Positions 1 to 37,128 of a stretch of 37,128 nt of DNA are shown here, piece after piece. The position numbers were made by a program, and so were the translations under genes. The notes under the pieces were generated by a model. That model was not told where the DNA came from. It searched no databases and saw nothing but the letters and a program-made list of their open reading frames with translations. This stretch comes from Pseudomonas phage 5400. Location of the stretch: sequence record PQ758390.1. One strand, given 5' to 3'. The stretch's first letter is position 1. Every line of letters begins with the position of its first letter.

Positions 1-1
1 A

Positions 2-124
2 CTCAGTGACGACGGCGAAATGGTGCTCGGGAAGGGCGCCCCACTGGATGTCCCGCTCAACAGTTGGATCGATGTCCGATTGTCGATGCCGGCACCTCCT
101 GAGGTGCAGCCCGAGACTCTATGA
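2..124 (+). CDS. C-terminal fragment of an upstream (presumably host) gene, product unknown
   Basis: Frame 2 is open from the window edge to a TGA at 122-124. Third-position GC is high. A hairpin plus T-run follows directly at 127-151. Confidence 0.25.
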   Translation, partial: LSDDGEMVLGKGAPLDVPLNSWIDVRLSMPAPPEVQPETL

Positions 125-126
125 AC

Positions 127-151
127 AGCCCGCACTCTGCGGGCTTTTTTG
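127..151 (+). terminator. intrinsic terminator (host side)
   Basis: Stem gcccgca / tgcgggc followed by tttttt. Confidence 0.5.
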
Positions 152-261
152 TGCTTGGGTAGCCGGAGATCAAGGCCAGGTATCCGCTGCCGGAGGCGAT
201 CCTAGGCGAATGACAGGCTGTCATAAAGCTGGCATTACCGAGCCAAAACAGCCCATTCAGG

Positions 262-297
262 CACAAAAAAGGCACTTGCGATAATCGCTAAGTGCCT
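262..297 (-). terminator. intrinsic terminator just downstream of the tmRNA-like 3' end (minus strand)
   Basis: On the minus strand, imperfect hairpin GGCACTTAGCG-ATTA-TCGCAAGTGCC followed by UUUUUU (plus-strand A-run 265-270). Confidence 0.5.
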
Positions 298-314
298 GAT
301 TTTGTTAGTGCATT

Positions 315-340
315 TGGTGGAGCCGGGGGGATTTGAACCA
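315..340 (-). other. ssrA: 3'-terminal fragment of tmRNA (ssrA) / prophage att core (attL or attR)
   Basis: Minus strand reads GGTTCAAATCCCCCCGGCTCCACCA (T-loop, acceptor 3' strand, CCA). I remember this as the 3' end of Pseudomonas-type tmRNA. Upstream on that strand the T-stem partner is gctgg instead of ggggg and the tmRNA body is absent, so this is only the duplicated core. Confidence 0.6.
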
Positions 341-414
341 GCGTCTAGTCCTGTGTTTTCGCGGCCTCCAGATCGGAAGCTGTCATAACGCTGTCATTCT
401 GGTCGGAAACTCGG

Positions 415-443
415 TTGGCATCCAGAGTGATGGTGTGTATAAA
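415..443 (+). promoter_or_regulatory. sigma70-like promoter for the low-GC moron cassette
   Basis: TTGGCA (415-420), a 17-bp spacer, then TATAAA (438-443), about 45 nt upstream of the ATG at 491. Confidence 0.45.
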
Positions 444-490
444 TCGCACCTGAGCAGGATACGGTAGGCGCTTGACAGCATGGACCTGAG

Positions 491-904
491 ATGACCGACC
501 ACAATTTCACCAACACTACGATCACAGAAACAGTCGTTCTCTCCGAGCCGCTGAGTGGAAACTCTATCGCTTCTATACAGGCAATTTATCCTTTTACAGA
601 AGCTGATTATGTGAGGCTGGATAGTCAGGGCAATGTAGTGAAAAACTGGGCGACGAGCTTTTTATTTGTAGCTATTGGCTCGGCGGTCACTCTTCTCCAA
701 AACGTCTATAAAGACGGCCTTAATACCCCGAATGATGTTGCGTCAGGGGATGTGATAGTGTTATCAATTTTATCTCTGATTACTGCGTTATTGTTTGTTG
801 TTAGCGCGTTTGTGCCCAATGAGAAGAAGAAATTAATGAAGCGAATAGGGAAGTTTTTCAAAGATTCGGCAAGCCAGAATCATTTTATTAGGGGCGCAAA
901 GTGA
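491..904 (+). CDS. small membrane protein, 2 predicted TM helices, unknown function (moron)
   Basis: 137-aa ORF. Hydrophobic segments WATSFLFVAIGSAVTLLQNVY and VIVLSILSLITALLFVVSAFV. About 42% GC in a genome of about 64%. Own promoter upstream. Confidence 0.75.
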   Translation: MTDHNFTNTTITETVVLSEPLSGNSIASIQAIYPFTEADYVRLDSQGNVVKNWATSFLFVAIGSAVTLLQNVYKDGLNTPNDVASGDVIVLSILSLITALLFVVSAFVPNEKKKLMKRIGKFFKDSASQNHFIRGAK

Positions 905-1350
905 TAACGAAAAGTAATCTTCCAAAAGGTTATATTCCTTATTCGAAGGTTAAACTTTGCAGCAATTTGCTCAGCGGCAGCACCTTCATTCTTTCGGTGG
1001 ATGAAGTTCTGCCGCTCCTAGTTGGAAAAGGAAATAAGCCTCAAATTTGGATACAGGCTATTGCTGATGCGAATATGAAGTCTTTTGTACCGATTGTAGA
1101 ATCCTCCATCCCACTGTTTCCGTTTGTCCGAGTCACCACTGAGTCTGGTGTCGTCCTCGTGTTTGTTAATGATCAAGTCATTATGTCCATTCGATCTGAG
1201 GTTGATGACGAAATTAATATTTTTCAGATGGACTTAAGGCCGATTGGGCTAAATATAGTCGGCGACGAAAAATCTCTTCGTTCCGGAGGCATGGAATTCA
1301 GCAACAGCACTTTTTCTGGGATGGGAACTTTTATGGGTTTTTCTTTGTAA
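901..1350 (+). CDS. hypothetical protein, unknown function (moron partner)
   Basis: 149-aa ORF. GTG start overlaps the stop of the upstream gene (GTGA). Low GC. Converges on the integrase 3' end. Confidence 0.7.
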   Translation: MITKSNLPKGYIPYSKVKLCSNLLSGSTFILSVDEVLPLLVGKGNKPQIWIQAIADANMKSFVPIVESSIPLFPFVRVTTESGVVLVFVNDQVIMSIRSEVDDEINIFQMDLRPIGLNIVGDEKSLRSGGMEFSNSTFSGMGTFMGFSL

Positions 1351-2518
1351 GAGTTTCGGTAAAGTCCTGCATGTCGATGGGCCGCCACATCACTTCTGCT
1401 TTTTCGCCCGCGTTGTAGTCAGCTGATGGCATCCAGCGACCGTATATGCGTGCAATCATGGTCCAGTCACTGTGCCCCATCTGCTGCGCCACCCACATCG
1501 GATGCTCACCAGCAGACAGCATCATCGAAGCGTAGGTGTGGCGCGTCTGGTACGGCCGGCGGTAGCGCACACCAGCCTTCTTCAGCGCATACATCCAGAG
1601 CGTCTTTCGAATCGGGCCGTCACCGGCCCAGCGCTCTCCCGTCCTCGGGTTCTGAAAGACTTCCTGGTTGGCCAGGTAGGTGAATGCCTTCTGCGCCTTC
1701 AGGGCTTCCAGCGCAGGGCCGAGCAGCTTGATGCTGCGCCGGCCGGAGGTGGTCTTCGTCACCTCCGCTTTTCCCTTGGCTGCCTGGGTCATGGCGCGGG
1801 TGACGCGCACCTCGCCGCGGAGCCAGTCAATATCGCCCCACTCGAGGCCGACGAGTTCGCTGGTGCGCATCCCCGTCCAGAATGCGAACTGCACCAGGTT
1901 CCGCCCTTGACCATCGAGGGAACTCAGAATCGCCTGCTGCTCTTCCGGCGAGAATGGGTCAACGTCGTCGACCTTGACCTCTCCCTTCCTTGCGTACGTC
2001 CAGCCGGCGAGAGGGTTGCTGTCGATCAGTTCCTCTTCCATCGCATCGCTGAGGGCCGAGCGTAGGCAGCTCTGGATATTGCTGAGCGTCTTGTTGCTCA
2101 CCTTCAGGGTGTCCAGCCAATCCTTGACGGCCTTCCGCTTCAGGTCGACCACCATGGCGGACCCTAGGGCCGGCACCAGACGAAGCTCTACAATCTTCCT
2201 GTAGCCCTCGAAGGTGCTGCTGGAGACGTGCTTGCGCTTCGACTCAAGCCATCGGCCAAGGAATCCCGCAACCGTCTCGCGTGACGCCTCAGGCGCAAAC
2301 TTGGCGGCGCGCGGAGATCCAGGAAATGTCACCGAGTAGTCGAAGGTACCGGCGGCGATCGCATGTTCGATAGCCGCCTTGTGCTGCTCTGCTCGCTTCA
2401 GGTTAGTGGCGGTGGGCTTGAGCGAGATGCGCTCCCGGCACCTGACGCCGCGATACATGAACGTGATTTCGATACTCGAATCAGAGACCGCCCTGACTCC
2501 CCGCCCATCTCTACCCAT
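1331..2518 (-). CDS. int: tyrosine recombinase / phage integrase
   Basis: C-terminal RHTYASMMLSAGEHPMWVAQQMGHSDWTMIARIYGRW carries the R-H-R-Y catalytic pattern. N-terminal IEITFMYRGVRCRE matches the P4/CP4-57-type integrase N-domain. Sits next to the att core. Confidence 0.95.
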   Translation of the reverse strand: MGRDGRGVRAVSDSSIEITFMYRGVRCRERISLKPTATNLKRAEQHKAAIEHAIAAGTFDYSVTFPGSPRAAKFAPEASRETVAGFLGRWLESKRKHVSSSTFEGYRKIVELRLVPALGSAMVVDLKRKAVKDWLDTLKVSNKTLSNIQSCLRSALSDAMEEELIDSNPLAGWTYARKGEVKVDDVDPFSPEEQQAILSSLDGQGRNLVQFAFWTGMRTSELVGLEWGDIDWLRGEVRVTRAMTQAAKGKAEVTKTTSGRRSIKLLGPALEALKAQKAFTYLANQEVFQNPRTGERWAGDGPIRKTLWMYALKKAGVRYRRPYQTRHTYASMMLSAGEHPMWVAQQMGHSDWTMIARIYGRWMPSADYNAGEKAEVMWRPIDMQDFTETLTKKNP

Positions 2519-2673
2519 GCTTCATACCCCTCTACATCAATAAGCGTCCGGCCATCCGGTGCTTTTTTCCATATCTCGCCGAGGCGCCAGATTCCGTCGC
2601 GGATCTTCGAGCGCACGGCGTCTTCGGTGTAGCCAGACTCGCTGGCGAATTTTTTAACAGTCAGGTAGCGCAT
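2398..2673 (-). CDS. excisionase / AlpA-like DNA-binding protein
   Basis: N-terminal 60 aa (MRYLTVKKFASESGYTEDAVRSKIRDGIW...EAWVE) look like Xis/AlpA-type HTH. It lies directly upstream of int and overlaps its start. The C-terminal tail that reads through into int has low complexity. Confidence 0.55.
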   Translation of the reverse strand: MRYLTVKKFASESGYTEDAVRSKIRDGIWRLGEIWKKAPDGRTLIDVEGYEAWVEMGGESGRSLIRVSKSRSCIAASGAGSASRSSPPPLT

Positions 2674-2990
2674 TCCTGAGGCCTAGGCTTGAATGCAAGC
2701 CCCTCCCAGCGGCCGGATGGGCCGCGAATCTCGCAGCGCCGAACGTAGGCCCGGCGTTTCTTACTGTCGAACAGTGCCTGGTAGGCATCCATTTGCTCAC
2801 CGTCGTTCGTCATTGCCTGCAGTCTGGCGCGGTCACCGCTGTTGACGAAGACAAAGCCGTCTTTGACCTTCCCGAATCCACTGGTCCGGTATAAGGCCCA
2901 GCGCGCCCCTCCTTTCTTGCCACCCTTCGACCCTTCGGTCAGGTAGAACGCAAACTCTCCCCTCATCACGCGAAGCAGAGTTCTAGCCAT
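2661..2990 (-). CDS. hypothetical phage protein
   Basis: ORF 2661..3005. I prefer the internal ATG at 2990 (MARTLL...), which has a GGGGG SD and sits 2 nt after the stop of the upstream gene. Confidence 0.5.
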   Translation of the reverse strand: MARTLLRVMRGEFAFYLTEGSKGGKKGGARWALYRTSGFGKVKDGFVFVNSGDRARLQAMTNDGEQMDAYQALFDSKKRRAYVRRCEIRGPSGRWEGLAFKPRPQECAT

Positions 2991-3702
2991 GGAGACCCCC
3001 ACCATCTTTCGCCACTACCGAGTACGCCTCCGGCTTTCGCTCAACCGTACGGGTCGATCCGTCCAGGCTGTGGACGGTGAGTGCCGGCCGCCGAATCTGC
3101 ACAGTTCCGTTCGGCGCCATTTCCTGACGCGGGGCGCCGTAGAAAGGGCCACCCGGGGCGAACGGGTCAGGGATGGCCGACGGGTTTTCAAGCAAGAACT
3201 TCTGAAACAGGTTCTGGACCGCAGCGGTAAGTGGCCCCGTGTTCCCTCGGTTGGAGCGGCCGCTCTTGTGGTCTGCGCTGTCCTCGAACTCCCCGCCAAT
3301 CCAGAGCAGGCCGCCAACGATTCCGGCGTCGCCCGCGCAGACCTCGGCAGCCTCGGCACGGTGGGCATGATTCACCCCCAGGAGATCGCACAGGTCGTCG
3401 AAGGTCAGGGCCTGCTCGATCATGGCTGAGTTTCCGATAAGCCAGGCACCGCTCTCCTCCATGGCCTGTCTCGCAGCTCTGGTGCGATCCAGATATGCCG
3501 CTCGCTCGCGCTCAAGCGCCTGCTCGGTGAACGGCATGCCCTTGAGGAGCCGCCGACACACCTGGCGATACTCGGCGAAGCTGGTGTTGCGATCGGCGCA
3601 CACCGCGCGGACGAACATCCGGAGGGCCGCCAAACGGACGCGCAGGTCACGGCGACTGTCGGCGTAGATATCGATCAGCCTGTGCAACGTTGCTCCCTTC
3701 AT
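2983..3702 (-). CDS. hypothetical phage protein (240 aa)
   Basis: ORF 2983..3966. The N-terminal 87 codons are Arg/Pro-rich and look non-coding. The real start is probably the ATG at 3702, preceded by AAGGAGAG and overlapping the upstream stop as ATGA. Confidence 0.65.
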   Translation of the reverse strand: MKGATLHRLIDIYADSRRDLRVRLAALRMFVRAVCADRNTSFAEYRQVCRRLLKGMPFTEQALERERAAYLDRTRAARQAMEESGAWLIGNSAMIEQALTFDDLCDLLGVNHAHRAEAAEVCAGDAGIVGGLLWIGGEFEDSADHKSGRSNRGNTGPLTAAVQNLFQKFLLENPSAIPDPFAPGGPFYGAPRQEMAPNGTVQIRRPALTVHSLDGSTRTVERKPEAYSVVAKDGGGLHG

Positions 3703-3890
3703 GACCGGCTCTCCTTGTTCGTGTCGCAGATCCGCAGGTCGACGCCGCAGGCCTGGACCAACTCGGTCAACTCGCCGAGCTTGGTGTTGGGGTTCTGCAT
3801 CGCCTGGCCCAGGCGGACCAACTGCTGGCCGAGGGTGGCGAGCGGGGTAGGACGATACCCTGGTGGTGGTGGAATGTCGGAGCCTCTCAT
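3699..3890 (-). CDS. small hypothetical protein (63 aa)
   Basis: MRGSDIPPPPGYRPT...ICDTNKESRS. High GC3. Its start overlaps the stop of the 38-codon ORF (TGATG). Its stop overlaps the next start (ATGA). Confidence 0.55.
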   Translation of the reverse strand: MRGSDIPPPPGYRPTPLATLGQQLVRLGQAMQNPNTKLGELTELVQACGVDLRICDTNKESRS

Positions 3891-4006
3891 CACTGGCATA
3901 CCTCCCAGATGAACAGGTTCTTGAACGGCTGGAGCGCGCCGCCGGCGGCAACAGCAGCCAGGCCAAACAGCGCGACGAGTGCGATAGCGGTCAGAGCCTT
4001 GCGCAT
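3890..4006 (-). CDS. 38-aa hydrophobic peptide (MRKALTAIALVALFGLAAVAAGGALQPFKNLFIWEVCQ)
   Basis: Not in the ORF track because it is under 60 aa. I translated it by hand from the minus strand. GC3 is about 79%. It starts 2 nt after the stop of the 271-aa gene and ends overlapping the next start. Confidence 0.4.
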   Translation of the reverse strand: MRKALTAIALVALFGLAAVAAGGALQPFKNLFIWEVCQ

Positions 4007-4008
4007 GG

Positions 4009-4824
4009 TCATCGCTCACCTCCAGGCGCTGGCGCAGCGGCAATGAGGCCCCGATACACACGTGCCAGGAAGGCGCGAACTGCATCCCGACCCGGGAAGT
4101 AGTACTCGGTATCCTCAACGAGATAGCCGTCCATTCCGTCCTCGCTGTCGCGGCGCGCGTCCAGCATTTCCGGGGTCGGCTCAAGCGGTACCAGCTTCCA
4201 CCCTGACGGCACGTTGTGCTGACCCAGGGCGGTCTTCAGTTGGTCCTCCAAGCGCTTGGCATAGCCGCGAATGCCTTGCACGGTCCAGCCACCATCGATG
4301 GCGTCTTGCGGCAGCCCTTCGCAGATACGCTCGAACTGGCGCAGGCGCCTCAGTTCATTGACCGCTACCTCGACGGCTTCAATCACTGGCACGCCGACGT
4401 AGCCGTCCTCGATATCTACTCGATCAAGCCAGCGCACCAGAGTTTGGAGGCTTTCGGCCAGTTCGCTGTCGCCCGATCCCGGCGCGGGGTAGGGTCGCTC
4501 GCCGGCACTACCCGGTCCGGACAGAGGTTCGCCGCCAGGGTTGCCCGGCTCTGAACTCGCTCCAGCGCCACCCAAGGCCGCCAGTGCGATCTGTCGCATG
4601 TTCGCCGCCGGGAGGTCGTCTTGCTCGGGACAGGGGAGCTCGGCGATGGTGCGGAGCGCCAGGAGGGCGCGCTCGAGCGGAATCTCTCCTGCACCCTCGG
4701 TGCCGGCCAGGTGCTTCGCTACCGTTTCCCGGATGACGCGCAGCGCGTTCATGGCTTGGAGCGAGCTGCCGTCCTGGCCGAGCTTGGCGGTCAGGTCGAT
4801 CTGTTTAAACAGGGCATGGGTCAT
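4009..4824 (-). CDS. hypothetical phage protein (271 aa)
   Basis: Long high-GC3 ORF in the leftward early operon. Its start overlaps the stop of the upstream membrane-protein gene. Confidence 0.7.
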   Translation of the reverse strand: MTHALFKQIDLTAKLGQDGSSLQAMNALRVIRETVAKHLAGTEGAGEIPLERALLALRTIAELPCPEQDDLPAANMRQIALAALGGAGASSEPGNPGGEPLSGPGSAGERPYPAPGSGDSELAESLQTLVRWLDRVDIEDGYVGVPVIEAVEVAVNELRRLRQFERICEGLPQDAIDGGWTVQGIRGYAKRLEDQLKTALGQHNVPSGWKLVPLEPTPEMLDARRDSEDGMDGYLVEDTEYYFPGRDAVRAFLARVYRGLIAAAPAPGGER

Positions 4825-5156
4825 AGGTCACCCCCTTGCTCGGCGCTGCGCACTGCCTGGTAGGCGAGGGCGTAGCAAGCCATTTGCACCAGCAGGCTCG
4901 AAGCCGCGAGTGCGGGGTGATCCGTGAGGGCCAGGGCCGCCACGTGCAGAGCGCCGGTAGGGATGGAGAGCCAAGGGCGGGCGAGCATGTTCGCGGCTCC
5001 TTGCCCCTTGATGCCGCCGGCGAAGATCAGCAGCCAACAGAGGACGTTTAGGGCCGCTGACACATAGAAGGCGAACTGGTGGATGGAGCCATGTCCGAAG
5101 TACAGACACGCGCTGATCAGCAGGCTGACCGCGGTACTGGTGAGTGCTTGCTTCAT
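4821..5156 (-). CDS. membrane protein (3-4 TM), unknown function
   Basis: 111 aa, strongly hydrophobic (VSLLISACLYFG, VLCWLLIFAGGI, ALHVAALAL). Confidence 0.6.
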   Translation of the reverse strand: MKQALTSTAVSLLISACLYFGHGSIHQFAFYVSAALNVLCWLLIFAGGIKGQGAANMLARPWLSIPTGALHVAALALTDHPALAASSLLVQMACYALAYQAVRSAEQGGDL

Positions 5157-5158
5157 GA

Positions 5159-5389
5159 TCAGCGGCCTCGGGCGGCAGTGGTCAGCGCATCGAGGAGCGC
5201 ATGCTTTCGGCGCTGACCATGCAGGTACTCGCGCAGGGCAACGACGATCAAGGAGTTCATGCTGCGCTCGTCTCGCTTGGCCTCGGCTTCGACCTCGGCC
5301 CTCAGGCCGTCCGGCAGACGGACAACGAACTTGTCCATGTCCCGGCTGGTGCTGGCCGGCAGTTCGGTTACAACGGTTGCTCGTTTCAT
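5159..5389 (-). CDS. Arc/MetJ-type ribbon-helix-helix transcriptional regulator
   Basis: KFVVRLPDGLRAEVEAEAKRDERSMNSLIVVALREYL is a typical RHH beta-alpha-alpha motif. I chose the internal ATG at 5389, which has a GGAG SD. Confidence 0.65.
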   Translation of the reverse strand: MKRATVVTELPASTSRDMDKFVVRLPDGLRAEVEAEAKRDERSMNSLIVVALREYLHGQRRKHALLDALTTAARGR

Positions 5390-5401
5390 GGGATCTCCAG
5401 T

Positions 5402-5419
5402 GGCGCCATCGCTGGCGCC
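5402..5419. promoter_or_regulatory. perfect inverted repeat GGCGCCA-N4-TGGCGCC immediately upstream of the RHH regulator gene
   Basis: Palindrome between the SPFH stop (5431) and the RHH start (5389). No U-run, so probably not a terminator. Candidate operator or RNA stability hairpin. Confidence 0.3.
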
Positions 5420-5430
5420 TGGGCGAGGGG

Positions 5431-6267
5431 CTACTTGCTGATGCCGATGAAGGGAAGCGGGGAGCCGCTGGCCATGTAGGTGGGCAGCTTGCCGTCCCAC
5501 TTCTCGACCGCGTTGAGGGTCACGACGTCGGGGTTCGAGCGCAGCGCTTGGGCGCGGATCTCGATCGCCTTCGCATCGGCGGTGGCCAGGGTCAGCTTCG
5601 CGTCCGCCTCCCCTTGGGCCCGAGCGCGTTCCTTGTCGGCTTCTGCCTTGGCTTGGGCGACCTCGTTACGGCGCTGCTCGGCCATCTGGGTGGCCTGGAT
5701 CTTCGCGTTCAGGCTCTGCGTAACCTGCGGCGGGAGGACCAGGTCGGATGCGTAGTAGATGCGCTCGATATTGATGCCGATGGGCGCCACCTGGTCGCGC
5801 ACGCGCTTCTCGACGGCCAGCAGCAGGTCCGCCTTGCCGGCACCATAGACGCTCTCGACTGGAAGCTTCGAGGCAACATCGTTGAAGGCATCGCGCACCA
5901 TGTTCCGCAAGAACTTGTTCGTGATTTCGTCGATACCCGCCCGGTACTTCTGGAACAGCGTCGTCACCTTGTCGGGAGATACCGAGTAGGTGATGCCGAC
6001 GGCGCCGCCAACCTTCATGCCCTCAACGGTCTGGAAGCTGATCGCTTCCTCGCCACCCCAGGTCTCGGTCTGCGTGAAGGTGGGGAACAGGTAGAGTTCC
6101 TCGTTCACGCCTACCCAGTAGCGCCCAGTGCCGACCTCGCGCGTCTCCACGCCCTTCTCGGAGCCGTAGAGGTTGACGATCACGCCGACGTTGCCGGCAG
6201 GCACCTTCGAACAGCCCGCCAGGACGGCGAGCAGGCACAGCATTGCAGCAGCGGGAATCCGCTTCAT
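5431..6267 (-). CDS. SPFH/band-7 (prohibitin/stomatin-like) domain lipoprotein
   Basis: Lipobox LAGC after a signal peptide. The central region is typical SPFH. The C-terminus is an Ala/Glu/Gln-rich coiled coil (AEQRRNEVAQAKAEADKERARAQGEADAKL) as in HflC/K-like proteins. Confidence 0.8.
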   Translation of the reverse strand: MKRIPAAAMLCLLAVLAGCSKVPAGNVGVIVNLYGSEKGVETREVGTGRYWVGVNEELYLFPTFTQTETWGGEEAISFQTVEGMKVGGAVGITYSVSPDKVTTLFQKYRAGIDEITNKFLRNMVRDAFNDVASKLPVESVYGAGKADLLLAVEKRVRDQVAPIGINIERIYYASDLVLPPQVTQSLNAKIQATQMAEQRRNEVAQAKAEADKERARAQGEADAKLTLATADAKAIEIRAQALRSNPDVVTLNAVEKWDGKLPTYMASGSPLPFIGISK

Positions 6268-6518
6268 TGGTCTTTCTCCTTGCTGGTGGTGGCCGCTTCT
6301 TCACGGCGGGTGTTGGCGAGGTGGATGCCGAGGCAGACCGAGGCGATCAACCAGACGCCGGGGATGGCGAATCCCGCGAAGACCAGAACATCGTCGCGAC
6401 TGCTGACCAGGGCCGGCCCAATGCCGCCCACCAGGGCGACGGACAACCCGGCATAGGCCAGCAGGGCGATACAGATCAGGAAGAGCTTCCCGGGCTTGAT
6501 GAGAGGTTTGTTGTCCAT
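6264..6518 (-). CDS. small 2-TM membrane protein, co-translated with the SPFH gene (possible NfeD-like partner)
   Basis: 84 aa. GGAGGAAAGC SD. Stop overlaps the SPFH start (ATGA). Two hydrophobic helices. Confidence 0.6.
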   Translation of the reverse strand: MDNKPLIKPGKLFLICIALLAYAGLSVALVGGIGPALVSSRDDVLVFAGFAIPGVWLIASVCLGIHLANTRREEAATTSKEKDQ

Positions 6519-6617
6519 GCTTTCCTCCAGGCAAGCCGATGGCCTGCCGCGGTTGTTGGCTTTCGCGAAAATCGGTTGGTTACTGCTTGGCTGCTTCGGC
6601 GCGTTCGGTCTGCCGCG

Positions 6618-6857
6618 TCAGATCAGCCCTCTCTGCTGCAGGTCGTTCAGTTCTGCGTCCGCAAATCCGGCCGCTGCCTTCAGGTCTGCCACGGTAAGCT
6701 CGTCGAGCGTCTTGCCCAGGCCCTGGATGTGCCGGGCGAAAGCGCGCTGTGCCGGCCCGTTGTAGCCATGGCAGAAGTCGGCCGCTGCGCGCAGTTCACC
6801 GTCGAGCTGCAGCGCCAGGATGTTGAGAGGATCGTTTCTGTCCCAGGCCATGATCAC
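6618..6857 (-). CDS. hypothetical protein (79 aa)
   Basis: ORF directly downstream of the LuxR-type gene on the same strand. Confidence 0.5.
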   Translation of the reverse strand: MIMAWDRNDPLNILALQLDGELRAAADFCHGYNGPAQRAFARHIQGLGKTLDELTVADLKAAAGFADAELNDLQQRGLI

Positions 6858-7240
6858 GCCACCCAGGCCACGCCATCGCGGCGAGCAGTCAGACGAGTTT
6901 CGATCTTCCTTTCGCCGCCACGGCGGCTGCGCATCATGTGGTCATCGTTGAGCAGTGGCTGACCGGCGACGAGGAAGGCGAGGGCGATCACGGCGGGCGA
7001 GATAAGCCCGCGGCGCATGGCTTCAGCCACCAGGGCGGCACGGCGGGTGACTCCGAGTTTGGTGGTCGCTGCCAGAACGCGCTTACCCACCGTGCCCGGC
7101 TGCATGCCCAGGTCGCGGGCCAGCTCCTTCGAGGTACGACCCGCAGCGATGCCCAGGACGCACTGAAGCTCACGCAGGGACAGGCCTTTGCCGAGGAAGC
7201 CGGTGAAACCGTGTGCTGTGATGGTGGCGGTGGTGGTCAT
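6854..7240 (-). CDS. LuxR/GerE-type HTH transcriptional regulator
   Basis: LSLRELQCVLGIAAGRTSKELARDLGMQPGTVGKRVLAATTKLGVTRRAALV is a LuxR C-terminal HTH. I chose the ATG at 7240, which has a GGAG SD. Confidence 0.7.
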   Translation of the reverse strand: MTTTATITAHGFTGFLGKGLSLRELQCVLGIAAGRTSKELARDLGMQPGTVGKRVLAATTKLGVTRRAALVAEAMRRGLISPAVIALAFLVAGQPLLNDDHMMRSRRGGERKIETRLTARRDGVAWVA

Positions 7241-7268
7241 GTGCTGCTCCGTGCTCTGGAACCAAGAA

Positions 7269-7328
7269 GGTACATACTGCAAATCAATCTAGTACCTTAA
7301 AGGTACATTGTCAATTGCAAAATGTACC
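7269..7328. promoter_or_regulatory. operator-like inverted repeats (GGTACA ... (T)GTACC) upstream of the leftward operon; putative O-L
   Basis: GGTACA at 7269 and 7302, AGTACC at 7291, TGTACC at 7323. The same half-sites recur in the cI/cro intergenic region. Confidence 0.4.
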
Positions 7329-7518
7329 TGTGAATCAGAATGGCAAGAGCGGAGTCTTTGAGGCGGGGCGTGAAGCTGGTGTAGGGGCACAGAAAGAAAG
7401 AGGAAGGGCTACGAGTAGGTGCAGGCTGAGATGGACGGTGTCGGCCTGGTGTTCAACGACGACGGCACCGTAACGCTGAGGTGGGATAGGCAGGCGCTGG
7501 AGGGGTAGGGCGGAAATG

Positions 7519-7545
7519 AAAAGCCCCGCAGATGCGGGGCCATTG
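7519..7545 (-). terminator. intrinsic terminator after the brnTA-like operon (minus strand)
   Basis: GCCCCGCA-tc-TGCGGGGC stem, then UUUUCAUUUCC on the minus strand. Confidence 0.55.
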
Positions 7546-7560
7546 GACAATCTCTTTCTG

Positions 7561-7920
7561 TTACGCCCTCATTTTTTCGAGGAACTCCTTCACCGGAGCG
7601 GTGCTGGATTCGCTAACAGTTTTCTCGGACGACTCGATTTCATTCAGTCGCTGACAAATGATTTGCTTGATCTCGGATCGAGCAAACCGATTGAGTAGGT
7701 CGCGGATCATCGGCTGATAGCCGACTCCGTGATACTCGGCAATTTTCTTGAGATCGTTTACTAATTGCTTTTGTAGGCGAATGGAAATCAGTTGGAGGCC
7801 GAGCGCGTCATCCACCTCTTGCTTTGAGCCAGTGGAGACTTGGGCGTGCGCTTCGGTCGTCCCGAGCTCGCCGCTTTCCCACAGTTCAACGTTGCTCATA
7901 GCTTCCTCACTCTTTGTCAT
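7561..7920 (-). CDS. brnA: BrnA-like antitoxin (C-terminal RHH/CopG-like domain)
   Basis: ISIRLQKQLVNDLKKIAEYHGVGYQPMIRDLLNRF resembles BrnA ITIRLDDDVLDWFRAQ...YQTLINDALREYV. It lies downstream of the toxin gene and overlaps it as ATGA. AT-rich. Confidence 0.65.
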   Translation of the reverse strand: MTKSEEAMSNVELWESGELGTTEAHAQVSTGSKQEVDDALGLQLISIRLQKQLVNDLKKIAEYHGVGYQPMIRDLLNRFARSEIKQIICQRLNEIESSEKTVSESSTAPVKEFLEKMRA

Positions 7921-8210
7921 TTGATTGCAAATTTTCTGTAGATACGTGTTTCTTCAGCACTGGGTTCGTACGCTGTTTTCAGGAAAACCTTACCATTCTC
8001 GAAGACGAAACAGATCTTTAGGGCCCTGCCAGCGTTTGTTTCGGCTACGAACCATTTCGTTACAGGGTCTGTCTTGTGATCCTCTCGCAGGTCGATCAGG
8101 TGTTCACCCTCGCAGTTCTCGAAGCATTGCTCGATTTCTCTGCGGCTCACGCCACCATGCTTTTCCTGAAGCTTCCTCTCGATGGCGTCCGAAATGATCA
8201 GATTTTCCAA
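7917..8210 (-). CDS. brnT: BrnT-like (DUF497) ribonuclease toxin
   Basis: KLQEKHGGVSRREIEQCF and KWFVAETNAGRALKICFVFENGKVFLKTAYEPSAEETRIYRK follow the BrnT pattern (KHGVSFEEA...; ...IRIISARxATxxERxxY). Toxin-first order as in brnTA. The start appears to be TTG. Confidence 0.6.
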   Translation of the reverse strand: MENLIISDAIERKLQEKHGGVSRREIEQCFENCEGEHLIDLREDHKTDPVTKWFVAETNAGRALKICFVFENGKVFLKTAYEPSAEETRIYRKFAIK

Positions 8211-8228
8211 GCGCGGTTACCATTTGAC

Positions 8229-8288
8229 TTTGTATATACAGATGATAGGCCGCTCTGGGAGGTAGATCAATCCCTCTGTATATACAGA
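8229..8288 (-). promoter_or_regulatory. brnTA promoter with two palindromic operators (TCTGTATATACAGA)
   Basis: On the minus strand: TTGATC (plus 8265-8270), a 17-bp spacer, then TATCAT (plus 8242-8247). A perfect 14-bp palindrome TCTGTATATACAGA sits at 8275-8288 just upstream of -35. A near-palindrome TTTGTATATACAGA sits at 8229-8242 over the start site. Confidence 0.45.
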
Positions 8289-8322
8289 CAGCTAGGCAGA
8301 AAAATGGTTCGGCTGAGAGCAG

Positions 8323-9108
8323 TCAGTGTCGCCGCCGGCGCATCACCGACCACCAGAACACCCACCCGATCACGCTGATGTCACCGGCACGCATCTGGTC
8401 CCTGGTGTACTCCTCATCGGGGTACTCGTCCCGGTTGTAGCTGCGCAACCGGATGCCGCCGCCAGGCAGGCGATAGACGAATTTCACCCGCAGCAGGTCG
8501 TCATGCTTCAGGGCGTAGATCTCGCCGTCGGTGATCGCGTTGACTGACATATCGATCCCGATGACGGCTCCGTCGGCAATGAGCGGTTCCATGCTGTTGC
8601 CGGTGACGTTAACGCAGACGGCGCATTTCGGATTCACTCCTGATTCGTGCAGCACGGATCTCGGGAACCTGATTTTGCGCTTTGCGAGCTCCAGATCTGG
8701 AAATCTGCCACCGCCCGCAGCCACCTGAATTTCGTCGAAGTAGGGGATCTCTACCTCGTCGAGATCAAGTGGATCACCTTCTTCCCACGTGGATAAAGGC
8801 ATAAGATCTCTCTCGGCGTCGGCGTCGGCGTCGGCGGAGGGCAAGGGGGACACGGCTTTTGCCTGAAAGTGAGGCGCTTCAAAAATATGCTTGCCATGTA
8901 ATACATCAAGCCAGCCGCGCGGTAAGTCAAAGCATTCTTCGATGTGCCTGGCGAGCTTGTTGCCGATGTTCTTCGTTGGGTTCGAGCCAATCAGCCTGCT
9001 GACCTGAGTTGGTTCACGGTCAATGCGGCTGGCGAACGCACCTGTCCCCCCCTCCTTCTCTGCAAGTGAAAGGGCATTTGTACGGCGGATAGTACTGATG
9101 TCAATCAT
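8323..9108 (-). CDS. CI-like prophage repressor (XRE-type HTH plus S24 LexA-like peptidase)
   Basis: N-terminal HTH LSLAEKEGGTGAFASRIDREPTQVSRLIG. C-terminal S24 motifs VTGNSMEPLIADGAVIGID and GEIYALKHDDLLRVKFVYR. Divergent from the cro-like gene. Confidence 0.9.
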   Translation of the reverse strand: MIDISTIRRTNALSLAEKEGGTGAFASRIDREPTQVSRLIGSNPTKNIGNKLARHIEECFDLPRGWLDVLHGKHIFEAPHFQAKAVSPLPSADADADAERDLMPLSTWEEGDPLDLDEVEIPYFDEIQVAAGGGRFPDLELAKRKIRFPRSVLHESGVNPKCAVCVNVTGNSMEPLIADGAVIGIDMSVNAITDGEIYALKHDDLLRVKFVYRLPGGGIRLRSYNRDEYPDEEYTRDQMRAGDISVIGWVFWWSVMRRRRH

Positions 9109-9196
9109 TCATCCATTCCATCATCTGTACCAGAAATGTACAGAACCTTGACGGTACATAGACTTTTCGCCATCCTTGTACCCAGGAGGTACATTT
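9109..9196. promoter_or_regulatory. divergent cI/cro promoter-operator region (putative O-R)
   Basis: Half-sites TGTACC 9126, TGTACA 9137, GGTACA 9153, TGTACC 9177, GGTACA 9188. TTGACG at 9148. AGGAGG SD for the cro-like gene. Confidence 0.55.
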
Positions 9197-9535
9197 ATGG
9201 CCGTCATTACATCCCAAAACCCCAATGCGGAAGCCTTGCGGGAGTTTTGGAAAAGTCTGAGCACCAGGGAGCGCAGCGAGGCTGCGCGCAAGCTTGATAC
9301 CTCTGTTGCGTACCTGCGACAGGTTCTGGCGTGTGGGCGCACGCCAGGGGCGGTTCTTGCTCGTGATCTGGAGCGTGTGTTCGAAGCTCGAATTGCGCGG
9401 CATCAGTTGAGGCCTGATCTGTACGACGTGCCCACAAGCTCCGCCGACCTTGAGCCCATTCTGCCGTCCGAATCCCGCCTCGGGCAGTGCGCTGATGCTG
9501 CTGTGCAGGCATCCAGTATGGGGGCGGAGCAATGA
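9197..9535 (+). CDS. Cro-like / YdaS-family HTH protein
   Basis: ATG at 9197 after AGGAGG. LSTRERSEAARKLDTSVAYLRQVLACGRTPGAVLARDL is an HTH. Divergent from the repressor. Confidence 0.65.
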   Translation: MAVITSQNPNAEALREFWKSLSTRERSEAARKLDTSVAYLRQVLACGRTPGAVLARDLERVFEARIARHQLRPDLYDVPTSSADLEPILPSESRLGQCADAAVQASSMGAEQ

Positions 9536-9924
9536 TCCGAAACGTCTTCGTGATTCTGGCTGGACTGATTGCGGTGGCCGTTATCTGTGCCGCTGGGGTG
9601 ATCCTCCATGCCATCGGCGGCTACCACATCGAGCTGACGCCGATCATCGCGACAGTGGGGGCCGCCGGCGGGATCGCGCTCCTTTGCCATGAGTTTGGCT
9701 ACAGCGCTGGGCGCAACAAGGCACTGGATGACCGCTTCTACCCAGATGCAGATGCGCCTTACGTGCACTTTCCCCGAGGCATGGACAGCTACCAGGACCG
9801 TCTGGATTTCCTGAATCGCGCCATAAAGCGGCTGCACGAGATCGAGTCAGCCAAGGCCAACGATGCTCAGGATCAGCGCCCCAGCGATCAGGGCAATCAG
9901 CCAGAGCGCAAACGTCATGATTGA
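9532..9924 (+). CDS. membrane protein (2 TM at N-terminus), unknown function
   Basis: ATGA overlap with the cro-like gene. High GC3 until the last 25 codons or so. Confidence 0.55.
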   Translation: MIRNVFVILAGLIAVAVICAAGVILHAIGGYHIELTPIIATVGAAGGIALLCHEFGYSAGRNKALDDRFYPDADAPYVHFPRGMDSYQDRLDFLNRAIKRLHEIESAKANDAQDQRPSDQGNQPERKRHD

Positions 9925-10047
9925 TGCGCGCCTTTTCTCCCAGAAAGCCCTCAGCGGCGTTATTCCGCCCCGGTCTTCTGGGAAGTATTCCTTGTCCCAG
10001 TGCCTTTCCTTCCAGCGCCTGAAGGCATCTCTCAACCAGTTCATGCC
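9847..10047 (-). CDS. small tail-anchored membrane protein, convergent with and overlapping the 9532..9924 gene
   Basis: MNWLRDAFRRWKERHWDKEYFPEDRGGITPLRAFWEKRRASIMTFALWLIALIAGALILSIVGLG. GGAGG SD 5 nt before the ATG. In the overlap its GC3 (about 74%) is higher than that of the plus-strand frame (about 54%). Confidence 0.45.
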   Translation of the reverse strand, partial: GMNWLRDAFRRWKERHWDKEYFPEDRGGITPLRAFWEKRRASIMTFALWLIALIAGALILSIVGLG

Positions 10048-10135
10048 GGGCCTCCGTGGCCGTTCTGTGTGGAAACAAAACGATAGCACGGAGTGTCCTG
10101 GCGCCACTTTGCGGCCCGGCTGATTCAAACGCCGG

Positions 10136-10163
10136 AAAGCAAAAAGCCCCGCTTTCGCGAGGC
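10136..10163 (-). terminator. intrinsic terminator, better formed on the minus strand
   Basis: Minus strand: GCCUCGC-GAAA-GCGGGGC (one G-U pair) then UUUUUGCUUUCC. The plus-strand version has a C-A mismatch and a poor U-run. Confidence 0.4.
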
Positions 10164-10229
10164 CTTTAGTCGGTAGTCGTTGACGCGACTGCCTGGATAT
10201 CAATTTGTCTTTCGAAGGACGGACTAACT

Positions 10230-10580
10230 ATGCAACAGAAAACTCAACGCGCGCAAGTCCCCTGCGCCGTTACCACCGACCACCAGGTTTGCTTCGATCC
10301 TCTCAACGGGGATGAGTTCTTGTTCTCCATTGTTGCCGACCGGCCGGTTGACGCGGCTCTGGCCGCCGCCGAGGACATCAGCGAGGCGGTTCACCTGATT
10401 CTTTTGAGAATGACCCGGGCGATGGACGATGCCGGCGAGCCGCTACTCTCTCAGGAACTCAATACTCTCGCCCTGCTGGGGGCCATGTCTGGCGCATTGC
10501 TCAGAGCTTGCCGGGACGGTGTCGCGACCCAATCCGGAAATCCTGAAAGCGTGTCGCGACACGCAGGCGGTGCAGCATGA
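10230..10580 (+). CDS. hypothetical early protein
   Basis: First of five ORFs joined by 4-nt overlaps. Confidence 0.55.
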   Translation: MQQKTQRAQVPCAVTTDHQVCFDPLNGDEFLFSIVADRPVDAALAAAEDISEAVHLILLRMTRAMDDAGEPLLSQELNTLALLGAMSGALLRACRDGVATQSGNPESVSRHAGGAA

Positions 10581-10855
10581 GCGCGGTCTGGAACAAGCCC
10601 CAGTCGTCTGCACTGAAGGCTCCGATATCTCAGCTTCCGCCGCGGAGATTCGCAGTGATTAACCCGACCACGACGGTCGAAGAGGCGTTGAGCGAGGCCA
10701 TCGCGCTGACGCTAAGTGTTTCTAGCATTCTCGGAGCACTGACCACCTCCGACGAAGAGCGCGTAGATATGGACGCCCTCAAGCTCTGCTCTCGCCTGGC
10801 TGGCGACCTGGTCGATGCCGCGCTCGACGCCCTGCGCAAGGAGGGCCAGCAATGA
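10577..10855 (+). CDS. hypothetical early protein
   Basis: ATGA overlap with the previous gene. Confidence 0.55.
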   Translation: MSAVWNKPQSSALKAPISQLPPRRFAVINPTTTVEEALSEAIALTLSVSSILGALTTSDEERVDMDALKLCSRLAGDLVDAALDALRKEGQQ

Positions 10856-11160
10856 ACCTCGCGACACTGCTCAGCAATCAGTGCTCCCCGGTCCCCGATG
10901 AAGTTCTGACCGATAAGCAGATCCGCTCCATCAAGTTGGATCGTGGTACGGCTCGCCATGCGGCTCAGAACATGGCGCTTGGTGTCGCCGCAGTCGGGAA
11001 ACTGCTGGCGCTTACCAGTGCAGAAGGCGAGCTCGATCAGGAGACCGCCGAGCGTCTCGGATGGTTCTTGGAGGAGGTTGGCGGTGCCATCTACCAGTTG
11101 GCGGAGTTCGAACAGGTCTGTTCTGCTCGAATCGATCGGCAGAAGGAGGCTCAGCAATGA
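10852..11160 (+). CDS. hypothetical early protein
   Basis: ATGA overlap with the previous gene. Confidence 0.55.
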   Translation: MNLATLLSNQCSPVPDEVLTDKQIRSIKLDRGTARHAAQNMALGVAAVGKLLALTSAEGELDQETAERLGWFLEEVGGAIYQLAEFEQVCSARIDRQKEAQQ

Positions 11161-11435
11161 GGGCCACGATGGGTATCAGCTTCCGGGCGACTGCGCCGGT
11201 TGATCTTTCGAAGGGAGATCAGAAAGCGAATGTCCTGTGCGTGATGGATGACATTGATGCCGACCTCGCGCTGGACAGCGCAGTCGGCCTGCTCGACGCG
11301 ATTCAAGGCGGGCTCCTCGACATCCTCGACGAGCCGAGTGTTAGTCGTCGCGTAGTCCTACTTCTTCATGCGGCCGAGACAGCCACTGCCCTGGTCCGTG
11401 CTGCCCTGGAGGGTGGGGAGGTGGCCAATGACTAG
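11157..11435 (+). CDS. hypothetical early protein
   Basis: Internal ATG at 11157 with an AAGGAGG SD, overlapping the previous stop (ATGA). Taken from ORF 11061..11435. Confidence 0.5.
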   Translation: MRATMGISFRATAPVDLSKGDQKANVLCVMDDIDADLALDSAVGLLDAIQGGLLDILDEPSVSRRVVLLLHAAETATALVRAALEGGEVAND

Positions 11436-11661
11436 GCGCATTGGAGCGAAAGCACTCGGTGACCAGCTCTACAGCTATATCGGCGCCATCCAGGACTTGG
11501 CTACCGCAGTTCGCGAAGACTTGGCTTTCGAAGGTTGCGAGCCGGGCCCGCGCCTGACCGCCGAGCAGGTGGATGCGATCCATCTGTCGATTATCACCAT
11601 CGCCAGGTTGGCTGGCGAAGACTTGATCCAACTGCTGACCGAGATGGAGGTGCCGGCATGA
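11428..11661 (+). CDS. hypothetical early protein
   Basis: Internal ATG at 11428 with a GGGGAGG SD. Taken from ORF 11368..11661. Confidence 0.45.
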   Translation: MTRRIGAKALGDQLYSYIGAIQDLATAVREDLAFEGCEPGPRLTAEQVDAIHLSIITIARLAGEDLIQLLTEMEVPA

Positions 11662-12422
11662 CTGATCTGGCCCCCTTCGGCGGCCAGGCCGCCACCATGA
11701 CCAGCCGCGAGATCGCGGATCTTGTTGGGTCGCGTCACGACAATGTACGCGTGACCATTGAGCGACTGGCCGAGCGCGGGGTGATTGCTTTACCTGCAAT
11801 GCAGGAAAAGCCCACCGCTGGCCGCCCCACTCAGGAGTACGTCTTCACCGGCGACCAGGGCAAGCGCGACAGCATCATCGTCGTCGCCCAGCTCTGCCCG
11901 GAGTTCACCGCGCGGCTGGTGGATCGCTGGCAGGAACTGGAACAGCAGGCTTCCCGGCCACTGACCGCCGCCGAGCAACTACTGGCCAGCGTGCAACTCA
12001 CCGTCGATCTGGAGCGGCGGCAGCGGCTGACCGAGCAGCAGGTGGCAGCGCTGACCGAAACCGTCGGCGACATGGACCGATCGCACCCGCTGCTCGACTC
12101 GATCCCCAACGGCATGGAGAGCATCACCGCTATCCGGCAGCGGATAGGGAAGCAGTACGGCCTTCCGCCCAGGGTGATCGACGCGGTGGTGCGCGACATG
12201 CCGCACAGCCCGCGCCCCTTCGCCATGGTGCGCAGCAAGCACGAGGAACTGAACGCGCGCCCCTACGCGGTCTGGGCAAAGGCCGAGATCAGCAGGGTGT
12301 TCGAGCGCTTCGCGCGCGGCTGCACCTTCGTGACCCAACACCGAGCCACGCACCCGGATTTCGGCGCCGGCCGGGAGCGCTTCCAGATGCGCGGCACCCC
12401 TTCGCAGGAGATCGGCGAATGA
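11658..12422 (+). CDS. Rha-family phage regulatory protein
   Basis: MTSREIADLVGSRHDNVRVTIERLAERG matches the Rha N-terminal motif as I recall it. Start ATG at 11658 overlaps the upstream stop. Confidence 0.7.
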   Translation: MTDLAPFGGQAATMTSREIADLVGSRHDNVRVTIERLAERGVIALPAMQEKPTAGRPTQEYVFTGDQGKRDSIIVVAQLCPEFTARLVDRWQELEQQASRPLTAAEQLLASVQLTVDLERRQRLTEQQVAALTETVGDMDRSHPLLDSIPNGMESITAIRQRIGKQYGLPPRVIDAVVRDMPHSPRPFAMVRSKHEELNARPYAVWAKAEISRVFERFARGCTFVTQHRATHPDFGAGRERFQMRGTPSQEIGE

Positions 12423-12649
12423 CCACACAACCGAAACCGGGCCGGATCACCACTGGCCCCAACGGCCGCCCGGTGATCGCCGGGCCCTGGCCGTCCTACC
12501 GTCAATTCCGCGACCTGCCCGAGCGTGAGCGTTGGGTGCTCTACGGCCACGCCAAGGCATGCCGCGGTGCGCTTGAAGACCAAGGGTTCCTCATGGCCGA
12601 GGGATACCACGACTTCGTGAAGCGCGTTACCGAGGAGTTAGACATATGA
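12419..12649 (+). CDS. hypothetical protein
   Basis: 76-aa ORF with ATGA overlap on both sides. Confidence 0.5.
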   Translation: MTTQPKPGRITTGPNGRPVIAGPWPSYRQFRDLPERERWVLYGHAKACRGALEDQGFLMAEGYHDFVKRVTEELDI

Positions 12650-13485
12650 GCGTTCAGGCCATGACCTGGGCACTGGAGCAGCAGGTCGTTACCGATGCCG
12701 CCATGAGGCATGTGCTGTTGTGCTTGGCGAACTATGCCAACGAGGCGGGAAAGGGGGCGTTCCCTTCTATCGCCACGCTGAGCAGTGATACAGGGCTATC
12801 CGAGCGGACTGTCCAGTACAAGCTCCGGTCCCTCGAGGAGGCTGGTGTTATTCGCCGTGGAAACCAGGCAATCGCTGCCGCTTACATCTCGCACCGGGAT
12901 CGCCTGCCGATGGTGTACGACCTCTCGATGGAACGGGGTGCAACGGTTGCACCGGGTGCAAATGACGACGTAACGGGGTGCAAACCACGACGTAACGGGG
13001 TGCAACTGACGACACAACGGGGTGCAACGGTTGCACCCGATCCGTCACTTAACCACCAAAGAACCACCAAAGAACCTAAAGAGCATGTCCAAACCGGCGA
13101 AACCGGTTCGGACGACGTGGGTGATCGGAAGGGAAAAACCGAGTCTGGGAAACGGCCGGCCAAGCCCAATCCTCTGGATGGTTTCGAGGAGTTTTACCAG
13201 GCCTACCCAAAGCACAAGGATCGAGCGAAGGCGGAGAAGGCTTGGCGGAAGATCGACCCTGCTCTGCACCCTGTGATCATGGCGGCGCTTCCGAAGCACT
13301 GCCGACAGCGTGATTGGCTGAAGGACAACGGCCAGTTCGTTCCGCTGCCGGCCAGTTGGCTCAACGGGCGACGATGGGAAGACGAGATAGCCCCTGATGC
13401 TGGCCCGGCATCGAGCTTCACCAACCTCCCCAAACACACCCCCGACATGTACCAGGACCGCGACGATGGCAGAGCAAATTTTTAA
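12646..13485 (+). CDS. replication initiator (lambda O-like; N-terminal HTH), with ori iterons inside the gene
   Basis: N-terminus MTWALEQQVVTDAAMRHVLLCLANYANEAGKGAFPSIATLSSDTGLSERTVQYKLRSLEEAGVI is the phage replication-protein HTH. The iteron array is translated into the repeat GATVAP... Confidence 0.75.
   Translation: MSVQAMTWALEQQVVTDAAMRHVLLCLANYANEAGKGAFPSIATLSSDTGLSERTVQYKLRSLEEAGVIRRGNQAIAAAYISHRDRLPMVYDLSMERGATVAPGANDDVTGCKPRRNGVQLTTQRGATVAPDPSLNHQRTTKEPKEHVQTGETGSDDVGDRKGKTESGKRPAKPNPLDGFEEFYQAYPKHKDRAKAEKAWRKIDPALHPVIMAALPKHCRQRDWLKDNGQFVPLPASWLNGRRWEDEIAPDAGPASSFTNLPKHTPDMYQDRDDGRANF
12931..13038. repeat. origin iterons: five copies of ACGGGGTGCAA at about 22-bp spacing, the outer two inside the palindrome GGTGCAACGGTTGCACC
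   Basis: Iteron cores at 12935, 12954, 12975, 12997 and 13019. An A-rich tract (accaccaaagaaccaccaaagaacctaaagag) follows at 13045-13080, as in lambda ori. Confidence 0.7.
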
Positions 13486-14281
13486 CTTCTGGCGAAAACC
13501 CAACCGCAAGAGCGAAGAAAGCCCTTCTCTTCGCTGCCCGGTTCACGGTGACTACCACTCGATCCAGGTGGAGCAGTTTGATGGTAGCTACTTGACCTGG
13601 TCTTGCTCTCGGTGTGTTTGGGATGGGGTGAATCGCGAGCCGGGGAGCGAGGAGTTTTCGGTGGCCCTGGCGGAGAAAACCCAACGCAAGATCAACGAGT
13701 TGCTGGTTGGTTCTGGCATCCCCGCTCGCTACCGGGCCAGCACTTTCGAGACTTACCGCACCGACGGCAAGGCGGAGAAGGCGGCGGTGCTGGAAGCATG
13801 CCGGGAGTATGCCGAGCGATTCGTGGAGAACTTCCAGGACGGCCGCTGCCTCTTGCTCCTGGGCAACCTTGGGACGGGCAAGACCCATCTCGCGTGCTCA
13901 ATCGTCCAGTACGTCGTACGGAACCTTCAGGCCCAAGCAGTGATCACCTCGGCGTCGGAGATAATCCGTGTGGCTAAGGGGGCGATGAACCGGGCGGCGA
14001 AGTACACCGAACGGGACGCTCTCGAAGAGCTGGCGGGCTTTGACCTGTTGGTGATCGACGAGCTCGGCGCGCAGAGCGGTACCGAGTACGAATTGGGGCT
14101 GCTCCACGAGGTGATTGACCGCCGGTATCGGGAGATGCGGCCTACGGTGGTGGTTTCGAACATGAGCGCGCAGGAGGTCGCCAAGTACATCGGTGATCGT
14201 GCGGTGGATCGTCTCCGCGAGAACGGCGGCAAGGCTGTTGGTTTCACCTGGGGCTCCGCTCGCCGGGAGGTTCTGGAGTGA
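13466..14281 (+). CDS. DnaC/IstB-like AAA+ helicase loader with N-terminal Cys-rich (zinc-ribbon-like) segment
   Basis: Walker A LLLGNLGTGKTHLACSI. Walker B LLVIDELG. N-terminal CPVHGDYH...CSRC. ATG at 13466. Confidence 0.85.
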   Translation: MAEQIFNFWRKPNRKSEESPSLRCPVHGDYHSIQVEQFDGSYLTWSCSRCVWDGVNREPGSEEFSVALAEKTQRKINELLVGSGIPARYRASTFETYRTDGKAEKAAVLEACREYAERFVENFQDGRCLLLLGNLGTGKTHLACSIVQYVVRNLQAQAVITSASEIIRVAKGAMNRAAKYTERDALEELAGFDLLVIDELGAQSGTEYELGLLHEVIDRRYREMRPTVVVSNMSAQEVAKYIGDRAVDRLRENGGKAVGFTWGSARREVLE

Positions 14282-15675
14282 GCCGAGAGCTGTACAGCGA
14301 AGAGGCTGAGTTCGGCGTGCTCGGCGCTATCTTGCAGTCCGCGCTCCAGCAGAATCAGGAGCTGGTTGACGAGGCCTTGTCCAGCGTGACCGCTGCCGAT
14401 TTCTACTTCGAGGATAACGCCGCGCTGTTCCAGGCGATCAAGGATTGCTACGAGGAAGGGATTCCCGTCGATCCGGTGACCGTGGGAGTGGTCCGCGATG
14501 TGCTGCCCAGCGGCGCGAAGCTCATTCCCTATGCCGGGAACATTGCCCGCAATGTGCCTTCGGTGGCGAACTGGAGGACGTACGTCCGGCACGTCCGGGA
14601 GCGGGCCATCCTGCGTTGCTTGATCGACACGGCCGAGTCGGTGAAGGCCTCCGCCACGGATGACCGACCGTTGCCTGAGATCATCGCCAGAGCGCAGCAG
14701 GCGATGGCGGACCTGCGCGACCTCGATGACGAGGCGCCGAAGTACAAGCGGCTCGACGAGGTGATGCTCAAGGCTGTCGACGTTATCGACGACAAGTTCA
14801 ACGGCCGCGCGCCTCAGTGGCCCGGCACTGGCCTGGCCGATCTCGACAAGCTGGTGCGCGGCATCCGCCCTCGGAAACTCACCGTTATCGCCGGCCTTCC
14901 CGGCAGTGGCAAGACCACACTTGCCCTGCAAATCGCCCAGTACAACGCCTGCGAGGCGGGGGAGCCGTGGCTGGTGTTCTCCCTGGAAATGCCCGAGGAG
15001 GAGTTGGGCGTGCGCTCAATCGCCTCGCTGGGCGGAGTGGACCTGAAGCGCCTGGACGATCCGCAGCAGTTGGGTGACGACGACTGGCCGCGCATCACAT
15101 CTGCGGTGGCCAAGGCCAAGGGGGCGCCCTTGTTCATCTGCGACGATCCCAACGTGACCGCCAGCCAGATCCGCAGCACCGCGCGGTGTGTCAAGCGTGA
15201 GCACGGCCTGGCCGGTATCGTCGTTGACTACCTGGGCCTGATTCCACCAGAGGCGAAAGGGCGCACGCGCAGCGAGGAAGTGGGCAAGACCAACAAGTCG
15301 CTGTTGCGCCTGGCCAAGGAGCTCGGCGTTCCAGTCATCGAGCTGGCGCAGCTCAACCGCGACTCGACCAAGCGCCCCGGTAAGCGCCCGCAGTCGAGCG
15401 ACCTGCGCGACTCGGGGGAGATCGAGGCCGACGCCAGTTGCATCCTGATGGTCCACCGGGACATGGATAGCGAGGCCGGCCAGAACGGCATCACCGAGAT
15501 CCTGATGACCAAGTGCCGACACGCGCCGCCGGGCATGTGCCTGCTCCAGCAGCAGGGCATGTACGGACGATTCGTCAACTTCGCCGGCCCACGCGAGATG
15601 AGCCAAGAGGAGGTCGAGATGGGGCGTAGCTACTTCGCCAACAAACACGGCAAGAAAAAGGGGAAGGCCGCATGA
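14278..15675 (+). CDS. replicative DNA helicase (DnaB family)
   Basis: DnaB N-domain (EAEFGVLGAILQ...) and RecA-like core with VIAGLPGSGKTTLALQIAQ. GTG start overlaps the loader stop. Confidence 0.95.
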   Translation: MSRELYSEEAEFGVLGAILQSALQQNQELVDEALSSVTAADFYFEDNAALFQAIKDCYEEGIPVDPVTVGVVRDVLPSGAKLIPYAGNIARNVPSVANWRTYVRHVRERAILRCLIDTAESVKASATDDRPLPEIIARAQQAMADLRDLDDEAPKYKRLDEVMLKAVDVIDDKFNGRAPQWPGTGLADLDKLVRGIRPRKLTVIAGLPGSGKTTLALQIAQYNACEAGEPWLVFSLEMPEEELGVRSIASLGGVDLKRLDDPQQLGDDDWPRITSAVAKAKGAPLFICDDPNVTASQIRSTARCVKREHGLAGIVVDYLGLIPPEAKGRTRSEEVGKTNKSLLRLAKELGVPVIELAQLNRDSTKRPGKRPQSSDLRDSGEIEADASCILMVHRDMDSEAGQNGITEILMTKCRHAPPGMCLLQQQGMYGRFVNFAGPREMSQEEVEMGRSYFANKHGKKKGKAA

Positions 15676-15950
15676 GCAACGTACAACCGATGGCACCCCG
15701 CAAGGTCATGACCAGGCTGGAGCGGGAGTTTCTCAAGGTGGCCGGCCAGGAGCTGGCGCAGGTCAAGGTGGGCGGTGCTGCTGCCTTGGCTGCGCTGCTG
15801 GTCATGATCGCCAACTGGCACGGTGACCGCGGCACTCTGGGCTTCCACGATTACGGTCGGCTCTGGCTGCAGGACGGCAACGCAAAGGGCGCGGCGGTGG
15901 AAACGCTGCTGCGCGATCTGTTTGGCCTGAACGGTCCGGGGGCGGCATGA
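15672..15950 (+). CDS. hypothetical protein
   Basis: ATGA overlaps on both sides. Confidence 0.55.
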   Translation: MSNVQPMAPRKVMTRLEREFLKVAGQELAQVKVGGAAALAALLVMIANWHGDRGTLGFHDYGRLWLQDGNAKGAAVETLLRDLFGLNGPGAA

Positions 15951-16336
15951 GCAGAACTCGAACCTACGTGGACAAGCTGCTGGGCGATACCGAGTATCTC
16001 CTCGAACAGTGGGGGTGGTGGCGCATGGATGGGATGGGGGTTCCCGGGTATGTGTCGCCGGCCGCCGCTATCATGAGCCAAGCCATGCCAATGTCGAGCC
16101 CCAAGGCCTACCACGTCACTGACGATATGGCCTTGGCCGTCGACCGGGTCATTGCTCGACTCATTGACAGGGCGCCGCAGGCTGGTGATTTCGTGTGGCT
16201 CTACTACGGCGCGAAGTGGCCGGCCCTGCGCATCGCGCGTGAACACCAGATCGGCGAGGCGAAGGTCAGGGAGACTCTGAAGTTGGCGGTGGGCTGGGTC
16301 GATAGCGCCCTGGAGCGGTTCCGCGAGAGCGCTTGA
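15947..16336 (+). CDS. putative late-gene antiterminator (Q-like)
   Basis: Last gene before an 800-bp region of tandem terminators that precedes the lysis cassette. I recall the motif YLLEQWGWW as belonging to a short Q-like family in Pseudomonas lambdoid prophages. Confidence 0.45.
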   Translation: MSRTRTYVDKLLGDTEYLLEQWGWWRMDGMGVPGYVSPAAAIMSQAMPMSSPKAYHVTDDMALAVDRVIARLIDRAPQAGDFVWLYYGAKWPALRIAREHQIGEAKVRETLKLAVGWVDSALERFRESA

Positions 16337-16412
16337 GGAATAGCTTTACACGCGGAATAAGGGGTGTTTTCATCCCAGCGTGAATTGCTGTGAACGCAGC
16401 GTGACGCACTCG

Positions 16413-16441
16413 AAACCCGGCCCCTGGCGCCGGGTTTTTTA
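16413..16441 (+). terminator. intrinsic terminator 1 (tR'-like)
   Basis: aaacccggc / gccgggttt stem, then TTTTTTATT. Confidence 0.6.
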
Positions 16442-16526
16442 TTGCGTAGATTGGCTTGGCGCGGCATCATCACGCCCCCGTCTGACTCGATGTTTTCCGT
16501 CCTTGGCTTTCAGCGAGATGGACGGG

Positions 16527-16558
16527 AAGCCCGGTTGCCCCCGCTCCGGGCTTTTTCA
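16527..16558 (+). terminator. intrinsic terminator 2
   Basis: aagcccgg / ccgggctt stem with an 11-nt loop, then TTTTTCATT. Confidence 0.45.
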
Positions 16559-16678
16559 TTCGAAGGTCAGAAACTCGGTAGACGGCAGTCTCACCTGCCA
16601 CATCAAAGTGACGGGTTACCGACCCACAAGGCCTTCACCCTTGCGATAATGACCATCTCGAAGCCGAGAGGTGGTCCT

Positions 16679-16900
16679 ATGAGAAGTCCAGATATCAAGG
16701 TCGTGAAGCTCGAGGGGGACGCAGTCCCCTGGTCTATACGCGATGCCGGCCATGAGGCCTGTTTCGTGGTTATGCATGGCCTGACGCTGAGGAGCGATTT
16801 CTTGTATTCCGAGGAAGAGGCTGAGGCGGTGGCAGACGCGGTGCACCTAGAGATCATCGAAGAGATGAGATCGATGCTGGAGTCTGTCCGAGGACGATAG
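16679..16900 (+). CDS. small hypothetical protein (73 aa) between the terminator pairs
   Basis: MRSPDIKVVKLEGDAVPWSIRDAGHEACFVVMHGLTLRSDFLYSEEEAEAVADAVHLEIIEEMRSMLESVRGR. ATG preceded by GAGAGGTGG. Confidence 0.5.
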   Translation: MRSPDIKVVKLEGDAVPWSIRDAGHEACFVVMHGLTLRSDFLYSEEEAEAVADAVHLEIIEEMRSMLESVRGR

Positions 16901-16967
16901 TCGATCAATGCAGGTGGAGCGCAGGATGCGCACGGGGTAGTGGCCCCTATCCACCCGCACCTATTTC

Positions 16968-16998
16968 AGAGCCCAGCCCCGTGCTGGGCTTTTTCGTT
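16968..16998 (+). terminator. intrinsic terminator 3
   Basis: gagcccagc-cccgt-gctgggctt then TTTTTCGTTT. Confidence 0.55.
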
Positions 16999-17066
16999 TC
17001 TGCAGGTGGCGCATTGCGCTGCGGGGCGCGCGGCCCCCTTGAAAGGCCGTACCTGCACCCATCCCT

Positions 17067-17096
17067 GGCCCAGCCCTCGCGCTGGGCTTTTTCATT
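17067..17096 (+). terminator. intrinsic terminator 4, a near copy of terminator 3
   Basis: ggcccagc-cctcgc-gctgggct then TTTTTCATTTCC. Confidence 0.55.
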
Positions 17097-17123
17097 TCCG
17101 CCCCGGCGAGGGGAACCGAGACG

Positions 17124-17456
17124 ATGAAGATGCCTGACAAACCCGACACTTGGGCGGCTGTGCTCGCCTGGCTGAGCCAGCATGCGCCGATCATCTACGC
17201 CTCCCTGCTGTCGTGGGCCATGGCCATGGCCAGGATCATCTACGGCGGCGGCACGCGCCGGCAGGCGCTCTTGGAGGGCGCGCTGTGCGGGGGGCTGGCG
17301 CTGACGATCATCAGCGGCTTCGAGTTCTTTGGCGTGCCGCAGAGCATGGCCACCTTCATTGGTGGCTGGATCGGCTTCTTGGGCGTCGAGAAGATCCGTG
17401 ACCTGGCCGACCGTTACGCTGGGATCAAGCTGCCGCGTCGAGGGTCTGGCGAATGA
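17124..17456 (+). CDS. holin
   Basis: 110 aa, 3 predicted TM, charged C-terminus. Directly upstream of the endolysin with ATGA overlap. Confidence 0.75.
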   Translation: MKMPDKPDTWAAVLAWLSQHAPIIYASLLSWAMAMARIIYGGGTRRQALLEGALCGGLALTIISGFEFFGVPQSMATFIGGWIGFLGVEKIRDLADRYAGIKLPRRGSGE

Positions 17457-18064
17457 AGATCACTGCCGATCAACTCGACCGCGCTACCGGCTGCGGTGCC
17501 GCTACTGCCTCGACTTGGGTCGAGCACATCAACGGCGCCATGGCTCGGTTCGAGATCAACACGGCTGAGCGCGTGGCGATGTTCCTGGCCCAAGTTGGGC
17601 ACGAAAGCCAGAGCCTCAAGCGTCTGATCGAGAACCTGAACTACTCCGCCGAGGGGCTGCTCAAGACCTGGCCGAAGCGGTTCACGCCGGTAGAGGCTCG
17701 CCAGTATGCCCGCCAGCCCGAGCGCATCGCGAACCGCGTGTACGCAAACCGGATGGGCAACGGGTCGCCGGATACGGGCGATGGGTATCGATACCGTGGT
17801 CGTGGCCTGATCATGATCACCGGCCACGACAACTACGCCGAAGCTGCCCGCGCACTGGCGCTGCCGCTTGTGGCGCAACCGGAGCTGCTGGAGCAACGGA
17901 CCTGGGCAGCCATCGCCGCGGCATGGTGGTGGAAGTCGAGGAGTTTAAACGAACTGGCCGATCAGGGCCGTTTCGAGAAGATCACCCTCCGCATAAACGG
18001 ATCGTTTACCGGGGCCGAGGATCGCAAGGCCCGGCTCGAATGGGCGCGCGCCGCCCTTAACTGA
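17453..18064 (+). CDS. endolysin, glycoside hydrolase family 19 (chitinase-like)
   Basis: LAQVGHESQSL ... YRGRGLIMITGHDNY are GH19 catalytic-region motifs. Confidence 0.85.
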   Translation: MKITADQLDRATGCGAATASTWVEHINGAMARFEINTAERVAMFLAQVGHESQSLKRLIENLNYSAEGLLKTWPKRFTPVEARQYARQPERIANRVYANRMGNGSPDTGDGYRYRGRGLIMITGHDNYAEAARALALPLVAQPELLEQRTWAAIAAAWWWKSRSLNELADQGRFEKITLRINGSFTGAEDRKARLEWARAALN

Positions 18065-18077
18065 GAGGTATCAACCA

Positions 18078-18308
18078 ATGGACAATCAGCACAAGAAAAT
18101 CACCGGCTACCGTGACCTGAGCCAATCCGAGATTGATGGTATGAACTCGATCAAGGCCTTGGAGCAGGACGCAGGGCGGCTGTTCAAGCAGATCGGCGAG
18201 ATCGATGGCGTCGATCCGCGACTGCTTGCCCTGGCCAAAACGAACTTGCAGCAGGGTTTCATGTGGTTCGTGCGTTCGATCGCCAAGCCCGCCGATCCAT
18301 TCTCCTGA
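18078..18308 (+). CDS. hypothetical protein between endolysin and spanin genes
   Basis: 76-aa ORF. No recognised domain. Confidence 0.45.
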   Translation: MDNQHKKITGYRDLSQSEIDGMNSIKALEQDAGRLFKQIGEIDGVDPRLLALAKTNLQQGFMWFVRSIAKPADPFS

Positions 18309-18314
18309 TTTGTC

Positions 18315-18788
18315 ATGAACTGGAAACCCTGGCTGATCGTCGCGCTGGTAGCCGCTCTGGTGTTCTGGCGCCTCGATCACGTGACCGCCCAGCGTGATGA
18401 CCTGCAGGCCGCCGTCGAGCAATCCACCGAGACGATCACCGCCATGGCCCAGCAGGCCCAGCGCGACACCCAGGCGCAGGCCCAGACCGATGCCCTGGCC
18501 CGAACCTACCAAGCAGCACTGCAGGCCTCCCATGAAGAAAACCAATTGCGCCGCGATGCTATCGGCACTGGTGCTCGCGTCGTGTACGTCAAAGCCCGCT
18601 GTCCCGCAGACGGAGTGCACCAGGCTCCCGGAGCCTCCGGCAGCGCTGATGCAGGAAGAGCCGTCCTTGCTGCCGCTGATGGACAAGTTGTTTCTGATCT
18701 CCGAGCCGGAGTCGAGCGACGCGAACTGATGATCAAGGCCTTGCGAGAGCACATTGCGGGGCTGCAGAAGTTGTGCCGGAGGATTTGA
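18315..18788 (+). CDS. Rz-like inner-membrane spanin (i-spanin)
   Basis: N-terminal TM (WLIVALVAALVFW) then a long coiled coil rich in Q/A/E/R. Confidence 0.7.
   Translation: MNWKPWLIVALVAALVFWRLDHVTAQRDDLQAAVEQSTETITAMAQQAQRDTQAQAQTDALARTYQAALQASHEENQLRRDAIGTGARVVYVKARCPADGVHQAPGASGSADAGRAVLAAADGQVVSDLRAGVERRELMIKALREHIAGLQKLCRRI
18532..18729 (+). CDS. Rz1-like outer-membrane lipoprotein spanin (o-spanin), embedded in the +1 frame of Rz
   Basis: MKKTNCAAMLSALVLASC: signal peptide plus lipobox LASC. The mature part is Pro-rich. Entirely inside the Rz ORF. Confidence 0.6.
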   Translation: MKKTNCAAMLSALVLASCTSKPAVPQTECTRLPEPPAALMQEEPSLLPLMDKLFLISEPESSDAN

Positions 18789-19117
18789 TGTCCAGGCTAA
18801 AGACTCTCGGGTTCCGCGTGGCGGCCCAGGGTGAGCGACTGAAGGTTGCGGCGCCTGGTTCGTGGCGGACCGGTAAGACCTCAACCGAGCGAGGCTACGA
18901 CTACCGATGGCAGCAGGCCCGTGAGCAGTACCTTCGCGATCATCCATTGTGCGTGTACTGCGCGCGCAAGGGCTTGGTCACGGCGGCCAACACCGTTGAC
19001 CACATCGTGGCTCACCGAGGCGATACGGACCTGTTCTGGGACAAGGACAACTGGCAGCCGCTATGCGGACCCTGTCACTCCTCGGTCAAGCAGGCCGAAG
19101 AGGCGGCAGGGTTCTAA
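18788..19117 (+). CDS. HNH endonuclease (terminase-associated type)
   Basis: CVYCARKG...TVDHIVAH...NWQPLCGPCH. Located directly upstream of terS as in HK97-like cos phages. ATG at 18788 overlaps the Rz stop. Confidence 0.8.
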   Translation: MSRLKTLGFRVAAQGERLKVAAPGSWRTGKTSTERGYDYRWQQAREQYLRDHPLCVYCARKGLVTAANTVDHIVAHRGDTDLFWDKDNWQPLCGPCHSSVKQAEEAAGF

Positions 19118-19140
19118 CGACCCTGTACCAAGGAGCAACC

Positions 19141-19395
19141 ATGCGAACCCAACCACACCCCGAAGGCGTTGAGATCAACCCGCACCGGCCGTGGGGACCA
19201 CAAGACGTGCAGGGATACAGCGCGGAAGTGGTCAAGGCCATGAATCTGCTGGAGCCGCTTCTACAGGCCGGACTGCTGGCCCTGGTGCCTGACCAATGGA
19301 GCGGCGGCAAGTTGACCTTCCTCACCCCGTCGAGAGCTGCGAGGCAGGGATGGAGGCCGCCACAGGCTGACCAAGGGGGAGAGGCACGCGGCTGA
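19141..19395 (+). CDS. hypothetical protein
   Basis: ATG at 19141 after AAGGAG. Confidence 0.5.
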   Translation: MRTQPHPEGVEINPHRPWGPQDVQGYSAEVVKAMNLLEPLLQAGLLALVPDQWSGGKLTFLTPSRAARQGWRPPQADQGGEARG

Positions 19396-19453
19396 CGTGC
19401 TTCAAGTGGTATGAGGCACGCCAATGACGTGCAACAAGGGTGGGGGGGGGGGT
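19381..19453. repeat. two 20-bp direct repeats (GAGGCACGC-N3-TGACGTGC) plus a 10-G run; candidate cos / terminase-binding region
   Basis: Repeats at 19381-19400 and 19413-19432 with 17 of 20 identity. GGGTGGGGGGGGGGTG at 19438-19453. About 80 bp upstream of terS. Confidence 0.35.
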
Positions 19454-19533
19454 GAAAATATCCGGTTTCGCCTGAAGCTAGACCGCCCCCGCCCGCATTC
19501 GCACATTTTTTCCGATCTCTAGGAATTTTGTTA

Positions 19534-20025
19534 ATGGCGTTAACAGACAAACAGCGACGGTTTGTTGACGCGAAGGCCCGAGGAGCATCCAACAAAGCTG
19601 CCGCCGAAGCCGCTGGCTACGCGCCTTCCAGCTCTGCGGCCGCTGGCGCCCGACTTGCCAAGCACCCCGAAATCATCGCCGCCCTGAAGATGTTAAAGGG
19701 GCGGCGAGATGTTAAAGCCAAGGAGCCTTCGCCGAAGCAGGGCGAGGACCATGAAGCGCCGCTCGGCGATGAGCAGGAACCTGATGGCGAGTACCTGGAT
19801 TGCCTGCCGTTTACGGAGGACCCGCTGGTCTGGCTGGTCAACCTGATGAATGAGCCGCGGGCGAAGGTCTTCGATCGCCGCAGCGCGGCTCAGAAAGCTG
19901 TCGACTTCTTCCATGGCAAGAAGGGCGAGATGGGCAAGAAGGAACAGAAGGCCGAGGCCGCGAAGCAAGCCGGCAAAGGCAAGTTCGGCCAGGGCAAGCC
20001 TCCACTATCCGTCGTCAGGGGGTAA
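19534..20025 (+). CDS. terminase small subunit
   Basis: LTDKQRRFVDAKARGASNKAAAEAAGY is the terS (Terminase_2-like) N-terminal HTH motif. Confidence 0.8.
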   Translation: MALTDKQRRFVDAKARGASNKAAAEAAGYAPSSSAAAGARLAKHPEIIAALKMLKGRRDVKAKEPSPKQGEDHEAPLGDEQEPDGEYLDCLPFTEDPLVWLVNLMNEPRAKVFDRRSAAQKAVDFFHGKKGEMGKKEQKAEAAKQAGKGKFGQGKPPLSVVRG

Positions 20026-20028
20026 ACC

Positions 20029-21708
20029 ATGCTCTGGACCACTGCCTGCCCTGACTGGTGGCGGCGCTTGAGTGCTGGTGAATCCATCATTCCGCCGCCG
20101 CTCTTTCCTGAGGAGGCCGAGGAGGGGCTCAGCGTCTTCCGGGAACTGAAGATCGTAGACGCTCCCGGCTCCCCGACAATCGAGGCCGCATGCGCCCCCT
20201 GGGTGCTCGACTTCGCCGGCGCCATCTTCGGCAGCTACAACAATGAGACCGGCCAGCGACTGATCACTGAGTACTTCCTCTGCATCCCGAAGAAGAACTC
20301 GAAGTCGACCATCGCAGCCGCGATCATGCTGACCGCCTTGATCCGCAACTGGCGGCTTGAGGCCGAATTCATCATCCTGGCGCCGACCAAGGAGATCGCC
20401 GACAACAGCTTCAAGCCGGCGGCGGCGATGGTGAAGCACGACGAAGAGTTGTCGGATCTGCTTCATGTTCAACCGCACCTGCGGCTGATTACCCACAATC
20501 AGACTGGAGCCACCCTGAAGGTAGTGGCCGCTGATAGCGATGTGGTCGGTGGCAAGAAGGCCGTCGGCGTGCTGATCGATGAGGCCTGGCTGTTCGGCAA
20601 GAACCCGAAGGCACCGGACATGATTCGGGAGGCCACTGGCGGCCTGCTGTCTCGCCCTGAAGGTTTCATCATCTGGCTCACGACCCAGTCGAACGAGCCG
20701 CCCGCCGGGGTGTTCAGGTCCAAGCTGACCTATGCCCGGGGCGTCCGTGACGGGCGCATCGAAGACAACCGGTTTCTGCCGATCATCTACGAGTTCCCGA
20801 AGGAGATGATCGAGAGCGGAGAGGCGCGCCGGCCAGAGAACTTCCACCTGGTCAACCCGAACATGGGCTACTCGGTGGATCGGCCTACCCTCGAGCGCCT
20901 GTTTATGCAGGCAGAACTCGACGGTGAGGCCGAGGTGCGCGGGTTCCTCGCCAAATTCCTGAACATCGAGATCGGGCTGGCGCTGATGTCCGACAGTTGG
21001 GTCGGCGCCGCATTCTGGGAGCCGCAGGCGCTGCCAGGCCTTTCGCTGGATGCCCTGATTGAGCGCTGCGAGGTGATTGTTGGCGGCGTCGACGGTGGCG
21101 GCCTAGACGACCTGCTGGCGCTGACGCTGTTGGGCCGTGAGCGAGGGGGGCGCCGGTGGTTTCACTGGGCGCATGCCTGGGCGCACCCCTCGGTGCTGGA
21201 GCGCCGGAAGTCCGAGGCTCCCCGGCTCCATGACCTCGCGGCGGCTGGTGATCTGACCCTGGTTGAGAAAATCGGCGATGACGTTGAGGAGTTGGCGGCG
21301 TATGTCGCTCGGGTCAACGACGCCGGTCTGCTCGACAACGTCGGGCTCGACCCTGCCGGCATTGGCGCCGTGATCGATGCGCTATTGGCGGCGGGGATCA
21401 CCGAAGAGCAGATAGTCGGCATCTCTCAGGGCTGGAAACTGACCGGGGCCATCAAGACCACGGAAAGGAAGCTGGCCGAGGGTGTGTTGATGCACTGCGG
21501 TCAGTTGCTTATGGCCTGGGCCTGCGGCAACGCCAAGGGCGTGCCTTCCGCCAACGCTTTCCTGATCACCAAGCAGGCTTCCGGCACCGCGAAGATCGAC
21601 CCGTTGATGTCGACGTTCAACGCGGTATCGCTGTTGTCCCTCAATCCGGAGGCGCGCGGCGGCATGGATGACTACCTCAACAACGGCTTCTTTGGACTCA
21701 TAGGCTGA
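20029..21708 (+). CDS. terminase large subunit
   Basis: 559 aa between terS and portal. ATPase N-domain and nuclease C-domain layout. Confidence 0.9.
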   Translation: MLWTTACPDWWRRLSAGESIIPPPLFPEEAEEGLSVFRELKIVDAPGSPTIEAACAPWVLDFAGAIFGSYNNETGQRLITEYFLCIPKKNSKSTIAAAIMLTALIRNWRLEAEFIILAPTKEIADNSFKPAAAMVKHDEELSDLLHVQPHLRLITHNQTGATLKVVAADSDVVGGKKAVGVLIDEAWLFGKNPKAPDMIREATGGLLSRPEGFIIWLTTQSNEPPAGVFRSKLTYARGVRDGRIEDNRFLPIIYEFPKEMIESGEARRPENFHLVNPNMGYSVDRPTLERLFMQAELDGEAEVRGFLAKFLNIEIGLALMSDSWVGAAFWEPQALPGLSLDALIERCEVIVGGVDGGGLDDLLALTLLGRERGGRRWFHWAHAWAHPSVLERRKSEAPRLHDLAAAGDLTLVEKIGDDVEELAAYVARVNDAGLLDNVGLDPAGIGAVIDALLAAGITEEQIVGISQGWKLTGAIKTTERKLAEGVLMHCGQLLMAWACGNAKGVPSANAFLITKQASGTAKIDPLMSTFNAVSLLSLNPEARGGMDDYLNNGFFGLIG

Positions 21709-21710
21709 CC

Positions 21711-22928
21711 ATGACATTTCGCTGGTACAACCCTCGCACGTGGCGGATGTTCGGCTACACCGACCCAGCCACGGGTGATTACGTCGAGGTAGACCTTGAG
21801 GTCGGCGGCAAGAGCACAAAGGCCGGCGTGCGAGTGACCACCAAGACCGCGCTGTCGATCAGCATGGTCTGGTCGTGCGTGAAGATCCTTTCGGAGTCGC
21901 TGTCGGGCCTGCCGCTGAAGCTCTACGAGGATGTGGACGGCGAACGGCTGCTGGTGTCGCGAAAGGATGGAGCGCAGAAGCTCCTCCGCAAGCCCAACCC
22001 ATTCATGACGAGGCTGAACTTCCTGAAGTTCGTGGTTGTGAACATGGCGCTGCGTGGTAACGCCTTCGCACTGATCGAACGCAACCGCCACGGCGAGCCG
22101 ATCGGTTGGATTCCGCTCAGTATCGACCTGGTGACCATCGACACCGACGAGGACCTTCTCTACTGGGTGCAGCCCAAGGATGGGAAACCATTCCCGGTTT
22201 CTCCGGAGAACATGCTGCATTTCAAGATATTCAGCATGGACGGCATTGTCGGCTTGTCGCCTATCGAGTACCAGGCGGAGACCATGGGCCTGGCCAAGGC
22301 GGGCCAGCAATGGTCTGCGCGCTTCATGCGTAAAGGCGGCTTCACGGGTGGCTATGTCATCTACAAGGAGTTCCTGACCGACAAGCAGCAGACTCAGGTC
22401 ATGGCCAGGTTTCCGGACGTCCGTAAGGCGGACGCGGACGACATCGGCAAGATGGCCATCCTGCAGGGTGGCCCGACCATCGTTCCTGCCGGCATAAGCC
22501 AGAAGGATGCTCAGTTCATCGAGTCCCAGCAGTTCCAAGAGGAAGCGCTTGCCGGCATCTACGGCGTGCCGCTCTGGCTGGCCAACCGCGCCGGCAAGAC
22601 CTCGATCATGGGTTCCAACCTCGAACAGCAGTTGACTGGCTTCACCACCTTTGGCCTTAAACCATACGCCGATGCAGTTGAGGATGAGCTCAACGACAAG
22701 CTTTATGGTGACTCGGACCGCTTCGTCGAGTTCGTGCTCGAAGGTCTGCAGCGCGCTGACAGCGCCGGTCGCGCCACTCTGTTCGCTGCGGCTCTTGGTG
22801 GCTCCGGTGGTTCCGGCTGGATGACCATCAACGAAGTTCGCCGCAAAGAAAACCTTCCGCCACTTGATGGCCCTGAATACGACCGGGTCTCCCGGTGGGA
22901 GATGCAGACCAATGCTCAGCAAACTTGA
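21711..22928 (+). CDS. portal protein (HK97 family)
   Basis: 405 aa. Follows terL and precedes the prohead protease. Confidence 0.9.
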   Translation: MTFRWYNPRTWRMFGYTDPATGDYVEVDLEVGGKSTKAGVRVTTKTALSISMVWSCVKILSESLSGLPLKLYEDVDGERLLVSRKDGAQKLLRKPNPFMTRLNFLKFVVVNMALRGNAFALIERNRHGEPIGWIPLSIDLVTIDTDEDLLYWVQPKDGKPFPVSPENMLHFKIFSMDGIVGLSPIEYQAETMGLAKAGQQWSARFMRKGGFTGGYVIYKEFLTDKQQTQVMARFPDVRKADADDIGKMAILQGGPTIVPAGISQKDAQFIESQQFQEEALAGIYGVPLWLANRAGKTSIMGSNLEQQLTGFTTFGLKPYADAVEDELNDKLYGDSDRFVEFVLEGLQRADSAGRATLFAAALGGSGGSGWMTINEVRRKENLPPLDGPEYDRVSRWEMQTNAQQT

Positions 22929-23556
22929 TTGCCCCTTCGAGGTGAAGGCCGCTGACGAGGCGGGCAACTTCGAGGGCTACGCCGCAGTGTTCGACAACGT
23001 CGACCTCGGCGATGACGTGATCCTCAAGGGCGCCTTCACCAAGGTGAAGACCGCTCGCAACGGCCGGTTGAAGCTGGCGCTGTACCACGATCTGACTCGG
23101 CTGGTCGGAACCTCGGAGTTCACCCAGGACGACCGAGGGCTGTTCCTCAAGGGCCGAGTAAACCTGGCAGTCAGTTACGCACGCGACGCCTACGAGCTGA
23201 TGAAGGACGGCAGCCTCGACAGCATGTCAATCGGGTTCAACACCATCGAAGCCAACTTCGAGCAGCGCGCCGGGCGGCAGGTCCGAGTCATCAAGGCCGC
23301 CGAACTCTGGGAAGCGTCGTTCGTTCCGTTCGGCATGAACCCTGAGGCCGAAGTCCTCAGCGTCAAGTCGGACATCCGGCTTTTCGAGAACGCCCTGCGC
23401 GAACGCATGGGCCTCTCGCAGAAGGAAGCGGCAGCAGTCGCTTCGCTCGGCTACCCCGCGCTCCGCCGTGACGGCGGTAGCGAGGCCACGGCGATCGTGG
23501 AAGAGCTGAAAGACATTTCAACCCTGTTCACCACCCATTTTGGAGTATCGCCATGA
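22912..23556 (+). CDS. prohead maturation protease (HK97 / U35 family)
   Basis: MLSKLDCPFEVKAADEAGNFEGYAAVFDNVDLGDDVILKGAF is the characteristic N-terminus. I chose the ATG at 22912. Confidence 0.85.
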   Translation: MLSKLDCPFEVKAADEAGNFEGYAAVFDNVDLGDDVILKGAFTKVKTARNGRLKLALYHDLTRLVGTSEFTQDDRGLFLKGRVNLAVSYARDAYELMKDGSLDSMSIGFNTIEANFEQRAGRQVRVIKAAELWEASFVPFGMNPEAEVLSVKSDIRLFENALRERMGLSQKEAAAVASLGYPALRRDGGSEATAIVEELKDISTLFTTHFGVSP

Positions 23557-24767
23557 GCGAAGTGAAAGAACTGAAGGACTCCCTGGAGCTGCAACTGAAG
23601 AACGGTTTCGACGGGCTCCAGAAGAAGTACGACCTGGCCATCACCGAGGTCGAGAAGGGCAACCAGGTTGCCACTGAGCTGAAGAAGGAAATTCAGACCC
23701 AGAAGGACGAACTGCAGAAGGTCATCGACCAGGTGCAGGATCTGGAGCAGAAGGGCGTCAAGCTGCGCGGCGGCCCCGGCGAAGGCAAGAGCTTCATCGA
23801 TATGGTGAAGTCGCACGACGGCTACAAGGCGCTGCAACAGAAGAGCGCGAATGCCGCCGACATCGAGGTCACCAAGTCGGACCTGGCGTCGATGAAGGAG
23901 ACCAAGGTCACCAGTGCCGGCATCGTTGTGCCGAACTACGACCCGACCATCCAGCCCGGCATCCGCCAGGAACTGCGCATCCGCGACCTGCTGACCAGCA
24001 TCCCAGTCAGTGGCCAGAGCTACACCTACTACCGAGAGTTGCTGCACACCCGTGGCGCGGCGCCGGTAGCCGAAGGTGCGCTGAAGCCCACCAGCAACGT
24101 GACCTTCGAGCCGGTGACCGACCGCGTCAAGAAGCTGGCCGTGTGGATGCCGGTCACCGACGAGGCCCTGGACGACGTTCCGCAACTGTTCGGCTACATC
24201 CAGGAGCTGCTGCGCTACGACCTCAAGCTGGAGGAAGAAGCGCAAATCCTCAAGGGTGACGGCACCGGCGAGAACCTGAACGGCCTGATGACCCAGGCGA
24301 CCACCTACGACACCGCCCTGAACAAGGCTGGCGACACCTCCATCGACATCGTGCGCCGCGGCATCTACCAGGTCCGCAAGCAGTCGAAGCTGTCTGCCGA
24401 CGGCGTGGTGATGACCGAACTGGACTGGATGAACATCGAGCTGCAGAAGGATGGCGAAAACCGCTACCTGTTCGCCAACCTGCAGGGCCTGGTCACCCCG
24501 GTGCTCTGGGGCCGCCCGGTGATCACCTCGGACAGCATGGACGAAGGCGCGCCGGCGAACGGTGAAAATCCGGCCACCGGTGGCGAGTTCCTGATCGCCA
24601 ACTTCGCCCGCTCCTCGATCCTCTTCGACCGCATGTCGTTCCTGTTCAAGATGGGTCTGATCAACGATCAGTTCATCCGGAACGAACGGGCGCTGCTGGT
24701 TGAGGAGCGTCTCGGTCTGGGCGTGCGTCGTCGCGAGGCGTTGGTGAAAGGCCGCTTCGCGGCGTAA
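23553..24767 (+). CDS. major capsid protein (HK97 fold) with N-terminal coiled-coil delta domain
   Basis: 404 aa. The N-terminal 90 residues or so are coiled coil. Follows the protease. Confidence 0.9.
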   Translation: MSEVKELKDSLELQLKNGFDGLQKKYDLAITEVEKGNQVATELKKEIQTQKDELQKVIDQVQDLEQKGVKLRGGPGEGKSFIDMVKSHDGYKALQQKSANAADIEVTKSDLASMKETKVTSAGIVVPNYDPTIQPGIRQELRIRDLLTSIPVSGQSYTYYRELLHTRGAAPVAEGALKPTSNVTFEPVTDRVKKLAVWMPVTDEALDDVPQLFGYIQELLRYDLKLEEEAQILKGDGTGENLNGLMTQATTYDTALNKAGDTSIDIVRRGIYQVRKQSKLSADGVVMTELDWMNIELQKDGENRYLFANLQGLVTPVLWGRPVITSDSMDEGAPANGENPATGGEFLIANFARSSILFDRMSFLFKMGLINDQFIRNERALLVEERLGLGVRRREALVKGRFAA

Positions 24768-24775
24768 CCCCTGAT

Positions 24776-24806
24776 GAGGCCGGCCGCAATGCCGGTCTCT
24801 TCGTTT
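24776..24806 (+). terminator. hairpin plus U-rich tract after the capsid gene (possible partial terminator)
   Basis: gaggccggc-cgcaat-gccggtctc then TTCGTTT. Confidence 0.35.
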
Positions 24807-24818
24807 CCAGGAGGCAAC

Positions 24819-25022
24819 ATGAAGATCAAGGCACTTTGGGGTTTCGTAGGTGACGCGAAGAAGCTCGGGGCGGAGTCGGCCCAGGTTCGCGCGGGCCAGG
24901 TGTTCGAGGAAGTCGACGATGAGTATGCACACGTCCTGATCGGCAAGGGGCTGGCTGCTGAGGTCGGGGAACAGACCAAGCCGAAAGAGACCAAGCCGGC
25001 GGCGCCGAAAGGGGCCAAGTGA
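24819..25022 (+). CDS. small hypothetical head protein
   Basis: ATG at 24819 after GGAGG. 67 aa. Confidence 0.5.
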   Translation: MKIKALWGFVGDAKKLGAESAQVRAGQVFEEVDDEYAHVLIGKGLAAEVGEQTKPKETKPAAPKGAK

Positions 25023-25345
25023 TGGAGATCGACTGGGATGCCGATCCATCCATCCTGGCGAAGGTGAAGCTTCAGGCCAGGGTCGAGACGGACGAGGAGG
25101 ACGAGCTCGTAAAGGGCTATGTCGCCGCGGCGCTTTCCCATGTCGAGCAGCACTGTGACTGCCGGCTGGTCGAAGGTGAGCCCACTGCTCCGGATGAGAT
25201 CGGCCTGACGCCGGATGTGTGGCAGGCAGTGTATTTGCTTGTCGCGCACTGGTACGCCAATCGTGAGGCGGTTGCGCTGGGCACCATCGCCACTTCGGTT
25301 CCGCTCGGTGTCGAGCGCCTTCTCTGGTACAGGAAGAGATTCTGA
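25019..25345 (+). CDS. head-tail connector (gp6-like / DNA-packaging) protein
   Basis: Typical size and position. LAKVKLQARVE...ELVKGYVAAALSHVEQH... motif. Confidence 0.7.
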   Translation: MMEIDWDADPSILAKVKLQARVETDEEDELVKGYVAAALSHVEQHCDCRLVEGEPTAPDEIGLTPDVWQAVYLLVAHWYANREAVALGTIATSVPLGVERLLWYRKRF

Positions 25346-25671
25346 TGAGAGCTGGTCCCCTTCGGCATCGAGCGGATCTGCTCGAACTGCAGCGAGTTCC
25401 TGACGGCGGGGGTGGCTATTCCGAGCAGTGGGTCTTCCTGCGCAAGGTGTGGGTTGAGATCACCCTGCCGACTGGTCGGGTGGCGACCGTTGCAAATCAG
25501 TTGCAACCGGTCATCAGCGCTGAGATCCGAGCGCGCCCGCATGGCGATCTTGTCGTTGGGCGCCGGTTGTCCCACGGCGGCATCACCTACGCGATAAACG
25601 CGGTCCTTCCCGATAACGAGAACAGCATGCTCAGGCTGCTGTGCTCCAACGTTACCCCTACACCGAGGTAA
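25345..25671 (+). CDS. head closure / head-tail joining protein
   Basis: RHRADLLELQRVPDGGGGYSEQWVFLRKVWVEI resembles the head-tail joining family. Confidence 0.7.
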   Translation: MRAGPLRHRADLLELQRVPDGGGGYSEQWVFLRKVWVEITLPTGRVATVANQLQPVISAEIRARPHGDLVVGRRLSHGGITYAINAVLPDNENSMLRLLCSNVTPTPR

Positions 25672-25676
25672 GCAAA

Positions 25677-25871
25677 ATGGTGCTTCGAGCAACAGCGCAA
25701 CTGAGCGGTGCCGTGACCGCCAACAAGGGCGATGACGTAAGTCATCATCCCGCTGAAATCCTCAACCCACTGATGGCGCGTGGCTTGGTATTCGACGACG
25801 GCAAGGACTACCCCAGCGCCTCTGTGCCGCCCACCTCGAAGGCCAGGAAGCGGCCGCGCCGCAAGGGGTGA
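25677..25871 (+). CDS. small hypothetical protein
   Basis: ATG at 25677 after a GAGGTAAGC SD. Confidence 0.4.
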   Translation: MVLRATAQLSGAVTANKGDDVSHHPAEILNPLMARGLVFDDGKDYPSASVPPTSKARKRPRRKG

Positions 25872-25874
25872 ACC

Positions 25875-26447
25875 ATGGGCAGGCGCTCTCGCATAAAGGG
25901 CGACTTCAAGCTGCGCGGCGTGCTGCGACGGATCGCAGCGCTTGACCGCAGCGACCTACCAAGGGGAATGGCGCAGGCTGCCGACCTGGTGTTGGCCACG
26001 CAGCAGAACATGATCCCCCGGGACACCGGCGAGGCCGCCGCCGCGCTTCAGGTGCGGATCAGCCGGAACGGCCTGGATGCCCGGATTGGCATCATCGGCA
26101 AGCGCGACAACCGGCGCTTCTACTACCTGAAGTTCGTGGAGTACGGCACCAAGGGCTACAGCGGTACGGTCTACCGGCGTCGGGATGCTGGCGCGGTGGG
26201 CGGTGAGCACACCGTCAACAGGGATCGCAGCCAGTTCTCCGGCCGCAATCGTCTCGGGCGTCGTGCGACCAAGAACAAGTCGGATGGCGAGAACTTCTTC
26301 GGCTACTACCCGGATATTCCGGCACGGCCGGCGCATCCATGGCTGAGGCCGAGCATCGACATGAACCGCGACGACATCCGGATCATCATCCGCGGCGCCA
26401 TCAGCAGCACCTTGGCGCGCGCGGCGAAAGGAGCCAGCAGTGGCTGA
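25875..26447 (+). CDS. HK97 gp10-family tail component
   Basis: QQNMIPRDTGEAAAALQVRI is the gp10-family motif. Confidence 0.7.
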   Translation: MGRRSRIKGDFKLRGVLRRIAALDRSDLPRGMAQAADLVLATQQNMIPRDTGEAAAALQVRISRNGLDARIGIIGKRDNRRFYYLKFVEYGTKGYSGTVYRRRDAGAVGGEHTVNRDRSQFSGRNRLGRRATKNKSDGENFFGYYPDIPARPAHPWLRPSIDMNRDDIRIIIRGAISSTLARAAKGASSG

Positions 26448-26826
26448 CAATGGATTTCCTCTGCAGCAGGCCGTCTACCAGCGCCTGACCGCCGAGCTGA
26501 GCGTGCCGGTGTACGACGCGGTACCGGCGGACACACCTTACCCCTACGTCACGATTGACCGGGAGGTGGCTCGCAATACCAGCCCGATCTCAGGCCGCAA
26601 GCGGAAGCTGCGTCTGCTGTACCTGAGCGTCTGGAGTGACCACCAGGGCCAGGCCGAGGTGAAGCAGATCCTGGGCGCCATCGAGGATGCGCTCGACGAG
26701 CGACCACTGGCGTTGTCGGTGGGGCGCGCGGTCTCCGTGCGGGTGACCGACACCGACACCAATCGCGAGCCGGACGGCCGGACCTACATGGGGTCGGCGA
26801 CGGTGCGCGTCATCACTACTACCTGA
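26440..26826 (+). CDS. tail terminator / tail completion protein (DUF3168-like)
   Basis: LQQAVYQRLTAELSVPVYDAVPADTPYPYVTI. Confidence 0.65.
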   Translation: MADNGFPLQQAVYQRLTAELSVPVYDAVPADTPYPYVTIDREVARNTSPISGRKRKLRLLYLSVWSDHQGQAEVKQILGAIEDALDERPLALSVGRAVSVRVTDTDTNREPDGRTYMGSATVRVITTT

Positions 26827-26858
26827 GCACCACCAACCCAACGCCAGTGGAGGACACC

Positions 26859-27359
26859 ATGGCAGAAGACAATCTCAACACGGCCGCCGGCTGCCGCGTG
26901 GCCATCGGCACCAAAACGCCGGCGGACACCGAGGCCGATTACAAGGCCGACACCTACGTCGACATCGGCGAGATCGAGGACCTGGGCGAGTTCGGCGACA
27001 CCTTCAGCAGCGTGAACTTCACCTCGCTGGGTGATGGCCGGGTGCGCAAGTACAAGGGCACCGCTGATGCCGGTGACCTGAACCTCACTGTCGGTATGGA
27101 CAATGGCGACGCTGGTCAGAACGCCGTCAAGGTGGCACACAAGGACCGCTCGAAAGGCAACTACAACCTGAAGATCACCCTCAACGACGGTGACCCGTCG
27201 GCCACTCCGGTGATCCTGCCGACCACCTACTACTTCGGTGTGAAGGTGATGAACAACACCGTGGCGCCCGGCAGCGCCGACAACGTGGTGCGCCGGAACA
27301 TGACCTTCGGCATCAACACCGACATTCTGGAAGTCACCCCGACTCCGGCTGGCCCCTGA
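26859..27359 (+). CDS. major tail (tube) protein
   Basis: ATG at 26859. About 166 aa. Position before the G/GT chaperones. Confidence 0.75.
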   Translation: MAEDNLNTAAGCRVAIGTKTPADTEADYKADTYVDIGEIEDLGEFGDTFSSVNFTSLGDGRVRKYKGTADAGDLNLTVGMDNGDAGQNAVKVAHKDRSKGNYNLKITLNDGDPSATPVILPTTYYFGVKVMNNTVAPGSADNVVRRNMTFGINTDILEVTPTPAGP

Positions 27360-27361
27360 TC

Positions 27362-27381
27362 GACGGGGCTTTTGCCCCGTC
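27362..27381 (+). promoter_or_regulatory. perfect 8-bp hairpin (GACGGGGC-TTTT-GCCCCGTC) between the major tail and chaperone genes
   Basis: Seen directly in the sequence. No U-run follows. Confidence 0.4.
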
Positions 27382-27403
27382 TCCTCCTGAGTGAGAACCC
27401 TTC

Positions 27404-27748
27404 ATGAGTGAAGCCCTGCACGGCACCGTCACGCTGGTGATCGGTGCCCGTACCTACATCCTGCAGCCGACCCTGGAAGCCGCGTTGAAGATCGAGTCGC
27501 GCTTCGGTGGCCTGCGCCCGGCCATGGAGTCGATGCGCCTGCTGAGCATCGGTGCCTGCGCTGATGTCGTGATCGCCGCCGCCGGCCTGAAGCCGGAGGA
27601 GCACACGACCCTCGCCACGCAGGTTTTCGAGACCGGCGTGGTCAAGGTCTCCTCGCAGCTCACGGAATACATCACCGGCCTGCTGAGCCCGGTACCGCCG
27701 AGCATCGCCGAACGGGGAAAGCCCGAGGCGGCCAGCACAGCGCAGTGA
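27404..27748 (+). CDS. tail assembly chaperone G
   Basis: Position, size, and the slip site near its 3' end. Confidence 0.8.
   Translation: MSEALHGTVTLVIGARTYILQPTLEAALKIESRFGGLRPAMESMRLLSIGACADVVIAAAGLKPEEHTTLATQVFETGVVKVSSQLTEYITGLLSPVPPSIAERGKPEAASTAQ
27715..27721 (+). promoter_or_regulatory. -1 programmed ribosomal frameshift slippery heptamer GGGAAAG (G/GT)
   Basis: In the G frame this reads G GGA AAG, identical to the lambda G-T slip site. The -1 frame continues ...GKARGGQHSAVRNGSYVDYLF into the T ORF. Confidence 0.75.
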
Positions 27749-27972
27749 GGAATGGCAGCTACGTCGACTACCTGTTCGGCGTGGCCACCGGCTGGCTGGG
27801 CTGGCCGCCTGACACTGCGTGGCGCACGCCCATCCCACAGATCCTGATCGCGCTGGATGCCCGCCTGGACTGGATGGGTGGCGGCAAGGCCCAGCAGCAG
27901 GCCGCCCCGAAGAAGAAGGGCAGCGTCGCCGACCGCTTGAAGGCGTTCCTGCGGGGACGCCAGGAACCATAG
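27745..27972 (+). CDS. T portion of the tail assembly chaperone GT fusion (made by -1 frameshift from G)
   Basis: The ORF in the -1 frame starts overlapping the G stop. It is probably not translated on its own. Confidence 0.7.
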   Translation: MRNGSYVDYLFGVATGWLGWPPDTAWRTPIPQILIALDARLDWMGGGKAQQQAAPKKKGSVADRLKAFLRGRQEP

Positions 27973-27974
27973 CC

Positions 27975-27997
27975 ACCGCCTTCGGGCGGTTTTTTTA
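27975..27997 (+). terminator. terminator-like hairpin plus T7 immediately before the tape-measure gene
   Basis: ACCGCC-TTCG-GGCGGT then TTTTTTT, followed by ACGCCCGGAGAACACG ATG. Confidence 0.45.
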
Positions 27998-28012
27998 CGC
28001 CCGGAGAACACG

Positions 28013-31000
28013 ATGTCCGACCAAGAAGTCCAGGGGATGCTGATCCAACTGGAGGCCACCACCGCGCAGTTGCGCCGGGAGCTGGCGAGCGCGGACAGCG
28101 TGGTCGCCAAAACGACCCAAAGCATCGACCGCAACCTGGCACAGGTAGATTCTGCGTTTGATCGGACAGCCCAAGGTGCGCAGCAAGCCGGTACGTTGAT
28201 CCGTGGCGCCTTCGCGGCGATCGCGGGCGCCGGCCTGGTCGGTAGCATCATCCACCAGGTGGACGCCTACGGGCAGATTGCCGACCGCATGAAGGCGGCA
28301 ACCGGCAGTGTCGAGGAATACATCCAGGTCCAGCAGCACCTGCTGCGCACGGCGCAGGAGACCTATCGGCCTTTGGCCGAGGCGCAGGAGCTGTACATCC
28401 GCACGGCGGACGTGATGCGGTCGCTGGGCTTCGACACCCAGCAGACCCTCGATATCACCGACAGCTTCAGCTTTCTGCTGGTGACCAACGCCGCATCGGC
28501 GGATAAGGCGCAGTCCGCACTGGGCGCCTACTCGAAGGCGCTGCAGACCGGGAAGGTCGAGGCCGACGGCTGGGTGTCCATTCAGGAGGCCATGCCGACC
28601 ATCGTCAATGCGATCGCCACGGCCACCGGCAAGAGCGCGGAGCAGATTCGCAAGCTGGGCGTCGAGGGCAAACTGTCCCTCGATGACATCAACACCGGCT
28701 TGCTGAATACCGTCGAGGCCAACCGCAAGGCAGCGGCCGATATGTCGGTCAGCGTGCAGGACGCCCTGGTCAACATCCAGAACGCCCTCGGCGATTTCTT
28801 TGGCCGCATGGAGGAGAGCACCGGCGTGGTGGCTGGCTTGGCCAGTGTCATCAGCCTCGTCGGCGACAACATCGGCGCGGTTGCCGCCGTGATGGCGGGT
28901 GCGGGCGTTTCGGCGCTGACGGTATACGCCGCCCGCGGCGCGCTCGCGATCAAAACCGCCCTGGCTGATCGTGCAGCACGAATCGCCCAGGCCGAGGCCG
29001 TCATGCAGTCGGCGATTGCCGACCAGCGCAAGGCCGAGACGCTTACCATTCTGGCCGCCCGGGAGGCGGCTGCGGCGCGCGGTACCGCCGTACAGACCCA
29101 GATGTCGATCCAACTGGCGCAGGCGCGGCAGCGAGAAGCAGCGGCGACGGCATCGGTGGCCGCGGCACAGGCGGGGCTGCGTGCTGCCTCGGCTGGCTTG
29201 CTGAGCGTGCTAGGCGGCCCGATGGGGCTGGCCCTGCTCGCCGGCACCGCGGCGGCCTCGTTCCTGCTGCTGCGCGACAACGCCGACCAGGCAGGCGTCA
29301 GCCTGGACGACCTGCACAAGCCTGTGCAGCAACTGCGGGAGGAGTTCGCCAAACTCAATCGAGACCAGCGTGAAGCCTCGCTGGTGAAGTGGCAGCAGGA
29401 GCAGATCAACGCCACCGACAAGGTGAAGGAAGCCTACGGCACCCTGTCGCAGTCGATTCGTTCGGCGATGGTTACTGCGCCGGCGCGGGACTCCAACGGC
29501 CTGTATACCCAGCAGTTGCGCGACTACCAGTCGCTGATCGACCGGCTGAACCAGGCGCGGGCCTCTGGTGAGGACCTGTCGCCAATCTTGAGGGAGGTGG
29601 GTGAGCGCATGCAGGTGCCGGCCGGCACCGTGCAGCAATGGCTCACCCAGGCCGGCGCCATCGGGGATGCCGATCACCGCTCTGGCCTGATCGCCGAAAC
29701 CTTGCGTGTGCTGACCGGAGTCACCCAGGAAAACACCGCAGCGACCAACGCCAACAACGCTGCCAAGACCGGGATGAGCGGCGCCGGGCAGACCTATCTG
29801 GAGACGTTGCAGAAGCAACTGGGCGGCCTGCAGGACAACAACGACGCCATCAAGGCGGCGAACCGCTTCATCGCGGACAACACCGACCTGACCGAGACCG
29901 ACCGCCAGGCGATCCTCTCGGCGGCCAATGCGATCGAGGCGCAGAAGAAGGCCAACCAGGCGGCAACGGCCAGCAGCAAGGCGCGCACCAAGTCCTTGCA
30001 GGACGAGGTCAAGGCGCTCGACACACTGATCGACAAGGCGCTTCCGGAGAAGAAGCGACTGGAAGATCTGGCCGATGGGGTGCGGGTTCTGCGCAAGGCT
30101 CAGGCCGAAGGCAAGATCACCACCGCCGAGATGGAGCTCGGCATCAAGAACCTGAACGAGGCCTATGCCGACGGCTCGATCCAGAAGCGCATCCAGCAGG
30201 AGCAGAAGCTGGCAGAGCAGCGGCGCAACAGTTCCGAGGCGTACCGGAAGGCCATGGAGGTGGTGCTGCAGGCGCGGCAGGATGCGATCAATTCCGACGT
30301 GGCTGGCATCGGCCTCGGGGATGATCAGCGCGACCAGGCGCAGCGCCTCGATGCGGTGACGAAGAAGTACGCCGACCTGCGGCGCGAACTGGAGGCGCAG
30401 CAGGAAGATGCGAGCCGCCGGCTTGGTCCGGCCGAGTATGAGCGGCGCCTTGCGGACCTGGCTGACTTCCAGGCCCGCGAGCTGCAGATGGAGGTCGACG
30501 GCTACGAGGCGCGCCTCGCCGCCCAGCGAGACTACCGCAACGGCGCCCGCCGCGCTTGGCAGAACATCCAGGCCGACGCGGCGGACGTCGCCGGCGCCAC
30601 GGATGACATGCTGACCACCGGCTTCAACACTGCGAGTAATGCCCTGGCGGACTTCGCCACCACCGGAAAGATGAAGTTCCGAGACTTCGCCAGCAGCGTG
30701 ATCAACGACATGGCACGGATTGCCAGTCAGCAGGCAGCGACTGGCTTGCTCAGTGGTCTGATCGGTGTGGGCGTGTCGGCAGCCGGCGCCTACTTCGGCG
30801 GCGGGTCAGCCACGGCCGGGGCATCGCAATCCGGTTACACCGGCAATGCATACGCCAACTGGGCCGCTGCCCAGGCCGACGGCGGCGCCTGGGCGAATGG
30901 CGTGCAGTTCTTCGCCAATGGCGCGGCCTTCGCAAACTCCATCGTCAGCCGGCCGACCGCCTTCGGCATGGCCGGCGACCGGATGGGGATCATGGGAGAG

Positions 31001-31270
31001 GCGGGGCCGGAGGCAATCCTGCCCCTGGCTCGCGGTGCAGATGGTTCGCTCGGTGTTCGGGCCGTGGGCGGCGGCGGTGGTACTGCGCTACAGGTCAATG
31101 CCCCGGTGGCGGTCACTGTCGAGGACCGCAGCTCTGAGGGCATGGAACTGGACCAGCAGGCGCTGCAGCAGAACATGCAGCTGCAGATGAAGGCGGCGGC
31201 GGAGCGCGCTGTTGCGGATTCGTGGCGCCCTGGTGGCGTCAGCTATCGAAACATGGCCGGGAGGGGCTGA
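28013..31270 (+). CDS. tail tape measure protein
   Basis: 1085 aa, Ala/Gln-rich coiled coil. C-terminal Gly-rich region like lambda gpH. Confidence 0.95.
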   Translation: MSDQEVQGMLIQLEATTAQLRRELASADSVVAKTTQSIDRNLAQVDSAFDRTAQGAQQAGTLIRGAFAAIAGAGLVGSIIHQVDAYGQIADRMKAATGSVEEYIQVQQHLLRTAQETYRPLAEAQELYIRTADVMRSLGFDTQQTLDITDSFSFLLVTNAASADKAQSALGAYSKALQTGKVEADGWVSIQEAMPTIVNAIATATGKSAEQIRKLGVEGKLSLDDINTGLLNTVEANRKAAADMSVSVQDALVNIQNALGDFFGRMEESTGVVAGLASVISLVGDNIGAVAAVMAGAGVSALTVYAARGALAIKTALADRAARIAQAEAVMQSAIADQRKAETLTILAAREAAAARGTAVQTQMSIQLAQARQREAAATASVAAAQAGLRAASAGLLSVLGGPMGLALLAGTAAASFLLLRDNADQAGVSLDDLHKPVQQLREEFAKLNRDQREASLVKWQQEQINATDKVKEAYGTLSQSIRSAMVTAPARDSNGLYTQQLRDYQSLIDRLNQARASGEDLSPILREVGERMQVPAGTVQQWLTQAGAIGDADHRSGLIAETLRVLTGVTQENTAATNANNAAKTGMSGAGQTYLETLQKQLGGLQDNNDAIKAANRFIADNTDLTETDRQAILSAANAIEAQKKANQAATASSKARTKSLQDEVKALDTLIDKALPEKKRLEDLADGVRVLRKAQAEGKITTAEMELGIKNLNEAYADGSIQKRIQQEQKLAEQRRNSSEAYRKAMEVVLQARQDAINSDVAGIGLGDDQRDQAQRLDAVTKKYADLRRELEAQQEDASRRLGPAEYERRLADLADFQARELQMEVDGYEARLAAQRDYRNGARRAWQNIQADAADVAGATDDMLTTGFNTASNALADFATTGKMKFRDFASSVINDMARIASQQAATGLLSGLIGVGVSAAGAYFGGGSATAGASQSGYTGNAYANWAAAQADGGAWANGVQFFANGAAFANSIVSRPTAFGMAGDRMGIMGEAGPEAILPLARGADGSLGVRAVGGGGGTALQVNAPVAVTVEDRSSEGMELDQQALQQNMQLQMKAAAERAVADSWRPGGVSYRNMAGRG

Positions 31271-31608
31271 TGGCGATCGAGACTTTCATCTGGGTGCCCG
31301 ACGACGAAGCTGACGTCGACGGCACCCTGCGCACGCGCACGTCGCAATTCGGCGATGGGTATGCGCAGGAGTCGGGCGACGGCCTCAATGGCGAGAGCCA
31401 AAGCTGGTCGTTGACCTTTGGCGGGCTCCCCGATGAGGTCGGGCCCATCCTCGACTTCATCCGTCGGCACAAGGGATATCGGTCGTTCCTGTGGACCCCG
31501 CCCGGCGGCGAGCTGGGCATGTACAAGTGCAAGGCGTACCGCAAGCAGCGGCGCTCTGGCGCGATCGAGGTCCTTTCGCTCACCTTTGACCAGGCGTTCC
31601 ACCCATGA
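31270..31608 (+). CDS. minor tail protein (lambda gpM-like)
   Basis: ATG overlaps the TMP stop. Matches the gpM family in size and motifs. Confidence 0.8.
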   Translation: MAIETFIWVPDDEADVDGTLRTRTSQFGDGYAQESGDGLNGESQSWSLTFGGLPDEVGPILDFIRRHKGYRSFLWTPPGGELGMYKCKAYRKQRRSGAIEVLSLTFDQAFHP

Positions 31609-32351
31609 GCCTCATCTTGCAGCTCCAGAAGCTGGAGCCAGGCGCCGAGATCATGCTGTTCGAACTGGACGGCAGCGAGTTCGGCGCCGACGTGCTGCGC
31701 TTCCACGGCCATGCTATCCCGCATACCCCGCAGGAGCTGGCCGCCGCCGGCGCCAATGCGGACCAACTGCCGGCGAAGTCGATCTGGTGGCAGGGCGAGG
31801 AGTACGCCGCCTGGCCGGTGCAGATCAGCGGCCTAGAGGCAACCGGGGATGGTACGGCGGTACGCCCGACGTTCTCGGCGGGCAACGTCAGTGGGCGCAT
31901 CACCGCGTTGTGCATCGCCTTCGATGACCTGGCCAACTTTCAACTGACCATCCGCGAGACGCTGGCCGAGTTCCTGGACGCGGAGAATTTCCCGGCCGGC
32001 AACCCGGATGCAGATCCGACCCAGGAGTCGATCAGCATCTGGTACTTCGACCAGAAGACCGGCGAAGACGACCAGGTGGTCGAGTGGGAGCTGGCCAGCC
32101 CGGGGGACGTCGGCAACGAAGCCGTCGGCCGGCAGATGACCACGTTGTGCCACTGGTGCATGACCGGCGGCTACCGGGGGCCCGACTGCGGCTACACCGG
32201 GCCGTACTACGACATCGACGACAACCCGACCGACGACCCGACAAAGGATCAATGCGCCGGGCTCTATCGGTCCTGCAATAAGCGATGGGGAGCGGGCAAT
32301 CAGTTGCCCTTCGGCGGATTCCCGGCCGTGTCCCTGATCGCCCGGAGCTGA
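31605..32351 (+). CDS. minor tail protein (lambda gpL-like)
   Basis: Cys cluster CHWCMTGGYRGPDCGYTG as in gpL. Confidence 0.8.
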   Translation: MSLILQLQKLEPGAEIMLFELDGSEFGADVLRFHGHAIPHTPQELAAAGANADQLPAKSIWWQGEEYAAWPVQISGLEATGDGTAVRPTFSAGNVSGRITALCIAFDDLANFQLTIRETLAEFLDAENFPAGNPDADPTQESISIWYFDQKTGEDDQVVEWELASPGDVGNEAVGRQMTTLCHWCMTGGYRGPDCGYTGPYYDIDDNPTDDPTKDQCAGLYRSCNKRWGAGNQLPFGGFPAVSLIARS

Positions 32352-32353
32352 CC

Positions 32354-33112
32354 ATGCGTAAGCAGATCCTGAGCGCCATTCAGGCGCATGCGGCCGAGGA
32401 GTACCCGCGCGAGGCCTGTGGCTTGGTGGTTGGCGCCGGCCGGCGGCAGCAGTACGTCCGTTGCCGAAATACGGCCAGCCAGCCGCGGGAAGAGTTCCGC
32501 CTGCACCCGGAGGACTACGCTGCGGCGGAAGACCTGGGCGAGGTGGTGGCCATCGTGCACAGCCATCCGGACGCTACCAGCAGGCCGTCACCGCACGACC
32601 TCGCCATGTGCGAGGCGTCGGGCCTGCCCTGGCACATCCTCAGTTGGCCGGAGGGCGACCTGCGGACCATCGCGCCGCAGAGCAACATCCCGCTGCTGGG
32701 AAGGCCGTTCGTTCATGGCGCCTGGGACTGCTGGCAGGTCTGCGCCGACTGGTACCAGCGCGAGTGGGGCCTGGAGTTCGAGCGCTTCGCGCGCGAGGAC
32801 GGCTGGTGGGAGCAGGTCGATGGGCCGAGCCTGTATGAGCAGCACTTCCAGGCGGCCGGGTTCTGCCCGGTCGACCAGCCGCGGCGCGGCGACATGATCG
32901 TCTTCGAGGTCGGGCGCACGCAGCACCCGAACCACGCCGGCATCTACCTCGGTACCGACGCGGCTCTGCCCGGGGAGGACAGTAAGGTCTTCGGCGCCGG
33001 GCCATTCCTGCTGCACCACCTCTACGGCAAGCCAAGCGAGATCATCGTCTACGGCGGGAACTGGGCTGAGCGGGCGCGGTTGGTGCTGCGGCACCGTCAA
33101 GCCAGGGCATAG
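32354..33112 (+). CDS. tail assembly protein (lambda gpK-like; JAB/MPN plus NlpC/P60 domains)
   Basis: EACGLVVG...HSHP (JAMM motif). C-terminal region with DCWQ and a His. Confidence 0.85.
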   Translation: MRKQILSAIQAHAAEEYPREACGLVVGAGRRQQYVRCRNTASQPREEFRLHPEDYAAAEDLGEVVAIVHSHPDATSRPSPHDLAMCEASGLPWHILSWPEGDLRTIAPQSNIPLLGRPFVHGAWDCWQVCADWYQREWGLEFERFAREDGWWEQVDGPSLYEQHFQAAGFCPVDQPRRGDMIVFEVGRTQHPNHAGIYLGTDAALPGEDSKVFGAGPFLLHHLYGKPSEIIVYGGNWAERARLVLRHRQARA

Positions 33113-33158
33113 CCTGTGCTACGCTCCGGCGTTTGGAAGTGCTGGTAGGGCTGGCAAA

Positions 33159-33401
33159 GTGCAAAAGCTCATAGTGATTTTGCTTGCGGTGATCGTTGTA
33201 TTGATTGCGCCCTGGACGCTTGCGGTGCTGTTTGCGGGTGTGTTGGCGTACGGTATTTGGCTGGCGGTGGTAGGGCTGATCACGGCAATCTTTGTGGCCG
33301 GGTACATGTACAAGAACAGCGAAGGTCGCCGGCAGCGCCGAATTCAGAAGGTCGTCGACGCGGCGAATAAACGGAATAGATCTCAGGGGATGAAGCCATG
33401 A
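33159..33401 (+). CDS. small 2-TM membrane protein (tail-operon moron)
   Basis: MQKLIVILLAVIVVLIAPWTLAVLFAGVLAYGIWLAVVGLITAIFVAGYMY. Lower GC. Inserted between the gpK-like and gpI-like genes. Confidence 0.6.
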   Translation: MQKLIVILLAVIVVLIAPWTLAVLFAGVLAYGIWLAVVGLITAIFVAGYMYKNSEGRRQRRIQKVVDAANKRNRSQGMKP

Positions 33402-33814
33402 AGAAGTTGATTGGGCTGGCCATGTTGATGGCGCTGGTGGGGTGTTCCACAAACCAGACTTCAGCCGAGAACGCCGAGCGAGTTCCGGCTTCACGTGTCT
33501 CTTACAACGGGTCCGGTGATTCCAGCGTGCAGATCACTCGTGATAGTGGCGCTCTTGGTTCTGGCTGCTATCTCGGTATCTTCTGGGATGGGCAGTTGGC
33601 GGCTCGTATTGGAAGTGGTGAAACGGTAAGGCTTTCGGTGCCTTCCGGCGAGCACCTAGTTGGTATGGGCGATGACCCACATGGTAATGGCCTGTGCGCT
33701 ATAGGCGGCAATGCCATGCGCGAAGTGCCCGCCAACCTCAAGCCTGGGCAAAACAGGCGCTATAGGGTTTCAGGTGATATGGGCGGATTCCAGATCGCGC
33801 CCAGCTCCTTCTGA
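33398..33814 (+). CDS. lipoprotein (tail-operon moron)
   Basis: Signal peptide plus lipobox LVGCS. ATGA overlap with the upstream membrane-protein gene. Confidence 0.7.
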   Translation: MKKLIGLAMLMALVGCSTNQTSAENAERVPASRVSYNGSGDSSVQITRDSGALGSGCYLGIFWDGQLAARIGSGETVRLSVPSGEHLVGMGDDPHGNGLCAIGGNAMREVPANLKPGQNRRYRVSGDMGGFQIAPSSF

Positions 33815-33822
33815 AGTAGATA

Positions 33823-33850
33823 GGCCGCCTCCGGGCGGCCTTATCGTTTA
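33823..33850 (+). terminator. hairpin GGCCGCC-TCCG-GGCGGCC plus T-rich tail after the moron
   Basis: Perfect 7-bp GC stem, then TTATCGTTTATGGAGA and the ATG of the gpI-like gene. Confidence 0.4.
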
Positions 33851-33862
33851 TGGAGATGTGAA

Positions 33863-34435
33863 ATGCTCGGTTCTACTCCTACGGTCATCAAGCTATCCGG
33901 CCCTCTGATTCGGGAATTTGGCCGCGAGCACACGCGATTTCTCGACACCGGGTCGGTGCAAGAGGCGTTCAGCGCTCTTCGAAATACCCTGCCTGGCTTT
34001 AAGGAAGCGATCGCCAGGCTTCGGGCCTTGGGGATGCGGTTCGCGATTTTCCGTAATCGGAAGAATGTGGGCGAGGATGCTTTTGCTGGGAGCGGAGCGC
34101 GGGAGATTCGCATTGTCCCGGTGATCGCAGGCAGCAAGCGCGCAGGGCTGCTGCAGACAATCGTCGGTGTGGCGCTAATGGTCGCCAGTATCTGGACTGG
34201 ACCTACTACCTTTCAGATCGGCGCGGCGCTGACGTTGGGCGGTGTTGCTCAGATGCTCAGCCCCCAAGCCAAGGGCCTGAGCCAGTCAGCCGCCCCGGAG
34301 AACCTGCCCAGCTACGCCTTCGGCAGTGCGAAGAACACCACCGCCAGCGGTAACCCTGTGCCGCTCTGCTTCGGCAAACGACGCTGGGGTGGCGCCATCA
34401 TCAGCGCCTCGGTCTACGCCGAAGACAAGACCTGA
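33863..34435 (+). CDS. tail assembly protein (lambda gpI-like)
   Basis: IRIVPVIAGSKRAGLLQTIVGVALMV ... FGSAKNTTASGNPVPLCFGKRRWGGAIIS resembles gpI. Confidence 0.8.
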   Translation: MLGSTPTVIKLSGPLIREFGREHTRFLDTGSVQEAFSALRNTLPGFKEAIARLRALGMRFAIFRNRKNVGEDAFAGSGAREIRIVPVIAGSKRAGLLQTIVGVALMVASIWTGPTTFQIGAALTLGGVAQMLSPQAKGLSQSAAPENLPSYAFGSAKNTTASGNPVPLCFGKRRWGGAIISASVYAEDKT

Positions 34436-34453
34436 TCTGACCATTCAAGAACA

Positions 34454-34476
34454 GCCGCCGCGAGGCGGTTTTTTTA
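34454..34476 (+). terminator. terminator-like hairpin plus T7 immediately before the gpJ-like gene, paralogous to the one before TMP
   Basis: GCCGCC-GCGA-GGCGGT then TTTTTTT, followed by ATGCCTGGAGAAACGT ATG. Confidence 0.45.
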
Positions 34477-34491
34477 TGCCTGGAGAAACGT

Positions 34492-37128
34492 ATGGGCGCC
34501 GACGTTCAGCAGCACCTCACCGGCCGCAAGGGCGGCAGCAGCAAGCCCAAGCAGCCGTCGATCGCCCGCGACAGCTTGCAGTCCGTGGCCACCGCCAAGC
34601 TGTTGCTGGCGGTGGGGGAGGGCGAGTTTGCTGAAACGCCCACTGACCGGGATATCTACCTGGACAACACCCCGCTGATGGACGCCAGCGGCAACGTCAA
34701 CTTCCCCAACGTGAAGTGGGAATGGCGCAGCGGCAGTGTCGATCAAGACTACATCCCCGGCATCCCCTCGGTGGAGAACGAGACCACGGTGAACGTGGAG
34801 CTGCGCAGCGACACCCCGTGGGTGCGTTCGGTGACCAACACCCAGTTGTCCGCCGTGCGCCTGCGCTTCGCCTGGCCGGCCCTGCAGAAGCAGGAGAGCA
34901 GTGGGGACGTGAACGGCTACCGGATCGAGTATGCCGTAGACGTCAGCACCGACGGCGGCGCCTACCAGCAGGTGTTGCTGGATGCTGTCGACGGCAAGAC
35001 CACCAGCCGCTATGAGCGGAGCCAGCGCATCGACCTGCCGGCGGCGACCACTGGCTGGCAGGTACGCGTGCGCCGGATCACGCCGAACCAGAACAGCAGC
35101 TTGATCGCCGACACCATGCTGATCGCCGGTCTGACTGAGGTGATCGACGCGAAGCTGCGCTACCCAAACACAGCTCTGCTCTACATCGAGTTCAGCGCAG
35201 AGCAGTTCAGCAACATTCCGGCCGTCACCGTCGAGTGCAAGGCCCGCAAGGTCCAAGTGCCGACCACCTACGACCCGGAGCTGCGCACGTACACCGGCGT
35301 CTGGGATGGCAGTTTCAAGAGCGCCTGGACCAACAATCCCGCGTGGATCACCTACGACATCAGCACCAACGCGCGCTTCGGCCTGGGCAAGCGGATCAAG
35401 CCCTGGATGGTGGACAAGTGGGAGCTCTACAAGATCGCCCAGTATTGCGACCAATTGGTGCCAGACGGGAAGGGCGGCCAGGAGCCGCGCTTTCTGTGTG
35501 ATCTGAACCTGCAGTCGCGCTCCCAGGCATGGACACTGCTGCGGGATATCGCGGCGATCTATCGGGGGATGAGCTATTGGGCGCAGGGCCAGCTTGTGTC
35601 GCAGGCCGACATGCCGCGCACTGCCGACTTCGACTACGTGTTCACCCGGGCGAATGTGATTGACGGGAAGATGACCTACGGCGCCGCCTCGGCTCGCACC
35701 AGATATAGCCGCGCCCTGGTCAGCTACGACAACCCGGCGAACAACTACGACACCGACGTGACGGGCTATTCCGACGCGCCGTTGCTGCGTCGCTATGGCG
35801 ACAACCCGGTTGAGCTGTCTGCCATCGGCTGTACGCGAGAGAGCGAGGCGCAGCGGCGCGGAAAGTGGGCGGTGCTGACCAGCGTGCAGGACCGCACCAT
35901 CACCTTCGCCACCGGTATGGAAGGCCGGATTCCGCTGCCGGGCTACATCATCCCGGTGGCTGACTCTCTGCTGGCCGGCCGCGAGATTGGCGGCCGGATC
36001 TCGGCTGTTGCTGGCCGCGTGGTAACGCTCGATCGCGTCACTCAAGCCAAGGCCGGTGATCGCCTGATCATCAACCTGCCGAGCGGGCGCGCCGAGGGCC
36101 GGACGGTGCAGTCGGTCAACGGCAAGGCCGTCACCGTCACCGCGGCCTACTCGGAGGCGCCGGAGCCGGAACTGTGCTGGGCGCTCGACGCCGATGACCT
36201 GGCTGTCCAGCTCTATCGGGTGATGAGCACCAAGCGTGACGACAACGGCCAGTGGACCATCAACGGCCTGCAGTACGAGCCGAGCAAGTTCGACCACATC
36301 GATACCGGCGCACGGCTGGAGGAGCGCCCGATCAGCATCATCCCGGTCACCACCGTGCAGCCACCGGCCAGCGTCACGCTCTCGTCGCGCTGGACAATCG
36401 ACCAGGGGCTGGCGGTGAGCACCATGACGATCATCTGGCCGGCAGTGGAGGGCGCCGTCGCCTACGACGTGGAATGGAAGAAGGACAGCGGCAACTGGAT
36501 CCGCCTGCCGCGTGCCGGCACCACCAGCGTCGATGTGACCGGCATCTACGCAGGTGGATATCTGGCGCGAGTGCGTGCGGTGTCGGCCTTCGACATCACG
36601 TCGGTCTGGAAGAGTTCGATCCTGACCCAACTCAGCGGTAAGACCGGCGCGCCGCCGGCGTTGGCATTCCTGCGTACCACCAGCGGACCGTGGAAGATCG
36701 GCCTGGAGTGGGGATTCCCGGCCAGTGGCGCGGCGGACACCGCCTACACCGAGATCCAACAGTCGGTCACCCCGGGCGGCAGCGAACAGAACGCAACTGC
36801 CCTGGGCTTGTTCGCATACCCGACCGACACCCACACGCTGACCTCGCTGGCGGCCGGCGCTCGCCTGGCCTTCCGCGGGCGGCTGATCGACCGGACCGGC
36901 AACGTCGGCCCATGGTCGGCCTGGGTCGACGGCATCAGCTCGACGGATGCGAGCGAGTACAACGAACTGATCACCAAGGAGTACGTCGAGTCCGCACTGG
37001 GCGAGCAGTTCTTCGAAAATATCGAGCAGATCGGCGGTAACGTCGACCAGTTGATGGAGCAGTACTACGACGCCGGCACGGTATACCAGAAGGGCCAGAT
37101 CGTTCGATTGAACGGCAGGTTCTATCAA
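34492..37128 (+). CDS. tail tip / host-specificity protein (lambda gpJ-like), 5' partial: runs off the window end
   Basis: 879 codons open from the ATG at 34492 to the window edge. N-terminus MGADVQQHLTGRKGGSSKPKQPSIARDSLQSVATAKLL is the classic gpJ start. Missing from the ORF track only because it has no stop in the window. Confidence 0.9.
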   Translation, partial: MGADVQQHLTGRKGGSSKPKQPSIARDSLQSVATAKLLLAVGEGEFAETPTDRDIYLDNTPLMDASGNVNFPNVKWEWRSGSVDQDYIPGIPSVENETTVNVELRSDTPWVRSVTNTQLSAVRLRFAWPALQKQESSGDVNGYRIEYAVDVSTDGGAYQQVLLDAVDGKTTSRYERSQRIDLPAATTGWQVRVRRITPNQNSSLIADTMLIAGLTEVIDAKLRYPNTALLYIEFSAEQFSNIPAVTVECKARKVQVPTTYDPELRTYTGVWDGSFKSAWTNNPAWITYDISTNARFGLGKRIKPWMVDKWELYKIAQYCDQLVPDGKGGQEPRFLCDLNLQSRSQAWTLLRDIAAIYRGMSYWAQGQLVSQADMPRTADFDYVFTRANVIDGKMTYGAASARTRYSRALVSYDNPANNYDTDVTGYSDAPLLRRYGDNPVELSAIGCTRESEAQRRGKWAVLTSVQDRTITFATGMEGRIPLPGYIIPVADSLLAGREIGGRISAVAGRVVTLDRVTQAKAGDRLIINLPSGRAEGRTVQSVNGKAVTVTAAYSEAPEPELCWALDADDLAVQLYRVMSTKRDDNGQWTINGLQYEPSKFDHIDTGARLEERPISIIPVTTVQPPASVTLSSRWTIDQGLAVSTMTIIWPAVEGAVAYDVEWKKDSGNWIRLPRAGTTSVDVTGIYAGGYLARVRAVSAFDITSVWKSSILTQLSGKTGAPPALAFLRTTSGPWKIGLEWGFPASGAADTAYTEIQQSVTPGGSEQNATALGLFAYPTDTHTLTSLAAGARLAFRGRLIDRTGNVGPWSAWVDGISSTDASEYNELITKEYVESALGEQFFENIEQIGGNVDQLMEQYYDAGTVYQKGQIVRLNGRFYQ

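Follow-up and report, generated by a model that had tools for sequence, protein, structure and literature searches.

RexA/RexB of phage lambda is encoded by two genes of the prophage, one for a cytoplasmic and one for a small membrane protein; expressed in the lysogen, the system is thought to kill or arrest the infected cell through membrane depolarisation. RexB has four transmembrane (TM) helices. The RexA-like Sucellos system (SclA/SclB) is likewise a two-gene cassette, found in integrons (10.1101/2024.07.02.601686), and in type II Septu a retron reverse transcriptase is encoded upstream of PtuA/PtuB (PMC8565338). In this work we describe a gene pair resembling RexA/RexB in its general layout, for which a similar way of acting is proposed. 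It occupies positions 415-1350 of the 37,128-nucleotide record PQ758390.1 (Pseudomonas phage 5400; hereafter the window, meaning this whole stretch of DNA). The phage carrying it is a temperate siphophage of the P. aeruginosa JBD68/D14B type, and the two genes are gp29 (ORF1) and gp30 (ORF2) of JBD68. The features on which the argument depends are these:

1-123: 3' end of a late (tail) gene, the last late gene
127-150, plus strand: intrinsic terminator downstream of the last late (tail) gene, from the terminator scan
217-236, plus strand: tandem GCTGKCAT motif, GCTGTCATAAAGCTGGCATT, in the P arm
265-302, minus strand: hairpin with T-run directly 3' of the tmRNA-like end, read in the sequence and by a stem-loop scan, conserved in JBD68
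314-339, minus strand: attP core, TTGGTGGAGCCGGGGGGATTTGAACC, reverse complement of the ssrA tmRNA 3' end (T-arm, acceptor, CCA)
379-398, plus strand: second tandem GCTGKCAT copy, GCTGTCATAACGCTGTCATT, in the P' arm, shortly before the promoter-like site
415-443, plus strand: sigma-70-type promoter-like site TTGGCA-17-TATAAA (-35 at 415-420, -10 at 438-443), read in the sequence
491-904, plus strand: ORF1, ATG start, 137 amino acids
901-1350, plus strand: ORF2, GTG start, 149 amino acids
1331-2518, minus strand: int, tyrosine integrase (Pfam Arm-DNA-bind_2, 5e-21; Phage_integrase, 2e-16)

A low-GC two-gene block had been recognised here in a preliminary description made from the sequence alone, and measurement bears this out, with 43% GC against 63% elsewhere (0.429 in 415-1350 versus 0.628 from 1351 to the end). 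This is the GC minimum among all 936-nt stretches of the window, 4.7 standard deviations under the mean, and the third codon positions tell the same story (GC3 of 0.47 in ORF1 and 0.42 in ORF2, versus 0.76 in int). Besides this atypical base composition, the cassette has the patchy presence of a moron: at the DNA level it occurs in only four of 50,697 phage records, and CF60a, a related phage having the att arm and the integrase in common with this one, carries a different two-gene cargo between att and int. Of an own terminator, another mark of morons, the terminator scan finds none after ORF2, which runs into the convergent int. The two genes of 415-1350 are thus shown to be an accessory unit of foreign origin, acquired horizontally. 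The exchange seen in CF60a fits the earlier argument that the att-int junction is a classic slot for cargo, and it documents the slot between the ssrA attP and int of these phages as a site of cargo exchange.

The att site was identified through the attR of the related prophage OQ658364, to whose tail-protein gene end and P arm positions 1-339 of the window are identical. The prophage records D14B and OQ658364 cease to match the window at about 314, the attL/attR repeats of 17 bp in the annotation of OQ658364 correspond to 323-339, and at the attR of this prophage the core (314-339) runs on into a complete tmRNA gene (ARAGORN); in the window itself, tRNA and Rfam scans find no complete tRNA or tmRNA at the att site. 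We are thus dealing with an ssrA integration module, the core being identical to the ssrA 3' terminus and adjoining a tyrosine integrase. The hairpin at 265-302 is the phage-supplied terminator for the ssrA gene re-formed upon integration, and the terminator at 127-150 insulates the cassette from late transcription. The tandem GCTGKCAT motif occurs twice in the window, once at either side of the core, with zero occurrences expected by chance; the copy at 379-398 is kept in diverged Pseudomonas loci, and that at 217-236 is probably an arm-type binding site of the integrase. The cassette was earlier placed between the att core and int, and this placement is correct; the junction in question is an intact attP with its P arm, core and P' arm, and not an attL joining prophage and host, positions 1-339 being late-gene end and P arm of the phage itself.

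The near-consensus promoter previously noted upstream of the cassette is present as a promoter-like site, which the automated promoter scan skips solely because it demands a T at the last -10 position, where this site has an A (position -7) and not the usual T. Only three sites reaching ten of the twelve promoter matches occur window-wide on both strands (about 1.9 are expected), and one would fall by chance within the 160 nt ahead of ORF1, in the right orientation, with a probability of about 0.009. Both hexamers and their 17-nt spacing are invariant in JBD68 and three diverged Pseudomonas loci (L012, L016 and L017), in spite of the differing spacers and flanks, and in the lysogen the cassette would be transcribed from this site. 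Translational coupling had been read from the four bases, GTGA, that the stop and start codons of ORF1 and ORF2 share, and the two frames overlap exactly there; ORF2 has a Shine-Dalgarno sequence, GGGG, 6 nt ahead of its GTG. The anatomy first drawn for the locus, that of an acquired and coupled pair with its own promoter-like site in the att-int slot, therefore holds.

ORF1 is, much as first described, a protein with a soluble N-terminus of about 50 amino acids followed by two TM helices (about 49-75 and 85-107), on the evidence of both hydropathy and the AF2 model, which also give it a basic, amphipathic C-terminal helix with nine lysines or arginines. The model indicates a predicted N-in/C-in topology, that is, an inner-membrane helical hairpin with both ends in the cytoplasm. 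Residues 1-30 are disordered when ORF1 is modelled by itself. Its motifs are Q..YPxT..D(F/Y) in the N-terminal tail and LPNxxKKxM..I..xF in the C-terminal helix. Searches of Pfam, NCBIfam and PADLOC give no match, the TM region having only DUF4064 and bacteriocin-immunity matches, both far below threshold. ORF2 has neither a TM segment nor a signal peptide and is predicted to be cytoplasmic. Its predicted structure is all-beta (pLDDT 93), with no match to this fold in PDB or BFVD by structure search, and its profile finds nothing among PDB sequences. Pfam, NCBIfam and PADLOC are equally silent on it, which agrees with the original impression of a 149-aa soluble protein with no recognisable domain, and 145 members of its family, compared with Pfam, yield nothing at E <= 0.01 bar one chance match. 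ORF1 and ORF2 are full-length members of phrog_12702 (E 4e-69) and phrog_12462 (E 2e-77), but both carry the PHROG label of unknown function, which gives no role.

The ORF2 family comprises 487 clusters at 50% identity by its profile. It is marked by the conserved motifs LPxxYxPY, CSN, GxG..PxIW and DLRPIGLN..GD, amongst which family conservation reveals no catalytic motif, which fits a binding or sensing module. The N-terminal LPxxYxPY is kept in the forms of ORF2 paired with a two-TM protein and lost in those linked to Septu (see below); this pattern, together with the disordered tail of ORF1, would fit an interface between that tail and ORF2. Ka/Ks is 0.07 for ORF2 and 0.11-0.13 for ORF1 against its Pseudomonas homologs, values that show, at the level of coding sequence, both proteins to be under purifying selection. 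In GenBank the gp30 of JBD68 is annotated too short, and the records of JBD68, D14B and OQ658364 either shorten ORF2 or omit it, an annotation that is hereby corrected. The pair had been put forward as undescribed, and so it is against Pfam, NCBIfam, PADLOC v2, PDB and BFVD; literature searches likewise turned up neither the PHROG ids nor the protein accessions, and no two-gene system of P. aeruginosa that corresponds to it. The JBD26 Zip homolog reported in JBD68 was considered as an identity for the cassette, and is unlikely by position, which is the basis of this comparison: Zip homologs sit at the ends of late operons and have their own conserved promoter (10.1101/2024.03.05.583538). JBD26 is not among the matches of a DNA search with the cassette region.

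Conserved pairing of the two genes was set at the outset as a test of the system, and it is found almost throughout. In genomes (scanned with alignment A1, the broader alignment A4 being too diverse), an ORF1-like two-TM gene lies ahead of ORF2 at 29 of 32 loci, with an overlap of -1, -4 or -8, and all 20 viral contigs have the pair with overlapping stop and start codons. The genome loci span at least five phyla, being distributed over the Gamma-, Beta- and Alphaproteobacteria, Desulfuromonadota, Bacteroidota, Fusobacteriota and Planctomycetota, and in 33 of 36 loci the GC content of the pair is below that of its flanks. Nor are the homologs core phage genes, which had been named at the outset as a finding that would refute the idea: chromosomal islets contain them (many copies being isolated islets amid housekeeping genes), and so do integron cassettes and small plasmids, and in unrelated phages they are morons. 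Several Pseudomonas prophages with different backbones have the pair between att and int; in Acinetobacter phage vB_AbaSI_1 it is a moron within the cluster of head and tail genes; and a mobilizable plasmid of 12.5 kb carries it not far from RelE and a PD-T4-5 Abi gene. In two integron-like arrays (L018 and L009) the cassette begins at an identical 5' boundary (GTTAGAG...) and ends in an identical 3' attC, with different cassettes ahead of it, and these homologs are hence integron cassettes, bounded by attC sites and present in different arrays; the sites were confirmed by reading the sequence, a strict regular expression having missed them. The copy in the window lies in a phage and, on the same kind of reading, has no attC. 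The integron version has only about 20 nt ahead of ORF1 and so is without a promoter of its own. This distribution shows the pair, as judged from gene order and boundaries, to move as one unit.

What the pair might do is suggested by the company that ORF2 keeps. In one homolog the ORF2 domain is fused to pentapeptide repeats and a TIR domain (Pfam TIR_2, 2.5e-23; PADLOC ThsB and PDC-S66); the gene is still preceded by an ORF1-like gene, and it adjoins a Cas4-like PD-(D/E)XK nuclease and an nSTAND NTPase. At two loci (L051 and L060, the only ones with PtuA/PtuB beside ORF2-like genes) the gene immediately preceding Septu PtuA/PtuB (E about 1e-82 for PtuA, 1e-57 and 4e-74 for PtuB) is ORF2-like and has no two-TM partner; these loci are in Pseudoalteromonas fuliginea, beside an integrase, and on plasmid pALWED3.3 of Acinetobacter lwoffii. 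In Vreelandella the pair comes after DUF4145, DUF6650 and TIR_2-like genes. The ORF2-like and ORF1-like proteins of L059 and L060 find no match in PADLOC, and ORF1 and ORF2 themselves find none in PADLOC-DB v2.0.0 at E <= 1. As to whether the pair sits in defence islands, a check proposed earlier, the answer is yes for some loci and no as a general rule: among the two closest genes at each side, surveyed for 31 loci, no family is commoner than phage integrase, with 6 of 110, and no PADLOC family is enriched within this radius beyond group II intron reverse transcriptases. With the immediate neighbours lacking general enrichment, the support from defence islands is confined to a handful of loci.

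We give an even chance to the interpretation that the pair is an anti-phage defence of the abortive-infection type, in which ORF2 would be the cytoplasmic sensor and ORF1 the membrane effector. Its backing is by association, through the TIR fusion, the Septu linkage, the occurrence in integrons and on plasmids, and the defence islands at some loci. In this model the pair would be expressed from the prophage, and translational coupling would have ORF2 made in fixed proportion to ORF1. ORF2, as the sensory or regulatory core, would detect a cue of the infecting phage in the cytoplasm, and ORF1, kept inactive via its N-terminal tail until then, would disrupt the integrity or the potential of the inner membrane, this way halting the infection. 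The interaction of ORF1 with ORF2, the identity of the one that senses and the one that kills, and the defence function itself are what we infer. Since a two-TM partner is retained next to the TIR fusion, ORF1 is perhaps not the effector, or not the sole one. Further points count against the model: in published work, JBD68 lysogens without P-FimU proved sensitive to every heterologous F10-like phage tested, and DMS3 and D3112 were not blocked by wild-type lysogens (PMC12952977), so that no protection by gp29/gp30 is visible against these few phages; the integron copy lacks its own promoter; and the -10 element is without its conserved final T. A further interpretation, less likely than not, would make ORF2 a domain, so far unrecognised, that is widespread, modular and either phage-sensing or immune-regulatory. 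It would serve at least three unrelated killing modules (a dedicated two-TM membrane protein as the default, the case in this cassette, then pentapeptide-TIR and PtuA/PtuB), with a retron-like role in Septu, and JBD68 gp29/gp30 would be the founding and experimentally tractable member of a defence family that phages, plasmids and integrons have carried through the bacterial phyla. If the pair is a defence, the repertoire would gain a family without relatives in sequence or fold, and a single sensor domain would be seen to work with a membrane protein, with TIR and with the Septu nuclease as effectors, which would help to explain how Septu-type effectors are triggered. JBD68 is a laboratory phage of PAO1 for which lysogens, deletion tools and lysogen RNA-seq (PRJNA1364051) exist, making all this quick to test.

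The same contexts could be read as those of a toxin-antitoxin or addiction module that mainly stabilises its carrier (prophage, small plasmid or integron array) rather than halting phages, with ORF1 as a membrane-damaging toxin and ORF2 as its antitoxin. This is unlikely. In its favour, the genes are compact, coupled and made in fixed stoichiometry, they occur in integron arrays and have RelE/ParE and HigBA modules as neighbours on mobilizable plasmids of small size, and integrons are stabilised by such systems (10.1101/2024.07.02.601686). It also overlaps the defence interpretation, since many toxin-antitoxin systems double as abortive-infection defences. Yet no DNA-binding, known toxin or known antitoxin domain is found (Pfam and NCBIfam, and 145 ORF2 members against Pfam), the space ahead of the integron copy is too tight for an autoregulated promoter, and a domain that is fused to TIR, and that precedes PtuAB where ORF1 is missing, does not look like an antitoxin dedicated to ORF1.

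Envelope exclusion of superinfecting phages, where ORF1 would block DNA entry or receptor function in the manner of membrane Sie proteins, with ORF2 as helper, has in our view a small chance of being right. ORF1 would be a small inner-membrane protein, its gene sits in an att-int conversion slot of prophages behind its own promoter-like site, and P. aeruginosa prophages often protect by modifying the surface or the pilus, as do Zip and P-FimU (PMC12952977; 10.1101/2024.03.05.583538). However, the pair spans phyla with very different envelopes and is present outside phages as well, the conserved core is the cytoplasmic domain of ORF2, which also partners cytoplasmic TIR and PtuAB, and the periplasmic loop of ORF1 is short (about 10-15 residues) and poorly conserved. 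In addition, JBD68 lysogens lacking P-FimU gain no protection against related phages (PMC12952977).

Smaller still is the chance that the cassette serves lysogenic conversion other than defence (e.g., a change of host membrane physiology that benefits the lysogen), or that its transcript acts as an antisense damping int. The layout does invite the thought, ORF2 and int being convergent with 3' ends overlapping by 20 nt, the terminator scan finding no terminator between them, and the same arrangement being retained in other Pseudomonas prophages. Both proteins are nevertheless under strong purifying selection, and the pair is conserved where no integrase is near, from which it follows that the proteins, and not an antisense RNA, are selected; the TIR and Septu associations point towards immunity rather than a function outside it. 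Counter-defence by the pair against a host immune system, aiding establishment of the phage or mobile element, is highly improbable. Mobile elements do carry anti-defence as well as defence cargo in the same variable slots, but against this reading stand the presence of the pair in integron arrays and on chromosomal islets where phage is absent, the fusion and linkage being to defence effectors and not to their inhibitors, and the promoter position probably suiting prophage expression more than early lytic expression.

Returning to defence, and to the described systems, the pair is far from a copy of any of them. The Pfam models of RexA and RexB match neither ORF at E <= 1, ORF1 has two TM helices against the four of RexB, and, in contrast to RexAB and Sucellos, the membrane gene comes first in the cassette and ORF2 is a 149-aa all-beta protein without match in PDB. 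With the two-TM effector signalling systems the pair shares the combination of a small membrane-spanning effector and a cytoplasmic sensing part, and with Thoeris the ThsB-like TIR domain of one ORF2 homolog; the genes of the window, however, have no cyclase, SAVED, SLOG or TIR domain, the PADLOC models do not match them, and domain and PADLOC searches give no indication of a nucleotide signal for this cassette. From type II Septu the cassette differs by having no PtuA/PtuB, and its ORF2, which finds no match in PADLOC, is no reverse transcriptase. Still, the likeness to type II Septu and to type I-A retrons is one of position: at two loci an ORF2-like gene holds, upstream of PtuA/PtuB, the very place of the reverse transcriptase, which suggests that it might be an upstream sensor or regulator feeding the Septu effector.

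The window, a temperate siphophage of P. aeruginosa, shares about 99-100% identity with vB_PaeS-D14B and with prophage record OQ658364, and its att-int region is 99.4% identical to that of the laboratory phage JBD68, whose gp29 and gp30 are ORF1 and ORF2, the two genes of the cassette at 415-1350. The features on which the argument turns are as follows.

217-236 and 379-398: tandem GCTGKCAT-N3-GCTGKCATT motif, one copy each side of the attP core
314-339: att core, placed where two prophage records part from the window exactly
415-443, plus strand: promoter-like site read directly from the sequence (TTGGCA 415-420, 17 nt, TATAAA 438-443)
491-904, plus strand: ORF1, 137 aa
901-1350, plus strand: ORF2, 149 aa, GTG start
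1331-2518, minus strand: int, tyrosine integrase with an Arm-DNA-bind_2 domain

The cassette is as poor in GC as the preliminary description held (0.429 vs 0.628 in the remainder of the window), being the minimum-GC stretch of its length, 4.7 sd under the mean, and the GC3 of its two ORFs is 0.42-0.47 vs 0.76 for the adjoining integrase. The near-consensus promoter claimed for it is present too, as a promoter-like site, and its hexamers and spacing are unchanged across Pseudomonas loci with proteins just 82-83% identical, where the spacer sequence varies. Under a 10-of-12 criterion the whole window has only three such sites, counting both strands, and the probability that one falls, correctly oriented, in the 160 nt ahead of ORF1 is ~0.009; the promoter scan omits the 415-443 site because it demands T at the final -10 position. 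The proposed translational coupling of the 137-aa and 149-aa ORFs can be read at 901, where the ORF1 stop and the ORF2 start overlap as GTGA, with a GGGG Shine-Dalgarno 6 nt ahead of the GTG. This GTG is the true start of ORF2, because the N-terminus it gives (LPxxYxPY) is conserved family-wide; JBD68 gp30 is annotated from an internal ATG (127 aa; KY707339 21738-22121), and D14B (BK061476 37298-37456) and OQ658364 (8528-8695) annotate ORF2 only as fragments of 53-56 aa. Public records already hold both genes, as hypothetical proteins only, and a literature search for the two found no paper mentioning them.

OQ658364 carries annotated attL/attR repeats of 17 bp that correspond to window 323-339, and at attR the core runs on into a complete tmRNA gene, so the phage integrates in the ssrA 3' end. 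Since bases 1-339 match the phage side of this attR without a difference (tail-gene end, its terminator and the P arm), the window holds an intact attP and not a host junction; it therefore comes from a phage or circular form, or else from a tandem lysogen. The cassette does lie between att core and int, as had been described, but the prophage junction implied by that description falls away. Placed immediately downstream of the late operon, with terminators between, it is the outermost prophage element in the integrated state. On its other side int is convergent with ORF2 and overlaps it by 20 nt (1331-1350), and no terminator was found between the two; transcripts initiated at the cassette promoter would enter int in antisense, a layout repeated in other Pseudomonas prophages. 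The tandem motif is absent from the rest of the window (0 expected), and its two copies are probably arm-type integrase binding sites; as the right-hand copy is 17 nt upstream of the -35 hexamer, integrase binding there might affect the cassette promoter.

Phage vB_Pae_CF60a (MK510969) shares the att arm and integrase and carries two other genes in the slot (560-1426, minus strand), for a 137-aa protein and the 147-aa 'prophage ps3 protein 01', neither with HMM similarity to ORF1 or ORF2; the latter presumably resembles DUF4065/Panacea antitoxins. Different cargo beside the same arm and integrase makes the att-int slot a hotspot that exchanges cargo. Two small genes (97 and 119 aa) occupy a second low-GC patch of the window (7561-8210, minus strand, ~0.49-0.52), immediately downstream from an S24-peptidase CI-like repressor (8323-9108); the product of 119 aa matches CopG_antitoxin below threshold (2.9e-5, 25.1 bits vs a cut-off of 28), and the patch is probably a toxin-antitoxin-like moron co-transcribed with the repressor.

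Across genomes the two genes travel together. In all the contexts inspected, ORF2 homologs follow a gene of ORF1 architecture with a stop/start overlap of 1, 4 or 8 nt, and this persists even at 14-30% ORF1 identity. The co-occurrence of the pair was borne out in 29 of 32 loci from one-genome-per-species contigs (Gamma-, Beta- and Alphaproteobacteria, Desulfuromonadota, Bacteroidota, Fusobacteriota, Planctomycetota), the three others comprising one frameshifted and one truncated copy plus a form linked to Septu, and in all 20 viral contigs, in one of them identified by eye only. Comparison of the window with homologs in Pseudomonas gives Ka/Ks of 0.07-0.13, and in 33 of 36 loci the pair has a lower GC than the flanking sequence. 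Other prophage backbones of Pseudomonas carry it in this att-int slot too. Elsewhere it stands as a lone islet amid housekeeping genes, is inserted among the head-tail structural genes of Acinetobacter phage vB_AbaSI_1, or, on a mobilizable Acinetobacter plasmid of 12.5 kb, has a PD-T4-5 Abi gene and a RelE toxin nearby. Two integron-like arrays (loci L018 and L009) have identical cassette boundaries (5' GTTAGAG..., 3' attC) behind differing upstream cassettes, which is a signature of cassette mobility. The cassette immediately upstream in L018 (2809-3509) is another two-gene unit, in which a Cas2-like gene (87 aa; Pfam CRISPR_Cas2 1.1e-4, sub-threshold) overlaps one for a 152-aa two-TM protein. 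Phage integrase is the most frequent immediate-neighbour family (6/110). As to residence in defence islands, a few loci do have defence neighbours, but the two genes closest to the pair on either flank show no enrichment of PADLOC families.

ORF1 has the layout first described, with a cytoplasmic N-terminal part of ~50 aa (disordered when modelled alone) and TM helices at ~49-75 and ~85-107; with its basic C-terminal helix (9 K/R) it is predicted to be an N-in/C-in helical hairpin. ORF2, with neither TM segment nor signal peptide, is modelled by AlphaFold2 as an all-beta protein of ~14 strands (pLDDT 93.2, pTM 0.87). Searches of Pfam, NCBIfam and PADLOC found no match for either protein, and each belongs over its full length to a PHROGs family of unknown function. 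The earlier impression that the soluble ORF2 has no recognisable domain withstood the structure searches as well, Foldseek giving a best E of 0.25, not meaningful, against both PDB and BFVD, and the family profile finding no PDB sequence. An exhaustive profile search yields 487 clusters at 50% identity (365 with E <= 1e-10), nearly all stand-alone proteins of 145-165 aa, and none of the 145 members tested has a Pfam domain. The conserved positions (P8, C20, N22, G42, P47, W50, D111-L-R-P-x-G-x-N) look structural or binding-like, with no catalytic signature apparent among them.

Established immune effectors also occur in combination with the ORF2 domain. A 476-aa homolog joins it to pentapeptide repeats and to a TIR domain resembling ThsB, with an ORF1-like gene ahead (4-nt overlap). 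On one flank are a Cas4-like PD-(D/E)XK nuclease and a nSTAND-type NTPase, and the opposite flank encodes a protein of >1,800 aa without Pfam match; these surroundings (L020 1-5296 and 8034-12716) look like a defence island of an uncultured organism. Another homolog has C-terminal TPR repeats, and genes for DUF4145, DUF6650 and TIR_2-like proteins precede the pair in Vreelandella. In Pseudoalteromonas fuliginea (L051 2173-4862), beside an integrase, and on Acinetobacter lwoffii plasmid pALWED3.3 (L060 2442-5131), beside HigBA, an ORF2-like gene without two-TM partner lies directly upstream of Septu PtuA (E ~1e-82) and PtuB. In Septu type II a retron reverse transcriptase holds this position (PMC8565338), and the arrangement, found on two unrelated replicons, could represent a Septu subtype not described before, with the small beta protein in place of the reverse transcriptase. 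These Septu-linked forms retain the core motifs and lose the N-terminal LPxxYxPY and GxG, a loss which fits a role of both in contacting ORF1.

The best-supported model, which we hold at about even confidence from comparative evidence, is that the pair is a candidate prophage-expressed system of abortive-infection type, in which every variant would share ORF2 as its cytoplasmic sensor or regulator, with ORF1 as the default membrane effector. ORF1 is kept in the TIR fusion, however, and the roles could therefore be assigned otherwise. Against defence we count the restriction of defence-island evidence to few loci, and the behaviour of JBD68: its lysogens without P-FimU were sensitive to every heterologous F10-like phage tested, and the wild-type lysogen did not block DMS3 or D3112 (PMC12952977). 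A toxin-antitoxin or addiction module, which overlaps conceptually with abortive infection, is the foremost alternative, though an unlikely one; superinfection exclusion at the envelope is less likely again, and a non-defence conversion role or antisense regulation of int slightly less than that. Counter-defence is very improbable.

The abortive-infection model is directly testable in an established phage-host system, and the pair is a well-supported candidate, not a demonstrated new mechanism. Prophages that carry a soluble protein together with a small membrane protein are already known: RexAB, and Sucellos, a RexA-like two-gene integron cassette (10.1101/2024.07.02.601686), follow the same abortive-infection logic as proposed here, but neither is homologous to ORF1/ORF2, whose proteins, fold and modular use of the ORF2 domain have not been described before.
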